From Dehalococcoidia bacterium (GTDB lineage Bacteria > Chloroflexota > Dehalococcoidia > Lucifugimonadales > UBA1123): DNA of 64,000 bases. Below the pieces are notes generated by a model that did no database searches, was not told where the DNA came from, and worked only from the letters and a program-made list of their open reading frames with translations. The stretch spans positions 940-64,939 of the forward strand of contig JAGWBK010000013.1 in NCBI GenBank assembly GCA_021295915.1, written 5' to 3'. Every line of letters starts with the position of its first letter. Within the stretch, counting starts at the first letter, position 1. Positions 1-64,000 of this stretch are shown piece after piece. The position numbers were made by a program, and so were the translations under genes.

Positions 1-507
1 GTCACCAAGTTCTGCGAGATATGCCAGATATGCTTCATGCGCTGTCCTGGCCGCGCGATCAATCAGAACAAGATCTGGTACCGAGGCGTCGAGAAGAGCA
101 AGCTGGACTTCCGCCGATGTCGTCCGGTTATGACCAGCTACTCCGGCTGCGGCGTGTGCATGAAGGTGTGTCCCATCCAGCGCTACGGGATGCCGCAGGT
201 GATGTCCCACTACATCGAGACCGCAGAGGTCCTCGGCAAGGGGACGGAGAACCTTGAGGCCTACACCCTCGAGGACAAGGGCTACTTCAAGACCGGGCAG
301 CTTCCCAAGTTCGAGCCGGGCTTCTTCGACATGCCGATGGGCAGGTCGGAAGACCTGGTGATGGACGAGTACCGCGAGCGCATCCAGGACGTCAACGGCG
401 ACGCCGGTGCCAGAGAGGCGGTATGGATGGAGTTCAGGGAGAAGCTCGACAAGGCGCTAGAACGGCGCGACATCCCGGTGGACATGGGCATGGACCTGGG
501 GGGCTAG
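1..507 (+). CDS. 4Fe-4S dicluster domain protein, C-terminal part (gene starts upstream of window); RdhA/QueG-like ferredoxin module
   Basis: Frame 1 is open from nt 1: VTKFCEICQICFMRCPGRAI (CxxCxxCxxxCP) plus a second C-x9-CGVCMKVCP motif; stop TAG at 505-507. Confidence 0.75.
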   Translation, partial: VTKFCEICQICFMRCPGRAINQNKIWYRGVEKSKLDFRRCRPVMTSYSGCGVCMKVCPIQRYGMPQVMSHYIETAEVLGKGTENLEAYTLEDKGYFKTGQLPKFEPGFFDMPMGRSEDLVMDEYRERIQDVNGDAGAREAVWMEFREKLDKALERRDIPVDMGMDLGG

Positions 508-697
508 GCTGGACTCCAGAAGCACGCAAACCGAACCCTCCGGCGACGACTCTCAGGACAGTTCCCCCTCATCCTCTAACGGGCCGCCGGAAGGCCAGGA
601 CTTCGCCACACTGTATGGCTCGCCATCCGGCTGGATCCGCGCCAAGGTTGGCGGCGTCTTCTATGGCTGGTGGCTGGTCTTCATCACTGGCTCGGTC

Positions 698-2029
698 ATG
701 GTCATCTCGACCACCCCGATGTTCCACGCGATGGGCCTGTGGTTCGTCGCGCTCGAGCACTCCTTCGGCTGGACCCGGACGCAGCTATCGCTGGCGTTCG
801 CGTTCACGCGAGTCGAGGGCGGAATCCTGGGCCCGGTCGAGGGGTACCTGACCGACAGGCTGGGCACCAAACGGCTCGTGATAATCGGCATGACCATCAT
901 GGGTTTCGGCTGGCTGCTGTTCAGCCTTGTCCAGGACACAAAGGACGTGCCTATCCTCAGGGATATGCCGTTCCACGTGCTGCCGGACTTCACGCAGGCG
1001 ATTATCCCGCCGCTCACGTTCTATGCGGTCTATATGCTCATCGCGCTCGGCCAGGGACTTGGAAGCTGGCTCCCGCTCATGGCGATGCTGAACAACTGGT
1101 TCAACCGTCGCAGAGCGATGGCGATGGGACTCTCGAACTCGACGAGCAGGGTCGGCACTCTGATCATGATCCCGGCCATCGCGTGGGCAATCGATCCTGA
1201 GTTTGAGAGGCTCGGCTGGCGGCTGACCGTCGTGATCATCGGCATCGCGATCCTGGTGGTAAACCTTCCGCTCTCGCTGCTTATCCGCAACAGGCCGGAG
1301 GACTACGGACTGCTGCCGGACGGGGACAAGCCTGAAGAGCCCGCCAGTGAACCGTCAGACAGCGTGTCTTCCGATGACAGGCCTGCGGAGACGGTGTCGA
1401 GGCGGGCGCCGGAGCAGATCGACTTCACATGGCAGCAGGCGGTGCGAACACCAGCATTCTGGCTGATCAGTGTCGGACACGGCTGCACGTCCATGGTGCT
1501 GATCGCAATGATGGCCCACCTCGCGCCGATGATGGTAGACCGGGGCTACAGCCTGCAGACAGCGTCGTTCGTCATTACGGGGTACACGGTCGTGTCGATG
1601 GTCTTTCAGCTAATCGGCGGCTACTTCGGTGACAGGGTGCCAAAGCGACTCGCCCTGTTTGTGTTCACATGGATACAGGCATCCGGTGTGTTCCTGCTGA
1701 CACTCGGGCCGGCGACTCTGCCTGTGGCATACGGGTTCGCGCTGCTGTTCGGCGCCGGCTTCGGCGGACGCAACCCGCTGACAGTGTCCATACGCGGAGA
1801 GTACTTCGGAAGAAAGTCGTTCGGAGTCATCATGGGCATATCCCAGGTGCCAATGAACATACTGCTGCTCGCCGCGCCTGTTTTCGCGGGAGTGGTGTAC
1901 GACGTGACAGGCGAGTACACGATTGCGTTCACGGTGCTCGCCAGTCTAAACATGGTCGGCGGAGTGCTGTTCCTGCTGGCAACGCGACCAAGACTCACTC
2001 AACCCGCGAGGGCCGTCGCGCGGGCATAG
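698..2029 (+). CDS. MFS transporter (OFA-like); true start probably upstream of 698
   Basis: Multi-TM hydrophobic profile with a central cytoplasmic loop. The same frame upstream reads ...RAKVGGVFYGWWLVFITGSV (typical MFS TM1), but has no ATG/GTG/TTG. Confidence 0.85.
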   Translation: MVISTTPMFHAMGLWFVALEHSFGWTRTQLSLAFAFTRVEGGILGPVEGYLTDRLGTKRLVIIGMTIMGFGWLLFSLVQDTKDVPILRDMPFHVLPDFTQAIIPPLTFYAVYMLIALGQGLGSWLPLMAMLNNWFNRRRAMAMGLSNSTSRVGTLIMIPAIAWAIDPEFERLGWRLTVVIIGIAILVVNLPLSLLIRNRPEDYGLLPDGDKPEEPASEPSDSVSSDDRPAETVSRRAPEQIDFTWQQAVRTPAFWLISVGHGCTSMVLIAMMAHLAPMMVDRGYSLQTASFVITGYTVVSMVFQLIGGYFGDRVPKRLALFVFTWIQASGVFLLTLGPATLPVAYGFALLFGAGFGGRNPLTVSIRGEYFGRKSFGVIMGISQVPMNILLLAAPVFAGVVYDVTGEYTIAFTVLASLNMVGGVLFLLATRPRLTQPARAVARA

Positions 2030-2054
2030 GTTTTCACAAGTAACAGACAGGAGT

Positions 2055-2193
2055 GGAGTGAGGGTTGTTCGCCCTCACCCAACCCTCCCCCAGTAGGAGA
2101 TAACAAGGGTAGGTATAAGCGTACAAACAAGCACGAACACCAACCAACAGACCCCCTCTCCCTCAGGGAGAGGGTTGGGGTGAGGGTGAAAAG
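2055..2193. repeat. Rep-A palindromic element, two copies in inverted orientation
   Basis: 2152-2193 reads CCCCCTCTCCCTCAGGGAGAGGGTTGGGGTGAGGGTGAAAAGC. 2057-2091 is a reverse-oriented partial copy (GTGAGGGttgttcGCCCTCACCCAACCCTCCCC). Confidence 0.85.
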
Positions 2194-2252
2194 CACGAAT
2201 ACCTACCCCTGTGAGCCGTGAGGCAGAGGGGACCAAATAGGAGGTACACACA

Positions 2253-2633
2253 ATGCCAATCGTAGACCACAACAACGCTCCTGAGGTGCCCTGGAGGCCA
2301 AACTACCGCAAGTGGGCGATTACGCAGGAGGGCGACGGCACGACCTCGACGGACGCCGCGATAAGCGAGGTCGGAGTCGGCACTGGAGCCCCGCTGCACA
2401 CCCACGAAGACGATGAGCTGATCGTAGTCCTCAGCGGTACGCTCAGCGTCCGCTACGGTGACGAGACCCACGAGGTAGGCGCAGACCACACCATCGTCGT
2501 ACCCCCCAACGTCCCACACGGTTTCACCGCCATCGGCGACGGCCCAGCCACCATCATCGGAATGTTCCCAGCCAAAGACCCGTTCCTACGGACCAAGTTC
2601 CTAGAGGGAGAGCCGCCCGAGGTGCATAGGTAG
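2253..2633 (+). CDS. cupin domain protein
   Basis: GAPLHTHEDDELIVVLSGTL...HTIVVPPNVPHGF matches the two cupin His motifs. Confidence 0.8.
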   Translation: MPIVDHNNAPEVPWRPNYRKWAITQEGDGTTSTDAAISEVGVGTGAPLHTHEDDELIVVLSGTLSVRYGDETHEVGADHTIVVPPNVPHGFTAIGDGPATIIGMFPAKDPFLRTKFLEGEPPEVHR

Positions 2634-2845
2634 GGGCTACCTGAGAGTTCAGCAGGTCTCCGGATTTCAAAAGACTTCAGCGAACAGTTCTCAGACTGCT
2701 AGCTCTTTTGTATAACTGGCCGCATCACCTTAGGCATTTATTCTCAACTCCGATTGCCTAGCATGTAAAGGTGAGGAGGACTCAGTGACCCACACTGGCC
2801 ACGCCAACAATATCGCTGGCAACAGATTTGTTGGCAAATTGAGAG

Positions 2846-2904
2846 GCGCTTAGAATTTCTCGGTAGGAGCCACTTCGTGGATTCCCGCTTTCGCGGGAAT
2901 GACG
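2846..2904. repeat. Rep-B element (GTCATTCCCGCGAAAGCGGGAATCCAC family, long form)
   Basis: gcgcttagaatttctcggtaggagccacttcgtGGATTCCCGCtttcGCGGGAATGACg; related copies occur at 6990, 55055, 55161, 55649, 55829, 58563 and 63051. Confidence 0.8.
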
Positions 2905-2948
2905 AAAACAATGGAGCCTTGAAGACTTCGAATATGACCGAGGCTTAC

Positions 2949-5861
2949 CTACTCCACCACCTGCATCATGTGCTCAGGAGCAGGAGTCAGTAGCTCAACC
3001 GGAATTGGCCTGTAGGTGCCTGAGTCGAGGGCCCAGAGGACTTCGAACTGGGTCGGACCTGATGGAGATTTATACTCGATGCGTAGGCGGTTCTGTCCTG
3101 GGGTGAGTCTGAGTTCGCCGGTCGTGGCCGTGTTGTCGCCGGGAGGGTCCTCGGCGACGAGGCGGTTGTTGACGTAGAGGGAAATCTCCCCATTGTGAGT
3201 GCGGCTGACTTTGAACCGATGAGCACCGAGCGTGTCGGTCCGGAGAGAGCCCTCCCAGACTGCTGTGTATGGGTGTGGAATGACCGGGCTGTAGTGGAAG
3301 AGGTCCATCGAGGGCGTGACCTGCATCGAGCCCGGGACTCCTGACGTACGTTCGCCCTCGAAGAAGCGTCCGGCGAGGCCCACTGGTCTGACAGAGCCAC
3401 GGTACAGCCTGCTGAATGGGATGGGTTCGCGGACACCGTCCTCGTTCTGCCATAGCACCCGAATTGAACCGTCAGGGCCTTCGATGTCGGCGACGATGGA
3501 TAACTCGTGCAGACCGGACGCGAGGGTCACTCGCGAGGTCGTCATGTTTGATTCCAGGACTCGCTGGCCGTTCAGATCGACGACGGCGTGGGAGCTGTCG
3601 AGCATGAACTCGTACTCGCCATATTCTGGTACATGCAGCGAGCCGGAGAGCGCGACACGGTACGGAAACTGCTCTGGGCCGGCGTCGGGGTGCCACGTCG
3701 AGTCCGTAACGCTGTCTCGCCTTCCGGGGACCTCGTTCCTGTTCACAGTGTACGTCGCGTCCAGACCCTGCCGAGAGGCAAGCTCCTCACGGCTGACGAA
3801 GCCGGTGTAGTACATCGGGTCGCCGCCAGCGGGCGCGGTCACGATGTTGAACTCGGCGTCGGGGTAGTAGGCCTTCATCACCTCCCAGAAGCCACGCTCA
3901 CGCGGTTCGAAGTAGGCGGCTGCGCCTCTCCAGACAAGCGTCGAGACGAGCGGCAGAGTCTCGGGAGCCTTCAGCACCTCGACCCTTGGATGGTTGGCGA
4001 GCAGCGTGCTGGTCAGGCCGAACAGGAACTGTCTCGACACCCACAGCGAGTAGCCGAGCCGTTGACGCTCGACCTGGCTACGCGCCATCAGCGTCTCGTC
4101 GGTCGAGAACCCCGCGTACACCCTGGGATCGTTCGCCTGGTCGCCAAAGTAGAGGTCGACGTTGAGGTACGCGACAATCCCCAGGAGAGCGAGGATAGCT
4201 GGCAGCGCGATTCGTCTCGCGAGACTCCACGGGACGTCTCTCCACGTTCGCCACAGCAGATCGATGACAAGTGCGGCCAGCGCTGCAACAGCCGGAATGA
4301 CCAGGATCGACCTCAGTGACTGGGGTGCCTCCCACGGCACGGTGAGGACGCCGGGGAGCACCATGAAGAACACCCAGAACGGCAGCATAAACAGCGCGAC
4401 GGACCGCCACCGGATCAGCGCGAAGAAGAAGCCGAGAACGAACAGCGCGCCGGTTATGCGGTCGAGCATCGGCGCGTTCGGCAGATTGTGTCGCGGGTTG
4501 GGGTCGCCCTCGACGTTGAACATGAGCACATGCATGTCCAGGCTGGAGAGGAGCCTGCTCCCCCAGTCCTCTCGTGGAGTCAGGTTGAACAGCGAGGTCG
4601 TCTCGGTTCGCTCAAAGAACTGCTCGGAATTCTCCATCGCGTACTGCGCGACGGGCGCTGCCACAAACAGAGTGAGAATCGCCATCGTCGCTATATTTGC
4701 CGCGTACGCCCTGAAGTTGGGGCGCGACACCAGCAGGTGCAGTAGAAGAATCAACCCGACCACTAGCGGGAACATCCTGAAAGGGGAGTAGAACCACATA
4801 CCCAGACCAAGGGACGCACCGGCGAATGCGAAGTCCGACGTTCGCCCGGTTCGTATCGCACGGAGCATCAGCCATCCGGTAAGGGCCGCGAATAGCACGC
4901 CGGTGATGCCGTGCATCCCGATGCGGCTCCAGTTGAGGTCCCAGCGCATGACGGCCACGAGGAATGCGGCAATCAGCGCAGCCGACGCCCCGAGCACATG
5001 ACGGACGAAAAGGAACGTGGCGACAATGCCCAGCAACCCGAACGCAGCGGCCACGAGTCTCGGCGTGGTGATTGCCACGCCCGCGAGCTTGACGACGGCA
5101 GCGATAGGCATCAGGAACATCGTCGGAAGATTAGTGGAGGGTTCATACACCGGAATCTGCCCGGGGTCACCTGCGTACTCGCGGGCATGGAACAGGTTGT
5201 CAGCCTCGTCGAACCAGAGCCCGGCGGGCAGGTCATCGAGGTTGTACAGCCGCAGTCCTGCTGCCAGCACGAGGATCGCCAACAGGACGAGCCACGGCAC
5301 TGTCGAACGCAGTCCGATATGCAGTCCGCCCGCGGCCTTCAGCCTGAGTATCAGTGCGGTCCACCGATTGTCCATGGCGGGAATGGCAGCCAGCGTGAGA
5401 GCGACTGCGGCTCCGAATGAGTACCAGGCGAGGGTCAGGCTCTCGGGCTCGTCGTGTCCGAAGTTGCGGAGCGCGACGAACATCAGGACGATGGAGCAGA
5501 GCGCGGCGAGGGCCCCGATCGTTCTCTCGTTCAGATCGACTCCGAAACGCGAGTTGGGGTCCGCTGGGAACCTACGGGAGTAGGGGCAGGTTTGAGACCT
5601 CCCTCTACCTGTAGAGGCGGCTCGCTCGTCCGTTGTCTGTTCTCGCCGTGTGTCCGCAAGCGCCAGGCACACTACAGCGATGACGAGCGGCGCAATGGCC
5701 CACTTCATGTCGTCAGCGCGTATGAAATGGTCTGCCAGAATGGCCAGGACGATGGCGGACGCGACGAGCGTGAACCTGACAGCCGCAGCGCGACCAAGCT
5801 GTTCACGAATGAGTTTGGGCCCAGGGCCGGAAGAGTCGGGAGGGTTATCCGGGGCGCTCAT
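2949..5861 (-). CDS. GT39/ArnT-like membrane glycosyltransferase fused to two C-terminal PA14-like domains
   Basis: About 12 TM segments with an ArnT/PMT-like N-half (LYNLDDLPAGLWFDEADN). The C-half has two PA14-like units (GLDATYTVN...GEYEFMLDS; GLAGRFFEGE...AVWEGSL...HRFKV). The start overlaps the upstream stop (ATGA). Confidence 0.75.
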   Translation of the reverse strand: MSAPDNPPDSSGPGPKLIREQLGRAAAVRFTLVASAIVLAILADHFIRADDMKWAIAPLVIAVVCLALADTRREQTTDERAASTGRGRSQTCPYSRRFPADPNSRFGVDLNERTIGALAALCSIVLMFVALRNFGHDEPESLTLAWYSFGAAVALTLAAIPAMDNRWTALILRLKAAGGLHIGLRSTVPWLVLLAILVLAAGLRLYNLDDLPAGLWFDEADNLFHAREYAGDPGQIPVYEPSTNLPTMFLMPIAAVVKLAGVAITTPRLVAAAFGLLGIVATFLFVRHVLGASAALIAAFLVAVMRWDLNWSRIGMHGITGVLFAALTGWLMLRAIRTGRTSDFAFAGASLGLGMWFYSPFRMFPLVVGLILLLHLLVSRPNFRAYAANIATMAILTLFVAAPVAQYAMENSEQFFERTETTSLFNLTPREDWGSRLLSSLDMHVLMFNVEGDPNPRHNLPNAPMLDRITGALFVLGFFFALIRWRSVALFMLPFWVFFMVLPGVLTVPWEAPQSLRSILVIPAVAALAALVIDLLWRTWRDVPWSLARRIALPAILALLGIVAYLNVDLYFGDQANDPRVYAGFSTDETLMARSQVERQRLGYSLWVSRQFLFGLTSTLLANHPRVEVLKAPETLPLVSTLVWRGAAAYFEPRERGFWEVMKAYYPDAEFNIVTAPAGGDPMYYTGFVSREELASRQGLDATYTVNRNEVPGRRDSVTDSTWHPDAGPEQFPYRVALSGSLHVPEYGEYEFMLDSSHAVVDLNGQRVLESNMTTSRVTLASGLHELSIVADIEGPDGSIRVLWQNEDGVREPIPFSRLYRGSVRPVGLAGRFFEGERTSGVPGSMQVTPSMDLFHYSPVIPHPYTAVWEGSLRTDTLGAHRFKVSRTHNGEISLYVNNRLVAEDPPGDNTATTGELRLTPGQNRLRIEYKSPSGPTQFEVLWALDSGTYRPIPVELLTPAPEHMMQVVE

Positions 5862-8143
5862 GCCGGAGCTTCGGTCTTCACCACACCGAGTTCGTACAAC
5901 TCGTCAATCTGGTCCGGGGTGTATCCGAGTTCATCCAGCACTTCCCTGGTGTGCTGGCCGAGAAGCGGTGTCGGTCGAGTCGGCAACGTGGTGGAACCGT
6001 CAAAGGCCACGAGGTTGCCGCTCATCTTCACCGGTCCCAGCGAGGGGTGGTCCAGTACGGTCGCCATTCGATTTGACTGCGTCTGCGGATCATCGAAGAA
6101 CCCGTTGACGTAGTTTTCGACCACCGGAGCACATGGGACGCCGTGCTGTCGGAGCGTATTCAGGACTTCACTGACCGTCATGTCAGCGATGGCACGCTCG
6201 GCCTGTTCCGAGCTCGATAGCCAAGTCAGTCCGGTTACAGGTGAATCGGCAGCTACCGCAATCCAGCCGTCCGATGCGCTGTACACTCGGCGAAGTGGGC
6301 TGACCCCGTACTGGTCGCTGTCCGGCAGCGGCCTGGGCGTCATGTCCTCGTACCGCATGAAGCCATCCATGCACATGAGAGATCCGGCAGCCAGCAAGCT
6401 GGTGTTGACCCGCTGGGCAGTCCCAAGTCGTTCCCGCGCCACCAGGCCGAGGACCGTGCCCAACGCCCCCAGCGCGCCACCTGTGTAGTCGCACGGGGCG
6501 AGCACACCCAGGTACACCGGAGGGTTATCGTACCCGCCCTGGGCGTGCTGGAGTCCTGTGATCGCCTGCGCGATCGGGTCGACTCCGGGACGGTGCGAGT
6601 ACGGTCCGTCCCATCCGTAAGCAGTGACGTGCGATTGGATTAGTCCGGGGTTGAGTTCGTTGAGCGTCTCGCTGTCCAGTCCCATGCGGTCTGTCGCGCC
6701 GGGCCTCATGTTGGCGAGAATGGCGTCAGAGGTGGCCGCTAGACGCCGGGCAACCTCCTTGCCCTCGTCGGTGCGCGTGTTGACCGAGACCGATATCTTG
6801 TTCGTGTTGTACGAGATGAAGCCCGCGCCCCCGGCTGGTCTGGAGATGTCGCCGTCCAGCGACTCGAACTTGACCATCTCAGCGTCGAGGTCAGCGAGAA
6901 GCCGCCCCGCAACCGGCCCGGCAATCACGTTGGTCATCTCCATGATGCGGACGCCAGAGAGCGGGAGGCTGGATTCACCCTCCTCTACCCCTGGGTTCCC
7001 GCTTTCCCGGGAATGACGGGACTGGGAGCGGTTCTCGTGTTCCCGGTAGGGGCGGGTTTGTAACCCGCCCACGCGTGGACCACGTACCTGTCCCGGGGTC
7101 GCGGCCAACTTGATGGGCAACCCCATCATCGCGGTGTCACCAAGCACAGGGTCGTCCAACTGCTGAACGAGGCCATCGTGGATGATCTGGGGGTCTGACA
7201 TCGCTTCCTGCGCGCTTCTTACGAGGTCGCACGGGACGTCGGCAGCCCACAGCTCTTCTATCCACTCGTCCGAGGGACGGGTACGGATCCTGTCGGCGAC
7301 TATGTCGAAGAGCCGCCTGCGAGCGTCCTCAGTAGCTGGCCAGCGGCCGTCGCCAAACTCTGGATTCATCGCGATGACGTCGGCGACGCCGATCACCACT
7401 GAGGCGAGGTCTACGAAACCGGAATGGATGCAGCCGATCTGGAGCCACTCACCGTCAGCGCACTCGAACACGCTGTAGAACGGTCCGCCGCCCTGTGGAG
7501 ACGGGAGCGCGTTCCGCGTGGGAATCGCGTCACTCACTGCCTTGGGCGTGTACAGCAGCGCACCCGCCATCAGCGAGGTCTCCACTCGCGAGCCGATGCC
7601 CGTCTTCTCGCGGCGGTAGATCGCGGCGCATATTCCCAACGCAGCGAGCATTCCAGCCCCTACGTACGCGATCGGATGGACCACGTGAATCGGTCCGCCA
7701 CGGTACGAGGGCTGGCTTGCAAGAACACCCGTCCGGGCTGCCACGAGGTCGTGGTCGGCAGGCTCGTCCTTCAGGGGACCGTCCGAGCCGTATGCGGTAA
7801 TCGAGCAGTGTATGAGCCGCTCGTTGTCAGACCTGAGACCGTCGATTCCGAGCTGGGCTCTCAGAGACGAGCCCGGAGCGAAGTCGTCGAGCACGATGTC
7901 CGCATCCGCACACAGTTCCCCAACGGCCTCTGGCGACGCGTCCGGGTCGAGCCTGAGCACCTCCTTGCCCCGGTCGTACACGGCGAAGATGCCGGGCATA
8001 CGCACCACGTCTTCGTCGTAGAAAGCAATGCGCACGACGCGAGCGCCGTTGTCAGCCAGGAACATCGAAGCGAGCCCACCGGCCAGCCCGGTCGACAGGT
8101 CTACGACCGTGATGCCGTCGAGGGCAGACGGAGTTTCAGGCAT
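5858..8143 (-). CDS. tandem family-III CoA-transferase (CaiB/BaiF) fusion protein
   Basis: Two full CoA-transferase III N-termini are present: LDGITVVDLSTGLAGGLASMFLADNGARVVRI, and PLSGVRIMEMTNVIAGPVAGRLLADLDAEMVKFE at about aa 395. The C-terminal LGQHTREVLDELGYTPDQIDEL occurs only once. The linker is encoded by Rep-C plus Rep-B. Confidence 0.8.
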   Translation of the reverse strand: MPETPSALDGITVVDLSTGLAGGLASMFLADNGARVVRIAFYDEDVVRMPGIFAVYDRGKEVLRLDPDASPEAVGELCADADIVLDDFAPGSSLRAQLGIDGLRSDNERLIHCSITAYGSDGPLKDEPADHDLVAARTGVLASQPSYRGGPIHVVHPIAYVGAGMLAALGICAAIYRREKTGIGSRVETSLMAGALLYTPKAVSDAIPTRNALPSPQGGGPFYSVFECADGEWLQIGCIHSGFVDLASVVIGVADVIAMNPEFGDGRWPATEDARRRLFDIVADRIRTRPSDEWIEELWAADVPCDLVRSAQEAMSDPQIIHDGLVQQLDDPVLGDTAMMGLPIKLAATPGQVRGPRVGGLQTRPYREHENRSQSRHSRESGNPGVEEGESSLPLSGVRIMEMTNVIAGPVAGRLLADLDAEMVKFESLDGDISRPAGGAGFISYNTNKISVSVNTRTDEGKEVARRLAATSDAILANMRPGATDRMGLDSETLNELNPGLIQSHVTAYGWDGPYSHRPGVDPIAQAITGLQHAQGGYDNPPVYLGVLAPCDYTGGALGALGTVLGLVARERLGTAQRVNTSLLAAGSLMCMDGFMRYEDMTPRPLPDSDQYGVSPLRRVYSASDGWIAVAADSPVTGLTWLSSSEQAERAIADMTVSEVLNTLRQHGVPCAPVVENYVNGFFDDPQTQSNRMATVLDHPSLGPVKMSGNLVAFDGSTTLPTRPTPLLGQHTREVLDELGYTPDQIDELYELGVVKTEAPA

Positions 8144-8363
8144 GGAGGAAAGTCCTATCAGAAATCACAGTGACCGCTATTGTGTTGAGGCCGCTGCAAG
8201 GTGTCAAGGATAAGACAACTATCACGCTCTCTGGAAATAGTGAATCTGGACTGGGCAGAAACGCATCTGAATAGTTGTAAGTGTGGAAGCGGCCGCTGAC
8301 ACCTGCACTGCGCAGTTGATGTAGAATTACTTAGTCCCATTTTGTCCCTACCTGGAGTTAGAC

Positions 8364-8957
8364 ATGCTCAACAAGCTCGGACGTATTACAAGACTCAACC
8401 CGGACCGTGTGCAGCCCGATGCGCCTCCCGGTCAGTTCGTCACCGACAGATTCCCAGTGCTGACATTCGGCCCGACACCTCGAATCAATCTCGATGACTG
8501 GCAGTTCAAGATCTCCGGTCTGGTCGACGAGGAGATCACGCTGGACTGGAAACAGTTCAACGACCTCCCGCAGATAACGCTCGACGCCGAGTTCCACTGC
8601 GTAACCCAGTGGAGCAAGCTCCAGAACACCTGGCAGGGCATCCTGTTCACCGACGTCATGAAGCTCGTCACGCCCAAGCCGGGCTACGGCGGCTACTCGA
8701 CGAACGTCGCGCTCGACGTTCTTGTCGACGACGACGTGATGTTCGCGCACTCACACGACGGCGCCCCGCTGACTCCGGAGCACGGCGGCCCCATGCGGCT
8801 CGTCGTTCCCAAGCGGTACGGCTGGAAGAGCGCGAAGTGGGTCAACGGCATCGAGTTCATGGCCGAGGACGAGCCCGGCTTCTGGGAGATGCGCGGCTAC
8901 CACATGGAGGGCGACCCCTGGAAGGAAGAGCGCTTCTGGAGCAGCCTGACCTACTAG
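8364..8957 (+). CDS. sulfite-oxidase-like molybdopterin-binding oxidoreductase (short YedY/MsrP-like form)
   Basis: EFHCVTQWSKL...GAPLTPEHGGPMRLVVPKRYGWKSAKWV matches the oxidoreductase molybdopterin-binding domain. Confidence 0.8.
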   Translation: MLNKLGRITRLNPDRVQPDAPPGQFVTDRFPVLTFGPTPRINLDDWQFKISGLVDEEITLDWKQFNDLPQITLDAEFHCVTQWSKLQNTWQGILFTDVMKLVTPKPGYGGYSTNVALDVLVDDDVMFAHSHDGAPLTPEHGGPMRLVVPKRYGWKSAKWVNGIEFMAEDEPGFWEMRGYHMEGDPWKEERFWSSLTY

Positions 8958-9042
8958 AATTGTGAATGTTGAATCTGGAATTGCGAATTGGCTTAGGGAT
9001 TCATTAGCTCTCGCCACTCACAATTCTCTATTCACCATTTCC
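8957..9042. repeat. Rep-E inverted-repeat cassette, empty copy (E1)
   Basis: Left arm GAATTGTGAATGTTGAATCTGGAATTGCGAATTGG. Right arm CCACTCACAATTCTCTATTCACCATTTCC (reverse complement GGAAATGGTGAATAGAGAATTGTGAGTGG). It lies between convergent genes and overlaps both stop codons. Confidence 0.75.
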
Positions 9043-10328
9043 CCGAAGGGACCCGGGTTACTGTGCTCGATCACGAGGTCGGTGGCGTCATGGAAGCGCA
9101 TGAAGTCACGCATGGCGCGCGCAAACGACGACGCAAGCCGGTTGCTGGGTCTGACCCCGGGTTCCAGATGTAGCTTCTTCAGTCGCAGGACTCCTGTGCT
9201 GCGTTCTAGCTTTGGATCGAAGCGTCCCACCACCCTGTCACGGTCCAGAATCGGCAGGCAGAAGTATCCCCAGAGCCGGTCAGGCTCGCGCTTGTAGCAC
9301 TCAAGCACCTGCTCGAACTTCCAGAAACTCACGTCCCGTCCCTTCGCCCAGAAGAGACTGTCGAACGGGTTGAGGAACGTGGTGCGTCTCGGATTGAGTT
9401 CGTCGTCCGCAGCCTTTTCGAGCAGGTGCAGGTTGTCGCGGTGTACGAGCAGGTCATGCTCCTGCCTATCGGTAAGCGTTGCCCTGATCGGGACGAACAC
9501 GCCATCCGCGATGAGTGACTCGACGATCGGCTTCGACACTGTCCGCTTCATGTGGAAGTAGTCGCCGACCTGTACAGGGGCGCAGACGCCGAACGCCTTC
9601 ATCGAGATCTCAAGCAGGTGGGACAGCGCCTCGTGTTCGGTCGGCTCGGTACGATCAACCCACTCCGGCAGCACACGGTCTCGGACATCATAGTGTCTCT
9701 GGAAGTTGACCCGGTTTGAGATCGCAAGCTCGCCAATGTCATACAGGTATTCGAGCGCGATCTTGGAGTGGTCCCAGTTCCACCACGATCCGGGGGCCCT
9801 CTTCTCAGTACGGAAGTCGGCCGGACGGGACGCGCCTTCGGTTCGGACCCGCTCCAGGACAGACTTCACGAATTTCTGATTCCCAGGCTCTGCCGCCCAC
9901 TTCCGGTGCCAACCGCCTCGTCCCACCGAACGTTGCCGCATCGTCGGCAGCATGTAGCGGTACTGTGTCAGCGGGATGATACACGCGGCGTGAGTCCAGT
10001 ACTCGAAGAGGCGGCGGCTATTGTCGGGTGACGTGTTGCCGTCGTCGAACAACAAGCTGTCCAGATGGTCAGGGTCGTAAGTACCGAGTCTGCTCCACAA
10101 AGTCAGGTACTGTGCGCGCCTGACCACCTGGAGCGTGTCGATCTGCACCCAGCCAACGCGCTCAACAGTCGAGTACACATCATCGATACCGGGCCGACTA
10201 CCGCGGCGCATAGGTTCCGAGAGCCCCTGAGTATGCAGAGCAAGGGCCCGAACGGCAGCAAGTGAATAAGCTTGAGTCAAGGAGTTCCGCTCCCCTAAGA
10301 ATTGGCTGAGAGTCAGCACCTGTGCCAA
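9018..10328 (-). CDS. YcaQ/AlkZ-family winged-helix DNA glycosylase (interstrand-crosslink repair)
   Basis: FEYWTHAACIIP and WGYFCLPILDRDRVVGRFDPKLERSTGVLRL motifs are typical of the YcaQ (DUF1006) family. Confidence 0.75.
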   Translation of the reverse strand: MAQVLTLSQFLGERNSLTQAYSLAAVRALALHTQGLSEPMRRGSRPGIDDVYSTVERVGWVQIDTLQVVRRAQYLTLWSRLGTYDPDHLDSLLFDDGNTSPDNSRRLFEYWTHAACIIPLTQYRYMLPTMRQRSVGRGGWHRKWAAEPGNQKFVKSVLERVRTEGASRPADFRTEKRAPGSWWNWDHSKIALEYLYDIGELAISNRVNFQRHYDVRDRVLPEWVDRTEPTEHEALSHLLEISMKAFGVCAPVQVGDYFHMKRTVSKPIVESLIADGVFVPIRATLTDRQEHDLLVHRDNLHLLEKAADDELNPRRTTFLNPFDSLFWAKGRDVSFWKFEQVLECYKREPDRLWGYFCLPILDRDRVVGRFDPKLERSTGVLRLKKLHLEPGVRPSNRLASSFARAMRDFMRFHDATDLVIEHSNPGPFGEMVNREL

Positions 10329-10383
10329 GTATTTCTAACACAGCCTCGGAGATCTGCTCTAGCCTTACTCTTACGGCCCTGAA

Positions 10384-10411
10384 TTCGCATGTATCCCGTT
10401 CGTGATACAAT
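10384..10411 (+). promoter_or_regulatory. putative sigma70-type promoter of the dinJ-yafQ-like pair
   Basis: TTCGCA (10384-10389), a 16-nt spacer, then TACAAT (10406-10411). RBS GGTGGAGG lies upstream of the ATG at 10438. Confidence 0.3.
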
Positions 10412-10437
10412 TACTGTACATATGGTGGAGGTATCAA

Positions 10438-10695
10438 ATGGCTAAGACCGAAATGATACGCGCCCGCGTCGAGCCAGAGTTGAAACGAGAAGCCGAGGAC
10501 CTCTTCTCGACTCTCGGGTTATCAACGACAGAGGCCATAACACTCTTTTACAAACAGGTGACACTGCACCAGGGTCTGCCCTTTGCAGTCAGGATACCCA
10601 ACGAGGAAACCGTAGAGGCGCTGGAGCAGGCTAGAAACAGGGATGGTCTGACCGAGTACGGCAGTCTGGATGAGCTCAAGGCCAGTATCGACTAA
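10438..10695 (+). CDS. RelB/DinJ-family antitoxin
   Basis: MAKTEMIRARVEPELKREAEDLFSTLGLSTTEAITLFYKQV is a DinJ-type RHH. ATG 10438 has a good RBS; the ORF-track start at 10402 is probably too early. Confidence 0.85.
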   Translation: MAKTEMIRARVEPELKREAEDLFSTLGLSTTEAITLFYKQVTLHQGLPFAVRIPNEETVEALEQARNRDGLTEYGSLDELKASID

Positions 10696-10698
10696 CCC

Positions 10699-10968
10699 AT
10701 GAGGCTATCCACAACTTCACGGTTCGAGAGGGATCTTCGCCGCGCCAGAAGACGCGGCAAAGACCTCGACAAACTTTGGTCCATCGTCGAGCAACTCTTA
10801 GAAGGACGTTCTCTCAGTAGCCGGAACAGGCCGCACCGCCTGTCGGGAGCCTGGTCTCATTGCTGGGAGTGCCACATAGAGCCTGACTGGCTGCTTATCT
10901 GGGACTCAACCGATGACGATGTTCTGATCCTGGTGCGGACTGGAAGCCACTCCGATCTGTTTGGCTGA
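10699..10968 (+). CDS. YafQ/RelE-family mRNA interferase toxin
   Basis: HRLSGAWSHCWECHIEPDWLLIW...ILVRTGSHSDLF matches the YafQ family; the gene starts 3 nt after the antitoxin. Confidence 0.85.
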   Translation: MRLSTTSRFERDLRRARRRGKDLDKLWSIVEQLLEGRSLSSRNRPHRLSGAWSHCWECHIEPDWLLIWDSTDDDVLILVRTGSHSDLFG

Positions 10969-11012
10969 TGCGGTCTTCGGGCTCGTCACAAGTGTCTTAT
11001 TCGGCTGTGAAT

Positions 11013-14000
11013 TTACGTCTCAGAAGTCGGGGCGATTAGCGGCACCTCCAGCTCGGCGAGGAGGTTCTGGAACTCGTCCAGGTCCTCGTCGAGGACTTGT
11101 TGGAGCGATGCACCGTAGCCGTCGAGTACCTCTGAGAACTCGGCGAAGACATCGTATGCCTGCTTAGGAGGCCGGTAGTCCCCCGAGGTGACGACTGGCA
11201 TCAGTCCGGCGAGCTTGGCGTTCCAGCGAACCGGCATGTGGAGCCTGTCTCGCGCCCCCTTGTATCCGGTCTGGATCAGCGCAGTCTCTATCTCGTTCAA
11301 CTTGGAGGTCACCGACTCTGCACCGTCAGAGACTGCATGCTCTGCGGCGGTGCCCCTGGCGCGCTTGGCCCACTCCTCGACCTGGGAGCGCGCGCTGCGC
11401 AGCCTGTTGATGTTGTCGTGCGTCTCGGAGATCTTGTCGCGCAGATTGATCGCAAGCTCGAACTGGGCGTCAAAGTCCTCCTGCGTGGCATCCACGCGAG
11501 GGTCCTTCACCAGATTGAAGCTCACGTTCTGCGACTGCTCGCCGACGGTGAGACGTACCTGGTACGAACCGGGAGGAGCCATAGGCCCACGGCCCACACC
11601 CTCGGTGGTCTTGTCGCCCGGCACGGTGCTTGCGCCGGGGTAGCGCATACCCCAGTCGAATCGGTTCATGCCAGCCTCAGCAGGCACGCGAGGCATGTCC
11701 GGGCCATCGTCGTCATCGTCGGACTTCTTCTCTGCACTCGTGTAGCTCCTGATCTCCTCGCCGTCGGCGTCGAGGAAAGTCAGCGTGACCTCGTCTTCAG
11801 GAGCCTCGTTAAGCCAGTACCAGACACGTACACCCGCGGGCGGGTTGTTGCCGGCGTCGAGGAATTGGCGGTCGATCCTACCCAGTTCGTCCTTGTTATC
11901 GATGAAGGCGACCGCCGCGCCGAGCGCTAGCTGATAGTTCTTGGCACGACTTCCGCCGCGGCCCCTGAACGGAGCAGCCATGCGAATCTTGGTCGGAGGC
12001 GTGAGCAGGTGGGCGTCCTCGTCTGCGAACTCGCCGGATACCTGTCTGAGATGTTCAAGGTCGTCCAGGATCCAGAAGCTACGACCGTGCGTGGCGGCCA
12101 CGAGGTCGCCGTTCCTGGCGTTTAGGTCATACACGGGCACCACGGGCAGGTTGCCGCGCATCGAGTGCCATGTGCCGCCGTCGTCGTAGGAGATGTACGC
12201 GTTGGTCTCAGTGCCGGCGTAGAGCATCCCCTGGCGCTCGGTGTCCTCGCGGATGCAGCGGGTGAAGTCGTCATCTGGCAGGTTGCTCGTGATGGACGAC
12301 CACGTCTGTCCGTAGTCGGAAGTCTTGAACAGGAATGGCCGGTTGTCGTCGAACTTGTAACGCGTGCCGGACATGTACGCCATCGCTGGATCGTGAGGCG
12401 ATACCTCGATCATGTCGATGCGCGTCCACTCTACGAGTTCGGGAGGTGTGACGTTGTCCCACGTCTGTCCGCTGTCCCTGGATATATGGACGAGTCCATC
12501 GTCCGAGCCAGCCCAGAAGACGCCCTTCTCGTGGGGCGACTCGACGAACGAGAACACGGTGCAGTAGGTCTCTGCGCCAGAGGCATCGCCGGTTATGTCG
12601 CCGCCCGAGGGCTGGAGCTTGTCCGGGTCGTTACGCGTGAGGTCAGGGCTGATCGGCTCCCAGCTGCTTCCCTGATCGGTGGACCTGAACACCACGTTGC
12701 CCGCTGCGTACAGCACACCAGGGTCGTGAGGAGAGAACTGGATCGGGTACGTCCACTGGAATCGATACTTAGCGTCGATGGGACCGTAGCCCGTGTTCAT
12801 TTCAGGCCAGACAGTGATGATGCGCACCTGTCCAGTCGAGTGGTCGTAGCGCAGCATGTTGCCGCCGCCGCCGGGAGATGAACCAATCGCGCCGGAGATG
12901 ACGATATTCGGATCATTGGGATCGACCACGATGTAGCCGCTCTCGGAGCTGCCGACCGTGTAGCAGTCTCCCCACGGGATGCCGCCCTTGTGAGTGCGGG
13001 AGGGCACGCTTATCGCGCTGTTGTCCTGCTGGGTGCCATACACCCGATAAGGGAACTGCGTATCGGTCGTGACGTGGTAGAACTGCGCGGTGAGCTGGTT
13101 GTAGATGGTCGAGAACGTCTCGCCGCCGTTGTAGCTGACGCACGCTCCGCCGTCGTTGCCCTCGATCATGCGCTGTGGATTGCGGGGGTCTATCCAGAGG
13201 TCATGGTTGTCGCCGTGGGGAGTGTTGACCTCCTCCCACGTCTTGCCGGCGTCTATCGACTTGTACGCCGAGTAGTTGAGCACCCAGGCAGTGTCAGCGT
13301 CCTGCGGGTCGGCGAAGATGTGCTGATAGTACCAGGGCCTGCCCTGGAGATCGCGGTTGTCGGATACGAGCTCCCAGGTGTCGCCGTAGTCGTCGGACCT
13401 GAACACACCGGGTTCGCCGGCCTCGACTGTCGCGTAGACGCGACCTGGCTTCGACGGGCTGATCGAGACGCCGATGCGTCCATAAGGCCCCTCGGGAAGT
13501 CCCTTGTTGCTCGACACGTCCTCCCACGTCTCGCCGCCATCCATCGAGCGCCACAGCCCGCTGTCCGGGCCGCCGCTGGTGAGGTTCCAGAAGTTTCGAC
13601 GGACCTGCCAGATGGAGGCGAACAGCACTCGTGGGTTGTTCGGGTCTATCGTGAGGTCAGCCGCGCCCGCGTTCTCGCTCTTGAACAGCACGTGCTTCCA
13701 GTTCTTGCCGCCGTCTGTTGACTTGAATACGCCGCGTTGCAGGTTCGGCCCGAAGGCGTGGCCGAGCGCGCCGACGTATACGATGTCGGGGTTGGTCGGA
13801 TGAATCCTGACCCGCGCGATGTGGCGGGTGTCCTCGAGTCCGAGATGCTCCCATGAGCGTCCGCCGTCGTTAGACCTGTACACGCCGTCGCCGTGGCAGA
13901 CGTCGAGTCGTATGCACGCCTCGCCCATGCCTGCGTACACGACCGAAGGGTCGGAGTCCGAAACAGCGATCGCGCCAACCGACGCCGTGTTGAAGAAGCC

Positions 14001-14204
14001 GTCGGAGACGTTCTCCCAATAGGTGCCGCCATCGTAGGTCTTCCATACCCCACCCGCACATGCGCCGAAGTAGAACGTTCCCTGGTCAACGGGATCGCCT
14101 GCAACGGCAACGACACGTCCGCCGCGCGGCGGGCCGATGCATCGCCACTCCAGGGCGTTCAGCATCTTGGGATCAATGGCGTTGCCGGCAGGTTGAGTGG
14201 TCAT
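11013..14204 (-). CDS. BNR/Asp-box repeat (sortilin/VPS10-type) double beta-propeller protein
   Basis: Many S-x-D-x-G-x-T-W Asp-boxes: SNDGGRSWE, STDGGKNWK, SMDGGETWE, SDDYGDTWE, SIDAGKTWE, STDQGSSWE, SRDSGQTWD, TSDYGQTWS, YDDGGTWH. Confidence 0.85.
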   Translation of the reverse strand: MTTQPAGNAIDPKMLNALEWRCIGPPRGGRVVAVAGDPVDQGTFYFGACAGGVWKTYDGGTYWENVSDGFFNTASVGAIAVSDSDPSVVYAGMGEACIRLDVCHGDGVYRSNDGGRSWEHLGLEDTRHIARVRIHPTNPDIVYVGALGHAFGPNLQRGVFKSTDGGKNWKHVLFKSENAGAADLTIDPNNPRVLFASIWQVRRNFWNLTSGGPDSGLWRSMDGGETWEDVSSNKGLPEGPYGRIGVSISPSKPGRVYATVEAGEPGVFRSDDYGDTWELVSDNRDLQGRPWYYQHIFADPQDADTAWVLNYSAYKSIDAGKTWEEVNTPHGDNHDLWIDPRNPQRMIEGNDGGACVSYNGGETFSTIYNQLTAQFYHVTTDTQFPYRVYGTQQDNSAISVPSRTHKGGIPWGDCYTVGSSESGYIVVDPNDPNIVISGAIGSSPGGGGNMLRYDHSTGQVRIITVWPEMNTGYGPIDAKYRFQWTYPIQFSPHDPGVLYAAGNVVFRSTDQGSSWEPISPDLTRNDPDKLQPSGGDITGDASGAETYCTVFSFVESPHEKGVFWAGSDDGLVHISRDSGQTWDNVTPPELVEWTRIDMIEVSPHDPAMAYMSGTRYKFDDNRPFLFKTSDYGQTWSSITSNLPDDDFTRCIREDTERQGMLYAGTETNAYISYDDGGTWHSMRGNLPVVPVYDLNARNGDLVAATHGRSFWILDDLEHLRQVSGEFADEDAHLLTPPTKIRMAAPFRGRGGSRAKNYQLALGAAVAFIDNKDELGRIDRQFLDAGNNPPAGVRVWYWLNEAPEDEVTLTFLDADGEEIRSYTSAEKKSDDDDDGPDMPRVPAEAGMNRFDWGMRYPGASTVPGDKTTEGVGRGPMAPPGSYQVRLTVGEQSQNVSFNLVKDPRVDATQEDFDAQFELAINLRDKISETHDNINRLRSARSQVEEWAKRARGTAAEHAVSDGAESVTSKLNEIETALIQTGYKGARDRLHMPVRWNAKLAGLMPVVTSGDYRPPKQAYDVFAEFSEVLDGYGASLQQVLDEDLDEFQNLLAELEVPLIAPTSET

Positions 14205-14334
14205 GGTGGTACCTCTACGTGAGCGATGAGTTGGGGCGCATTATATCTGGACGGTGCTATATCGTCATGGGGCGTCGTCACGACAAGACTGCTTCATCAG
14301 CAGCGGACGAGGAATTGCGGAGATCTCTCAAGAC

Positions 14335-14363
14335 TTGACAGCATATTAATAACATGAATAAAT
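14335..14363 (+). promoter_or_regulatory. sigma70-type promoter of the DUF3883-PIN module
   Basis: TTGACA (14335-14340), a 17-nt AT-rich spacer, then ATAAAT (14358-14363). GGGAG RBS lies 7 nt before GTG 14392. Confidence 0.5.
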
Positions 14364-14391
14364 AACAGTAATAAGAAACGGGAGTGCCAAA

Positions 14392-15330
14392 GTGAACGAA
14401 GACCGGACTTTCTGGGAGTGCATCCATGATGCACGATCAGGGGGGCAGATACCCCGCGTCTGGAGGACAAGAGAACTCATTGATGTGCTCACCCCACCAG
14501 CCGGGCGATTCTCCCCCAATACCGTTAGCGTCCTTCCATACAATGGCAGCATTTCACGTGAAGGCAATGGGATAGGGGACTTTATCAAGCGTGGTATAGA
14601 ACCCAAGGCGTGGCGCGTGGGACGTGGCAAGTTCGAGTTGATCGTTGACCCTGACGATGACGCCGAGCAGCAGAACGCGCAGAGAGAGATGGCAAAGATG
14701 CGCGCTGCGGAACTCAGGGCGCAAGTTCGTCGCACCGCTGGGCAAATTAATCCAGCAAGGCCAACCCGACCTCGGATTCTCACGCGGTCAGAAACACCCG
14801 GACGGAGTGAAAAGCAAGCATCAACAAATGGGCGGGATGTCGCAGAAACCATTACGCTCGACGATCTAGAACTTCAGGAGATAGCGGAGCTGAGTACGGA
14901 GCATAAGGCGCTGTACATCGTCGAGAAGTACATCAGAGACAAGTACGGCAATGACGTAGAGATCGAAGAGGACCATGATGGCGCTGACCTGCGGCTCTCG
15001 GTACATGGACAGGATGAGCAGCGAATCGAGGTGAAAGGCACCGCATCAAGGGACCTTGCGTGGTCTCAACTGAAAGTGTCCAGCCAGAATTCACACGACG
15101 CCTTGGAGAGCGGCGAAGCGACGATGTACCGGGTGGTGAATGTCGACGGTCCGCAACCGAGTATCTACATACTGAAGTACGATCAGGACTTTACCCTGGA
15201 ACCTGAACCGAGGTGGGCCGTCAGACAGATCAGGCGTGAAGACGATCGCTACCCCCTGAGAGGAAGGCCCTACCGCTACAACCTGCCACTTGAGCCGGTG
15301 GCCCAGGACGACTGGGAGACCCCGGAATGA
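14392..15330 (+). CDS. DUF3883 (PD-(D/E)xK nuclease-like) protein with a Phd-like C-terminal tail; sits in the antitoxin position
   Basis: GADLRLSVHGQDEQRIEVKGTASRDLAWSQLKVSSQNSHDALESGEATMYRVVNV matches the DUF3883 core (D...IEVK...YRV). The tail reads LRGRPYRYNLPLEPVAQDDWE. There is a 4-nt ATGA overlap with the PIN gene. Confidence 0.6.
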   Translation: MNEDRTFWECIHDARSGGQIPRVWRTRELIDVLTPPAGRFSPNTVSVLPYNGSISREGNGIGDFIKRGIEPKAWRVGRGKFELIVDPDDDAEQQNAQREMAKMRAAELRAQVRRTAGQINPARPTRPRILTRSETPGRSEKQASTNGRDVAETITLDDLELQEIAELSTEHKALYIVEKYIRDKYGNDVEIEEDHDGADLRLSVHGQDEQRIEVKGTASRDLAWSQLKVSSQNSHDALESGEATMYRVVNVDGPQPSIYILKYDQDFTLEPEPRWAVRQIRREDDRYPLRGRPYRYNLPLEPVAQDDWETPE

Positions 15331-15716
15331 TCCTTCTCGACACTCATGCATGGGTGTGGTGGACAGTCGACCCCGATCGGTTGAGCGAGACCCAGCGCCA
15401 GGGGATCACGGAGAGCGAGGACGACCTAATAGGCGTCAGCGCCATATCCTGTTGGGAGGTCGCCAAGCTCTGCGAATACGGACGCCTGGACCTGCCTGTC
15501 GGACTGTCCGAGTGGTTCCGGTTGGCACTGGGATATCCTGGTGTGTCGTTACTGCCACTAACTCCTGAAGTCGCGATCGAGTCAACCAACTTGCCCGGCC
15601 GGTTTCACCGTGACCCCTCAGATCAGATCATCGTCGCCACAGCAAGAATACATGAGTGTCCACTGGTGACTTCCGACGACAAGATTGCCGGTTACGCTCA
15701 CGTTCAGACGATTTAG
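15327..15716 (+). CDS. PIN-domain ribonuclease toxin (VapC family)
   Basis: MILLDTHAWVWW...SCWEVAKL...DPSDQIIVATA...LVTSDDKI carries the PIN acidic residues. Confidence 0.9.
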   Translation: MILLDTHAWVWWTVDPDRLSETQRQGITESEDDLIGVSAISCWEVAKLCEYGRLDLPVGLSEWFRLALGYPGVSLLPLTPEVAIESTNLPGRFHRDPSDQIIVATARIHECPLVTSDDKIAGYAHVQTI

Positions 15717-15740
15717 CCACAAATTGGAGAACTTGCACCG

Positions 15741-16229
15741 ATGACACCACAGGAGCGCCTTCAGAGAATAGAGTCCTACGGCAGCGCGCACGACCTGCTC
15801 TTGGAGACGCTGAAGGAGTTTCCGAAGGAGATGAGGCAGCTCAGGGACGAGCACGGCTGCTGGAGCATCCACGAGCACGTCGTCCACATCACCGACTCCG
15901 AGGCCAACAGCTACATCCGCTGCCGCAGGCTCATCGCCGAGCAGGGCGAGTCGCTAATGGCCTACGACGAGAACGTGTGGGCATCAGAACTGGACTATCA
16001 TGAGCAGAGCGTCGAGGACTCACTCGCGCTGTTCAAGTGGCTGCGGCAGAAGAGCTACACGCTGATCAAGACGCTGCCCGAGTCCACCTGGGCGAACTCG
16101 TCGTTCCATCCCGAAAACGGCGAGACCACCCTCGACGACTGGCTCGACACCTACGAGAGACACGTCCCCGAGCACCTCGAGTTCATGAGGGACAACCTCA
16201 AGGCGTGGAAGGCCGACGCTCTCAGCTAG
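15741..16229 (+). CDS. DinB-family protein
   Basis: WSIHEHVVHITDSEANSYIR...YERHVPEHLEFM shows the DinB/DinB_2 His-triad pattern. Confidence 0.75.
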   Translation: MTPQERLQRIESYGSAHDLLLETLKEFPKEMRQLRDEHGCWSIHEHVVHITDSEANSYIRCRRLIAEQGESLMAYDENVWASELDYHEQSVEDSLALFKWLRQKSYTLIKTLPESTWANSSFHPENGETTLDDWLDTYERHVPEHLEFMRDNLKAWKADALS

Positions 16230-16578
16230 TCCCCTCTTTCCTTCCAAAAATCCATCAATTGCGTGCCATTTTGTCGCTATGACAGCGTCGCCTGCCATGC
16301 CGTAACCTTGCATGGCTTTAGTGGAGACCCCGACATTCCGGGAGAGGACTCGCGGCAGGAGAGACTGATCTGACCACAGCTTGTGTGTCCGGCACGGCCG
16401 GCGCTCACAGCTTGGAGTCTGCCAGGTCTCTGGACGAGTCTGATCAATCCTGGGACATCGGGATACGAGCGCTAACGTGCAGCGGAAAGGAATTGGGGCA
16501 AAGTGCTGCTGCTGGCGCCTCCGGCGGAGTCAGATAACTGACTACCGTTAGAAACAGGGAGCGTATCAGGAGTAGACA

Positions 16579-16776
16579 ATGAAAGTTTTGCAACTACGGA
16601 TGGACGAAGCCACCTACGATAAGGTAGAGCAGGAAGCCATCCATGAACGCAAGTCAATGACCGCCGTAGTTACAGAGGCGCTGTCCCAACATCTCGAGCC
16701 TCACGGCGATGTAGTCTTCCTCAACGGAAGCACCGAGACAACCACCGCAGCCCCGGCGAAGAGTGCGGCGATATAG
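16579..16776 (+). CDS. orphan ribbon-helix-helix (CopG-like) protein
   Basis: MKVLQLRMDEATYDKVEQEAIHERKSMTAVVTEALSQHL has an RHH fold pattern. Its 3-prime end overlaps the convergent MFS gene, and there is no downstream toxin. Confidence 0.5.
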   Translation: MKVLQLRMDEATYDKVEQEAIHERKSMTAVVTEALSQHLEPHGDVVFLNGSTETTTAAPAKSAAI

Positions 16777-17927
16777 TAGACGACCGCCTGAAAGCCGAAC
16801 GTCTCGTACAATCCCCCGGCAATTAGCGGAGAAAACATCGCCATCAGGAATGCGGCGAAGGTCACAATCCCCAGGCCGGTGGACGCCACTTCGTCACCGA
16901 GTTCGTCGAACACCGCTGCGGTCAGGATTGGCTGGTCCGGGTAGAGGAACAGCCCCAGCAGCCCTATCGTGACGGTGAGCATGACGCCGGTGTCGAATGC
17001 CAGGAGCGCGAGCGCGATAAGGCACGACCACGCGAGGCCCGGCGCGAGTACCTGCTTGCGGCCAAAGCGGTCTGAAAGCATGCCCGCGACCGGCTTGGCT
17101 ATCAGCCCGACGGCGATGAGCAGCCCTATGTGGAAGCCCCTGAACGTGGTGCTCATCTGGAGATCGTTGTCGAGGTACAGCGAGAGTATCGTCAGCAGTG
17201 CGACCAGCGCCATCCCTCTGAAGCCTCTCACCACGGTGAGCCCCCATAGGACAGGACTCCTCAGGAGGAGTCTTGTGGCCTCGATTCGCTGCGAGCCCGC
17301 AACGGCTTCGCCCTCCTCCATGTTGCCGATGTTTCGGAGCGCCCAGATGGCCATCGCGCCCATGAAGAGCGGCACCACCGCGTACACGCTGAGAATATCT
17401 CGCCACGTGAGGAACGCCAGCAGCGCTCCAGTGACCAGCGGGCCTGCAACGTCGCCCACGCTGCCACCAACTCCGTGGAAGGACAGCACCGTCCCGCGCC
17501 GCTGAGGAAAATGGTGCGACAGGGATGCCGCCGCGAGCAGGTGCCAGATCGAGTGCGAAATCGCGACGGTTGCCATTCCGATCAGCAGCAGCGGGTACAC
17601 AGGGGAAACGCCTATGATGAAGCACCCGACTGAGCAGGCGACAAGGCAGAGCGCCAGCAGTGGACCCCAGTACTTGCGAAAGATGTCGACCAGCACGCCG
17701 CCGGGAAGCGCGACCAGTCCTGAGGCGAACTCTCGGGCGGACAGGATTCCGCCCACGCCCACGCTGCTGAGACCAAACGCCTGCTGAATCTCCGGCAGGG
17801 CGACCACAAAGCTTTGCAGGATCCAGTGAAACATGGAGTGGCCCACAGCCACGCCCGGAACTATGATCCGCCTGCCAGACTCCGGGGCCTGGTCGTCGCG
17901 TGAACCTGTCATGTCATGGCCGTGCAT
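16701..17927 (-). CDS. MFS transporter
   Basis: 12-TM profile; LSDRFGRKQVL is an MFS loop motif. Confidence 0.85.
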   Translation of the reverse strand: MHGHDMTGSRDDQAPESGRRIIVPGVAVGHSMFHWILQSFVVALPEIQQAFGLSSVGVGGILSAREFASGLVALPGGVLVDIFRKYWGPLLALCLVACSVGCFIIGVSPVYPLLLIGMATVAISHSIWHLLAAASLSHHFPQRRGTVLSFHGVGGSVGDVAGPLVTGALLAFLTWRDILSVYAVVPLFMGAMAIWALRNIGNMEEGEAVAGSQRIEATRLLLRSPVLWGLTVVRGFRGMALVALLTILSLYLDNDLQMSTTFRGFHIGLLIAVGLIAKPVAGMLSDRFGRKQVLAPGLAWSCLIALALLAFDTGVMLTVTIGLLGLFLYPDQPILTAAVFDELGDEVASTGLGIVTFAAFLMAMFSPLIAGGLYETFGFQAVVYYIAALFAGAAVVVSVLPLRKTTSP

Positions 17928-18173
17928 GGTTCAGCCTGATGGCGATACAGCACCCAGCACGGTCTGGACTAGACCCCGATTCCCACCTGATCGCATGACG
18001 CGGCTCCCTGTAGTATGGTGGCGCGCAAGCGTAACACGGCCCATTCGGAGGCGCAAAGCGCTGCTACCCCTGAGACCTTTACCCCCTCTCCCTCGGGGTG
18101 AGGGTGAATGGTCTTGATTTCGACAACTCGACCTTTACCGGAGTTATGCTGAAGTCAGAGAAAGGGGCCAGGC

Positions 18174-19307
18174 ATGAGGTTCGCAGCTTTCACGACCGTG
18201 GCGGGATCTGCGGGGGAGGCAACGAGCGCCGCGGAACACATCGATAACCTCAGGCAGCAGACCATCCTGGCCGAGGAGCTCGGATTCGAGGCCATGTGGC
18301 TCGGGGAACACCACTTCGGGCCGTATGGCGTCGGCGACATTCCCAATCCGATCCTGCTCGGAGCCGACCTTGCAGCCCGAACGTCCAGGATACGCATCGG
18401 GCAGATGGCCAACATCGCACCGTGGTGGCATCCGATCCGGCTTGCCGAGGACCTCGCGATCTTGGACAACATGACTGGGGGACGAGTTGAGGTCGGCTTC
18501 GGAAGAGGCATCTGGCCGTATGAGGGCCCGCAGTTTCATCCCAACGCCGACCCACGCAGGGACGCCGAGAACAGGGAGCTGTTCCAGGAGATAATCGAGA
18601 TCGTCAGGGAGATATGGGCCAACGAGTACTTCTCGTACAGCGGGACTAACTTCAGCTTCCCTGCCGAGGGCACCGTGTTCTCACATCCGAGTTATCCGTC
18701 CAATCCTGACTGGCAGGATGGCGATGTGGTAAGGAAGCTCCGGGTGACTCCGAGGCCATACCAGAAGCCGCACCCTCCGCTGTGGATGACCGTCTCCACG
18801 GACCGATCTGTTTCGTCCGCTGCCGAGCTTGGCCTGAAGGCGTGCTACTGGCAGCCTCCCCCTCTCAGGATCAGGCAGCGAATGGAACTCTACGCCCGTA
18901 TCAGGACGGAGCGCGAGGGCAGGCCGTTCGCCCTGGGAGAAGACCAGGCAGTCATGCGCTCCACGTATGTCGCCTCATCGATGGAGGAGGCGCGGCGTGA
19001 TGCTGAACAGGGAATCATGTCCGCGTTCATCTTCAACGATCCTTTCAGGGGCCGGCAGGTGTTCACAAACCCTGACGAGGTACTGGACGACGACGTGAAG
19101 CTGGACTGGGACTTCCTGGAGCCTCGCACTCTGCTAGTAGGCTCCCCCGAGAACGTGGTGGAGAGAATCCAGGAGCTTCAGGAGGTGTGCAACCTCGAGT
19201 ACCTGCTGGTCGAGTTCACGCACATGGGCATCCCGCTGAACAAGACGCTGAAGAACCTGGAGACATTTGCCACGAAGGTGATGCCGAAGTTCACGGGCGA
19301 CGACTGA
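18174..19307 (+). CDS. LLM-class (luciferase-like) flavin-dependent oxidoreductase
   Basis: LGFEAMWLGEHHFGPYG...RIRIGQMANIAPWWHPIRLAEDLAILD is a typical LLM N-terminus. Confidence 0.85.
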   Translation: MRFAAFTTVAGSAGEATSAAEHIDNLRQQTILAEELGFEAMWLGEHHFGPYGVGDIPNPILLGADLAARTSRIRIGQMANIAPWWHPIRLAEDLAILDNMTGGRVEVGFGRGIWPYEGPQFHPNADPRRDAENRELFQEIIEIVREIWANEYFSYSGTNFSFPAEGTVFSHPSYPSNPDWQDGDVVRKLRVTPRPYQKPHPPLWMTVSTDRSVSSAAELGLKACYWQPPPLRIRQRMELYARIRTEREGRPFALGEDQAVMRSTYVASSMEEARRDAEQGIMSAFIFNDPFRGRQVFTNPDEVLDDDVKLDWDFLEPRTLLVGSPENVVERIQELQEVCNLEYLLVEFTHMGIPLNKTLKNLETFATKVMPKFTGDD

Positions 19308-19324
19308 AGAACGGAGATCATCTA

Positions 19325-19720
19325 GTGAAGATCACGAGGAACAACCACGAGGACATCTACCCGGCAGGCCCGACCTATGTACGCGCCATTCGAGCGGGCG
19401 ACACGCTGTACGTCTCCGGCTGCACGGCGAGGAACTCAGATGCCGAGGGCGGCCCGATGGTGGAGCAACTGCGGGTGACGCTCGACCGCATCGTGCGAAT
19501 CGTCGAAGCTGAGGGCGGGACTGCCGCCAACATCGTGTCCATGACGACCTACACGACCGACATGACGCAGATGTGGCCCATCGAAGGCGCTCAGCTTGAG
19601 GTCTGGGAGCACTACTTCAAGGGCAACTGGCCCACCAACGCCTACGTGGAGATAACAGCCCTTGCGGATCCCGGACTGGACGTCGAGCTCACGGCCATTG
19701 CCGCACTGGGTGGAGACTAG
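19325..19720 (+). CDS. RidA/YjgF-family protein
   Basis: RAGDTLYVSGCTA...IVSMTTYTTD...PTNAYVEITALADPGLDVEL. GTG 19325 is preceded by GGAG; the ORF-track start at 19187 lies inside the LLM gene. Confidence 0.8.
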   Translation: MKITRNNHEDIYPAGPTYVRAIRAGDTLYVSGCTARNSDAEGGPMVEQLRVTLDRIVRIVEAEGGTAANIVSMTTYTTDMTQMWPIEGAQLEVWEHYFKGNWPTNAYVEITALADPGLDVELTAIAALGGD

Positions 19721-21081
19721 CGGCGGCCGAAGGAAGCCTGGCGCTCCCTGCCTTTCCGCCGGAATGAGTTCCAGGGCTTGAGGTCGAGTGGTCTGTTAAG
19801 CCCGCGCTCGATCTCGTCCCACTTCTTTTCCTCGTCGGCGGTGACGAATGTTATCGCCTCGCCGGTGCGCCCCATGCGGCCCGTACGACCTATCCTGTGC
19901 GCGAAGAGCAGCTCCGAGTCAGGCAAGTCGAAGTTGATGACGCGTCCGATGCCCTCGATGTCGAGGCCGCGGGCTGCGACATTTGTCGCCACCAGCACGG
20001 AAGTATCACCTGATCGGAAATCTTTCATCACCCGTTCACGCGCGTTCTGGCTCATGTTCCCCTGGAGGGCGCCCACGCTGTAGCCGGACGTTTCAAGCTG
20101 TCTCGCAAGCTTCTTGACGCCGCGCTTTGTGCGGCCAAACACGATAACGGGACCATCGTCATGTTCGTCGAGCAGTGTCCTGAGGGCGTCCATCTTGTTC
20201 TCTCGCCGGATCGAGTAGACCAGGTGATTCACGGTCGGCGCCGCCTTTAGATTGGCGTCCACCTCCACTGTGACGGGGCTGCTTAGGTGCTTCTTGGCAG
20301 TCTTTGCCACCCACTCTGGCATGGTTGCCGAGAAGAGCGCTGTCTGACGCTCGGAGGGTGTGCCCCTCAGGATGGCCTCGACGTCGTGTGCGAAGCCCCT
20401 GTCGAGCATCTCATCGGCCTCGTCCAGGACGAGCATCCTCACGGAATTCAGGTTGAGAGTCCCCTGCTTCAGGTGGTCAAGGGTACGCCCGGGAGTGCCA
20501 ACCACGATGTGCGGGCCTCTCCCCAGGGCCGAGTACTCAGGCTTGAGAGACCTCCCGCCGTACAGCAGCGTTACCCGCAGCCGGTGCGGAGAAGCCAGCG
20601 CTTCCATTACACCCGCGACCTGGATTGCCAGCTCCCTGGTGGGCACTAGCACGAGGCCCTGGATCTTCCGGTATGAACGATCGCACTGCTCCACCATCGG
20701 TATGGAGAAGGCCAGCGTTTTGCCCGAGCCGGTGCGCGCCTGACCGATCAGGTCGCGTCCCTCAAGAAGCTGCGGGATGGTCCTGGCCTGAATCGAGGTA
20801 GGTTCAGATATATCCATGGCGGCAATCGCCGACCTGGTGGCGTCGCTCATCGAGATCTGCGGGAACACGTGGCTCGCAGCGCTGGAAGCGGATTCGGTCT
20901 TTCGCTCTGCGGGTGTGATGTCGTCCCGCTGGTTCTTGAAGCAGTCGCGGCAGTACACAGGACGGTCGGGAGCGGGACGGAACGGAACGGTGTCAGACTT
21001 GCGGCAGTCTGCGCAGACGATGTCGTGACGCTGCCTGATACTGGAGCGTCGACGGCGAGTAGGTGAAGGTGCAGTGAGCAT
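19717..21081 (-). CDS. DEAD-box RNA helicase with N-terminal CxxC...CxxC zinc ribbon
   Basis: AQTGSGKT-type GQARTGSGKT, DEAD (VLDEAD), SAT and HRIGRTGR motifs, plus N-terminal CADCRK...CRDCF. An alternative longer start is at 21213; ATG 21081 has AAGGAAG upstream. Confidence 0.9.
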   Translation of the reverse strand: MLTAPSPTRRRRSSIRQRHDIVCADCRKSDTVPFRPAPDRPVYCRDCFKNQRDDITPAERKTESASSAASHVFPQISMSDATRSAIAAMDISEPTSIQARTIPQLLEGRDLIGQARTGSGKTLAFSIPMVEQCDRSYRKIQGLVLVPTRELAIQVAGVMEALASPHRLRVTLLYGGRSLKPEYSALGRGPHIVVGTPGRTLDHLKQGTLNLNSVRMLVLDEADEMLDRGFAHDVEAILRGTPSERQTALFSATMPEWVAKTAKKHLSSPVTVEVDANLKAAPTVNHLVYSIRRENKMDALRTLLDEHDDGPVIVFGRTKRGVKKLARQLETSGYSVGALQGNMSQNARERVMKDFRSGDTSVLVATNVAARGLDIEGIGRVINFDLPDSELLFAHRIGRTGRMGRTGEAITFVTADEEKKWDEIERGLNRPLDLKPWNSFRRKGRERQASFGRR

Positions 21082-21292
21082 ACGAGAAGTGTCTTCCTTA
21101 CGTTGATTGGCGTGAAATAGCAGCGTGGCAGGGGCCTGGGGAGGTGAGAAAGGGGGAAATGTCTGATGGACAGATGCCGCTGGATCCCGGGAGACCCGGT
21201 CCACTATGCCCAATTAGTCTAACAGACAACCCTTCTAAGATTCCAGTTTCCGATAGCACCCTTATCTGACAATTCTTCTCCGCAATAACTGT

Positions 21293-21688
21293 ATGTGCCC
21301 TGGCTCAGGCGTCTACAAGGCACCCTCAGTAGTCTGTAGACATAGCTGGTACAATGCGGGCGTGAATCGGTTCGGATACAACGTTGATGAAGTCGTTGCG
21401 ACGATTCGGTCTTCACACCCACAACGACACCATAGGTTCATCGACTCTCATGTGCGAAACCTTCTCGTAAGTGGGCCAACATTTATTCTCAAGGCGTATC
21501 GTTCAAAGACACGAACGATCTCCATACATCTATTGAAGCTCAGTGAAGCCCAACTCAACGCTGAAGCGGAACCCAGTCCGTACACTCTCGGCCTGGTGAG
21601 ATACTATGTACGTGAACTTGACCGTCTAAACGCCGAGTTGCGTATCCTTGAAGAAGCTATGTCTGGAGCGCAGATTCCGTACCTGTAA
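21293..21688 (+). CDS. hypothetical protein (AT-richer patch)
   Basis: ORF only, with no recognisable motif. The start is uncertain; GTG near 21362 is possible. Confidence 0.35.
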   Translation: MCPGSGVYKAPSVVCRHSWYNAGVNRFGYNVDEVVATIRSSHPQRHHRFIDSHVRNLLVSGPTFILKAYRSKTRTISIHLLKLSEAQLNAEAEPSPYTLGLVRYYVRELDRLNAELRILEEAMSGAQIPYL

Positions 21689-21732
21689 CACACAGTTGTC
21701 TCCGACAGGCATATCTTGGAGGGAGATTTGCA

Positions 21733-22068
21733 ATGAGCCTGAAGCCGGAATCACTCAGACCCATGGACATAGCTGCCCTGCGTCCATCTCTAACGGGTAG
21801 GGAGGGTACTGAGGCACTGGTGATAGTTCACGCGGCAATTGAAGAGCTTCAGGCAACTGCCGATCGGCTCACAGGGCCACTGCCAGAGCAGCAGAGAAAG
21901 CTGTCGACTGACGATGAGGCAGGTCTGATCGAACTCATCACCGATCTCAGAGACCTGTTTGAGCACGTCGGCGGGCACTGCGGCGAGGCGGCTGAAGCAC
22001 TTTGGAACGTAACAGAGCTGCTGGCAACTGAAGGCTCGGCAACTAAGCACAAGACCGCTGAGAACTGA
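21733..22068 (+). CDS. hypothetical acidic helical protein
   Basis: ORF with GGAGGGAG RBS upstream of ATG 21733; no recognisable motif. Confidence 0.45.
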   Translation: MSLKPESLRPMDIAALRPSLTGREGTEALVIVHAAIEELQATADRLTGPLPEQQRKLSTDDEAGLIELITDLRDLFEHVGGHCGEAAEALWNVTELLATEGSATKHKTAEN

Positions 22069-22099
22069 CCAAACTAAAGCAATCCCAGGAGACTGATAT

Positions 22100-22948
22100 A
22101 TGAGTGACCAGGGCTACGCCAGACCAGAGTTGCTGGCGACCACGGAGTGGCTTGCTGAGCATATAGACGACCCCAACGTCCGCGTGGTGGACTGCGATCC
22201 GTTCGACCCGTACCTGCGGGCGCACATCAAGAACGCTGTCGGCATCCGCGTGCACCACTACATCAAGCACCCGGACTATCCGTCGGCGCCGAAAGAGTAC
22301 CCTCTGGTCGCCGAGCCGGACGTGATGAAGGAACTGATGGAGAGCATGGGCATCGGCGACGACACTCTCGTCGTCGCGTACGACAACTCAGGCAGCCTGA
22401 ACTCGGCGCGCTTCTGGTGGGTGCTCAACTACTATGGGCACACCAACGTGAAGGTGCTCAACGGCGGCTGGAAGAAGTGGTTCGACGAAGGTCACCCAAC
22501 CTCGGTAGACCGGCCTCCGGACGTCGGAGAGGTCACGTTCACCCCGAAGACCGACGACTCGCTGGTCTGCACGCTCGACTACGGCGTCGGGCAGGTCGGC
22601 AACGACGACACGGTGTTCTGGGACGTGAGATCCGACGGTGAGTGGGACGGCTCAAACGACAGGGGCAACGCACGAGCAGGTCGGATACCGGGCGCCATTC
22701 ACCTGGAGTGGCTGAACCTTCTCACCGACGACCGCCACCGCATGTTCAAGCCCGCGTCCGAGCTGAGATCCATGCTCGATGCGATAGGAGTCACGCCCGA
22801 CAAGAACGTCGTCACCTATTGACAGGGCGGCATCCGTGCGGCGCACGGTGTGTTTACCCTGAGGCTCCTCGGCTTCGACAGGACGCGCAACTACGACGCC
22901 TCCATGGGCGAGTGGGCGAACCGTGAGGGCACGCCTCTGGAGAATTAG
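22100..22948 (+). CDS. two-domain rhodanese (thiosulfate/3-mercaptopyruvate sulfurtransferase) with in-frame TGA at the catalytic Cys position; candidate selenoprotein
   Basis: The ORF-track CDS stops at TGA 22820-22822 in ...DKNVVTY[TGA]QGGIRAAHGVFTLRLLGFDRTRNYDASMGEWANREGTPLEN, ending at TAG 22946-22948. The post-TGA codons encode the rest of the active-site loop and the conserved NYDxSxxEW tail. Confidence 0.7.
22830..22851 (+). promoter_or_regulatory. SECIS-like hairpin downstream of the in-frame UGA
   Basis: CCGTGC (22834-39), GGC loop, GCACGG (22843-48). The stem extends through A22832-T22849 and C22831-G22850 with T22833 bulged. The G-containing apical loop lies about 18 nt after the UGA. 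Confidence 0.5.
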
Positions 22949-23090
22949 GAATTGAGAATAGGGAATGGAGAAGTGCGCTCCATTAGAGGATAGCTGAACA
23001 CACCTCAGACACTGTCGTGAGTTCGTTGAGAAAGGTCTTAACTCCTCCACATTGCTAATTCACCATTCAACATTCACCATTCACAAATAG
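22943..23090. repeat. Rep-E inverted-repeat cassette, empty copy (E2)
   Basis: Left arm GAATTAGGAATTGAGAATAGGGAATGGAG. Right arm CTAATTCACCATTCAACATTCACCATTCACAAATAG. It contains the rhodanese stop codon and abuts ATG 23091. Confidence 0.75.
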
Positions 23091-24209
23091 ATGGGCTGGT
23101 CAATTCACCATCCGGTGGGCCTGATCCACCACTCGCCGATGTTCTCGTACAAGGGCTACACGCTCGTGTTCTCAAACGCGGGCAAGTTCGTCGCGCTGCT
23201 CGACATGGACGGTCGAGTGTGCCACAGGTGGGAGTACCACGAGGGCCTGACCTACGCGGTGCTGCTTCCGAACGGCAACCTGCTGGGGCGTACTCCCCCG
23301 CCGCCGGATTTCGAGCCGACACGCGGGCTCGGCGGCTCTGGCGGCTCGATTGTCGAGCTCGACTGGGACGGCGTGAAGGTCTGGGAATACCGCGATCCCT
23401 ACATGCACCACGACTACGAGAGGTCGCTCACCGGCAGCACGTACTACCTGCTGTGGGAGGAGATGCCCGCCGATCTGTCCACGCGAGTCCGGGGCGGATA
23501 CAGGACGCCTGAAGACCCTGTATTCATGCTGGGCGACGCGGTCCGCGAGGTCAACATGGACGGTGAGGCCGTCAACGAGTGGCGCGTGTGGGAGAACCTG
23601 TCGATCGAGAGCCAGGTGATCTGTCCGCTGGAAGGCAGGCGCGAGTGGACCCACGCCAACTCGATCCACGTGACCAGGTCTGGCGACTTCCTGCTTAGCT
23701 TCAGAAGCACAAGCAGCGTCGTTCGGGTGTCGCGAGAGACGGGTGAGATCACCTGGGAGTGGGGCGCAGGCGAGGTTAGCCACCAGCACCACGCCACCGA
23801 GTTGGAGTCCGGCAACATCCTGATCTTCGACAACGGCTCGCACTCCAGGAACAGGGCGGCGTCGCGCGTGATCGAGGTCAACCCTGACACGAACGAGATC
23901 GAGTGGACCTACGAGGGCAACCCGGCCGTATCATTCTTCAGCTCGTACATCAGCGGCGCCGACAGGCTCCCAAACGGCAACACGCTCATTTGCGAGGGTG
24001 CCCACGGTCGGCTGTTCGAGGTCACGCACCACGGCGAGATCGTGTGGGAGTTCATCAACCCGTTCTTCGCACCCGACAGAAGCGGCCGCAACCTGAGCAA
24101 CGCGATCTTCAGGGCACACCGCTACGCCCCCGAGTTCTCCGGCTTCACCGGCCGCGACCTCGACCCCGCCCGCTACGCCAACCTCAACCGGGTACTGGGA
24201 GTGAGGTAG
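23091..24209 (+). CDS. arylsulfotransferase (ASST)-like beta-propeller protein
   Basis: HHDYERS...THANSIHVTRSGDFLLSFRSTSSVVRVSRETGEITWEWG...HQHHATELESGNILIFDNG matches the Arylsulfotran_2-type pattern. Confidence 0.7.
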   Translation: MGWSIHHPVGLIHHSPMFSYKGYTLVFSNAGKFVALLDMDGRVCHRWEYHEGLTYAVLLPNGNLLGRTPPPPDFEPTRGLGGSGGSIVELDWDGVKVWEYRDPYMHHDYERSLTGSTYYLLWEEMPADLSTRVRGGYRTPEDPVFMLGDAVREVNMDGEAVNEWRVWENLSIESQVICPLEGRREWTHANSIHVTRSGDFLLSFRSTSSVVRVSRETGEITWEWGAGEVSHQHHATELESGNILIFDNGSHSRNRAASRVIEVNPDTNEIEWTYEGNPAVSFFSSYISGADRLPNGNTLICEGAHGRLFEVTHHGEIVWEFINPFFAPDRSGRNLSNAIFRAHRYAPEFSGFTGRDLDPARYANLNRVLGVR

Positions 24210-24236
24210 GGGTCTGCGCGCTTCTGACGACCTGCT

Positions 24237-26999
24237 TCAGTTCAGGAAGCCAGTCAGATAGTGAACGGCGGTGTGAATGAACTGGCTTCTGGTGATGCGA
24301 CCGTCACCAGAGAGGTAGTCATTCATGGCGTTGGCAGCCTCGAACCTGCTGATCCTGCCGTCACCGTCATCATCATAGGAAGTGCGCGGTGACGGCTGCA
24401 CGGGCACAGGGCTGACGATGTCGTCAGCATCCACCATCACATCGAACGAATAGACCCCTTCGCCGTCGGCTCCGACGGTATTGCCCGCCTCGTCCATTGC
24501 AGTGATCGACAACGCATGGTCTCCAGACGTCAGCCCTGAAGCCCTATACACGAAGACATTGCCAGCCTTATTGGGCTGCAGATCGTCAGTGATGTCGATA
24601 CCACCCAACGTGGCGGACACTATGGTCACCGAGCCGTGGGTGTCCTGGTAGTACTCTGAGGCCTCACCTGAGAAGTCGATGCTGATGAAGGCATTCGGAT
24701 CGTCGGTGCTGAATTCGTCCTGTACACCGGCCATGTGTGGGTCCACGTCAGGAGCGCGGAGGCTGGTGTCCCGCTCGAACAGGATGGCGCTGGTCTCCCC
24801 GTCCACGTCCACAGGTGCGCTGTTGTCGCCCCTGGAGCCCGCGTTGCCGCTGGAGCTGTCCCTGGTGGACACGTACACTGTGTACAGTCCGTCATCTGGT
24901 GGCTCGATGGTCGCGGTGTACTCGGTGGCCGACCTGACCGCCACCGATGCATCCTTCCTCTCTGTACCGAGAGTCTGCTCGCCGTTGGAGGACATGACCC
25001 TGCGGTATGAGACTGAAGGTGAGAATATGCTCTCGCTGGAGGTTATCGTCAGGTTGACTACGTCCCTGGTGACGGGACGATCCCCCTCGGTAACGGTCAC
25101 GGTCAGTGCGGGGGCAGTGCGGTCTTCGGATTCCCTGAACCTGCCGCCGCCCTGCCTGTTTCCAGCCATGTCAGAGACGCCTCCAACGAGCTCGACCCTC
25201 GGCCGAGCATCCGGCTCCATCTCATCAACTGCCAGGAAGACATAGCCCCTGTCGAGTCCGACATCTCTCACGCTGTCACCCGCAATGGCGCTGTTGCCGT
25301 CGCCGTTCTTGCTGTCGTCGCGCACGGTGACGTTGCGAACCTCGGCGGCTCTCGGCGCCTCACCGTCGACCTCGAAGTCGGCGGCGGTGACGGTCGCGCC
25401 ATCAAGGTGCTCGTTGAACACCACCAGCACACTCGTGGTGTCTGCCCTCGACGCTCGATATTCCGTCTTGTCGTCGGAGTCGCCCGTGTCGAGACTGGCG
25501 TCCCAGTGACGCCCTGTCTCGGCCCGGAGGAGTGATGGACTGGTGTCGTCGACGGTGACACTGGTCGGTTGGCTGTCTGAGCGCCCGACGTTCCCGGCAT
25601 TGTCCATCGCCTTGACCCACCACTCGATGACTGCGTCGCCAGTCGGAGCATAGGCTCCGGGTAGACTCTGGCTGATCTCGAAGCCACCCGGGATCTCATC
25701 AACGTCGCCGTCCGACGCGGGGACTAGCTCGACAGTCTGGCTGGTAGAGCCCTCGGTGACTCGGAACGTGACGAAGATGTTGTCTGCCACCAGCCCAGAC
25801 TCGCTGTCAGTGACCCGCGCTTTCACCTCGGGCCTGTCATCTCGCACCGCTGTGTTGTGCGCAGGGCTGAGATCTGAGAATAACGGCGGAGTCGACTCAA
25901 TCTGCAGCGTCCCGCTCGCGTCTCCCGCCGACAGTGTGATCGTGTCACGCGGATTGACCGGCAGGGTGGGCGGTGACGCGCCCGTATCGGCCGTTACCCG
26001 GTTGCCCCGCGAGTCCACCGGCGCGACGGTCGCGATCTCAACAACGAACTGACCCGAGACCGGCGTGGTCTCAGTCAGCACAACAGTCACGGGGCCTGGG
26101 CGGACCCTTGAGCGGACGGTCACCAGCGAACCGGTCTCGTTCCTCTCCTCGGCCCAGTACACGAGATAGGCGGTCTCGTTGGTATCCAGCCCAAGCGGGT
26201 TGCTGGTGGACGCACCTGGGACGTCCTCCAGTTCAATCCTGTCACCGGAGACGATGGCCACTGGAATGACTTCTGAATTGCTGCCGGAGACTCTCACCAC
26301 TAGCACGTCACCGGTGCCTATGGTGCCCGTACCGGAGCCGGAGAGACGGTCCAGCGCAGTGACACTGGTACCGGACACGCTTTCCGCAACGTCGCTGTCG
26401 GCGATGGGGTGTTGGGACATGAACCTTGAGACCCCGGTTGTCTCCCTGTAGCTGGCCTGGCCACCGTCTATCACCTCCGCCATCGCGTACGAGGAATAGT
26501 TCTCTTCCCAAACAGAGAGTTCCGCAACCGTGTCGTCGATGCGGAATATCGTCGCATTGGACATGCTCGTGGCGAATGGCTGGTCGAGCGTAACAGTGCT
26601 GTCGCTGTCTACGGACTCGACCTTACGAACGGTGTTCCGTCCGATCAGTACGTAGTCGCCCACACTCAGCGAGGACGTGACACCGGAACTGGCGTTGGTG
26701 ATCACAGCAGTGTGTGCGCCGACATCGCCCCTGCCGATTATCGTGGCATCGATGCCGGGTATCAGCACCCTCTTTATCGGCTGGTCCAGGTCGTTAGCGA
26801 TAAGCATCAGGCCCGCGCGGCCTCCCTGCCGAACCCACTCCTGGTCTTCGGGAGTGCTGTCGGAGAGGGTGCCGTCGGGGTTGATGTCGTCCGAGTCGAT
26901 GAAACGCACTCCGTCATCGGCGAACGCGGTCACGATGCTCAGCAGGGACAGGACCAGTGCCCCAGTTATCACCAGTGCAAACAACGCCTTGCGGTCCAT
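24237..26999 (-). CDS. large secreted/surface protein with repeated Ig-like beta domains and a C-terminal EF-hand/dockerin-like motif
   Basis: N-terminal signal/anchor (LFALVITGALVLSLLSIVTAFA), T/S/D/V-rich beta-repeat composition, and C-terminal DDDGDGRISRFEAANAMNDYLSGDGRITRSQ. Confidence 0.65.
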   Translation of the reverse strand: MDRKALFALVITGALVLSLLSIVTAFADDGVRFIDSDDINPDGTLSDSTPEDQEWVRQGGRAGLMLIANDLDQPIKRVLIPGIDATIIGRGDVGAHTAVITNASSGVTSSLSVGDYVLIGRNTVRKVESVDSDSTVTLDQPFATSMSNATIFRIDDTVAELSVWEENYSSYAMAEVIDGGQASYRETTGVSRFMSQHPIADSDVAESVSGTSVTALDRLSGSGTGTIGTGDVLVVRVSGSNSEVIPVAIVSGDRIELEDVPGASTSNPLGLDTNETAYLVYWAEERNETGSLVTVRSRVRPGPVTVVLTETTPVSGQFVVEIATVAPVDSRGNRVTADTGASPPTLPVNPRDTITLSAGDASGTLQIESTPPLFSDLSPAHNTAVRDDRPEVKARVTDSESGLVADNIFVTFRVTEGSTSQTVELVPASDGDVDEIPGGFEISQSLPGAYAPTGDAVIEWWVKAMDNAGNVGRSDSQPTSVTVDDTSPSLLRAETGRHWDASLDTGDSDDKTEYRASRADTTSVLVVFNEHLDGATVTAADFEVDGEAPRAAEVRNVTVRDDSKNGDGNSAIAGDSVRDVGLDRGYVFLAVDEMEPDARPRVELVGGVSDMAGNRQGGGRFRESEDRTAPALTVTVTEGDRPVTRDVVNLTITSSESIFSPSVSYRRVMSSNGEQTLGTERKDASVAVRSATEYTATIEPPDDGLYTVYVSTRDSSSGNAGSRGDNSAPVDVDGETSAILFERDTSLRAPDVDPHMAGVQDEFSTDDPNAFISIDFSGEASEYYQDTHGSVTIVSATLGGIDITDDLQPNKAGNVFVYRASGLTSGDHALSITAMDEAGNTVGADGEGVYSFDVMVDADDIVSPVPVQPSPRTSYDDDGDGRISRFEAANAMNDYLSGDGRITRSQFIHTAVHYLTGFLN

Positions 27000-28325
27000 T
27001 TAGCCTCCCTTCACGTCCCCTCCCCTTTCATTGCGTATACGCTCCAACAGAGCCTCGAACTCCGCTGGGTTGGATACTTTAGATACGATCCGGATGAACT
27101 CGCCGATGTCGGTCATGTATGAGCGCAGCTCGCGCATCTGCTCGCCGACCGGACTGATCGACGCCGGGCTGTCGCCGTACCGGCCCCTGAACGCGAAGTA
27201 CGCCTGGTTCAGCTTGCGGATGTAGTAGCCGCGCAGCCGCAGGTCCCACTGTCGCTTGCGCATATACTCCTCGGCCTCTTCGATCTTGCCCTCACCGAGC
27301 AGACGCTCGGCCTCGATCCGGGTCTCGCGCATGAACGTGGTGAACCTGGGATCGATCTGGCTCGCGGTCTCATAGCGACGGGCGTTCACTGAAAGGTCTC
27401 CGCCCATGCGCTCGAACACGATGTCGCCGATCTCGTTTCCGGCAAGCGTGGCGGCGGTCTCGTTGAGCGTCGTCATCTCGGTCGATGCGAAGTAGTTCCT
27501 GCCGAACGGGTGGAAGAACCAGAACGAGTGCAGCCACTCGTGCGCGGCGGTGCGAATAACGGTGCGGGTCGTGTGTGAGTCGGAGACCATGTTGGGGAAC
27601 GTGGCCAGTCCTGCGATGTCGTCGACGTAGGCGGCGTAGTCGAGCTCGTTGACGACTCTGCGCTCGATCTCATCACGGTCGAATGGCTCGATATCGGGAT
27701 CGAGGAACACCGCACCTACCATGTTGATCTCGTTCCTTGGAGAGATCACCAGAAGCGTGGGGAGGTCGCCAAACCTGATGTCTATCGGCGGCCACACGAT
27801 GCTGAAGCGGGAGTCGACATCCAGTTCGGCGATGACCGCGTGGATCTCGGCCTCGACCGCCTCCTCCACCTCCGGTCGAAGCTCCCGTTCTCGGGCCATG
27901 AGCTCCTGGAAGAGCTCGTCCGACACAGGGCCTGCCTTAGCCCCTGAGCCGCCTGCCCTGAAGCTCCTGAGCTGGTTAGCGCCCTCTATCCGTCGCTCCT
28001 CCTTGTTCGCGGCCCTCACCGTCTGTAGGTACTCGTCGACCATTTCGAGCCGCTCGTCTCGAGTAGGTTTGGAGCCTGGGACCAGGTTCGTCAGTGAGTA
28101 GAGCCACTTCTGTGGGAAGTTGACGACCTCCCACTCCACGAGCGAGAAGACGTGCTCGAACGCGATCCGCTCCACCGGTGTTATGCGTAGGCCGCCCGTT
28201 CGGGGAATGAACAGCGTCAGCAGGAGCAGCACGAGGATGATCCCCTGCCACCACCTGAACCTGCGCCTGGGTCTGACTGCCTGTGATTCCATGTCTGTCA
28301 TCTGGTGGATATTGTGACACACCAA
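27000..28325 (-). CDS. membrane-anchored putative zinc metallopeptidase (HExxH)
   Basis: One N-terminal TM (WWQGIILVLLLLTLFI) and TAAHEWLHSFWF (HExxH). There is no intergenic gap to the downstream 920-aa gene. Confidence 0.5.
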   Translation of the reverse strand: MVCHNIHQMTDMESQAVRPRRRFRWWQGIILVLLLLTLFIPRTGGLRITPVERIAFEHVFSLVEWEVVNFPQKWLYSLTNLVPGSKPTRDERLEMVDEYLQTVRAANKEERRIEGANQLRSFRAGGSGAKAGPVSDELFQELMARERELRPEVEEAVEAEIHAVIAELDVDSRFSIVWPPIDIRFGDLPTLLVISPRNEINMVGAVFLDPDIEPFDRDEIERRVVNELDYAAYVDDIAGLATFPNMVSDSHTTRTVIRTAAHEWLHSFWFFHPFGRNYFASTEMTTLNETAATLAGNEIGDIVFERMGGDLSVNARRYETASQIDPRFTTFMRETRIEAERLLGEGKIEEAEEYMRKRQWDLRLRGYYIRKLNQAYFAFRGRYGDSPASISPVGEQMRELRSYMTDIGEFIRIVSKVSNPAEFEALLERIRNERGGDVKGG

Positions 28326-28423
28326 GCTACTCCAATGAGCCGGGACGCCAGGTGCCTCATGTTAAGATACGAATTGCCGACCCTCCGCGGTTGACACCCA
28401 CTTCACTCAGGCGGTGACTCAAA

Positions 28424-29551
28424 TTGCCTCGTACAACCGTAATCATCACAGTCGACGGATATGACCCGGAATACATAGAGGCCTGCGACGCGCCGAACCT
28501 GATGTCGCTGGCACGCCAGGGCTTCTACCGTGTCGGCAAGTCCATGATGCCGTCGGTGACCAACGTGAACAACGTGTCGATAGTGACCGGCGAGTACCCC
28601 TCCGAGCACGGCATAAGCTCCAACTACAGGATGGTGCGCGAGACGGGCGAGGACATCTACATGGAGTCCGGCGAGTACATCCTGTCCGAGACGTTCTTCC
28701 AACGCGCAAAGAAGATGGGAGCGAGAACGATCCTGTCGACCTCGAAAGACAAGTTGCGGACGCTCCTGTCCGACGGCGCGGACGTGGCGATCTCATCTGA
28801 GCAGGCTCCAGCATGGGCGGTCGAAGGGGTGGGAGAGCCGCCTCCGATCTACTCGCTCGACGTCAACGGCTGGACGATACGCGCAGCCAGCCACGCGATG
28901 AAGCTCGAACCTGCCGACATCGTGTACATCTCCACGACCGACTTCGCCATGCACACCTACGCCCCCGACGAGCCGGAGTCGCAGCAGCACATCAGCGTGT
29001 TGGACGATGCCATTGGCGAGCTCGTCGACTCGCATCCCGACATCACACTGATGCTGACTGCGGACCACGGCATGAATCCGAAGAAGCGCATGGTAGACCT
29101 CTCCGACGCGCTTGCCGCAAACGGTATCGGCGCTGAGGTTGTACCGATCATCAAAGACCGCTACGTAGTGCACCACAACAACCTGGGCGGCTGCATGTTC
29201 ATCTACCTCCACTCAGGAAGCGAGTCCCGGGCCGATGAGGCGGCCGCGGCTCTTCGCGAGACCTCCGGCGTGGAGCGCGTATACAGCCGTCAGGAGGCCG
29301 CTGACGAGCTAAGGCTCAACTACGACCGCATAGGAGACCTCGTCGTCACCGGCGATATCGATACGGTCTTCGGCCCGAAGGACCTCGAAGACACCTGGGA
29401 CGACACAGGCGCAGGTCACAGCCTGCGCTCGCATGCATCAGCACACGAACAGGACATCCCGATAATCGGCTACAACGGCGATTTCGACGTGTTCGAGTTC
29501 AACGAGAACCGAGACATCGGCCGGTATATATTCGATCGGGTGCTAAGATGA
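28424..29551 (+). CDS. alkaline-phosphatase-superfamily enzyme (nucleotide pyrophosphatase/phosphodiesterase or phosphonoacetate-hydrolase-like)
   Basis: VIITVDGYDPEYIE...MPSVTNVNNVSIVTGEYPSEHGI...LTADHGM; TTG start. Confidence 0.7.
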   Translation: MPRTTVIITVDGYDPEYIEACDAPNLMSLARQGFYRVGKSMMPSVTNVNNVSIVTGEYPSEHGISSNYRMVRETGEDIYMESGEYILSETFFQRAKKMGARTILSTSKDKLRTLLSDGADVAISSEQAPAWAVEGVGEPPPIYSLDVNGWTIRAASHAMKLEPADIVYISTTDFAMHTYAPDEPESQQHISVLDDAIGELVDSHPDITLMLTADHGMNPKKRMVDLSDALAANGIGAEVVPIIKDRYVVHHNNLGGCMFIYLHSGSESRADEAAAALRETSGVERVYSRQEAADELRLNYDRIGDLVVTGDIDTVFGPKDLEDTWDDTGAGHSLRSHASAHEQDIPIIGYNGDFDVFEFNENRDIGRYIFDRVLR

Positions 29552-29584
29552 TGTAGGCTGGGTTACGGATTCGCAGACTCCAAA

Positions 29585-29983
29585 TTGGAGACTCTCGAAG
29601 TGGGTAGGACCTTCGCGACCACAACGATTATCGGTGCCGCAGAAACCCGTGAGTACGAGTTTTTGGTTGATACAGGTGCGACCCATATAGGGCTTCCGCA
29701 GGAGGAACTCGACGAACTCGATCTCTCGCCAATTCCGAATGGAGTCATCTCGGTTCGAACTGCGAACGGAATCATCGAACAGCAGTCATACTGGGCGCTC
29801 GGAGAGATAGACGGACGTGGTTTCGGTGCCACCGTTACTCAAGCACCGATTCCGCTGATCGGCTATCACCTTCTGCAGACCATGAGGTATCGAGTGAATC
29901 CCGTCACCGAATCACTGGAAAGACTGCCAGAGGATGAATTCGGACCGCCGTACCTGCTTTTGAGTGGATTCCAAGTTGACTGA
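29585..29983 (+). CDS. retropepsin-like (clan AA) aspartic protease
   Basis: FLVDTGATHIGLP carries the D-T-G active-site motif in a small single-domain protein. Confidence 0.7.
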   Translation: METLEVGRTFATTTIIGAAETREYEFLVDTGATHIGLPQEELDELDLSPIPNGVISVRTANGIIEQQSYWALGEIDGRGFGATVTQAPIPLIGYHLLQTMRYRVNPVTESLERLPEDEFGPPYLLLSGFQVD

Positions 29984-30034
29984 TTCGAGCAATCCCGAAT
30001 TCACCGCCGTTCACCATACACTGGAGAAATACGC

Positions 30035-30811
30035 ATGACATCCAACAAGAAAGTCCTTCTGACCGGCTCGGCCGGTCGCATTGCCACGTTCCTGCGGAAC
30101 GGGTTTGGAGACAAGTACGAACTGTCCGGCACTGACCGCATTCCGGTGGAGGTCGATGGGTTCAAATCAGTGACGGCAAACCTGACCGACTTCGACGGCA
30201 TCCTGCCAGCGTTCCAGGGCGTGGACACGGTCGTCCACCTCGCTGCCGAGCCAAGGCACACGCCAGACATCTGGTGGGACCTGTTGTTGCCTGACAACAT
30301 CACGGCGACGGCAAACGTGCTCGAGGCTGCGAGACAGGGCGGCGTCTCGCGCGTGGTGTTCTTCAGCTCGATGCACGTCAACGGCTTCTACGAACTCGAC
30401 GATCCCTGGAAGTCGATCGCCGAGGGCAAATACGACGGACTGAATCCCGACGACGTCCCTCTCGTGACCCACGAGATGCCGGCGCGTCCCGACGGGCCCT
30501 ACGCCGCGAGCAAGATTTTCGGAGAATCGCTCGGCAAGTACTACTCCGAAGAGTACGGCATGACCGTAATCTGTATCAGGCTCGGCACCATGAGCGTCGA
30601 GGACAGGCCAGGCGAAGACGCCCGGTCGTTCGTAAGCTGGCTGAGCAGCCGAGACTTGGTCACCATGGTCGACCGGTGCATCGAGATCGAGGGCGTCGAC
30701 TACGACATCTACTTCGGAGCGTCCGGCAACACCTGGAAGATCTACGACACCCTGCGCGGGTGGGATGTCCTAGGGTACACCCCGCAGGACAACGCAGAGG
30801 ACTACAGGTAG
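30035..30811 (+). CDS. NAD-dependent epimerase/dehydratase family (uronate-dehydrogenase-like SDR)
   Basis: KVLLTGSAGRIA Rossmann motif and YAASKIFGE (YxxxK). Confidence 0.75.
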   Translation: MTSNKKVLLTGSAGRIATFLRNGFGDKYELSGTDRIPVEVDGFKSVTANLTDFDGILPAFQGVDTVVHLAAEPRHTPDIWWDLLLPDNITATANVLEAARQGGVSRVVFFSSMHVNGFYELDDPWKSIAEGKYDGLNPDDVPLVTHEMPARPDGPYAASKIFGESLGKYYSEEYGMTVICIRLGTMSVEDRPGEDARSFVSWLSSRDLVTMVDRCIEIEGVDYDIYFGASGNTWKIYDTLRGWDVLGYTPQDNAEDYR

Positions 30812-30853
30812 GAGAGCAAGCAGAAGAGTCCCCAACATGGGAGAATGTAGATC

Positions 30854-31405
30854 ATGGTTACCACGACCACCCATGTAACAGCCGAAGAACTCCTGAACAT
30901 GCCTGACGATGGCTTTAGGTACGAACTCGTGAGAGGAGAACTGCGAAGGATGGCTCCTGCGGGATATGGTCACGGAGTTTTCGCAATGTCGATAGGCATT
31001 TCCCTCGGGACTTTTGTGAAAGCCAACAACCTGGGGGAGGTATGTGCAGCCGAGACTGGCTTTAGACTAGGAACCGATCCCGACCATATTCGCGCCCCTG
31101 ACACAGCATTCGTTCGACGAGAGAGAGTGGAACAGATCGTCGACAGAAGTGTTTTCTTTCTCGGAGCGCCAGACATCGCAGTCGAGGTAATCTCGCCGAG
31201 TGATCTCTATACCGAAGTTGACGAAAAAGTCGCAGACTGGCTCGATGCTGGGACGCTCGCAGTCGTTCTAGTTGACCCTCGCAGGAGGGTCGTCAAGGTA
31301 CACCGTTCGATGACGGACATCGTGGTCCTGGCCGAAGGGGACACGCTCGATGTCGAAGACATCGTCCCCGGGTGGCAGATGCCGGTAGGAGAGATATTCG
31401 CGTAG
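30854..31405 (+). CDS. Uma2-family (DUF820) endonuclease
   Basis: FRYELVRGEL...APDTAFV...APDIAVEVISPSD is a PD-(D/E)xK Uma2 pattern. Confidence 0.85.
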   Translation: MVTTTTHVTAEELLNMPDDGFRYELVRGELRRMAPAGYGHGVFAMSIGISLGTFVKANNLGEVCAAETGFRLGTDPDHIRAPDTAFVRRERVEQIVDRSVFFLGAPDIAVEVISPSDLYTEVDEKVADWLDAGTLAVVLVDPRRRVVKVHRSMTDIVVLAEGDTLDVEDIVPGWQMPVGEIFA

Positions 31406-31419
31406 GTTGTGACCTGAAG

Positions 31420-32400
31420 TCACCGCTGACGTCGCCGCCTTCGGCGGGCCCACCAGAAGCGCAGACGGAGTGCGGGGTCGCGACGCCACGTCATGTTGCG
31501 TGACACGGTATCGGCCACCGGCGGCGCACCGAGGATCAGCGGCCTTGCCCACCGCCTGAGGTCTCTGAGGGTGGCGTTCCCCTGTCTCCACTCATCAACC
31601 AGCGCGTTCGACTTGCGCCACGCTATCGACGGGAACAGCCCCATCGGGCCTGAGTTGCGCTGGCCCACCATCAACGCGGCGCCCGCCTCCATCGCTACGG
31701 CGACCCCACCGACGATGTCCCACAGGTGAGGGTTCGACGTGTACATGTACTGCGTAACGCCTCGCGACACCAGGATGAGCTCAAAGGCGATCGACCCGGT
31801 CACTCGCAGGTCGCCAGAGGTGCCCCGCATCGGTTTGCCGAACCTGTAGATTCGGTCGAACGCGCCGGGGACAGTCATAAGCTGGTCCGCGCCGGGCTTG
31901 TCGAGGGCGAGCACGTTGATCGGGTCGCCGTCGGTGTAGGCTCCGCCACCCCTTCGGGCATGGTGAACGACTCCTTCAGCACTTCCCGCCCAGGGCGTGA
32001 AGACCGCTCCCACCACCGGCTCACCACGGTACATGACTCCCACCGACGAGGCAAAAAACGGCAGTCCATGCAGAAAATTCTTGGTGCCGTCTAAGGGGTC
32101 GAGCACCCACATGTAGTCGGGCACGGCCTCATTCTCGGCTGCCTTTTTCTCGTCATCCTCCTCGCCAAGAATGCCGTGGTCAGGGAAGCTATCCCTGATG
32201 CCTTTCTCCAGGAACTCCTGCGACTCGGTGTCGGCGTTGGTGACTGGATCGCGTCCGCGATCGTCCTTGAACTCCACGCTCAGATTGCCGCCAAAGTGGC
32301 GCGACAGGATCTCACCCGCCCCGCGCGCAAGCTCGACGGCGCGGTCCTCGATACTCTTCAGAAGCTGGTCATCTGGCGGCTGAGTCATCTGGTGCACCAC
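31420..32400 (-). CDS. inositol monophosphatase family protein with Arg-rich C-terminal tail
   Basis: WVLDPLDGTKNFLHG motif; tail RLRFWWARRRRRRQR. Confidence 0.8.
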   Translation of the reverse strand: MVHQMTQPPDDQLLKSIEDRAVELARGAGEILSRHFGGNLSVEFKDDRGRDPVTNADTESQEFLEKGIRDSFPDHGILGEEDDEKKAAENEAVPDYMWVLDPLDGTKNFLHGLPFFASSVGVMYRGEPVVGAVFTPWAGSAEGVVHHARRGGGAYTDGDPINVLALDKPGADQLMTVPGAFDRIYRFGKPMRGTSGDLRVTGSIAFELILVSRGVTQYMYTSNPHLWDIVGGVAVAMEAGAALMVGQRNSGPMGLFPSIAWRKSNALVDEWRQGNATLRDLRRWARPLILGAPPVADTVSRNMTWRRDPALRLRFWWARRRRRRQR

Positions 32401-33866
32401 GCCTGGTAGGCTACGTCCAGCCTGGCACAGAAGGCCTCCAGGCTGGGGCGGTCAGGGTAAAGTTCTCTCGCTCGGGTGACGATCATCCAGGAGCAGCCCT
32501 CCTTTTCCTGCGGCGAGGTCGCCAGACTGCACATCTCGATTGCTTCATCGGCGCGGCCGATCTCCCAGAAGCGTGCCTGGACTGACCCCTGGATGCACCA
32601 TACACGATGGGTGGGATCGTCGACGGTGTCGTGACACTGTTTTAGCCCCTTGGCAGGGTTTCCCAGAGAGGAAGCGGCGAGGTCACGCCCGAAGCTCTCA
32701 AAGCACTCGTACCTCCCGTATTCCGGGGCGTTCGCGCACTCGTCAGCAACCTGATCGTATTCATACTCGAACATCAGGAGCATCCTCGTCGAGTGGAAGA
32801 GATAACACGACGGGACGTACCGGTCGGTCAGGGCATTGCAGGGATAGTGCGGGTCCTCGTCGGAGAGGTAGTCGGTGAAGTGCCCCATCGTGCCGGAAAG
32901 TCCGCCGACCACGTTCTCCATGAACACGCCTGAGTAGCAGGCGCGCTGGTCACGGTCGATCTCCAGCCTGTCGCACAGGTCGAGCGAGTCATATAGCTCA
33001 TAGCTCGTCCAGGCCATGAGGCCGTGGCCGACGCCGTGTATGCACTGGAGCCTGAAGAAGAACACGTCGGAACCGCCGCAGATCACCTGGACGTCCGACT
33101 CCAGGTTGACAGTGCCGCGATCCTTGAACATGGCCTCCGTCGCGCCGTGGTAGGCGCCGGCCTCGCACTCATGGCTGGACAGCGCGAAAGCCGCGGCGCC
33201 GAAAAGCTCATACGCAGTTCGCCCCGTCACGTGGGCGCGCTCATGACAGAGCTGGCCCACCACGTCGCCTGCCTCGGCGACCAGCTTCACGGTGTTTGCG
33301 GGGCCGTAGTCCTGGATGTACTGGCGCAGCAGCACGTCGTTCGTGAACAGGTCCGTAAGCGCCTTCGGAGTCAGGTCGGGCGGACTCTTGAAATTCAGGT
33401 CTCCGATGTCCAGAGAAAGTGGCTCCACGAACTCAACTGCATCACCGCCCGTGGCGACGATCAGCCCGCTGTACTCGGGCACCATGTGATTGTGGTATCG
33501 CCAGAATCCGGGCTTTTCGAATGTGAACGCCCAGACACCGTCCTCACCGACCGGAGTGCCTGAATCGAATTCGGGGAAGATCTGGTGCGTGGGGTGGATG
33601 CTCGACGCGGGCCACAGACTTGACCCGGACGCGTTTACGAACTGCACCTGCTGGCCAACCTCTACCTCAAGCCTTTTGGGAACGAAACCCTCGTCAGTAA
33701 ACTCCACGACCCACGAATTGGGAAGTGGCGCCTCCGAGGGAGTCCCCGGGTTCGGCTTGAAGGGCGTCGCCACGGCGACCGGGGCGTCAGGCTCTTCAGT
33801 TGAGCAGGCAAGCCCCATCATCGCCAGGGCCATGACCACGACAAGCAGAGTGCGGGTGCCGAGCAT
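32385..33866 (-). CDS. lipoprotein with N-terminal cupredoxin-like domain and Cys-rich helical-repeat C-domain
   Basis: Lipobox LACS; EVGQQVQFVNASGSSLWPASSIHP is cupredoxin-like. Recurrent C-x2-G-x2-H/x-G units follow (ECEAGAYHG, QCIHGVGHG, ACYSGVF...). Confidence 0.45.
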   Translation of the reverse strand: MLGTRTLLVVVMALAMMGLACSTEEPDAPVAVATPFKPNPGTPSEAPLPNSWVVEFTDEGFVPKRLEVEVGQQVQFVNASGSSLWPASSIHPTHQIFPEFDSGTPVGEDGVWAFTFEKPGFWRYHNHMVPEYSGLIVATGGDAVEFVEPLSLDIGDLNFKSPPDLTPKALTDLFTNDVLLRQYIQDYGPANTVKLVAEAGDVVGQLCHERAHVTGRTAYELFGAAAFALSSHECEAGAYHGATEAMFKDRGTVNLESDVQVICGGSDVFFFRLQCIHGVGHGLMAWTSYELYDSLDLCDRLEIDRDQRACYSGVFMENVVGGLSGTMGHFTDYLSDEDPHYPCNALTDRYVPSCYLFHSTRMLLMFEYEYDQVADECANAPEYGRYECFESFGRDLAASSLGNPAKGLKQCHDTVDDPTHRVWCIQGSVQARFWEIGRADEAIEMCSLATSPQEKEGCSWMIVTRARELYPDRPSLEAFCARLDVAYQAWCTR

Positions 33867-33875
33867 CGCGCCAAT

Positions 33876-34967
33876 CTACAACGTGCGCAGAGCGGGAAGC
33901 TGCAGCTCAGCGCAGATGTCGCTGAACCACTCGATGACCTCGTTATGCAGCGGAATGCCGTTGGCGCGGCGCTCCTGCTCCTCCTCGTACTCGGAAAGTC
34001 CTGGGTACATGACGCGATCATGGCCCGGAGCAGGCGGTGTCTCCCGGAGCGTCCTGAGCATGTCGTCCATGTTGTCCTTGAACTCGTCGAGGTCGCAGAA
34101 GGACTCGATGTTGTACGCCGCGAAGTAGTGGTGACTTCCGCCGCCCTCCTGACTGAGCATGGTCGGCTTGTCGCCGGACAGCAGCGACGTGAGAACCTCG
34201 GACATCAGGCTGAAGCCGTAGCCCTTGTGAGAACCCTGTTCGCGGGTGCCACCAAGAGGCAGCTGGTAGTACTGGCCCCTCTCAGGGAGCGGTACTTCGT
34301 CGAGAATTGGATCGCCGTCGAGACCGGATATCCAGCCTCCCAGCATGTTCGCCCCGACGCGATTGGCGAGTTGCAGCTTGTTGCCGGCGATGGCAGAGGT
34401 CGCTGCGTCGAACAGCAGGAACGGCTCCGACCTCGCCGGCGCGGCGATGGCGATCGGGTTGGTGCCCATTCGAGGCTCCGCTCCGAACGTAGGGAGCACC
34501 AGCAGACCGCCGGCCGTGGCCGTCATTCCGACCATGTCGGCCTGGGCCGCGAGCATCGCGTGGTGCCCGATGGCGCCCGAGTGCCCGGCGTTGTACATGG
34601 TGACAACGCCGACACCAACGTTGCGGGCCTTCTCGATAGCAATGTTCATCGCCTTTGGCCCCAGTATCACGGCGAGGCCGCGGTCGGCGTCCACGGTCGC
34701 GGACGACGGCGACTCGCGCACGATCCGCCAGTCTGGCCGGGAGTTCAGCGTCCCCTGGGAGTAACCCTGAACGTAAGAGCGCAGCATGTTCGACACGCCG
34801 TGCGTCTCGACGCCCCGTAAGTCGGTCGCCACGAGCACGTCTGCTCCGACCTCCGCGTCGTCACTCGTTACGCCCATCTTCTCGAAGATCGACGTAACCG
34901 TCTCGTGCAGCGCATCGTGCGGAACGCGCGTCTCATCCTCGTGCGGGACCTTGAATCGCTCTAGCAT
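33876..34967 (-). CDS. Ldh_2-family (malate/L-lactate/sulfolactate dehydrogenase type 2) oxidoreductase
   Basis: TDLRGVETHGVSNMLRSYV...NAGHSGAIGHHA matches the Ldh_2 pattern. Confidence 0.8.
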   Translation of the reverse strand: MLERFKVPHEDETRVPHDALHETVTSIFEKMGVTSDDAEVGADVLVATDLRGVETHGVSNMLRSYVQGYSQGTLNSRPDWRIVRESPSSATVDADRGLAVILGPKAMNIAIEKARNVGVGVVTMYNAGHSGAIGHHAMLAAQADMVGMTATAGGLLVLPTFGAEPRMGTNPIAIAAPARSEPFLLFDAATSAIAGNKLQLANRVGANMLGGWISGLDGDPILDEVPLPERGQYYQLPLGGTREQGSHKGYGFSLMSEVLTSLLSGDKPTMLSQEGGGSHHYFAAYNIESFCDLDEFKDNMDDMLRTLRETPPAPGHDRVMYPGLSEYEEEQERRANGIPLHNEVIEWFSDICAELQLPALRTL

Positions 34968-35075
34968 GGGGGTTACTCCTTGTCAGCGTGTTTAGGGCGA
35001 ATTGGATTTTAGCACTAACTCCGGTCAATAAGTCTCACCCACTTAGAAGCTGTGTCAATTGGGGGGTGCCTTCTA

Positions 35076-35172
35076 AAGTCCCCTCTCCCTCAGGGAGATG
35101 GTGAGAGCCTGCCCCGGACTTGATCCGGGGGTGAGGTTGAAAACACTGTCTACCAAACTGACACAGGCTCAA
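35076..35172. repeat. Rep-A long form with nested Rep-G hairpin
   Basis: AAGTCCCCTCTCCCTCAGGGAGAtGG...GTGAGGTTGAAAACACTGTCTACCAAACTGACACAGGCTC is near-identical to 42627-42698, apart from an inserted AGCCTGCCCCGGACTTGATCCGGGGG (35106-35131). Confidence 0.85.
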
Positions 35173-35265
35173 CCCCTGCACAACTCAGGTGCCCAACTGG
35201 TGACATGATGACGTTTCCGTGTGTATCCTCGCACGTGAGAGTTAGCTTGCTATGGAGGCAACCCG

Positions 35266-36345
35266 ATGACACTTTCTGCAATGCGGACAGGTCACCCGTA
35301 CCACATGCACGACGCGATTATGGCACAGCCGGAATCGATCGCTCGCGTTCTCGCAGACGAGGGCGAAAACGTCAGTGCGGTGGCGGAGTTGGTCCGCAAT
35401 TCTTCGAGGGTGCACGTCGTCGGAATCGGCACATCCTGGCACGCCGCCCTCATCGGAGAGCACCTCCTGAGAACAGTGGGAAATCGGGAGGACGCGCGTG
35501 CATGGAACTCATTCGAGTTCTACAACCGTCCGCCCTCTCTTAGCGACGATGACGCAGTAATAGTCCTCAGTCACCGAGGTACGAAGACCTACTCTTTGCG
35601 TTCACTGGAATACGCGCACGAGGCTGGAGCGAAGACAGCGCTTTTGACAGGCATAGGTTCGGATGCCCGCCGCGAACTCGCAAACGCTGTCGTGGAGACC
35701 TCCTTCCACGACCCGTCGTCGGCATTCACAGTCTCTCACACAGCTGCAATTACCGCGCTGACAATGCTCGCAATCGAGCTATCCTCACAGCACACAGCCG
35801 AGACACTCGCCGGCCTGCCGGATCTTGTACGGGAGGCTATTTCCTCGGAGAGCGTAGTAAGAGAGTGGGCTGCCAAATCCGTCGACGTGCAGCGGTTCTA
35901 CTTCGTCGGAACAGGCGCGAACGCATCCACGGCCTACGAGGCCGCCCTCAAGATGAAGGAGGCCAACTACACGACGACAGAGGGACTGCATCTCGAGCAG
36001 TACCTCCACGGTCCATTCGTGTCTACCGATGAAGGCTGCCTGGTTACATTCATCGCCCCACCCGAAGATGGCCCGGAGGACAGGACGGTCGACATCATGG
36101 GAGCCGCCTCCGAGGTTGGCGCTCGCACCGCAGGCATCCTCCAGGCGGGAGATGGCGTCCGTGCCGAACTCGTAGATACGGTCATCAGCGTGCCCGAGTG
36201 CGACGAGATCTTCTCGCCGATCGTGTACCTGGTCCCGCTCCAACTCCTGACATACTGGCTGGCCCTGGAACTCGGCCACAACCCCGACACGTTCAGGCTC
36301 GACGACCCCAAGCATCTCGCCGCCCGCGAGCACTACACACTCTAA
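35266..36345 (+). CDS. double-SIS-domain sugar-phosphate isomerase/aminotransferase-like protein (GlmS C-half/FrlB-like)
   Basis: Two SIS units (VHVVGIGTSWHAA...; FYFVGTGANASTAYEAALKMKE). Confidence 0.75.
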   Translation: MTLSAMRTGHPYHMHDAIMAQPESIARVLADEGENVSAVAELVRNSSRVHVVGIGTSWHAALIGEHLLRTVGNREDARAWNSFEFYNRPPSLSDDDAVIVLSHRGTKTYSLRSLEYAHEAGAKTALLTGIGSDARRELANAVVETSFHDPSSAFTVSHTAAITALTMLAIELSSQHTAETLAGLPDLVREAISSESVVREWAAKSVDVQRFYFVGTGANASTAYEAALKMKEANYTTTEGLHLEQYLHGPFVSTDEGCLVTFIAPPEDGPEDRTVDIMGAASEVGARTAGILQAGDGVRAELVDTVISVPECDEIFSPIVYLVPLQLLTYWLALELGHNPDTFRLDDPKHLAAREHYTL

Positions 36346-36477
36346 GCCTGCCTTGACACTCTGACTGAGCTCTGCACGGGCCGGATTCGTCGTCAATTCA
36401 CAAGACCGCACCTTGCAACCGCAGGAGCGGTCTGCTTAGAATTTCCCCGGTGGCCTTGATAGGCGTGAGGCTGCCCT

Positions 36478-36626
36478 AACCCTTTAAGTCGGTCCAGTGA
36501 GGCTGGCAAGGAACGTCACCCCGTACCACGATACGGGGGACGAAGCGGAGCAACGGTCGCCGCCACGCGCGGCCACATCCGACACGGCCGCGAACCTCTT
36601 GCCAGCAACGGCAAGAGGTTTTTTTG
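36478..36626 (+). promoter_or_regulatory. PyrR-binding transcription attenuator (leader of the pyr operon)
   Basis: GGTCCAGTGAGGCTGG (36491-36506) resembles the PyrR binding-loop core UCCAGAGAGGCU. An intrinsic terminator follows: AACCTCTTGCC-agcaac-GGCAAGAGGTT plus a T-run (36593-36625). Confidence 0.65.
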
Positions 36627-37184
36627 TTGACCCAGGGCGAAGCACCTCCAATCGGTCGACGGATACTCACCTCCGATGAGATGCGGCGCGCGCTGGTCAG
36701 AATCTCCCACGAGATTCTGGAGCGCAACGGCGGCGCGGACGACCTCGTGATCGTGGGCCTCCACAGCGGGGGAGTCCCGATTGCGCAACGCATCGCGGAG
36801 TTCGTCAAGGGCTTCGAGGATAAGGACGTGCCGGTAGGCTCGCTCGACATAGGGCTGTACCGTGACGATCTGGCCGGCGGCGCACGCCCACTGATGCGCC
36901 CTACCAGCATACCGCCCATCCAGGGACTTCGCGTTGTGCTCGTCGACGACGTCCTGTACACCGGGCGCAGCATACGCGCCGCAATGGACGCGCTCACCGA
37001 CTTCGGACGGCCCAGCCAGATCCAGCTCGCCGTGCTCGTCGACCGCGGCCATCGCGAGCTGCCATTGCGGGCCGACTACGTGGGTAAGAACGTCCCAACC
37101 TCCAACGACGAGGAGGTGGACGTGAGGCTGACAGAGATCGACAGCGTGGACGAGGTGCTCCTGTCCAGAAAGGTGGACGCATGA
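36624..37184 (+). CDS. pyrR: bifunctional pyr operon regulator / uracil phosphoribosyltransferase PyrR
   Basis: [18 protein letters not shown]...[21 protein letters not shown] (PRPP motif); TTG start directly after the terminator. Confidence 0.9.
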
Positions 37185-38218
37185 CTCAGACGATCCCAAT
37201 AGAGCGGCCTCCGGTCGTGCCGTTCGAGCGCCCAAGGCCGACCTACGTCCCCGGACGCAGGCACGTACTCGACATGGACGACTTCTCCCGTCAGGAGATC
37301 GAGGACACATTCCAGAACGCCGACGCCATGCGCGAGGTGATGAACCGCGAGATCAAGAAGGTGCCCACGCTGAGGGGCAAGACGGTCATCACCCTGTTCA
37401 CAGAGGCGAGCACGCGCACGCGGGTGTCGTTCGAGCAGGCTGGCAAGATACTTAGCGCAGACGTCATCAACGTGTCCGGCTCAGGCAGCAGCGTGGAGAA
37501 GGGTGAGTCACTGTACAACACCGCGCTCACGTTGCAGGCCATGAACGCCGACATCATCGTCGTCAGGCACGGACACTCCGGCGCTCCCCACTTCCTGGCG
37601 CGGCACCTGGACGCGTGCGTCATCAACGCCGGAGACGGTGCCCATGCACACCCGACGCAGGCGCTGCTGGATATGTACACAATGCGCAACTACTTCGGCC
37701 GCGTCGAGGGACTCAAGGTGGCCATCGTAGGCGACATCCTGTACAGCCGTGTCGCACGCTCCAACCTGTGGGGACTGACAACGATGGGCGCTGAAGTAAC
37801 GCTCTGCGCCCCACCTACACTGCTTCCCCAGGACCTGCTCGACCGGAGGGCCGACATCGAAGGCCACCCGTTCGCGAATGTCAGGATCGTCACAGACATC
37901 GAAAACGCTCTCGAAGGTGCGGACGTGGTGTACGCGCTGCGACTGCAGCTCGAACGTCAGCAGGCCGGGCACCTTCCTTCGCTGAGAGAGTACTCACGTG
38001 AGTACGGCATCAACGAGGAGCGGCTGAAGCTGGCAAGTCCGGGAGCACTGGTGATGCACCCCGGCCCGATGAACGAGGGCGTGGAGATAGACCCGGCAGT
38101 CGCCCACGGCTCACGCTCGATGATCGAAGAACAGGTCACAAACGGCGTAGCCATCCGCATGGCGCTGCTGTACAGCGTGGCCACTCCAATCCGAGAAGGC
38201 TATCCAAGACTGCCGTAG
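37181..38218 (+). CDS. pyrB: aspartate carbamoyltransferase catalytic subunit
   Basis: [21 protein letters not shown] and MHPGPMNEG motifs; 4-nt overlap with pyrR. Confidence 0.95.
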
Positions 38219-38310
38219 AGGAGTGAGAGGCGGCCACAAGCTTCCCCTTCCCTAAAGGAACAACAGAAGTGGGTGAAGGTATGCGGACCAGCATGGACAC
38301 CAGCCATTAG

Positions 38311-38360
38311 GCCCCCTCTTCCGCCGCGGAGGGTTGGGGTGAGGGTGAAAAGGCCGAACA
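38311..38360. repeat. Rep-A copy (degenerate hairpin)
   Basis: GCCCCCTCTTCCGCCGCGGAGGGTTGGGGTGAGGGTGAAAAGGCC. Confidence 0.75.
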
Positions 38361-38391
38361 CCCACCTCACACACCCGCAGGAGCAGACCAT

Positions 38392-38802
38392 ATGCAAGAA
38401 GAATCACCAGAACCCCGCACCGACAGGCCCACCTCCTACCCAGGCTGGGATGGGACACTCCCCCGCCACAGGGCGACCCTGATCATGTGGCGCGGCGGCA
38501 GATTGCTTCTGGTCAGGGACCGAGGGCGCGATGCCTATGTTCTCCCCGGCGGAGGCATCGAGCGCGATGAGCTTCCGATCATAGCGGCCGCGAGAGAGCT
38601 TCATGAGGAGACCAGTCTGGAGGCGATGTCAATCAGGTACCTGTTCACGCACGAGGGCAAGTACAACGACCACCACCTCTACGAAGTGGAAGCCGAGGGC
38701 GAAGTCGTCGTGCGGGGCGATGTCGACGGCTTCACATGGTGGGACACCAGGGACGACACGCCTGTCTTCCCGCACGTGCGCGGAATCGTCGCGCGGCTCT
38801 GA
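38392..38802 (+). CDS. NUDIX hydrolase (tandem paralog 1; Nudix-box Gly replaced by Ser)
   Basis: LPGGGIERDELPIIAAARELHEETSL; the start may be later (ATG near 38485). Confidence 0.8.
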   Translation: MQEESPEPRTDRPTSYPGWDGTLPRHRATLIMWRGGRLLLVRDRGRDAYVLPGGGIERDELPIIAAARELHEETSLEAMSIRYLFTHEGKYNDHHLYEVEAEGEVVVRGDVDGFTWWDTRDDTPVFPHVRGIVARL

Positions 38803-38808
38803 AGCCAG

Positions 38809-39216
38809 ATGGGCAACACACCTAAGAGAAAGATCCGGCACCGGGCGACCGCACTGGTAATGCGTGACGGAAAGCTCCTACTGCTCAGGGAGCCGGTGGA
38901 CGTCGAATTCAGTCTGCCCGGTGGAGGGATAGAGGATGGCGAACCCCTGCTGGTTGCATTGCACAGAGAGTTGAAGGAGGAGACAGGACTAGTCGCCTCC
39001 AGGGTTGACTATCTCTTCGAGTACTGCGAGTTCTTCGGCTGCCAGAAAACTGGCGACTTCTGGGGACAGGTACACAGCGTTTTTCTTGTTGAAGCGAGCG
39101 GCGAAGTCTCACTCAGCTATGAGCATGTCGAACTCGCATGGTGGGACGGCGAGTCCGATCTACCCATGTGGGACTACGTGCGACCGATGCTGACTATGTT
39201 GAATAGGAGTGAATAA
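38809..39216 (+). CDS. NUDIX hydrolase (tandem paralog 2)
   Basis: LPGGGIEDGEPLLVALHRELKEETGL is a complete Nudix box. It shares RHRATxxVMRDGKLLLLRE with paralog 1. Confidence 0.85.
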   Translation: MGNTPKRKIRHRATALVMRDGKLLLLREPVDVEFSLPGGGIEDGEPLLVALHRELKEETGLVASRVDYLFEYCEFFGCQKTGDFWGQVHSVFLVEASGEVSLSYEHVELAWWDGESDLPMWDYVRPMLTMLNRSE

Positions 39217-40552
39217 AGTGGCGCTAGTTGTCATAAAGGGCGGTAGGGTAATCGACCCGTCAGAGGGCGTGGACATGATCGGAGACGTTCTCATCGGGGA
39301 TGGCAGAGTCGTTCGTGTCGAAGCCAATATCGCGACACCTGAGAACGCTCAAGTCATCGACGCTGAAAGAATGGTAGTCAGTCCCGGGTTCATCGACCTC
39401 CACTGTCACCTGCGTGATCCCGGACTGGAGTACAAGGAGACCATCGCCTCGGGCACCCGCGCCGCCGCGAAGGGCGGCTTCACGACCGTGTGCGCGATGC
39501 CGAACACCGAGCCTACCATGCACACTCGCGCCACGGTCGAGTACGTGATGGAGAAGGCCCGGACGGAGGGCGCGGTGCGTGTTCTCCCCATCGGATGCGT
39601 CACGAAGCGATCAGCGGGAGCTGAACTCGCAGAGATGGCAGAGCTCGCAGAGGCTGGCTGCATCGGCTTCAGTGACGACGGTCACCCGGTTGTCGACTCC
39701 AACATCATGCGACAGGCTCTGAGCTACGCGTCAGGACTCGGGCTCCCGATCATCAACCACTGCGAGACGCCGGACCTGTTCAGGGATGGCCACATGAACG
39801 AGGGGTGGGTGTCCAATCGTCTCGGAATCCAGGGAGCGCCCAACTCGGCGGAGGAGACGATGGTCGCGCGCGACATCATGCTCGCCGAGCTTACCGGTGG
39901 ACACATCCACCTGGCGCACATTTCAACTGAGCGAACGCTGGACCTCGTCCGCAGCGCGAAGGAGCGCGGTGTCCGTGTGACCTGCGAGATCACGCCTCAC
40001 CACCTCACGCTGACCGACGAGGCGGTAATGGGCAACGCTGGCGGCCATCCATTCGACGCGCTAGAGACCGCCGCGTACGACACCTATGCCAAGGTGAACC
40101 CACCGTTGCGCGCCCGCTCCGACATGGAGATTATGGCCGCTGGCCTCTGCGACGGTACGATCGACGTGATCGCTACCGACCACGCTCCGCACAATCAGAT
40201 CGAAAAGCTGTGCACCTTCGAGGAGGCGGCGATGGGCATCAGCAACCTGGAGACTGCGCTCGGGTCTGTCATGTCGCTGGTGCACGCAGGCCAGGTCGGA
40301 CTGCCGCTCATGATCGAGAAGCTGACCTCGGCTCCAGCAGAGTTCCTGGGCCGCACCGACATCGGCAGCCTCAAGCCCGGCGCCAACGCCGACGTCACGA
40401 TCTTCGACCCCAACGCCAAGTGGACGGTCGACGTCGATGCGTTCGAGTCCAAGGGCAAGAACTCCCCCCTCCACGGCCAAACCCTCCACGGCCAGGTGTC
40501 AATGACGCTGGTGGGCGGTAAGGTGGTGTACTCGAACGGACACGCCTCTTGA
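39209..40552 (+). CDS. pyrC: dihydroorotase
   Basis: FIDLHCHLRDPG...TVCAMPNT...HLAHIST...IATDHAPH. Confidence 0.95.
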   Translation: MNKVALVVIKGGRVIDPSEGVDMIGDVLIGDGRVVRVEANIATPENAQVIDAERMVVSPGFIDLHCHLRDPGLEYKETIASGTRAAAKGGFTTVCAMPNTEPTMHTRATVEYVMEKARTEGAVRVLPIGCVTKRSAGAELAEMAELAEAGCIGFSDDGHPVVDSNIMRQALSYASGLGLPIINHCETPDLFRDGHMNEGWVSNRLGIQGAPNSAEETMVARDIMLAELTGGHIHLAHISTERTLDLVRSAKERGVRVTCEITPHHLTLTDEAVMGNAGGHPFDALETAAYDTYAKVNPPLRARSDMEIMAAGLCDGTIDVIATDHAPHNQIEKLCTFEEAAMGISNLETALGSVMSLVHAGQVGLPLMIEKLTSAPAEFLGRTDIGSLKPGANADVTIFDPNAKWTVDVDAFESKGKNSPLHGQTLHGQVSMTLVGGKVVYSNGHAS

Positions 40553-40598
40553 TGATGACGTACAATCAGATCGTCTAAGGTTGATCGGAGGTGCGTGA

Positions 40599-40835
40599 AT
40601 GCCTGAGCTAGACCGGATAACTCATGATCCCCAGGTAATGGGGGGACGTGCATGTATTCGTGGTATGCGCATCACGGTTTCCCTCGTGCTGAATCTGGTA
40701 GCCAGCGGCATGTCCACGGACGAGATCATAGAAGCGTATCCGTACCTCGAATCCGAAGATGTCCGTCAATGCCTACGATATGCAGCGTGGCTGGCGGAAG
40801 AGAGCATTCACCCGATGGAGCCTGTCACAACGTGA
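40599..40835 (+). CDS. DUF433 protein (antitoxin-like)
   Basis: ITHDPQVMGGRACIRGMRITVSLVLNLVASGMSTDEIIEAYPYLESEDVRQCLRYAA matches the DUF433 pattern. Confidence 0.85.
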   Translation: MPELDRITHDPQVMGGRACIRGMRITVSLVLNLVASGMSTDEIIEAYPYLESEDVRQCLRYAAWLAEESIHPMEPVTT

Positions 40836-41209
40836 GGTTCCTGGCAGACGTTGGGATTTCTCCTCTAACAGTTGAGTTCCTAAATTGCCTCGGGCACGAT
40901 GCTCTTCATCTCTATGAACAACGCCTCCACAGGATGAAGGACCCGGACATACTGCACAAGGCCCGCAGTGAAAGCCGCATACTCCTTACTCATGACCTCG
41001 ACTTTGGCGAGCTAATGGCTGCGAGTGGTGCCGAACTGCCGAGTGTGATCATCTTTCGCCTCAGAAGAATGCAGCCTCAGATCCTCAATAATCACTTAAC
41101 GTACCTGATCTCGGAATTTGAACCAGACATTGACCGAGGAGCTATTTTAAGCGTGAGCGAACGTCAGGTTCGCGTCCGGCATCTCCCAATAGAACGGCGT
41201 GAGCCATAG
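40832..41209 (+). CDS. DUF5615 (Mut7-C/PIN-like) protein, partner of DUF433
   Basis: VRFLADVGISPLTVEFL...ILLTHDLDFGEL; GTG 40832 overlaps the DUF433 stop (GTGA). Confidence 0.8.
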   Translation: MRFLADVGISPLTVEFLNCLGHDALHLYEQRLHRMKDPDILHKARSESRILLTHDLDFGELMAASGAELPSVIIFRLRRMQPQILNNHLTYLISEFEPDIDRGAILSVSERQVRVRHLPIERREP

Positions 41210-41389
41210 ACGGTCTTGGAGACTTACTTTGGAAGAATCGCGGAGAGACACTACCACCACTCGTGCGTTCGGTACATGAAGCTTGGCAAAACAGTGGTTC
41301 GGGCAATTTGAGGGATGGGAGACGAAGGTGGTTGAGGCTCCTACCAGGTGCTGATGTCTTCCTACGGCCAATTGTGGGGTGAACTACCC

Positions 41390-41632
41390 TCAGCCAGACC
41401 CCAATCTCCCCTCCGCAAGTTCCATCAGCCTCTCATTTACCCCCGACCGATCAGCCGGCTCCACCGGATCAGGCAGAGCCTTCAGCTCTGGAAGCAGATC
41501 TCGTTTCAGCACCGACGCTTCCTCGTCGGTTAGCGACGACATGGCGATGACGTCGTCAGGACCCCACATCACGGCAAGCCTGAACCCGTAGTCTGCGACG
41601 GCCATCTCTATCAGTTCTCTCAATGTCTCCAC
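41390..41632 (-). CDS. hypothetical small protein (LigA/NHLP-like helical N-region)
   Basis: ORF only. ELIEMAVADYGFRLAVMWGPDDVIAMSSLTDEEASVL loosely resembles LigA/NHLP-clan helices. Confidence 0.35.
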   Translation of the reverse strand: METLRELIEMAVADYGFRLAVMWGPDDVIAMSSLTDEEASVLKRDLLPELKALPDPVEPADRSGVNERLMELAEGRLGSG

Positions 41633-41672
41633 GGTCTTAGGACCTCCTCAACGTGGGATAACGCTGCAGCGT

Positions 41673-42437
41673 CTACTGACTGGAAAGATTTCCGCCGCCA
41701 TCGATTATGTAGCTGGCCCCCGTGATGAATGAAGACTGTTCCGACGCCAGGAAGAGAATGAGTTGAGCTATGTCTGAGGGCTTCCCCGGTCTTCCCAGGA
41801 GAATCTCGTTGGTCCTCTCCTCAAACCGCTCCGTGCTGCCCGTCGATCCCCTGGCCTGCGGCGTGTCTGTAAGTCCTGGAAGGATGACATTCGACCGAAT
41901 CCCGTACTCAGCGTACTCACTCGCGACCGCCCTTCCCAGACTGATCAAACCGGCCTTGCTGATGCCGTACGGACTGGCCATGCCCCCTCCTCCGAGGGCC
42001 GATACCGAGGATATCGAAACGACCGCCCCACCCTTTTCCATCATGTGAGGCAGCACATACTTGCAGCAGTAGAAGGCACCCTTCAGATTTGTCTGCAGGG
42101 TCAGATCCCATTCCAAGTCGGTGATTTCATGGACTCGATGCACCATACGAATGAAGATCCCAGCGTTGTTCACCAGGATATCCGGGGGACCAAATCGTTC
42201 AACGGCCCGCTCCACCATCCGCTGCACGTCGCCAGACTTGGAAACGTCGGTCTCGACGTATATGGCGTCGCCGCCCCGTTCATTGATGCTGGCCACCGTT
42301 CGCTCGCCCTCGACATCGTTCCGGTCAGCCACGACCACGGAAGCGCCCTCACTCGAAAACAGCTCGGCTGTCGCCCTACCGATGCCCGTAGCGGCGCCAG
42401 TGATGATCGATACTTTGCCCTCAAGAATTCTTGCCAT
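41673..42437 (-). CDS. SDR-family oxidoreductase (FabG-like)
   Basis: ITGAATGIGRA, NNAG and YGISKAG (YxxxK). Confidence 0.9.
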   Translation of the reverse strand: MARILEGKVSIITGAATGIGRATAELFSSEGASVVVADRNDVEGERTVASINERGGDAIYVETDVSKSGDVQRMVERAVERFGPPDILVNNAGIFIRMVHRVHEITDLEWDLTLQTNLKGAFYCCKYVLPHMMEKGGAVVSISSVSALGGGGMASPYGISKAGLISLGRAVASEYAEYGIRSNVILPGLTDTPQARGSTGSTERFEERTNEILLGRPGKPSDIAQLILFLASEQSSFITGASYIIDGGGNLSSQ

Positions 42438-42626
42438 TATGTCCTCTCCAGTCGCGACTTAGCGTGTACGCTGGGAGATGGCTTACCCACTTCAAGTGCC
42501 TCATGTACGCCGTAGGTAGGCTGCCCCGTTCGCCTGTCGAGTTTAGCATCGTATGATATCCAGAGGTAATCGGCTGCAGTCAGACGAACCTGTATCAGTT
42601 TAGTCGGCCCCACGCTCCGGCATCGA

Positions 42627-42698
42627 AAGTCCCCTCTCCCTCAGGGAGAGGGTTAGGGTGAGGGTGAAAACACTGCCTATCAAACTGACACAAGCTCC
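42627..42698. repeat. Rep-A long form
   Basis: AAGTCCCCTCTCCCTCAGGGAGAGGGTTAGGGTGAGGGTGAAAACACTGCCTATCAAACTGACACAAGCTC. Confidence 0.85.
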
Positions 42699-42751
42699 AG
42701 GCAGACGCCAAGCCGTATGGTACCGTTTGTCCCGACATAGGAGATAACACC

Positions 42752-43612
42752 ATGACAACCGACCAGGACACCAGCACTTGGAAGAAGACCCCCGACGGCA
42801 TCCCCATCCCGCCACCGTCGCCGGACGACGTGCTGTACGAGGCCAGAGACGGGGTCGCGCGGATTACGCTAAATCGCCCCATCGTGCTCAACGCCATCAA
42901 CAAGAACGTCAATCGACTCCTCGACGGCGCTTTCGACCAGGCCGAGTCAGACGAGGACGTGCGCGCTGTGATCCTGACAGGGGCCGGACGCGCCTTCTCG
43001 GCGGGAGGCGACCTGTGGTCGTCGCTCTACCCTGACGACGACCCCGCTCCGAACGCGATCGATCTGCAGCTACGCATCTGGTCGTTCCCGAAGCCCGTGA
43101 TCGCAGCAGTACGCGGCCACGCTGTGGGCCAGGGATGCGAGCTGGCAGGCGTGTGCGACCTTACCATCGCCGCCGAGAGTGCGCGTATGGGCGAGATCCA
43201 GATACGCCACGGATTCGGCATTCCGATGCTCATCACTCCCTTTATCACCGGACAGAAGCAGGCCAAAGAGATACTGCTCCTGGGCGAGATCGTCACAGCA
43301 GAGGACGCTCTGCGCATGGGCATGGTCAACCGAGTCGTCCCGGACGACGAGCTAGATGAGGCCGCCAACGAGATGGCGCACAAGCTCGCGGTGCTCCCGC
43401 CTTCGGTGGTCCGGCTCAACAAGCGACTCGTCAACCTCGTGTACGAGCAGATGGGCCTGATCGACTCCGTTCGCTACCGCGAAAACGACGCGCTTCAGGA
43501 CATGCTGGAGGCGGAGGACACGGTCGGCGCCGGACGTCATCGCATTCGCGAGGAGCAGGGATGGGCCGCGTTCAAGCACGAACGCGACCATGGGTACAAA
43601 GAATCAAGATAG
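42752..43612 (+). CDS. enoyl-CoA hydratase/isomerase (crotonase) family protein
   Basis: VARITLNRP...VILTGAGRAFSAGGDL...KPVIAAVRGHAVGQGCEL. Confidence 0.9.
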   Translation: MTTDQDTSTWKKTPDGIPIPPPSPDDVLYEARDGVARITLNRPIVLNAINKNVNRLLDGAFDQAESDEDVRAVILTGAGRAFSAGGDLWSSLYPDDDPAPNAIDLQLRIWSFPKPVIAAVRGHAVGQGCELAGVCDLTIAAESARMGEIQIRHGFGIPMLITPFITGQKQAKEILLLGEIVTAEDALRMGMVNRVVPDDELDEAANEMAHKLAVLPPSVVRLNKRLVNLVYEQMGLIDSVRYRENDALQDMLEAEDTVGAGRHRIREEQGWAAFKHERDHGYKESR

Positions 43613-43701
43613 ACATAACGTAAACTCTGTGATGGTTCAGTCCTTGCATGTAGAGGAGCATCCACATTCCACTGTCCTTCACCTGGCCTAAAACCCTCTC
43701 C

Positions 43702-44850
43702 ATGATCGCTCTAACGATCCTGTTCGCGATCGGCTGCTCATCAGGACCGCCTCCACCGGAACCCGCTTCCGAACTTGCACCGTCTCTAGTCGTGCCGCCG
43801 ACTCAGACCCCCGCTCCCACTCCCACAGCCGAACCATCGCCTGTCGAGTCTCCGCCACAGTCGTCTACAACGGCAGTGGTCTTCCCAAAGGACGAAGGGT
43901 CTCATGACACGCCCATCGAATGGTGGTACTTCAACGGGATGCTGCGCGACAATGCCGGCGGCGAATACAGTTATCACTTCGTCACCTTCCAGTTGGAGGG
44001 AACTAGCGGCGGTACACCTCACCTGTTGCAGGCGACCCTGGGAGACCACCGGAGCGGTGCGCACTACGACGCGGAAACTCCGGCGCTGGCGCCGACACAG
44101 CCCGAAGCCGACGGGGTGGACATCGCTACCGGCGGTTGGACCATGCGCGGTGGTCCTGACGGCTACGATATGGGCTTCCAGCTCAGCGGAGCAGATGGCC
44201 CGGTTGACCTGGAACTGAGCGCAGTGTCCCAACGGGAGCCGGTGTTGCACGGTGGTAACGGCCTTGTGGACATGGGGCCGGAGGCAGGCTCAACGTACTA
44301 CTACTCCCGTACTCGCCTCGCAGTATCCGGTTGGATAGACGACACTGGAGGGCGCCGCGAGGTGAGCGGCCCGGGCTGGATGGATCATCAATGGGGCGAT
44401 ATCACCCGAACTGACATCGGGTGGGACTGGTCCAGCATTCAGCTTGATGACGGCTCGGACCTGATGGTTGCTGTTATATGGGACCCGGACGGACACCGCC
44501 ATCTGGCCGGGCACGGCACCTACCGGGAGCCCAACGGCGGCGTGACCCACTACGACGAGGATGACATTTCGATTACCCCGCTGGGAATCTGGGTGAGCCC
44601 GGAAACTGGCGTAGAGTACCCATCGGGCTGGCGGGTGGAGGTCGCACCTCTGGGACTGGACCTGGAGTTGACGCCTTATGTGGAACAGTCCGAGTTCACC
44701 AGCGAGTTCATAAAAGTATCCTACTGGGAGGGGGCGGTTTCAGTGACCGGACAACGCGAGGGCCAGCCTGTAACGGGCTGGGGTTTCGTGGAACTGGTGG
44801 GCTACGACCCGAAGCAACTGGAAGCTACGCCCAGCCCGCAGCAACCGTAG
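43702..44850 (+). CDS. AttH/CrtC-like (carotenoid 1,2-hydratase-type lipocalin) lipoprotein
   Basis: Lipobox FAIGCS; FPKDEGSHDTPIEWWYFNGML...YYYSRTRL...GWMDHQWG. Confidence 0.7.
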   Translation: MIALTILFAIGCSSGPPPPEPASELAPSLVVPPTQTPAPTPTAEPSPVESPPQSSTTAVVFPKDEGSHDTPIEWWYFNGMLRDNAGGEYSYHFVTFQLEGTSGGTPHLLQATLGDHRSGAHYDAETPALAPTQPEADGVDIATGGWTMRGGPDGYDMGFQLSGADGPVDLELSAVSQREPVLHGGNGLVDMGPEAGSTYYYSRTRLAVSGWIDDTGGRREVSGPGWMDHQWGDITRTDIGWDWSSIQLDDGSDLMVAVIWDPDGHRHLAGHGTYREPNGGVTHYDEDDISITPLGIWVSPETGVEYPSGWRVEVAPLGLDLELTPYVEQSEFTSEFIKVSYWEGAVSVTGQREGQPVTGWGFVELVGYDPKQLEATPSPQQP

Positions 44851-45003
44851 TGGTCAAGTCAGCCGCTGTCGTCGAAGTCCGACAGTTCTAGGTTCCATGA
44901 CGGTGCAATCATGCACAGTCGGCTCAAATCTGCTTTGCACGCGAGGGCGAATCGCCTTTATCCTGTATGGGCCCAGCCTGCCCCGGAGGTTCGTCTGCGA
45001 CCA

Positions 45004-46093
45004 ATGACTCAATTCGCCCACCTGGTACTTGAAGACGGCTCGTCTTATAACGTCGCAGCGGACGCACGGTGAGGTCGTGTTCAACACGTCGATGACGGGG
45101 TACCAGGAGATCCTCACCGACCCGTCTTACGCTGGTCAGATCGTAGTGCCGACGTACCCGCTCATCGGCAACTACGGGATCAACAGGGACGACTACGAAT
45201 CGCGCAAGATCCAGGTATCAGGATTCGTAGTGCGCGACCACTGCGATGCTCCGAGCCACGCTGCCAGCGACATGACGCTGGACGACTTCCTGAAGTCGCA
45301 GGGCATCGTCGGACTCAGCGGCGTGGATACGCGTGCGATCACCCGCCGGCTCAGGACGAGCGGTGTAATGATGGGCACCATCGCGATCGCTGAGTCACCG
45401 GAACAGGCTCTCGCCAGACTCAGGGAGATGCCGACCTACGAAGGCACAGACTTCGTGCGAGAGGTCTCGACCGCTGAGCCGTACGGCTGGGAGACTCCCC
45501 TGACCGGTGTTGAGCCGCTTGAAAGAAAGTACCGTGTGCTGGTCTCAGACTGCGGTCTGAAGTACAACATACTGCGCAACCTGCGCACGCGCGGATGCGA
45601 GGTCATGGCATACCCGGCAACCGCGTCGGCAGATGATCTGCTCGCGATGAAGCCGGATGGCGTGCTGATGTCTCCCGGTCCCGGCGACCCGGACCTGCTG
45701 GACTACGCAGTCGACACCGCCAAGGGGCTGGTCGGTCGTGTGCCGATGATGGGCATCTGCCTCGGCAACCAGATCATTGCCCGTGCGTTCGGAGGCCGGA
45801 ACTACAAGCTGAAGTTTGGGCACAGGGGCGGCAACCACCCGGTCAAGGAGATCGCAACGGGCCGCGTCCACATAACCGCACAGAACCACGGATACGCCGT
45901 CGACCCCGACAGCCTGCCGTCAGACCTCGAGGTCAGCCACATCAACCTCAACGACGGGACAGTCGAGGGCCTTCGACACACATCCCTACCGATCATGAGC
46001 ATCCAGTACCACTCCGAAGCATCCCCCGGCCCCCGCGACAACGAGTACCTCTTCGACAGATTTATGGACCTCGTAAGGGAGCACTCGTCCTGA
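45004..46093 (+). CDS. carA: carbamoyl-phosphate synthase small (glutaminase) subunit with an apparent +1 frame break near 45064-45072
   Basis: The ORF-track CDS 45029-46093 has GEVVFNTSMTGYQEILTDPSY, MGICLGNQ and HGYAV. The canonical N-terminus MTQFAHLVLEDGSSY is in the other frame, starting at ATG 45004 and ending at TGA 45070-45072. Confidence 0.85.
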
Positions 46094-46118
46094 TTCGCAT
46101 TTCTCTTCAGACGCGTCC

Positions 46119-46163
46119 ATGATGTGATATTATGATGTCTAAGAATGATGCTGGATAATGATG
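46119..46163 (+). promoter_or_regulatory. four phased ATGATG direct repeats (candidate VapB operator/promoter)
   Basis: ATGATG occurs at 46119, 46132, 46145 and 46158 (exact 13-nt period), ending 23 nt before the vapB ATG. GATAAT at 46154-46159 is a possible -10. Confidence 0.45.
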
Positions 46164-46185
46164 CAAATAAATGTGAGGCTGTCCG

Positions 46186-46425
46186 ATGAGGACTACACTC
46201 GACATCGATAGCAGATTGCTGGATCGGGTTGTTAACGCCACAGGTGAAAGTTCCAAGAGTAAGGCCGTTAACGTGGCACTCAAGGAGTTCATTCGTCGGA
46301 AGTATGCTCAGGAGCTAATAGACTCGTGGGGCAGAATCGTCGTTGACGACTTCAGTGAAGAAGCCGCCAAACTCGACGAGAGACGAAGGAGTTTCCTGGA
46401 TTCCATCGGGAAGGATCCTTCTTGA
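46186..46425 (+). CDS. vapB: VapB-type antitoxin (DUF2191/RHH-like)
   Basis: MRTTLDIDSRLLDRVVNATGESSKSKAVNVALKEFIRR. Confidence 0.8.
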   Translation: MRTTLDIDSRLLDRVVNATGESSKSKAVNVALKEFIRRKYAQELIDSWGRIVVDDFSEEAAKLDERRRSFLDSIGKDPS

Positions 46426-46829
46426 CTATCTTGGTGGAATCTTCGGTCTTGGTACATGCACAGAGGCTTCCGAATTCTGAAGAAGCGGGACATCTAGCTT
46501 CTCTCATCGTATCTGGTGATGCCGCAGTGACGGGGCCAGTTATCATGGAGTACCTGAGGGGTGCTCGATCCGACGACGAGTTCAATTTCCTGAGCGAACG
46601 GATTACCTCCCTGGACTTTCTTGAATTGGACCCGCCGACATGGGTGTGGGCAGGGAGACTGAGCGGGCGCTACATGCGTGCTGGTGTGACTATCTCCGAT
46701 CTCGACATCGTCATCGCCGCCACCGCAATCAGGTACGGTGTTCCCCTATACACCTTTGACGGAGTGTTCGTCCGCATACCGGAGCTTGACCTGTACGAAC
46801 CTCCTTTTCAGGAAGCGGACAAGCAATGA
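46422..46829 (+). CDS. vapC: PIN-domain toxin VapC
   Basis: The ORF overlaps vapB by 4 nt. It has a PIN-like pattern (ILVESSVL...EY...ISDLDIVIAATA...LYTFDGVF). Confidence 0.8.
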   Translation: MTILVESSVLVHAQRLPNSEEAGHLASLIVSGDAAVTGPVIMEYLRGARSDDEFNFLSERITSLDFLELDPPTWVWAGRLSGRYMRAGVTISDLDIVIAATAIRYGVPLYTFDGVFVRIPELDLYEPPFQEADKQ

Positions 46830-47590
46830 CTTCATCGTCTGGGTTCCTCAACATCGCACACCGTGGAGCTTCTGAATATGCCCCCGAGAACACGTTTGCG
46901 GCTTACGACAAGGCGCTCGAATTGGGAGTTAACCATATTGAGATCGACGTCCACTTCAGCCGCGACGGCCATATCGTCGTCATACATGACGACACACTGG
47001 ACCGCACCACTGACGGCTCCGGCCCCGTCGCTGACCTGACCCTCGCTGAGCTCCGTGAACTCGACGCCGGATCGTGGTTCGGGTCCGAGTACGCTGGTGA
47101 GCGAATCAGGACCCTGGCCGAGCTCTTCGAGCACTACAAGGGACGGTTGCACTTCCACATCGAGATCAAGGCCCGCGCTGAGGGGCTGGCGAGTCGAGTA
47201 GCCGACATGGTCAGGGCACACGGGATGACCGACGACGTCACGATTACGTCGTTCTGGAGACCGTGGCTCGACGAGGTGCGAGAGTACGCACCTGAGCTGA
47301 CCACCGGCTGGCTGGTGCCGCTCGGACCTGTGGACTGGGACGACTCGATCATCGAACAGGCTGTCGCTCTTGGACTGGACCAGGTCTGCCCCAGAGCGAA
47401 CATCACGACCCCTGAACTGGTCCGCACGCTCCACGAGCGCGGATTCGTGGTCAGGTGTCAGGGCGTGTACAGCGAGGATCTCATGCGACACGTCGTCGAG
47501 TGCGGCGCGGACGGCATGACCATCAACTTCCCGGACAAACTCACTGAATACCTAGCCCTCAGACCAGGTGGTCAAAGGGTAGATGTATGA
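46826..47590 (+). CDS. glycerophosphodiester phosphodiesterase
   Basis: [19 protein letters not shown]...[28 protein letters not shown]. Confidence 0.9.
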
Positions 47591-48337
47591 CATTAGGCCA
47601 GGCTGGAGGTAGGCCCATTCAGGAAAAACCGACTAAAGTACTTGTTATCGGCTCGGGGCCGATCGTCATTGGCCAGGCTGCGGAGTTCGACTACGCAGGC
47701 ACGCAGGCGTGCAAGGCGCTGCGAGAGGAAGGCGTCACTACCGTCCTCGTGAACTCGAACCCGGCGACGATCATGACCGATGAGGACATCGCCGATGTCG
47801 TCTACATCGAGCCCCTGACCATCGAGGTACTGGACCGGATCATTGACCAGGAGCGCCCCGACGGGCTGCTGCCGACGCTCGGAGGTCAGACCGGCCTCAA
47901 CCTCGCAGTGGAGCTTGCCGACGCCGGCATCCTGGACAAGTACGATGTGCGACTGCTCGGCACTCCGCTTGAGACTATACGCAACGCCGAGGACCGCGAG
48001 CTGTTCAGAGACCTGCTGGTGAGCATCGGAGAGCCTGTGCCGCCGTCTGAGATAGCAGAGTCTGTGGAAGACGCCTACCGGGTCATGGACGACATCGGTC
48101 TGCCGTTGGTCATTAGGCCCGCGTACACGCTGGGCGGCACCGGTGGAGGCATCGCCAACACCGTCGATGAGTTCGACCAGTTCGTCAGGAGCGGCCTCGC
48201 AGCGAGCCCCATCACCCAGGTGCTGGTCGAGAAGTCGCTGGTCGGCTGGAAAGAGATCGAGTACGAGGTGATGCGCGACGGCGCGGACAACTGCATCACC
48301 ATCTGCAACATGGAGCGTCCACACCGGCGACAGCATC

Positions 48338-50932
<2,595 letters not shown>

Positions 50933-50947
<15 letters not shown>

Positions 50948-51366
50948 TGAATTTGGAATGGTGAACACCCAGGGTTCGCAAGTTCATGTTGATCTGCCAG
51001 AAAGAACCTTTGCCTTCGCGCATCGAGTGCTAAAGCTCTGCCAGTACCTTGACCGTACCCCTGGTGTAAATCGGCTTCTCGCAAACCAGCTGCTTCGTTC
51101 TGCGACCTCCGTAGGCGCAAATGTTGAGGAGGCGCAGGCTGGCCAGAGTCGAGCCGACTTTGTAAGTAAGATATCGATAGCCTGCAAAGAGGCGCGAGAG
51201 ACACACTATTGGCTCAGGCTCCTATCGGCAGCAGGGATCGTTGATCAACAGCGCTTAGGCGACCTGCTTGACGAGTCCAATCAGATCGTAGCGATTCTGA
51301 CGACCATTACGAAGAATGCTAGAGTGAACTGAGAGTCACGTCTCGAGGTCTCACAATTCCAGAGCG
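50933..51366. mobile_element. Rep-E cassette carrying a four-helix-bundle gene (E3, loaded copy)
   Basis: Left arm AGAAATAGTGAATAGTGAATTTGGAATGGTGAA overlaps the carB stop. Right arm ...CTCACAATTCCAGAG (reverse complement GGAATTGTGAG) follows the gene. Confidence 0.45.
50958..51332 (+). CDS. four-helix-bundle protein (23S rRNA intervening-sequence protein family)
   Basis: FAFAHRVLKLCQYL...LANQLLRSATSVGANVEEAQAGQSRADFVSKISIACKEARETHYWLRLL. Confidence 0.85.
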   Translation: MVNTQGSQVHVDLPERTFAFAHRVLKLCQYLDRTPGVNRLLANQLLRSATSVGANVEEAQAGQSRADFVSKISIACKEARETHYWLRLLSAAGIVDQQRLGDLLDESNQIVAILTTITKNARVN

Positions 51367-51382
51367 CGTTCGCAGGGTCTCG

Positions 51383-52528
51383 ATGCCGCCGATCGATGCG
51401 CTGAACACGCGCATGGCGGAGCTCAACGCTGCCGGTGGCGACGTCATCAGCCTTGGTCAGAGCGTGCCGTTCTTCGGCCCGCCGCCGGAGATGGTCGAGG
51501 CCGTCAGGGATGCGCTGGACAGCTTCGGCCCTAGACTCCACACCTACGGCCCGGACGCTGGCATCCCGGAGCTGCGTCAGGCGCTCGCTCGGAAGCTGTC
51601 AGACTTCAACAACGTCGAGGTAGACCCTGACAGTCAGTTGCTCGTCACTCCGGGCTCCAACCAGGCTTTCATGGTCACAATGATGACAATCCTGGACCCG
51701 GGAGACGAGGTCGCCATAGCCTCACCGTACTACTTCAACCACCACATGGCCATCGAGCTCTGCCAGGGGGCAGTCCGGGAAATCCCTCTGAGCGAGGAGG
51801 ACGGCTTCCAGATGAGACTGGAGGACGTCGAGAGAGTCATAACACCGCGCACAAAGGCCGTCGTGATCATCTCCCCGAACAACCCGACCGGCACGGTGTA
51901 CGATCCAGACGAGGTCATGGCGATTGCCAGGAGCCTCACCGAGCGCGGCATCTACGTCATCACCGACGACGCCTACGAGGTCTTCTGCTACGACGGCGCT
52001 GAGCACACCGACCCGATGTCGGCCGTCGAGTCGTCGGAGTACCTGGTCACACTTGGCAGCCTGTCCAAGACCCTCGGCATGACCGGGTGGCGCATAGGCT
52101 ACATGGTCGCCGACCCTGGACTCATCAGGCAGGCGCTGAAGGTGCAGGACGCCACCGCCATCTGCGCGCCTATCATCGCCCAGGTGGCCGCGACTGCCGC
52201 GCTGGAGCAGATGCCCGCATACCCGATGGGCATGATCGAAGAGCTCGACGAGCGTCGCGACATGCTTCAGAGCGTCGTCGTCGAGTCCCCTGCCCTGCAC
52301 TGGCAAAGGACCAACGGCGCGCTGTTCGCGATGGTGAGAGCCGACGCCGTCGGCAGCGACCGCCGGGAGCTAGAGTCGGAGCTGCTTGAGAACGCCCATG
52401 TGTTGACCGTCCCCGGCAGGGCCTTCGGTACCCAGTGGAGCGACTTCATCAGGATCTCGTACGGCTGCTCGCCGAGGGACCGCTACGAAGTTGCGCTTGA
52501 GAGGCTTGCAGACTTCTTCGGGGGCTAG
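51383..52528 (+). CDS. class I/II PLP-dependent aminotransferase
   Basis: SPNNPTG...GSLSKTLGMTGWRIGY (PLP lysine motif). Confidence 0.9.
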   Translation: MPPIDALNTRMAELNAAGGDVISLGQSVPFFGPPPEMVEAVRDALDSFGPRLHTYGPDAGIPELRQALARKLSDFNNVEVDPDSQLLVTPGSNQAFMVTMMTILDPGDEVAIASPYYFNHHMAIELCQGAVREIPLSEEDGFQMRLEDVERVITPRTKAVVIISPNNPTGTVYDPDEVMAIARSLTERGIYVITDDAYEVFCYDGAEHTDPMSAVESSEYLVTLGSLSKTLGMTGWRIGYMVADPGLIRQALKVQDATAICAPIIAQVAATAALEQMPAYPMGMIEELDERRDMLQSVVVESPALHWQRTNGALFAMVRADAVGSDRRELESELLENAHVLTVPGRAFGTQWSDFIRISYGCSPRDRYEVALERLADFFGG

Positions 52529-52574
52529 GGACTCTCAGCAGTCAGCCTTGGTCGGATCCCCACATCCTGCCCCA

Positions 52575-52705
52575 CCGTCGTTCCGGCGAAGGCCGGAACC
52601 CACGAAGTGGCTCGCCGCTCGGCAATCCAGAGGGATGGGGTGTCCTTCGACAAGCTCAGGACGAACGAATTGTCGGTTTACCTAACCCCGTAGCAAGGGG
52701 GAGGA
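52575..52705 (+). repeat. Rep-F element, copy 1
   Basis: CCGTCGTTCCGGCGAAGGCCGGAACCCACGAAGTGGCTCGCCGCTCGGCAATCCAG...ACGAACGAATTGTCGGTTTACC is near-identical to 59666-59830. Confidence 0.85.
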
Positions 52706-52724
52706 AGTTTCTGCAGCGATCCAA

Positions 52725-52765
52725 TAACGAAAAGAGGGCGGCTTGTGCCGCCCTCTGTTGTTGGT
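52725..52765. terminator. bidirectional intrinsic terminator between convergent genes
   Basis: AGAGGGCGGC (52733-42), ttgt loop, GCCGCCCTCT (52747-56). GTTGTT follows on the + strand and CTTTTCGTTATT on the - strand. Confidence 0.65.
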
Positions 52766-52785
52766 GCCGTTAGGGTTTGTGGAGT

Positions 52786-53649
52786 CTAGCCGGAGGCTCG
52801 CTCCACGGCGGCGGTGATGGCGCGGAGTGCGTAGACCTTGGTCAGGTGCTCGCGGTACTCGGCGGAGGCATGAATGTCCTCGTTCATCTCGATGCCGTTG
52901 GATGCCCTGCCTGCCGCGCTGCGAATCGCGTCGGCGTCGCCGGAGCTTCCAACGAGCCGGGCTTCAGAGTCGGAGGCGCGAGACGCGCTCGACCCAGAGC
53001 CGGTCACCCCTATCCGCGCGGCTGTCACACTGCCGCCTGAGACGGTAACTGACGCCGCAACGCCGACAATCGCGAAGTGTGAGGCCTTGTTGGCCATCTT
53101 GGCGTAGGCCGCGCCGGAACCCGCGCCCTGTGCCGGGATCCGGACCTCGGTCAGGATCTCGTTGGGCTCGAGGGCGGTCGTGAACAGGTCTACGAAAAAG
53201 TCGTCAGCCGAGATCGTGCGGCTGCCGCCTGCTGAGGTCGCGACGATCTCAGCACCTAGCGCAAGCATGACCGCAGGCAGGTCCGCCGCTGGGTCGGCAT
53301 GGGCGAGGCTGCCGCCGATGGTGCCCATGTTGCGCACCTGAGGGTCGGCAACAATCGCAGCCGCCTCGGCGATAACAGGCGCATTCTGCTGGACGGCGTC
53401 GGAGTTGATGATGTCGTAGTAGCTGGTCGTCCCGCCTATGGCGAGGGCGCCGCCGGACTCGTTTATGTAGCTGAGTCCGCTGATCTTGCCGATGTCGACG
53501 AGAGCGCTCGGCTCGGACAGTCGCAGCTTCATCATCGGGATGAGGCTGTGTCCGCCGGCAAGCACCTTGGCGTCGGCGTCATCGTTCAGAAGAGCAAGCG
53601 CCTCTTCAACAGTAGAAGGTGCGTGATAATCGAATGCTGATGCTACCAT
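52786..53649 (-). CDS. xanthine dehydrogenase/CO dehydrogenase family FAD-binding medium subunit (CoxM/CutM-like)
   Basis: FDYHAPSTVEEALALL...VLAGGHSLIPMMKLRL. ATG 53649 is preceded by AAGGAGG; the ORF-track start at 53694 lies inside Rep-C. Confidence 0.88.
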   Translation of the reverse strand: MVASAFDYHAPSTVEEALALLNDDADAKVLAGGHSLIPMMKLRLSEPSALVDIGKISGLSYINESGGALAIGGTTSYYDIINSDAVQQNAPVIAEAAAIVADPQVRNMGTIGGSLAHADPAADLPAVMLALGAEIVATSAGGSRTISADDFFVDLFTTALEPNEILTEVRIPAQGAGSGAAYAKMANKASHFAIVGVAASVTVSGGSVTAARIGVTGSGSSASRASDSEARLVGSSGDADAIRSAAGRASNGIEMNEDIHASAEYREHLTKVYALRAITAAVERASG

Positions 53650-53667
53650 CTCAGGCTCGGCCTCCTT

Positions 53668-53706
53668 GTAGGGGTGTAGACGGGCAGGTTTCAAACCTGC
53701 CCCTAC
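53668..53706. repeat. Rep-C palindromic element (coxS-coxM spacer)
   Basis: GTAGGGGtgtagacGGGCAGGTTTCAAACCTGCCCCTAC. Confidence 0.8.
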
Positions 53707-53732
53707 GCTATCGGTAGGCTATCGGGACGCCG

Positions 53733-54200
<468 letters not shown>

Positions 54201-54374
54201 AGCAAAATCCTCCGTGTGTAAAGAGTGTCAGGAGTCGCCTCTAGCAAGGCAGGCCGATTATATCAGCAAAGAGGTGAGGGGGCTACTGGGGGGTGATAGC
54301 TTGCCGGTCGGATCATGAGTGTCCCGATGCGGGTTGAGCAGGACTGGAACGTGCTGAAGCCAGCATTGGGCCAT

Positions 54375-54725
54375 CTACTCGTTCTGTTCATCGAATTCAG
54401 CATCTGAGTATCCGTCAAAATAGCCTTCGATATAGCCTGAAATACGCGATACTCGGTCGCTGTTGTCGTTAACTTCGACTTCAAGGCGTTCCATTCGTTG
54501 ATCTGTGGTATTTATTCGAGAGGTCAGGTTTTCTACCCGTGATTCGATGGCGCCGATAAGAAAAGCCGCAACGGATATCACAAGAATAACCATCGTGATA
54601 GAAACGGCGATTGTGGTCCACTCTCGAAAGTTGAGAGGCGCCCTCCATGTCGATGACTTGGTCTGGTCAGAGTTCGTACCATCAGATGTCTTTGTATTCT
54701 GTATTTCCGTGTCGATTTCTCTCAC
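54375..54725 (-). CDS. hypothetical single-pass membrane protein with coiled-coil ectodomain (AT-rich patch)
   Basis: ORF with one TM (WTTIAVSITMVILVISVAAFLIGAI) followed by heptad-like sequence. Confidence 0.45.
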   Translation of the reverse strand: MREIDTEIQNTKTSDGTNSDQTKSSTWRAPLNFREWTTIAVSITMVILVISVAAFLIGAIESRVENLTSRINTTDQRMERLEVEVNDNSDRVSRISGYIEGYFDGYSDAEFDEQNE

Positions 54726-55275
54726 CCGGTTGACTCTAATCCTCTAAAGGGTCGTTAACTGAATAGTCCGTCCTCGTGCAACGTCACCCTGTCGATCTGG
54801 TAAATGGTCTCCTGCAGGCTAGCGACGATACGACAGTAGTTGTCCAAGTCTTCAAGCGTATGGGAACGACCTTTACAGTTCTTCAGGCACTGCTTTTGGA
54901 TCTGAAGCTACTCTTGCTGATGTAGGCTCGACCTTGCTTAGAGGGTGGCCAAATGTCTACCTTGATCGTAGCCACATTGGAACACTTGTGTCAATCGAAG
55001 TCGTTGTCCTCAGCGGTCCAAATGCACAATCCGTTGCAAGTTCGTCACTCCCGCAAAAGCGGGAGTCCAGTGGGGTGAGGGGGGATTGCCGAGCGACGCG
55101 CCACTTTGTGGATCTCTGCGATCGGGGGAATGCGAAAACAGGACGATGGTAGTGGACGAGGTGTGGATTCTCGTTCCCCATTTCCACGGGGACAAGCTTC
55201 GTGGGAATGACGGGTGAGGCAGCGGGAAAGGTGGGCGGGGTGGCAGGAATTGCGAGTGGTGTATGGGAGGCAACA

Positions 55276-55563
55276 TCAGCAGATCTCTTTGTAGAGGTCT
55301 AGCCACCTTGGATTTTCTTTCTCGATCAGTTCGATCTTCCATACTCGTCTCCACTTCTTGAGGGCGTTTTCTCTGAGTATGGCGCTTTCCATGGTCTCGT
55401 GGACTTCGTACCAGACGAGGTTGTGGACGTTGTAGCGCTTGGTGAATCCCTCTGCGAGGTTGTTCTTGTGCTGCCAGACGCGTTGTATGAGGTCGGAGGT
55501 TACTCCGATGTATAGGGTGCCATTGCGTTTGTTCGCAAGGATGTAGACGCAGGGGAGTTTCAT
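55276..55563 (-). CDS. GIY-YIG nuclease family protein (UPF0213-type)
   Basis: MKLPCVYILANKRNGTLYIGVTSDLIQRVWQHK...ENALKKW. Only the last 95 codons of the 266-codon ORF are genic. Confidence 0.88.
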   Translation of the reverse strand: MKLPCVYILANKRNGTLYIGVTSDLIQRVWQHKNNLAEGFTKRYNVHNLVWYEVHETMESAILRENALKKWRRVWKIELIEKENPRWLDLYKEIC

Positions 55564-55639
55564 GTTGGTTCTCCAGGGTGTGTTTTCTGCTCTCGTTATT
55601 CGCCGGAATGGGGCGTCGGGGGTGTCGAAGGGCGAGGTG

Positions 55640-55925
55640 TGTGGGCGAGGTGTGGATTCCCGCTTCCGCAGGAATGACGGGTGGAGGGCCGGGAATGACG
55701 TGTGGAGGTGTTGGGATTGACGAGTGGGGTGGTGGATATTAGGGGCTGGGGTACCGGGTGTATCGAATGGGGTGCGAGGAATGGCTACTGGGCGTGGGGA
55801 TGGACAATGTGAGTAGGCGAGGTGTGGGTTCCCGCTTTCGCGGGAATGACTAGGGGAGGATAGGGAATGACGAGTGGGGAGCCGGGGGTGACGGATGGAG
55901 GTTCGAGGGTGACGAACGGAGGTCT
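55640..55925 (+). repeat. G-rich degenerate tandem array of ~21-nt units derived from the Rep-B right arm
   Basis: GGGAATGACG-like cores occur at 55671, 55691 and 55713, then at 55842, 55863, 55884 and 55905, with a 20-22 nt period. Confidence 0.7.
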
Positions 55926-55964
55926 GGGTATGTCTATTGTGGAGTTGTATGGAGTGCAATGGGG

Positions 55965-57371
55965 TTAGACCCATATCTTGGTGATTCTTCGGTTGATGAG
56001 TTGGGTGATGGCCCAGACGAGGGCGTCCATGCGGTCGGGGGAGACGTCGGCTGGGCCCTTTGGGGTCCAGGTGCACATCTGGTCTTCGAGGTCGGGGAAG
56101 GTGCCGACGTGGTGGACCTTGCCCTGTTCGTAGAGTGCTGCGACCGGCTCGGCTCGGGCGTACTTGCCTCGGCTGGCATTCACCGACACGTACCTGAAGG
56201 TCTGTCGGCCGGATGCGGTGCGCAGCACCTCTTTCACAAGGTCGCCGCCGTTGTTGACCTCTCCTATGATCCGGTCGGCGCTGTGCTTGTCGTAGAGGGC
56301 TATGGCTCGCTCTGCCCAGCTGTTGGGAGACATTCGGCCTGAGCCGTCGGCGATGACGTAGTAGTGCTTGTCGGAGTCGACTCCGGCGACGACTATGCCG
56401 GTCTCGTCGCTTCGGGCGTTGGATGTTACCGCGGGGTCTATGGCTACGACGACCTGCGCAAGACTTTCGGGAGCAGTCTTTAGCCGTGCGTCGTCAATCC
56501 ACTGTCTCTCCCAGAGGGCGTCCTCTGACTGGTCGAGGAGGTCTGCGTGTATTTCCTGTCTTCCGGTGCGGGTGCCCTCGTACTGCGCCCTGATGTTGGA
56601 GTAGAAGCTGGGTGCCAAGTTGTCCTCGTTGTCGTAGGTGGTGCCTCGTGTGACCACCACGTCGGGTCGGGCTACAAGCTCTCTGAGTAGGGCTACCGGC
56701 TTGGGAGTGGTGGTGACCACACAGCGGGGATCGGAGCCGAGCCTAAGGGCGAACGCTAGGTTGTCCCACGTGTCGCGAGGGTACTTCCAAGATGCGAGCT
56801 CGTCGCACCATGCAGCGTCGAACTGCGGGCCTCTGAGCTGGTCGGGCTCGTAGCTTGAGAAGAGGAACGCTGTTGCTCCGTTGGGCCACGTCAGCTTTCG
56901 CTTAGTGGACTCGTACTCGGGCATTGCCCATGGAGGGCAGATGCTGAGGATGCCGGACTCGCCCTGGATCATGGTGTCCCTGATCTCGGCGGGAGTGCGG
57001 GCGACAAGGGCGATTCTGCCAGCTTTGCCTGATTCGACCTGTGATCGTACCCACTCTGCGCCGGTGCGTGTCTTTCCGAAGCCGCGTCCGGCGAGGAGTA
57101 TCCACGCGGTCCAGAGTCCGTCGGGCGGAGTCTGGTTCTCCCTGGCCATTAGCGGCCAGCGGTACCTGAAGCGCAGGTGTGGGTCGGGCGGCAGTGTGTG
57201 CCGCATCGACAGTGTGGCGTCGATGCGGGCGTCGTCCTGTGAGACGGAGTCGAGACGTGCGTTGAGTCGGGGTTTAGTGGACATAGCTACTGCCTGGTCA
57301 GGGGAAGTGGCCCGAGTTGGGGCCTGCGCCGTACTGGACGGAGCCTCTGAACCTGCCCCTGTCTTCGTCAT
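55965..57371 (-). CDS. phage terminase large subunit (GTA/TerL type)
   Basis: WILLAGRGFGKTRTGAEWV (Walker A) plus a C-terminal nuclease half. An alternative start at ATG 57284 would remove the 74-nt overlap with the upstream ORF. Confidence 0.8.
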   Translation of the reverse strand: MTKTGAGSEAPSSTAQAPTRATSPDQAVAMSTKPRLNARLDSVSQDDARIDATLSMRHTLPPDPHLRFRYRWPLMARENQTPPDGLWTAWILLAGRGFGKTRTGAEWVRSQVESGKAGRIALVARTPAEIRDTMIQGESGILSICPPWAMPEYESTKRKLTWPNGATAFLFSSYEPDQLRGPQFDAAWCDELASWKYPRDTWDNLAFALRLGSDPRCVVTTTPKPVALLRELVARPDVVVTRGTTYDNEDNLAPSFYSNIRAQYEGTRTGRQEIHADLLDQSEDALWERQWIDDARLKTAPESLAQVVVAIDPAVTSNARSDETGIVVAGVDSDKHYYVIADGSGRMSPNSWAERAIALYDKHSADRIIGEVNNGGDLVKEVLRTASGRQTFRYVSVNASRGKYARAEPVAALYEQGKVHHVGTFPDLEDQMCTWTPKGPADVSPDRMDALVWAITQLINRRITKIWV

Positions 57372-58479
57372 GAAGTCTGCAGTCGGGATGTCCGCAGTCG
57401 ATGTAGATCGACCTTCCGAGCTCGAACATCAGCTTTCGTCTGTGCTTTGAGCGAGTGGGAGGACCGGGTTCGGGTTCCGGGGTGGATTCAGACTGCTGAA
57501 CCTCTTCCGCCACGGCTGACTGACGCTCGGCTTCTTCTTTCTCTCTGCGTTCTCTGTCGGCTTTGATCTGCTTTCGGCGTTCGATCTTGGTGTCGATCAT
57601 TGCATTGAACTCGCCGAGTTCTCTGGCGACGATGGCCTCGTATTCTTCAGGGTCCAGTGAGTTCTTCCACTCGTAGAACCACTTCTCGGAGTTCTCCCAT
57701 GCCTGGTCGTAGGCGGAGAGATCGCGTTCATAGGGTGGATTGTCGGGGTGCTGTTTGGCGAGTTCTGCCTTTATGCGGTCGTCTTCGTCGAGGATTGGTG
57801 TGACCAGTTCGATGAAGGCTGACCAGTCGGTGTCGTCTTCTGTGGGGGTGGGGGTGTCTGACCCCGTATCGGAGTACGGGGTGACGTTACTTTGATTTGT
57901 CGGATTAGGGGATTTTTCTGATTTTGTTGGTTGGGGGCTTGGTTTTGAGGTGTGGGGTGGGGTTGGTTGGTAGTCCTGGTTTTCTCCCCCGTATCGAGTA
58001 CGGGGCAGGCTCTCACCCCAGCCCTCTCCCGCTGGGAGAGGGGGTCTTTGTCTTGCGTGTTTGCCGAAGCCTCGGGTTAGGAGTTCTCTGGCTGCTGAGA
58101 TGCGGTGGTGGGGTTTGAAGGCTTTGAGTTGGCCTTCCATGACGTTGATCAGGAAGCGGCAGACTTTGGCTCCATCATCGGTGGACTCTTGGATCTTCTT
58201 GGCTAGGGCGAGGTCGAACTCGGAGTCGTCTGGGGAGCTGGAATCTGTCCTGTGTCGGGATGGCTCGCGTGGGTTGTCGAGGATGAAGGCGATGGCCTGG
58301 CCACGTTCCGTCGTGGCGGGTCCGCGGCAGTTGCAGCCGTACTTCGTGAGGAGCCGTGCGGCGTCGAGCCTGTGGCACAGCTTGAAGTCGGGGCGTTCTT
58401 CCCTCATGACTTCGATTAGGAAGTCTATGATGAGGTCGCCGTTGTCTGTCTTTGCCTGGATTCTTTGGGCTAGGTTCAT
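57298..58479 (-). CDS. hypothetical phage-associated protein (duplicated N-terminal helical module; possible small-terminase role); central part built from palindromic repeats
   Basis: Duplicated LAQRIQAKTDNGDLIIDFLIEVM / LAKKIQESTDDGAKVCRFLINVM modules. Rep-A and two Rep-D copies lie in-frame at 57860-58047. Confidence 0.5.
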   Translation of the reverse strand: MNLAQRIQAKTDNGDLIIDFLIEVMREERPDFKLCHRLDAARLLTKYGCNCRGPATTERGQAIAFILDNPREPSRHRTDSSSPDDSEFDLALAKKIQESTDDGAKVCRFLINVMEGQLKAFKPHHRISAARELLTRGFGKHARQRPPLPAGEGWGESLPRTRYGGENQDYQPTPPHTSKPSPQPTKSEKSPNPTNQSNVTPYSDTGSDTPTPTEDDTDWSAFIELVTPILDEDDRIKAELAKQHPDNPPYERDLSAYDQAWENSEKWFYEWKNSLDPEEYEAIVARELGEFNAMIDTKIERRKQIKADRERREKEEAERQSAVAEEVQQSESTPEPEPGPPTRSKHRRKLMFELGRSIYIDCGHPDCRLHDEDRGRFRGSVQYGAGPNSGHFP

Positions 58480-58812
58480 TATGGATCTCTAATAGTACTG
58501 ATGTTCTGTTATTGATAGTACCGGTGTGGTGGTCTGGCGTCAAGGGATTGCCTGACCCCTGCGTGTGGATTCCCGCTCCCCGTTTCCACGGGGACATGCT
58601 TCGTGGGAATGACGGGTGAGCGCAGATAGTAGAGGCGGAATGCTCTTAGCGCGACGTGTCTCCTATGGGGGCCCGCGTGCGGGCAGTACAAGTTTCGTTG
58701 ACAGCCCTTGGGTGCTGGAATACACTCGCTCCACCCCGTATCTCAGTACGGGGTGACGCTTTTATGGCCCGGCTGATTTGGCCCGTCGCGGTGGGCCGGG
58801 CGGCCACAGGAG

Positions 58813-59604
58813 ATGCGACAGATGCAGCTCGAAGACAAGGTCGCGGTGGTCACCGGCGCCGGCAGGGGCATGGGTCGCGCTATCTCGCTGGGACTCGCCA
58901 GCGAGGGCGCTAACATCGTCGCGGCGGACATCGACATCGCCAATGCCGAGGACACCAGCATCGAGGTACGAAACCTCGGCCGCGACTGTCTCGCGGTGCA
59001 CACCGATGTCGGCGACGTCTCCCAGGTCGACCGCATGATCTCCGACGCCAAGGACAGGTTCGGCAAGATCGACATCATCGTCAACAACGCCGGCGTCACC
59101 AGGTACCTGTACGTCATGGATATAGAGGAGTCCGACTGGGACCGCATCCACAGGGTCAACGCCAAGGGCGTGTTCTTCAGTATGCAGCGCGCTGCGAGGG
59201 AGATGATCGAGCAGGGCGACGGCGGACGCATAATCAACATCGCCTCCATCGCCGGCAAGGGGTACTCTGGGACGTCCAACGCTGCCTATGCTGCCAGCAA
59301 GGGCGCAGTGATCTCGATGACGATGATCGCCGCCCACCAGCTCGGTCAGCACGACATCAACGTCAACGCGATATGCCCGGGGTCGACGATCACAGAGATG
59401 TCGAGAGCGACGATGGTCGGCAGGGCCGAGAGCGCGGGCGTCAGCATCGAAGAGCTTCAACGTCAACGCAATGAGATCATTCCGATCGGGCGGTCAAACG
59501 AGCCGGAGGACATCGCGGCAATGGCGGTGTTCCTGGCGAGTCCGGGAGCGCGGAACATCACCGGGCAGGCGTTCAACGTGGACGGCGGGCTGGTGATGCA
59601 CTGA
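58813..59604 (+). CDS. SDR-family oxidoreductase
   Basis: VTGAGRGMGRA, NNAG and YAASKGA (YxxxK). Confidence 0.9.
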   Translation: MRQMQLEDKVAVVTGAGRGMGRAISLGLASEGANIVAADIDIANAEDTSIEVRNLGRDCLAVHTDVGDVSQVDRMISDAKDRFGKIDIIVNNAGVTRYLYVMDIEESDWDRIHRVNAKGVFFSMQRAAREMIEQGDGGRIINIASIAGKGYSGTSNAAYAASKGAVISMTMIAAHQLGQHDINVNAICPGSTITEMSRATMVGRAESAGVSIEELQRQRNEIIPIGRSNEPEDIAAMAVFLASPGARNITGQAFNVDGGLVMH

Positions 59605-59665
59605 TCTATCCACGAAGGACGCCAAGGGGCACAAAATAAAGAGGTGAAGACCTCCGAGATTCTAC

Positions 59666-59830
59666 CCGTCATTCCGGCGGAGGCCGGAACCCACGAAGTG
59701 GCTCGCCGCTCGGCAATCCAGGGGATGGGGACGTCCTTCGACAGGCTCAGAGCCTGCGCTGGACTTGATCCGGTGACGAACGAATTGTCGGTTTACCCAC
59801 CCCTGTCTGCCCAACGAGGGAGTAGGGGCT
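59666..59830 (+). repeat. Rep-F element, copy 2, with nested Rep-G hairpin
   Basis: It matches 52575-52705 and adds an extra AGCCTGCGCTGGACTTGATCCGGTG (59751-59775). Confidence 0.85.
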
Positions 59831-59852
59831 TCTGTAGAAGGAAAGCTGAAAA

Positions 59853-60290
59853 GTGAGAGTACAGGGTTCATTCACGTTTGACGCGGGCATCGAGAAGGTC
59901 TGGACGTCGATGCTGTCCTCGGAGGTGCTGGCGTCGTGCATACCGGGCTGCGACGAGATACGCTCCACCGGTGAGAACAGCTATGAGATCGACCTGACGG
60001 TCAGGGTCGCTTCGGTACGGGGGGAGTACAAGGGTGAGGTGCGGCTGGAGGACATCGACGAGTTCAAGTCGTACCGCATGGTGGTGACCGGCAGCGGTCG
60101 TGGCGGATCAGTCCAGGGGTCAGGCGACCTCAGCTTCTCTGAAGCCGACGGCAAGACAACCGTCGACGTCACGGGCGATACGCAGGTTACCGGCGTGGTC
60201 GCGCGTGTCGGGCAGAGGCTGCTCGGCGGTGCATCACGAATGATGATGCGCCAATTCTTCGACTGCCTGAGGACGAAGATAGAGGAATAG
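59853..60290 (+). CDS. CoxG/SRPBCC-family protein
   Basis: MRVQGSFTFDAGIEKVW...SYEIDLTVRVASVRGEYKGEVRL...VARVGQRLLGGASRMMMRQFF. Confidence 0.85.
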   Translation: MRVQGSFTFDAGIEKVWTSMLSSEVLASCIPGCDEIRSTGENSYEIDLTVRVASVRGEYKGEVRLEDIDEFKSYRMVVTGSGRGGSVQGSGDLSFSEADGKTTVDVTGDTQVTGVVARVGQRLLGGASRMMMRQFFDCLRTKIEE

Positions 60291-60388
60291 TGAATTGAGA
60301 GTGTGGAATGGTGAATGAAGCTTTGTGCTGAGGCCTCGGGTCATCCCTCTGAAGATTCCGAATTCACCATTCACTATTCCACATTCCC
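60284..60388. repeat. Rep-E inverted-repeat cassette, empty copy (E4)
   Basis: Left arm GGAATAGTGAATTGAGAGTGTGGAATGGTGAATGAAG. Right arm GAATTCACCATTCACTATTCCACATTCC. Confidence 0.8.
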
Positions 60389-60430
60389 AGATACAGAGGT
60401 CCAGACTAACAGGAAATCGACGGCGTCCTG

Positions 60431-61246
60431 GTGATTACGATGGACGACCCGCCTACGCGGAACGCTATCGGCGACGAGATGGCCGGTGAGATTAACCAGG
60501 AGCTGGACAGGCTTGAGGGCTCGGACCACCTGCGGGCGGTGGTGCTGACGGGTCGCGATCCGTCGTTCTGCTCCGGGGCGAACGTCAAGCGGATGGACGA
60601 CGCCAACCGCGCTCGGAGCGAGGAGGCGGCGCTGCCCGCCGACCGAAAGGCGTGGGACGTGCTCAACGAAGCCTGGGATGACCTGGGTGAGCCGGACCCG
60701 GAAGAGGAGATCGACGGTGTGCGCTTCGTGCCGCTGCGTCTTCACGAGCTTCAGAAGCCGTCCATCGCTGCCGTGAACGGCTACGCGATGGGTCTCGGCA
60801 TGGGCATCGCGCTGTCGTGCGACATTCGGATAGCGTCGGAGAACGCGCGGATGTCGGAGACGTTCATCAGGCGCGGACTGATCCCGGCGGACGGCTCGTG
60901 CTGGCAGCTTCCGAGGATGATCGGACTCGGCAACACGATGCTGCTCCAGTACACCGGCGCGGTGCTCGAGTCCGACGAGTGCGCACGACTCGGCATCGTC
61001 AACAAAGTCGTCGAGCACGGCGAACTCATGGAGCAGACGCTCGACCTCGCCCGCCAGATCGCGAGCGGCCCGACCTACTCGATGGCGCTACTGAAGAAGC
61101 TGGTACAGCAATCACTGTACGTCGACTTCGCCGAAAGCCTGCGCCTAGCCGGCCCCGCCCAAAACCTCGCCCGCCGCACCCAGGACCACAAAGAAGGCGT
61201 CCGAGCCTTCGTGGAAAAGCGGCAGCCAAGGTACGTGGGTCGGTAG
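60431..61246 (+). CDS. enoyl-CoA hydratase/isomerase family protein (N-terminus clipped by Rep-E)
   Basis: VVLTGRDPSFCSGANV...KPSIAAVNGYAMGLGMGIAL. The same frame upstream reads QEIDGVLV before TAA 60407. Confidence 0.88.
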   Translation: MITMDDPPTRNAIGDEMAGEINQELDRLEGSDHLRAVVLTGRDPSFCSGANVKRMDDANRARSEEAALPADRKAWDVLNEAWDDLGEPDPEEEIDGVRFVPLRLHELQKPSIAAVNGYAMGLGMGIALSCDIRIASENARMSETFIRRGLIPADGSCWQLPRMIGLGNTMLLQYTGAVLESDECARLGIVNKVVEHGELMEQTLDLARQIASGPTYSMALLKKLVQQSLYVDFAESLRLAGPAQNLARRTQDHKEGVRAFVEKRQPRYVGR

Positions 61247-61356
61247 GGCGACTAGGGAGTATCCGCTCGCACTTACGCTGTACTTGACATCCCACGAGCC
61301 ACCATCGGGGGGCTTCTACTGTTTCCGCCTAAGTCGTCACGGCGGAGGAGTGCAAC

Positions 61357-61605
61357 ATGACTCCATTAAGTGATCAAATATCCGCATACGAAGAAATGCG
61401 CAGCTGCCTGGAGACCGACCACTTCGGGAAGTGGGTTGTGGTCTACGATGAAGACCTAGCAGGAATTTACGAGTCTTTCGAAGCTGCTGCTGAGGATGCT
61501 GTGAAGCGCTTTGGTCGTGGTCCCTACCTGATCAGGCAGGTGGGCGCTCCCCCGATTGCACTACCTGCTTCCGTGTTATACAGGCCTGTGAATGCCGACG
61601 GTTAG
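61357..61605 (+). CDS. small protein (DUF5678-like GKWV motif) paired with an aspartic protease
   Basis: HFGKWVVVYDEDLAGIYESFEAAAEDAVKRFGRGPYLIRQVG; overlaps the downstream gene by 14 nt. Confidence 0.5.
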   Translation: MTPLSDQISAYEEMRSCLETDHFGKWVVVYDEDLAGIYESFEAAAEDAVKRFGRGPYLIRQVGAPPIALPASVLYRPVNADG

Positions 61606-62050
61606 CATCGGATTTGAAGACGGCCCCGATGTTCGGGGCCGCGACTCATTAGTACGCTTCGGGCCGACCCTGTATGTAAGCATTGGGTTCGACCCGACCT
61701 ACAGTCCCGATGGTCCAGAACTCCCGAACTTGCCCGACAGACAATACCCTGCCCTAGTAGACACGGGTGCTTTGGAGAGTTGCATAGATTCGACTCTTGC
61801 CATTGACCTCGACCTGCCCATCGCTGATCGGCAGGTAGTATCCGGAGTGCATGGGGCAAGTGAGGTCAACTTTCATTTGGCTCAGATCTATGTCCCTGAA
61901 TTTGGGGCTGCTGTCTACGGGAGATTCGCCGGAGTGCACCTCATTTCAGGAGGACAGAGACATCTCGCTCTAATAGGCAGATCGTTCCTACAAAACTTCA
62001 TGATGACTTATGATGGACGGACAGGGGCTGTAACTCTCAGCACCGATTAG
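61592..62050 (+). CDS. retropepsin-like (clan AA) aspartic protease
   Basis: ALVDTGALESCID (D-T-G) and ...LIGRSFLQNF. Confidence 0.7.
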   Translation: MPTVSIGFEDGPDVRGRDSLVRFGPTLYVSIGFDPTYSPDGPELPNLPDRQYPALVDTGALESCIDSTLAIDLDLPIADRQVVSGVHGASEVNFHLAQIYVPEFGAAVYGRFAGVHLISGGQRHLALIGRSFLQNFMMTYDGRTGAVTLSTD

Positions 62051-62149
62051 TGATGCCAATAAAATACGTCGCAACACCATGCCAAATGAACTGGTTAGGC
62101 GTTTCTGGATAATGCATGAGACATCCAAGCAGGCCGGTAGTTGCGACTC

Positions 62150-63001
62150 CTACTCTCTGGGTCTGGCGGAGTAGTCTTCGAAGGGGCCGTCGCGCCATTG
62201 GAGGGCGGCTCTGAGGCCTTCGGCCTGGGAGATGTCGCTGAACACTCCGGCGGTGTGGCGGAAGGTGGACAGTCCCTGCCAGTCGACTCCGACCTCCAAC
62301 GCGGTCCTGATGCCCATGATCTCGTAGGCGCGGTTCACGGCCTTCTTGGAGGCGGCGAGCATGTCGGGGGCGATGGTCGCGATGGCCCTGGCCTCCCTGG
62401 CGGTCTCGGTGTCGAGATCGTCGGCGGGGAACGCCTTTGTGGCCCAGCCGATCTCGACGGCCTCCGTGCCGGACACGGCCTTGCCGGTGAACATCAGGTA
62501 CTTGGCCTGGCTCATCGGCATCTTCCACGGGAAGAACATGGTGTCGGGGGTCGTCAGCGCCCTGACCGGCGGGTAGCCAAGCTGAGCGTCCTCGGCGACG
62601 AACATGATGTCGCACATCGAGGCCAGCTCGCTCGCTCCGGCGAGGCACCAGCCGTGCACCTGCGCGATGACCGGCTTGGTCAGCTCCCAGATAAGCCACA
62701 GGCCGTTGACGAGGTCGCGGGCGTACTGCGCGGTTAGCTGGTCGACGTCCTCGGAGACGTAGCCTTCCTCGGGGCGATTGGGTGACGGCTGGGTCGGGGT
62801 GAGGTCGTAGCCCGCGCTGAAGGCGCGTCCCTCGCCCTTGATGACGATGCAGCCGACGTCGCCATCGCGTTCGGCCCTCTTCAGCGCGTCACGCAGCTCC
62901 AGTCGCAGCGCCCAGCTCAGGGCGTTCATCTTCTCGGGCCGGTTGAGCGAGATGGTGCAGACCCGCTCGTCGACGTTGTACAGGATGTTTTCGTATGTCA
63001 T
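62150..63001 (-). CDS. enoyl-CoA hydratase/isomerase family protein
   Basis: VCTISLNRPEKMNAL...IVIKGEGRAFSAGYDL...KPVIAQVHGWCLAGASEL. Confidence 0.9.
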   Translation of the reverse strand: MTYENILYNVDERVCTISLNRPEKMNALSWALRLELRDALKRAERDGDVGCIVIKGEGRAFSAGYDLTPTQPSPNRPEEGYVSEDVDQLTAQYARDLVNGLWLIWELTKPVIAQVHGWCLAGASELASMCDIMFVAEDAQLGYPPVRALTTPDTMFFPWKMPMSQAKYLMFTGKAVSGTEAVEIGWATKAFPADDLDTETAREARAIATIAPDMLAASKKAVNRAYEIMGIRTALEVGVDWQGLSTFRHTAGVFSDISQAEGLRAALQWRDGPFEDYSARPRE

Positions 63002-63120
63002 GTCTAGTTCCGTGTCCAGATGGTTTCATCATACGTAGATCTACAGAGAACTCTGGATACCGGCCTTCGCCGGTATGACGATTGGGATGGATGGTATGTC
63101 ATTTTCACCTGGACATGGTA

Positions 63121-64000
63121 CTAGGCCTCGTCCAGTGCCTGTTGGATTGCCTCTGCGGTTGTGTTGACCTGTACGCCGGCGCGCTCCTCCTGGAGGATCA
63201 TGGCAACCCTGGAGTCGCGGTCGCCCCAGCCTCTGTTGAGCGCCTCGGTCATCTCGGCCAGCGCCAGGTTGGCGAGCTTCATGGGGACGTCGTACTGCCT
63301 GCCGACCTGGCAGGCGAGGTCCATGTCCTTTCTCGCGAGACGGAGGGCGAAGTCGGGCGGGTCGTAGCTATCGATCAGGAAGTGGTCGGCGAGACGGTCG
63401 AACGCTCCGCGTCTGCCCTGGGCGCCCTGCTTGACGGCGAGCCAGAGTCCGAGCGGGTCCACACCGGCCTTCACACCCATGGTGAAGACCTCGGCGAGTC
63501 CGGCCTGGATGATGTACCCGGCGCAGTTGTGCACGAGCTTGGCCACCGCGCCCGCGCCTATGGGGCCGACGTAGTAGGGCTGGTCGCCCATCGAGTCGAG
63601 CGTGGGCTTGACGCGGTCGAAGACCTCGCGGTCGCCGCCCACCCAGATGGCGAGCTTGCCGGTACGTGCGCCCTCGGGTCCGCCGCTCACAGGCGCGTCC
63701 AGAACGTGGATGCCGCGCGGGGCGAGACGTTCGTGTATCTGCCGGATCATTTCGGGGGAGCTGGTGCTGAGGTCGAGGTACACCTTACCTTCGGTCAGGC
63801 CCTCGTGCAGTCCGTCCTCGCCGAGGGCAACGGCCTCCACCTCGACCGGGCCGGGAAGCGACGTGAAGACGATCTCGGACTGCTGGGCGACCTCTCGCGG
63901 GGTGTCTGCCCACTCTGCGCCCAATTCGAGATGGGGCGTAGCCGACTCGCGGCGGATGTCGTGGACGACGAGCTCGTTGCCGCCGCGAATGGCGTTGAGG
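63121..64000 (-). CDS. 3-hydroxyisobutyrate dehydrogenase / beta-hydroxyacid dehydrogenase family (N-terminus beyond window end)
   Basis: FTSLPGP...LDAPVSGGPEGARTGKLAIWVGGD...GAGAVAKLVHN. The frame stays open to nt 64000 (…LNAIRGGNELVVHDIRRES…). Confidence 0.85.
   Translation of the reverse strand, partial: LNAIRGGNELVVHDIRRESATPHLELGAEWADTPREVAQQSEIVFTSLPGPVEVEAVALGEDGLHEGLTEGKVYLDLSTSSPEMIRQIHERLAPRGIHVLDAPVSGGPEGARTGKLAIWVGGDREVFDRVKPTLDSMGDQPYYVGPIGAGAVAKLVHNCAGYIIQAGLAEVFTMGVKAGVDPLGLWLAVKQGAQGRRGAFDRLADHFLIDSYDPPDFALRLARKDMDLACQVGRQYDVPMKLANLALAEMTEALNRGWGDRDSRVAMILQEERAGVQVNTTAEAIQQALDEA

Follow-up and report, generated by a model that had tools for sequence, protein, structure and literature searches.

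Two-domain members of the type III CoA-transferase family have been described in which tandem CoA_transf_3 units lie in a single chain of ~750-830 aa, are joined by a poorly conserved linker and keep the catalytic Asp in the C-terminal unit, with DddD as the outgroup to the other two-domain enzymes (PMC6006322). CaiB/BaiF paralogues with best matches to DddD had already been noted in SAR202 genomes (PMC5395668). A second group of systems is formed by the Rickettsia palindromic elements (RPEs) and MITE/REP-like insertions, short palindromic repeats that are found in frame in genes, are translated, and are tolerated off the functional core of the protein (PMC10969869). The degenerate pattern of the Ssn-related motif (SRM) and the SRM-ssn-SRM gene arrangement have been described, and in Neisseria SRM/NTS repeats modulate the integration of transforming DNA (PMC11893778). 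The locus described here, contained in a 64,000-nucleotide stretch of Dehalococcoidia DNA (the window), touches on all of them. In our reading, to which we give a probability of about 0.85, the fusion is ancient and hairpin repeats came later, in frame, into the disordered inter-domain linker of a known two-domain enzyme.

The ORF at 5858..8143 on the minus strand encodes a two-domain type III (CaiB/BaiF/Frc family) CoA-transferase of 761 aa, 100% identical to a protein of a metagenome-assembled genome (MAG) deposited at NCBI under the name 'CoA transferase [Dehalococcoidia bacterium]'. The family profile PF02515 (CoA_transf_3) matched the whole ORF with E=1.8e-146. The earlier note had read two family-III units in this frame, and the separate comparison of each half with the profile confirmed it: the scores were 234 bits for unit 1 and 260 bits for unit 2, where the cut-off is 23.3, the first match running from aa 8 to 356 (profile about 1-358 of 366) and the second covering the C-terminal half. 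Unit 1 corresponds to aa 1-356 (7076..8143, minus strand) and unit 2, a complete CoA_transf_3 domain, to aa 394-761 plus the stop codon (5858..6964, minus strand); they share 28% identity. NCBIfam equivalog matches of the protein were all far under the cut-off. The AlphaFold2 model had a pTM of 0.92 and a mean pLDDT of 89. It shows the fold of the family, a large domain of Rossmann type and a small one, as its best Foldseek matches in the PDB (target-normalised TM 0.7-0.8) were SUGCT, Frc, BbsEF and CaiB. None of the PDB sequence matches was a solved two-domain chain, all of the matching chains being 359-456 aa long. Judging from this one model, the units probably pack against one another within the chain as two subunits do in the usual dimer of the family. 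Among the two-domain CoA-transferases, an ancient class that was known before, the 761-aa protein is unexceptional.

Separate translation of unit 2 is unlikely, because no ATG, GTG or TTG is found in frame downstream of the repeats and ahead of the conserved N-terminal strand; the only GTG encodes Val358, where the repeat segment begins, and a start at the ATGs of RIMEM would truncate strand 1.

The earlier note had also proposed that the insertion of repeats in this lineage overwrote the 3' end, the stop codon and the intergenic spacer of the first of two adjacent CoA-transferase genes, and so made the fusion. Such an origin would suit a linker that is here almost wholly repeat-derived, a unit 1 that lacks its C-terminal helix, and the greater length of repeat-bearing linkers, but the related genomes speak strongly against it. 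More than 100 full-length homologues have the same two-unit architecture (42-100% identity overall, more than 100 of them at 51-100%), and 80 loci from species-representative Dehalococcoidia/SAR202 genomes, at 42-94% identity, every one cover both units. In a census of 90 loci, 69 were fused with no repeat detected in the linker (median 99 nt) and 21 had a repeat (median 132 nt), detection being motif-based, such that decayed copies may escape and "repeat-free" stands for no detected repeat. The fusion extends down to 42% identity in Chloroflexota and is found in Rhodococcus too. The Rhodococcus gene, carried on a plasmid and encoding 758 aa, is collinear with the 761-aa protein at 32% identity and has its units in the matching order, as seen in the reciprocal unit matches (147 bits against 70 for unit 1 with unit 1, and 213 against 117 for unit 2 with unit 2). 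The gene order AlkZ-like / Mo-oxidoreductase / two-domain CoA-transferase / PMT_2 is conserved. No unfused orthologue was seen among the database matches: of nine shorter ones (568-671 aa), eight run across the linker and have their truncation at another place, and the ninth (P0095) was not placed by the motif search.

The missing helix tells the same story. As had been noticed before, unit 1 ends in ...PIKLAATPGQVRGP and lacks the LGxHTxEVL tail, which unit 2 retains as LLGQHTREVLDELGY..., and the lost C-terminus of unit 1 was not found in another frame, both other frames being interrupted by stops across 6900-7200. A GQHTxxVL remnant of this helix is kept within the fused chain in 30 distant loci (about 42-52% identity), whereas repeat-free relatives at 54-71% identity have already lost it, so the loss predates the repeats. 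Given the 69 of 90 linkers that have no detected repeat, the GQHTxxVL remnants and the widespread architecture, the fusion is best taken as ancient and the repeats as secondary colonists, and we regard a repeat-made fusion in this lineage as very improbable. The causal part of the earlier proposal fails because related genomes have the same fusion without repeat-derived sequence, and the locus reveals no new gene-fusion mechanism.

The window comes from a MAG and short repeats can cause misjoins, which raises the question of whether repeat-induced misassembly made one ORF of a locus that in truth holds two genes or is broken by a frameshift or stop. We find this hardly credible: in an independent ENA assembly (P0002) the 761-aa protein is nearly identical and its linker is the same, long-read chromosome-scale assemblies (e.g., a 4.18-Mb contig, L002, and L011) share the gene order and have repeat-bearing in-frame linkers, and the linker is in frame and stop-free in all 90 loci of the census. 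For annotation, the ORF at 5858-8143 is a genuine single gene that should neither be split nor cited as a gene fusion made by repeats.

The description of the product as a tandem two-enzyme polypeptide holds for one chain with two units; that both of them are enzymes is doubtful, since unit 1 is devoid of the catalytic Asp. The catalytic aspartate nucleophile of family III, Asp169 in Frc and CaiB, has a counterpart in unit 2 and none in unit 1. In SUGCT, the catalytic residue is Asp212 (PMC10871334). The Asp552 of unit 2 (codon 6488-6490), a unit that ends in the LLGQHTREVL helix, aligns to it and is Asp in 36 of 36 sequences of the homologue alignment. Among solved structures, unit 1 comes closest to the Far/MCR racemases and to a formyl-CoA transferase; its Ala159-Tyr160 aligns opposite Asp156 of MCR and Asp212 of SUGCT, with Tyr160 facing the catalytic Asp. 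In the same alignment, Ala occupies position 159 in all but one of the 36 sequences (35 of 36), and position 160 is Tyr, Ser or Cys, with Asp in none. From these alignments, unit 1 is probably a non-catalytic partner. The ancestral tandem fusion would have placed two CaiB/Frc-type units in one chain long before this lineage, with a division of labour in which the nucleophilic Asp (Asp552) was kept in unit 2 only and lost from unit 1; in this branch, the loss of the C-terminal helix of unit 1 as well would have left an unconstrained, disordered tether of ~30 residues.

This tether, the linker of 37 residues (aa 357-393; 6965..7075, minus strand), is hypervariable in the alignment of 36 homologues and in the 90-locus census, and predicted to be disordered, with AlphaFold2 pLDDT values below 50 for aa 363-390 and nowhere else in the model. 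In the window it is largely repeat-derived: the earlier note had described it as two translated repeat copies, called Rep-C and Rep-B, and this holds, its coordinates being correct within a few bases and both repeats recurring in the window. The Rep-C copy, GGGCGGGTTACAAACCCGCCCCTAC (7046..7070, minus strand), is translated as GGLQTRPY and forms a perfect 9-bp stem with a 3-nt loop at 7050-7070; its 5' arm is truncated, and the full-length form in relatives is GTAGGGGCGGGTTTGAAACCCGCCCCTAC. We considered this hairpin as an intrinsic terminator and rejected it because it is not followed by a U-run. The Rep-B copy, CGTCATTCCCGGGAAAGCGGGAACCCAG (6991..7018, minus strand; core GTCATTCCCGGGAAAGCGGGAACCC at 6993-7017), is translated as RHSRESGNP and matches the published SRM pattern. 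Further Rep-C copies lie at 53682-53706 on the plus strand and 5580-5604 on the minus strand, and further Rep-B copies at 2879-2903, 55826-55850 and 55654-55678 on the minus strand and at 52577, 55044 and 59668 on the plus strand; dinucleotide shuffles, which covered the matches at up to 3 mismatches, gave an expectation of 0 for these, and the other copies come from scans with up to 6 mismatches. A scan of the whole window with Rfam at gathering thresholds gave no match, and a full-text literature search returned nothing for Rep-C or for the repeat-derived peptides VIPAKAGIQ, SFPRKRES and GRFETRPY. The Rep-B core was the sole repeat query with a literature match, a Neisseria construct sequence, and this match provided the link to NTS/dRS3.

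Rep-B is, by its sequence, an Ssn-related motif of the Neisseria NTS/dRS3 type. The published SRM pattern is matched exactly at 6991-7018 (minus strand) and at 4 other sites in the window, against 0.95 expected (100 shuffles, maximum 4), and from the NTS consensus CGTCATTCCCGCGMAVGCGGGAATCYRG the Rep-B copies differ at 1-2 positions. The same window has a gene for a single-domain GIY-YIG nuclease of 95 aa (55276..55563, minus strand; PF01541, E=3.8e-17), which has only marginal matches in the PDB (UvrC and UPF0213, E about 0.1) and is flanked by Rep-B/SRM copies, two upstream (55654-55678 and 55824-55851) and one downstream (55043-55070). This layout agrees with the published SRM-ssn-SRM arrangement (PMC11893778). 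Rep-B is probably tied to this small gene, whose product, a candidate Ssn-type partner, may act on it. Repeats like Rep-B have lately been connected with Ssn ssDNA nucleases.

Across the family the linker ranges from 26 to 70 aa, and it is little conserved in sequence between conserved flanks. Rep-C is present in the linker of the window and of the orthologous loci L002, L003, L004, L011 and L012 and absent from L001 and L013-L018; L002 has an extra 36-nt Rep-B unit, and L005 and L006 are without any repeat. The reading frame of Rep-B differs between clades, being frame 3 at 76% identity or more and frame 2 (SFPRKRE) at 64-65%, and other linkers are occupied by heptamer-based elements. Even orthologues that are 87-94% identical differ freely in the type, number, frame and sequence of their repeats. 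The neighbouring gene for a PMT_2 glycosyltransferase (2949-5861) has a Rep-C copy of its own, found by the repeat scan at 5580..5604 on the minus strand, in frame and translated as GRSQTCPY, and this copy is polymorphic too: it is present in the window, L003 and L004 and missing from L002, L005 and L006, L001 having a partial match only (TCKL). RPE- or MITE-like elements of about 100-400 bp are marked by terminal inverted repeats and a target-site duplication; the linker units appear to be simple hairpins in which no terminal inverted repeats were identified, and no target-site duplication was evident on inspection of the orthologue alignment.

In genomes that bear hairpin repeats, copies would repeatedly have landed in the tolerant tether or been duplicated within it, and only in-frame, stop-free outcomes would have persisted, such that the tether grew to 37-70 residues and the repeats came to be translated as presumably neutral filler (GGLQTRPY, RHSRESGNP). 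The number of independent insertions is estimated from frame, element type, and presence or absence among relatives, and some of the differences could be losses. In marine and other uncultured Dehalococcoidia, the tether may be a site where at least three kinds of repeat, namely Ssn-related motifs, Rep-C hairpins and heptamer-based elements, land and are retained time and again; this is a tentative proposal, to which we grant a little less than an even chance.

Alternatively, the repeats may have been co-opted, as mRNA hairpins that make translation pause between the units, as an Ssn/SRM boundary for recombination or ssDNA cleavage at which each half could be exchanged separately, or in some peptide role. 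The fold of the linker mRNA contains stable Rep-C and Rep-B hairpins (-57 kcal/mol, with a weak z-score of -2.06), the Rep-B copies of the linkers examined at the DNA level are all in the orientation of the gene, and the effect of SRM/NTS repeats on transforming DNA in Neisseria would provide a precedent (PMC11893778). Repeat density in the linkers is also 45- to 115-fold above that of ~1.5 Mb of flanks, although this ratio is inflated by shared descent. Most members of the family, however, do without any repeat, the repeat-derived segment is predicted to be disordered, and the repeats vary freely even between close orthologues; we therefore hold co-option to be improbable and prefer to see the repeats as later, in-frame arrivals in an ancient tether. 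What this reading offers is an example of short hairpin repeats that can pile up in frame at a place where any sequence is tolerated, in this case a disordered tether. They make linkers longer and more diverse from one close relative to the next, and the repeat-bearing and repeat-free loci form a convenient set of orthologous sites for studying repeat movement. Should the tether prove to be a recurrent landing site, NTS/SRM-type repeats would for the first time be documented as a translated part of a protein, and something like the RPEs would be known from outside Rickettsia. The linkers with and without copies would then be a natural record of the spread of the SRM hairpin (unit ~33-36 nt, constant orientation), and the same orthologous linkers could be used to ask if the spread is driven by the co-resident GIY-YIG nuclease.

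When compared with known systems, the 761-aa protein shares with DddD and PtmU4 the tandem units, the variable linker and the Asp of the C-terminal unit. Its gene neighbourhood, with the Mo-oxidoreductase and the PMT_2 glycosyltransferase, is neither a DMSP nor a thioacid cluster, and no DMSP operon genes adjoin the two-domain gene in the neighbourhoods of the examined loci; a linker built from genomic hairpin repeats is a feature of this protein that is unreported for DddD or PtmU4. Rv1866 is a tandem CaiB protein as well, for which our literature search returned nothing. Succinyl-CoA:(R)-benzylsuccinate CoA-transferase (BbsEF) also combines two different family III units, E and F, and both units here match BbsEF chains by sequence, as the model does by fold; however, BbsE and BbsF are separate polypeptides, whereas here the units are covalently tethered and unit 1 has no Asp. 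The likeness to the NTS/dRS3-SsnA system of Neisseria lies in the SRM-type repeats and in the 95-aa single-domain GIY-YIG gene between SRMs. The phylum is a different one: the Ssn clade, cd10448, is described as abundant in Pseudomonadati, and its homologues occur in many bacterial phyla. In the present window, the nuclease is a putative one, and one repeat copy belongs to a translated coding region. With the RPEs, the linker repeats have in common an in-frame, translated insertion that is polymorphic among orthologues, both in the linker and in the PMT_2 gene. RPEs are ~100-150 bp long, unlike the linker units of about 25-36 nt, which belong to unrelated families in a Chloroflexota host, and the piling of several element types at one inter-domain tether is a feature of this locus.

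The two-unit CoA-transferase ORF (5858-8143, minus strand) encodes 761 aa, and a Pfam profile search matched PF02515 (CoA_transf_3) to aa 8-356 and, separately, to the C-terminal half, which bears out the earlier note's proposal of two CoA-transferase units in one reading frame. Units 1 and 2 (aa 1-356 and 394-761) share 28% identity. Translation of the ORF and alignment to SUGCT also confirmed that unit 1, ending in ...PIKLAATPGQVRGP, is devoid of the LGxHTxEVL tail and that unit 2 retains it; the missing unit 1 C-terminus was not found in the other two frames across 6900-7200, both of which are interrupted by stops. Although two units are indeed present, calling them two enzymes was overstated. 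Asp552 of unit 2 lies opposite the catalytic Asp of SUGCT (Asp212) and is invariant throughout the homologue alignment; unit 1 has Ala159-Tyr160 at this site, and never an Asp in that alignment, so that, judging from sequence, unit 1 is probably a non-catalytic partner. An AlphaFold2 model built with the family alignment as input (mean pLDDT 89, pTM 0.92) has units resembling solved family III enzymes by structure comparison, and the protein would represent an intramolecular counterpart of the family III dimer. A PDB sequence search returned no solved two-domain chain.

The inter-unit linker, RVGGLQTRPYREHENRSQSRHSRESGNPGVEEGESSL (aa 357-393, window 6965-7075), is largely composed, as had been proposed, of one copy each of two hairpin repeats that recur within the window: Rep-C (GGGCGGGTTACAAACCCGCCCCTAC, 7046-7070; also at 53682-53706 and 5580-5604) and Rep-B (GTCATTCCCGGGAAAGCGGGAACCC, 6993-7017; further copies or variants at 2879, 52577, 55044, 55654, 55826, and 59668). 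The repeat scan at ≤3 mismatches gave no matches in dinucleotide shuffles, and the remaining copies of both families come from a looser scan run without that control. The repeat-derived stretch, aa 363-390, is the sole part of the model with pLDDT <50, in agreement with a disordered linker. For Rep-C, neither Rfam nor the searched literature gave a match. Two further hairpin families, some of whose copies lie within ORFs, are CCCTCTCCC-N3-GGGAGAGGG (three copies: 2154-2174, 42632-42652, and 58022-58042) and (C)ACCCCGTA-N6-TACGGGGT(G) (two copies: 57861-57882 and 58732-58755). The Rep-B variants GTCRTTCCGGCGRAGGCCGGAACCC at 52577-52640 and 59668-59730, both on the plus strand, have in common a 3' flank of ~40 nt, ACGAAGTGGCTCGCCGCTCGGCAATCCAG..GGATGGGG, which suggests that they are part of a longer composite element; the Rep-B copy at 2879 also carries the first 12 nt of this flank.

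A literature search with the Rep-B core pointed to the dRS3/NTS repeats of Neisseria. The NTS is defined as CGTCATTCCCGCGMAVGCGGGAATCYRG, alongside a degenerate "Ssn-related motif" (SRM) pattern, and in several phyla SRM hairpins border genes that encode small GIY-YIG ssDNA nucleases (SsnA) (PMC11893778). The published SRM pattern matched the linker copy (6991-7018) and four more window sites, with 0.95 expected by chance. The window also contains a single-domain GIY-YIG ORF of 95 aa (55276-55563, minus strand; PF01541, E=3.8e-17), of which a mechanical call (55276-56076) extends through the upstream repeats; Rep-B/SRM hairpins and GTCATTCCC half-sites lie on either side of it (flanks 55043-55070 and 55654-55851), the same layout as that of ssn genes (PMC11893778). 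Because of the pattern matches and this ORF with its flanking motifs, Rep-B is an SRM by sequence and genomic association, and the ORF is a candidate nuclease gene. Adjoining it is a terminase large subunit gene (Terminase_6N/6C, 55965-57371, minus strand), upstream of which a 393-aa ORF (57298-58479, minus strand) had no Pfam match and includes peptides of the kind that translated hairpin repeats yield (LPAGEGWGES, RTRYGGEN, and TPYSDTGS); the region 55965-58479 is possibly what remains of a prophage or GTA.

The earlier note held that repeat insertion had created the fusion, and this was refuted by related genomes, where the same fusion exists free of repeat-derived sequence. A whole-protein database search recovered >100 full-length homologues (736-818 aa, 51-100% identity) from Dehalococcoidia and SAR202 assemblies, all with both units, among them a protein of identical sequence in an NCBI MAG and an almost identical one from an independent ENA assembly; their alignment has a hypervariable linker between two well-conserved units. 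Species-representative genomes added 80 loci at 42-94% identity, again with both units matched in each. In a census of 90 loci every linker was in frame and stop-free; 69 had no detectable repeat (median 99 nt) and 21 were repeat-bearing (median 132 nt, maximum 198 nt), and motif scans overlooked the Rep-B-like copies in the 210-nt linker of orthologous locus L010. In 30 of the most distant census loci GQHTxxVL directly follows unit 1, a leftover of the lost C-terminal helix. None of nine shorter database matches is demonstrably split at the linker, since eight span it; the ninth was not placeable. A Rhodococcus plasmid encodes a 758-aa "CoA transferase" that is collinear with this protein at 32% identity, each unit finding its best match in the corresponding unit. 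The two-domain gene is thus ancient, and its fusion is old and not dependent on repeats. Homologues at 46-47% identity occur in MAGs labelled non-Chloroflexota (L054, Entotheonellaceae; L064, Proteobacteria), which could reflect horizontal transfer or binning error. Some genomes have the two-domain gene twice, with the copies far apart or on separate contigs (L016/L032, L043/L063, and L079/L080); the repeat-bearing linkers of L016 and L032 are identical, so this pair could be a recent duplication or an assembly duplicate.

DNA-level comparison of orthologous linkers revealed Rep-C plus one Rep-B in the window and L003, an additional 36-nt Rep-B unit in L002, two Rep-B copies and no Rep-C in L001, variants of both in L004, and no repeats in L005 and L006. 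Rep-B is translated as (R)HSRESGNP in the clade of ≥76% identity and, shifted by one frame, as PSFPRKRE, often in 2-3 copies, in a separate clade of 64-65% identity. In other lineages, the L008 linker twice contains (CACTCCT)n heptamer arrays, translated SHSSLLSTHSS, and that of L009 an inverted array pair, (AGGAGTK)n ... (MACTCCT)n; in L009, translation thus runs through both arms of a long hairpin. These patterns point to several independent colonisations and copy-number changes in multiples of ~33-36 nt. Strict SRM matches reach 0.83 per kb in linkers, compared with 0.018 per kb across 1.48 Mb of flanking sequence, a ratio inflated by shared descent.

The order AlkZ-like, Mo-oxidoreductase, CoA-transferase, and PMT_2 glycosyltransferase is conserved among orthologous loci down to ~65% identity, and the PMT_2 start overlaps the CoA-transferase stop by 4 nt (ATGA; 5858-5861) in the window and most orthologues (compared in the window, L001-L006, L009, and L010). 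This overlap and gene order suggest that the CoA-transferase would be co-transcribed with a membrane glycosyltransferase. The PMT_2/PA14 glycosyltransferase ORF (2949-5861, minus strand) carries its own in-frame Rep-C copy (5580-5604, GRGRSQTCPY) in the loop following the first predicted membrane helix; this copy is found in L003 and L004, partially matched in L001, and not found in L002, L005, and L006.

The genome contains repeat families with presence/absence polymorphism in both the tether and the PMT_2 loop, and the tether is under no sequence constraint except staying open. Hairpin repeats would insert or duplicate at many sites, selection would purge copies that disrupt a reading frame or a structured region, and those in disordered tethers would persist, translated as filler. 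It is possible that the repeats were co-opted, as translation-pacing mRNA hairpins or, for the SRM, as a recombination boundary; however, we do not favour this, as most relatives have no repeat, repeat content varies freely among close orthologues, and the linker mRNA has a weak fold z-score.

The architecture has been described: 2,401 two-domain CoA-transferases were counted in 2017, with DddD and PtmU4 as characterised examples (PMC6006322), and CaiB/BaiF paralogues with DddD as best match were previously noted in SAR202 genomes (PMC5395668). The 761-aa protein, with the same architecture and the catalytic-site Asp in unit 2, is a new example of this class. Its linker resembles the Rickettsia RPEs, palindromic repeats in frame within coding sequence (PMC10969869), and the locus is a new example both of such repeats and of the known Ssn-related motifs; what is mildly novel is the combination, a single Chloroflexota protein linker recurrently occupied by SRM-type and other repeats.

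Follow-up and report, generated by a model that had tools for sequence, protein, structure and literature searches.

A two-domain rhodanese-type sulfurtransferase gene with a conserved in-frame UGA at its catalytic codon, a probable selenocysteine site coupled to a downstream hairpin

Rhodanese-type sulfurtransferases that carry selenocysteine (Sec) have been predicted from ocean metagenomes. A rhodanese-related selenoprotein belonging to COG2897 was predicted from three Sargasso Sea sequences (Zhang, Fomenko and Gladyshev, 2005; PMC1088965), and the GOS study of 2008 listed eight sequences for cd01449 and one for COG2897 (PMC2398784). A review of 2026 has an entry for a rhodanese selenoprotein designated 'form 4, UxxG'. 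The preliminary description of the DNA studied here had pointed to a marine precedent of this kind, and it is indeed present in both the 2005 and 2008 studies. We found in the literature no experimental proof of selenium in any member of the family. Both the family and the idea of a rhodanese selenoprotein were already published in 2005-2008; the present locus confirms and extends them.

We have analyzed a stretch of DNA of 64 kb, referred to throughout as the window. We conclude, with a probability of about 0.9, that positions 22100 to 22948 form a single gene of 282 codons, encoding a two-domain rhodanese-type sulfurtransferase (COG2897/SseA-like) in which the catalytic residue is Sec, specified by UGA 22820-22822. 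On re-reading the sequence, the coordinates given earlier for the open reading frame, the TGA, the 41-codon extension and the TAG were all found to be correct. The features of the locus are as follows.

22087 to 22091, forward strand: Shine-Dalgarno-like AGGAG, 8 nt upstream of the ATG at 22100 (read from the sequence).
22100 to 22819, forward strand: putative selenoprotein coding sequence, part 1, 240 codons to ...DKNVVTY (open reading frame list and translation).
22820 to 22822, forward strand: in-frame UGA, probably read as Sec (U241), at the site of the persulfide-forming catalytic Cys (alignments and conservation).
22823 to 22945, forward strand: coding sequence, part 2, 41 codons (QGGIRAAHGVF...NYDASMGEWANREGTPLEN) (in-frame conservation in 82 loci).
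22946 to 22948, forward strand: true stop codon TAG (sequence and translation).
22834 to 22848, forward strand: candidate SECIS core hairpin, with a 6-bp stem (22834-22839 paired with 22843-22848) and apical loop GGC at 22840-22842 (fold, conservation and bacterial SECIS model).
22823 to 22861, forward strand: extended stem-loop, predicted for the window sequence only (MFE -21.1 kcal/mol; lower helices unconserved).
22949 to 23082, no strand assigned: imperfect intergenic inverted repeat with 24-nt arms, 75% complementary (context only).
23091 to 24209, forward strand: arylsulfotransferase-like beta-propeller gene (PF05935 and PF14269).

Part 1 of the coding sequence comprises the N-terminal, inactive-type rhodanese domain (approximately codons 14-128) together with most of the C-terminal catalytic domain. 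The 41 sense codons that follow TGA 22820-22822 in the same frame read QGGIRAAHGVFTLRLLGFDRTRNYDASMGEWANREGTPLEN, and finish the active-site loop U-Q-G-G-I-R before encoding the helical region at the C-terminus.

The read-through product matches PF00581 in two stretches (E = 3e-35), and aligns over its full length with 1UAR in the PDB (E = 9e-43). The catalytic Cys of 1UAR, 1E0C and 8K55 falls exactly on TGA 22820-22822, as does the Cys of metagenomic homologs with the loop CQGGIRAAH; the earlier proposal that the TGA occupies the catalytic Cys position of a rhodanese is thus upheld. This position lies within a six-residue loop, U-Q-G-G-I-R, of the C-terminal domain. In the N-terminal domain Asp95 is found in the sequence ...VVAYDNSG..., aligned with ...VVLYGDKN... 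of 1UAR, and from this alignment it is taken to be the equivalent of the catalytic residue position. The signature of TST enzymes is CRKGVTA and that of MST enzymes is CG[ST]GVTA, and neither is matched by the window loop UQGGIRA. The nearest similarity among NCBIfam models is to the SseA-type 3-mercaptopyruvate sulfurtransferase, under its cutoff (NF008557, the 3-mercaptopyruvate sulfurtransferase equivalog; 102.5 bits against 250), and the NCBIfam scan returned no dedicated selenoprotein model at or above cutoff for the window protein. Membership of NF041203 was considered and rejected (32.5 bits against a cutoff of 115). With its two PF00581 stretches, a predicted Sec at the catalytic position and the U-x-x-G motif in the form U-Q-G-G, the protein has the characteristics of the COG2897 'form 4' entry. 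Judged by these alignments it is a rhodanese by fold, with sulfane-sulfur transfer as its putative activity.

The position of the UGA is highly conserved. We fetched the DNA of 82 related loci, from 80 species-level genomes in approximately five phyla, most of them Dehalococcoidia/SAR202; carriers are also found in Thermodesulfobacteriota, Binatia, Entotheonella and Gemmatimonadetes. In this region the DNA of the nearest relative available, OY762210.1, is about 96% identical to the window. All 82 have TGA at the catalytic codon, and TAA, TAG or a sense codon was never observed there. In each locus the TGA is followed by QGGIRAAH, approximately 40 conserved in-frame codons and then a real stop. 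Beyond the hairpin, pairs of sequences differ on average by 0.138 at the first codon position, 0.113 at the second and 0.502 at the third. Because variation is concentrated at the third position, the substitution pattern argues that the segment beyond the TGA is translated and under purifying selection, and the suggestion that it is conserved rhodanese coding sequence is therefore sustained. The codon-usage score after the TGA (0.44) is close to that before it (0.46). Position 22820-22822 is the sole TGA in the window with coding-like sequence on either side, and the nucleotide following the UGA is C in every sequence compared.

Automatic annotation has dealt with these genes differently. Among database homologs, the best 120 (64-90% identity) have lengths of 238-247 aa, with the exception of one that has a long N-terminal extension, and in all of them the alignment with the read-through product is limited to its first 85%. 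The gene calls have therefore been cut at the same codon, as had been anticipated for standard gene callers. The NCBI cluster members MCH8186105.1 and MCI0438648.1, for example, are both truncated to 239 aa. A search for an identical copy of the 240-aa product of the window gave no database entry. Clustered at 90% identity, the clade with the putative Sec gives well over 120 clusters, of which the 120 best-scoring all end at the TGA codon, and there are many further clades at 36-62% identity that are also truncated at the active site.

Closely related sequences with a Cys codon provide a natural comparison. At the site of the UGA, TGC or TGT is found in more than 50 metagenomic homologs with the same loop, CQGGIRAAH, and full-length representatives at the 50% clustering level likewise have C at the UGA site. 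The first Cys forms came from a search with the C-terminal 62-aa piece, which gave eight matches owing to the word index. The six-pair hairpin downstream of the codon is retained in 68 of 73 TGA forms but in only 1 of 51 Cys forms, although these specify an identical peptide, QGGIRAAH (Fisher p ~ 1e-27, for sequences that are not phylogenetically independent). Correspondingly, the entropy of the hairpin codons is 0-0.3 bits in the TGA forms and 0.8-1.7 bits in the Cys forms. The conclusion that emerges from this comparison is that the hairpin is statistically coupled to the UGA, and not to the encoded peptide, indicating a constraint acting at the level of the RNA. A second clade of putative Sec forms, with the sequence V-U-QGGIRAAQSAL, has a different hairpin, also with a triloop beginning with G, located 23 nt after the UGA.

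We then compared the hairpin with the published model of the bacterial SECIS (PMC13188914), which has an apical loop of 3-9 nt, an upper stem of 4-16 bp, a G within the first two positions of the loop, 16-37 nt separating the loop from the UGA, and MFE <= -7.5 kcal/mol. The hairpin CCGUGC-GGC-GCACGG (22834-22848) has a loop GGC of 3 nt and a stem of 6 bp (7 in most relatives), with 11 nt from the TGA to the stem and 17 nt to the loop. The folding energy of the hairpin alone is -8.0 to -8.7 kcal/mol, and that of the family consensus is -10.7. It therefore lies within the model in loop, stem, spacing and energy, and its earlier description as SECIS-like is well founded. The 6-bp stem and its position were also correctly described, but the bulge proposed at T22833 was not found; the MFE fold pairs U22833 with G22850 and bulges U22849 instead.

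The significance of the hairpin lies in the comparison between loci, and not in the fold of the single sequence. The MFE of 22820-22870 is -21.1 kcal/mol, which is unexceptional at its GC content (z = -1.1 against shuffled sequences). When the relatives were folded together using RNAalifold, the SECIS core was the only helix retained; the lower pairs (columns 4-42, 7-39 and 12-33) form in only 29-35 of 63 sequences. As the lower stem is unconserved, our claim is limited to the apical hairpin. The codons ATC CGT GCG GCG CAC show little or no variation in 80 distinct genes. These genes have 129 conserved degenerate columns, of which only those for the Tyr preceding the UGA and for Ala247, Ala248 and His249 have a codon entropy of zero; the values for Gln242, Ile245 and Arg246 approach zero, and the remaining columns have 0.4-2.3 bits. 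The near invariance of the hairpin across phyla is attributed to the same nucleotides encoding the active-site loop. Because of this strong conservation, the support offered by covariation is minimal. A single compensatory event was observed, in Entotheonella (C14 to A with G28 to U), and a U17 to C change breaks one pair in four sequences. A search of Rfam gave no match for the window at gathering thresholds, and only a chance lncRNA match for 22700-23000 at E values up to 10; this is uninformative, because no family in the library matches the hairpin.

Evidence on the machinery of Sec insertion comes from the window and from related genomes. Pfam scans of approximately 45 window ORFs gave no sel genes, and tblastn searches of the window and the 82 loci, using E. 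coli SelA, SelB and SelD as queries, gave no matches. No tRNA was detected in the window by ARAGORN, and its scan of 60 loci yielded tRNA-Asn alone, with no tRNA-Sec; unusual 8/4 tRNA(Sec) species have been reported in Chloroflexi, and might be missed by ARAGORN. The SAR202 MAG bin90 is listed as having three copies of SelA, one of SelB and one of SelD (Slaby et al., 2017, Table S4), and all three proteins are present in each of the five SAR202 bins of that study. Contig MPND01000034.1 of bin90 carries an ortholog of the window gene, 72% identical. One of the related loci (L002) also contains a DUF3179 gene, belonging to a known selenoprotein family; as it is the Cys form (FCPLCNS), it is silent on the question of Sec decoding. 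Among the other genes of the window, carB appears frameshifted.

We infer that hairpin 22834-22848 acts as a bacterial SECIS during translation, and that the residue inserted is Sec. SelB carrying Sec-tRNA(Sec) would bind the hairpin and bring Sec to the UGA in the A-site, in competition with release factor 2, which it would outpace. Translation would then carry on for 41 codons to the TAG, completing the loop U-Q-G-G-I-R and the remainder of the catalytic domain. By analogy with the Cys rhodaneses, the selenolate would attack a donor of sulfane sulfur (or selenium), and the enzyme-Se-S(-) intermediate formed would be handed to an acceptor.

Could the data be explained in other ways? An error of sequencing or assembly would require only that TGC or TGT had been read as TGA, since a single base separates it from a Cys codon. 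However, the TGA is found in dozens of independent assemblies from differing projects and technologies, and it is accompanied by a hairpin that the true Cys forms lack; the chance of such an error is negligible. The locus might alternatively be a nonsense pseudogene, or a genuine 240-residue protein lacking an active site, with the downstream frame as a relic. All the automatic annotations call a product of 238-247 aa, and the frameshifted appearance of carB indicates that the assembly does hold disrupted genes. Yet the close orthologs do not come to a final stop here, the same codon and its 40-codon in-frame extension being common to all 82 loci in about five phyla, whereas a relic would be expected to gather stops, indels and nonsynonymous changes in place of the largely third-position substitutions observed. 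On this pattern of conservation and substitution, a pseudogene seems extremely improbable, and is in practice refuted. The hairpin could also be an intrinsic terminator or attenuator following a genuine stop, and a simple scan flags 22834-22848 followed by TGTGTTTACC. But that single match equals the chance level (1.3 expected in shuffled sequence), the T-rich tail is unconserved, being replaced in relatives by GAGTGTTCAC, GAGTATTCGT and similar sequences as Val-Phe codons, and the sequence beyond the hairpin is conserved as protein, so that termination at this point is highly unlikely. Nor is TGA a sense codon throughout the genetic code of the organism. Nothing beyond the in-frame TGA itself favors such a code, and no other gene of the window has an in-frame TGA flanked by coding sequence. 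TGA is the terminator of 13 of 35 Pfam-supported window genes; the code is therefore not reassigned, and this explanation is refuted.

An alternative that accepts recoding is that the UGA is decoded as a residue other than Sec. This might occur by SelB-dependent insertion of Cys, by way of a tRNA(Cys) that resembles tRNA(Sec) and has the anticodon UCA, or by hairpin-stimulated read-through by a near-cognate tRNA, inserting Trp, Cys or Arg. UGA followed by C is a leaky context for termination. The unusual 8/4 tRNA(Sec) species of Chloroflexi are also in keeping with such decoding, and the group that described them is reported to have found tRNA(Sec)-like tRNAs by which Cys is inserted. Sequence data cannot identify the amino acid placed at a UGA. 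Against this, exchange of Sec and Cys at a catalytic Cys is a classic signature of selenoproteins, and the hairpin matches the SelB-type SECIS model. Trp or Arg would inactivate the enzyme, yet purifying selection acts on its gene across more than 80 species. If Cys were the residue inserted, a TGY codon would suffice, as it does in many homologs. Moreover SelA and SelD, needed solely for Sec synthesis, have been listed among the proteins of a MAG in which the gene occurs. We regard insertion of another amino acid as unlikely, and Sec as the probable residue.

The neighborhood of the gene contains a second potential enzyme of sulfur metabolism. The gene at 23091-24209 matches PF05935 (E = 6e-19) and PF14269 (E = 2e-18), in agreement with its previous identification as arylsulfotransferase (ASST)-like. 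In 39 of the 82 loci a gene of this kind is the immediate downstream neighbor, in the same orientation, down to 50-57% identity. The pairing implied by the suggestion of a sulfur-transfer neighborhood is thus conserved in these loci, and a functional link between the two products is putative. Perhaps the rhodanese with its predicted Sec and the ASST-like propeller constitute a selenium-dependent module of SAR202/Dehalococcoidia, in which the Sec form is a lineage-defining adaptation, serving in the processing of organosulfur compounds or sulfate esters, or in selenium traffic, as a perselenide carrier. We consider this proposal doubtful. If true, the Sec form would be more than an interchangeable variant of the Cys enzyme, and an adaptation of abundant marine and sponge-associated Chloroflexota would have been hidden by annotation.

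The database copies that we examined are proteins of 238-247 aa annotated as 'sulfurtransferase' or 'hypothetical protein', from which the active site is missing. Annotated in this way, the gene will have been missed by surveys of selenoproteomes, and by metabolic reconstructions of SAR202/Dehalococcoidia and of sponge symbionts. The family also offers a natural experiment, in which the same active-site peptide exists in putative Sec and in Cys forms with synonymous sites frozen in the former only, and the hairpin provides a ready-made and very compact candidate SECIS (15-19 nt) for studies of recoding.

How does the locus compare with the systems already described? It shares with the COG2897 selenoprotein of the Sargasso Sea and GOS data a marine two-domain rhodanese architecture, a predicted catalytic Sec, the U-x-x-G motif and a downstream hairpin with a G in its loop. 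On the published descriptions it would belong to the same subfamily as COG2897 'form 4' (references AACY01016424 and MCY3690685.1). The three sequences published in 2005, and the eight plus one of 2008, compare with more than 120 clusters and 80 species-level genomes here. Other rhodanese selenoproteins, i.e., form 1 (UxxS, Geobacter), form 3 (NF041203, rhodanese_LYCAU, CxU) and TsoB (NF045694), share the rhodanese fold and have their Sec in or close to the active site; they consist of a single domain or are fusions, and their motifs differ, whereas the window protein has two domains.

The two-domain architecture is that of the tandem Cys rhodaneses 1UAR (Thermus thermophilus), RhdA (1E0C; Azotobacter vinelandii), SseA/CysA (3HZU and 3AAX; mycobacterial) and the bovine enzyme (1RHD), with which the protein aligns over its full length (E = 9e-43 to 1e-26). 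The C-x4-R loops of RhdA (CQTHHR) and 1UAR (CRIAER) are six residues long and end in Arg, as in the window protein, which differs from these solved structures in having a predicted Sec in place of the Cys. At the level of the RNA, the hairpin resembles the bacterial SECIS of the E. coli fdhF type, being a stem-loop within the coding sequence immediately 3' to the UGA, with a small loop that opens with G followed by G or U. It departs from the typical bacterial SECIS in its loop of only 3 nt, its stem of 6-7 bp and its near-invariant sequence, within which the site of SelB binding is predicted.

The rhodanese gene carries an in-frame TGA at codon 241, and the best-supported reading is standard bacterial selenocysteine (Sec) insertion at UGA 22820-22822. 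The arrangement of the locus is as follows.

22087-22091, + strand: ribosome-binding site AGGAG, read from the sequence
22100, + strand: start codon ATG, read from the sequence
From 22100 up to the TGA, + strand: 240 sense codons ending ...DKNVVTY, read from the sequence
22820-22822, + strand: in-frame TGA, codon 241
22834-22848, + strand: hairpin CCGTGC-GGC-GCACGG, its loop beginning 17 nt after the UGA
From the TGA up to TAG 22946-22948, + strand: 41 in-frame sense codons, QGGIRAAHGVFTLRLLGFDRTRNYDASMGEWANREGTPLEN
22946-22948, + strand: stop codon TAG
22949-22972 and 23059-23082: arms (24 nt, 75% complementary) of an imperfect inverted repeat
23091-24209, + strand: arylsulfotransferase-like (ASST-like) propeller gene, PF05935 and PF14269

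The coordinates of the ORF, TGA, TAG and hairpin in the preliminary description all match the window sequence. It also placed a bulge at T22833; in the extension of the stem in the minimum free energy (MFE) fold, U22833 is instead paired with G22850 and the bulged base is U22849.

The 282-residue read-through product was searched with Cys in place of the stop. It gave two PF00581 rhodanese matches (Pfam, E = 3e-35) and aligned end to end with the tandem-domain rhodanese structures of Thermus thermophilus (1UAR, E = 9e-43) and Azotobacter RhdA (1E0C, E = 4e-33), as well as with the solved tandem-domain rhodaneses 8K55, mycobacterial SseA/CysA and bovine rhodanese. In every alignment shown, the structure's catalytic Cys falls exactly on the TGA ('vvyCriaers', 'vthCqthhrs', 'vayCrigers'), as had been proposed from the sequence. 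The active-site loop is U-Q-G-G-I-R, six residues long like the C-x4-R loops of RhdA and 1UAR. The classical signatures are CRKGVTA for thiosulfate and CG[ST]GVTA for mercaptopyruvate. The window loop fits neither, and the protein scores 102 bits against the NCBIfam 3-mercaptopyruvate sulfurtransferase equivalog, well below the cutoff of 250. On these alignments the fold and catalytic position are therefore certain, but not the substrate.

The best 120 database homologs are 64-90% identical to the window protein and, bar one whose gene call adds a long N-terminal extension, are 238-247 residues in length. None extends past 85% of the query, which means that gene callers have cut all of them at the same codon. 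Public annotations of the homologs P0001-P0120, P0142 and P0155 give this truncated product of 238-247 aa, bearing out the expectation that standard ORF callers would truncate the gene. In NCBI nr, MCH8186105.1 ('sulfurtransferase') and MCI0438648.1 ('hypothetical protein') are both truncated at 239 aa, and JGI labels the truncated product 'thiosulfate/3-mercaptopyruvate sulfurtransferase'. The Sec-rhodanese family is systematically mis-annotated.

We compared the DNA of 82 loci, from 80 species-level genomes and two long contigs. The catalytic codon is TGA in 82/82, and TAA, TAG or a sense codon in 0/82. Each TGA is followed by an invariant QGGIRAAH, about 40 conserved in-frame codons and a genuine stop, so that the sequence beyond it is indeed still conserved rhodanese. 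The carriers are chiefly Dehalococcoidia/SAR202 MAGs; others are Thermodesulfobacteriota, Binatia, Candidatus Entotheonella and one Gemmatimonadetes MAG. The Dehalococcoidia chromosome OY762210.1 has about 96% DNA identity to the window. Mean pairwise differences 3′ of the hairpin are 0.138, 0.113 and 0.502 at codon positions 1, 2 and 3, compared with 0.269, 0.171 and 0.581 in the 20 codons upstream. The low values at positions 1 and 2 relative to position 3 indicate that the frame downstream of the TGA is translated and under purifying selection.

These data bear directly on the simplest ways of accounting for an internal stop, all of which we consider extremely improbable. A sequencing error is ruled out by the TGA in all 82 loci and the selection on the frame beyond it; a nonsense pseudogene is ruled out by the in-frame coding kept in every locus, with its third-position-biased change. 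A reassigned genetic code, in which TGA would be an ordinary sense codon, is rejected because TGA terminates 13 of the 35 Pfam-supported window genes; TGA 22820-22822 is the sole TGA in the 64 kb to be flanked both 5′ and 3′ by coding-like sequence. Insertion of some other residue at the UGA, whether SelB-dependent or near-cognate, is a minor rival, improbable though less so than these. A separate observation concerns homolog P0124 (an 88-aa fragment from a 1.2-kb ENA contig), which reads ...EIVTNRQGGIRAAHG..., with Asn-Arg replacing the Tyr-Sec of its relatives; this may be an artefact of sequencing, or the catalytic residue may really have been lost.

Taken singly, the fold at 22834-22848 is unremarkable for 60% GC (z = −1.1), and a crude terminator scan picks up the hairpin too; that it is simply a terminator is nevertheless very unlikely. 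Codon entropy was calculated across 80 distinct genes for 129 codon columns that are conserved and degenerate. It is zero in four columns only: Tyr240 (TAT), the codon directly before the UGA, and Ala247 (GCG), Ala248 (GCG) and His249 (CAC). It is close to zero for Gln242, Ile245 (ATC 78/80) and Arg246 (CGT 76/80), while the remaining columns have 0.4-2.3 bits. Because the hairpin nucleotides also code for the active-site loop, QGGIRAAH is frozen at the level of both peptide and codons. Cys-codon homologs with the identical peptide, drawn from a metagenome scan, served as the control. In these the same five hairpin codons are free to vary (0.8-1.7 bits), and the six-pair stem is intact in 1/51 distinct sequences, against 68/73 TGA forms (Fisher p ~1e-27, for sequences that are related and hence not independent). 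The sole Cys form with the exact Sec-type hairpin ATCCGTGCGGCGCACGGA (metagenome contig Ga0101943_1000111, TGC) looks like a recent Sec-to-Cys switch with a fossil SECIS.

A published model of the bacterial SECIS (PMC13188914) has a loop of 3-9 nt with G in position 1 or 2, a stem of 4-16 bp, a spacing of 16-37 nt and MFE ≤ −7.5 kcal/mol. For the window hairpin the corresponding values are a GGC loop, a 6-bp stem, 17 nt of spacing and −8.0 to −8.7 kcal/mol; together with the frozen synonymous sites of the TGA forms, this upholds the proposed SECIS-like element. Stem variation is scarce, with one compensatory change (C14 to A with G28 to U, in Entotheonella) and a pair-breaking U17-to-C change in four sequences. 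Among relatives, the lower helices predicted for the window sequence showed no conservation. A second Sec clade, V-U-QGGIRAAQSAL (metagenome contigs L109, L125, L129 and L149), carries another hairpin, CAGCGCA-GUC-UGCGCUG, placed 23 nt past the UGA and again with a G-first triloop, a predicted independent SECIS solution.

No tRNA was found in the 64-kb window, and selA, selB and selD are absent from the approximately 45 window ORFs scanned and from the fetched loci. The link to Sec machinery is indirect, through an ortholog (72% identical, with TGA and hairpin) on contig MPND01000034.1, 'SAR202 cluster bacterium bin90'. MPND00000000 is bin90, a SAR202 symbiont of the sponge Aplysina aerophoba, with three SelA (COG1921), one SelB (COG3276) and one SelD (COG0709) in Table S4 (Slaby et al. 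2017, PMC5649159). All three proteins are present in 5/5 SAR202 bins of that study, which also notes that most sponge-symbiont bins have SelA together with SelB, whereas most of the closely related reference genomes lack the two. Chloroflexi are known to have both tRNA(Sec) species and selenoproteins.

Under Sec insertion, SelB with Sec-tRNA(Sec) would bind the apical hairpin while the A site holds the UGA, Sec would be inserted as residue 241, and translation would continue to the TAG. If the enzyme works as Cys rhodaneses do, it would form an enzyme-Se-S(−) or Se-Se(−) intermediate, from which the sulfane atom would be handed to an acceptor.

The next gene was correctly recognized as arylsulfotransferase-like. 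It immediately follows the rhodanese gene, on the same strand, in 39/82 loci (L001, L003-L030, L033, L055-L064 and L075), with protein identity as low as 50-57%; these include a subclade whose proteins are just 65% and 52-57% identical to the window's two. The pair is confined to two Dehalococcoidia subclades, being absent from the others and from other phyla (e.g., L002). Conserved in part of the family, the pairing may be functional. The inverted-repeat arms between the genes are made of GAATKG-like units, and close relatives have similar GAAT-rich sequence after the rhodanese gene. Just upstream, about 720 bp (21360-22082) has no counterpart in the closest relative, OY762210.1, which has only ~15 bp there; its small ORFs at 21293-21688 and 21733-22068 have no Pfam match. 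By this comparison the segment is a strain-specific insertion.

Elsewhere the window encodes many CoA-transferases, enoyl-CoA hydratases, luciferase-like monooxygenases and MFS proteins and one molybdopterin oxidoreductase, a repertoire typical of SAR202. The carB gene (carbamoyl-phosphate synthase large chain) occupies two overlapping ORFs, 47587-48834 and 48338-50947. Near 48310-48330 it reads N-M-E and then jumps frame, a few codons of the usual NMEN.DP.GVHTGDS segment seemingly missing; the break reflects either a short deletion that shifts the frame, making carB a pseudogene, or an error of assembly. Amid otherwise metabolic genes, 55276-58479 (minus strand) carries phage-like ones, namely those for a GIY-YIG nuclease and a terminase large subunit (PF03237, PF17289), along with a 393-aa ORF without family; the segment is probably what is left of a prophage. 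GC skew shows a jump that begins near 54 kb.

The comparative evidence indicates that the selenocysteine rhodanese assignment was correct. Its interest is modest, lying mainly in the clade scale in SAR202 and sponge symbionts, the clean natural control that Sec and Cys forms provide for a very compact SECIS, and a conserved partner gene. At least 23 of the best 150 representatives at the 50% clustering level (P0158-P0307) have their last residue directly before the catalytic position (...VVTY, ...IIAH, ...IHTY). These are 36-62% identical to the window protein and interleaved with full-length Cys forms (e.g., ...TYCQGGVRA...), and hence Sec/Cys switching would be widespread; the pattern points to many more Sec clades among two-domain rhodaneses. 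That such selenoproteins had been predicted from ocean metagenomes, as the preliminary description said, is confirmed: 'Rhodanese-related sulfurtransferase, COG2897' was a new selenoprotein family in the Sargasso Sea data of 2005, with a predicted SECIS and three sequences (PMC1088965), and recurred in GOS in 2008 (PMC2398784). The window gene adds a member to this known family, so far computationally predicted. Compared by description rather than by sequence, the COG2897 selenoprotein has the same architecture as the window protein with its U-Q-G-G motif.
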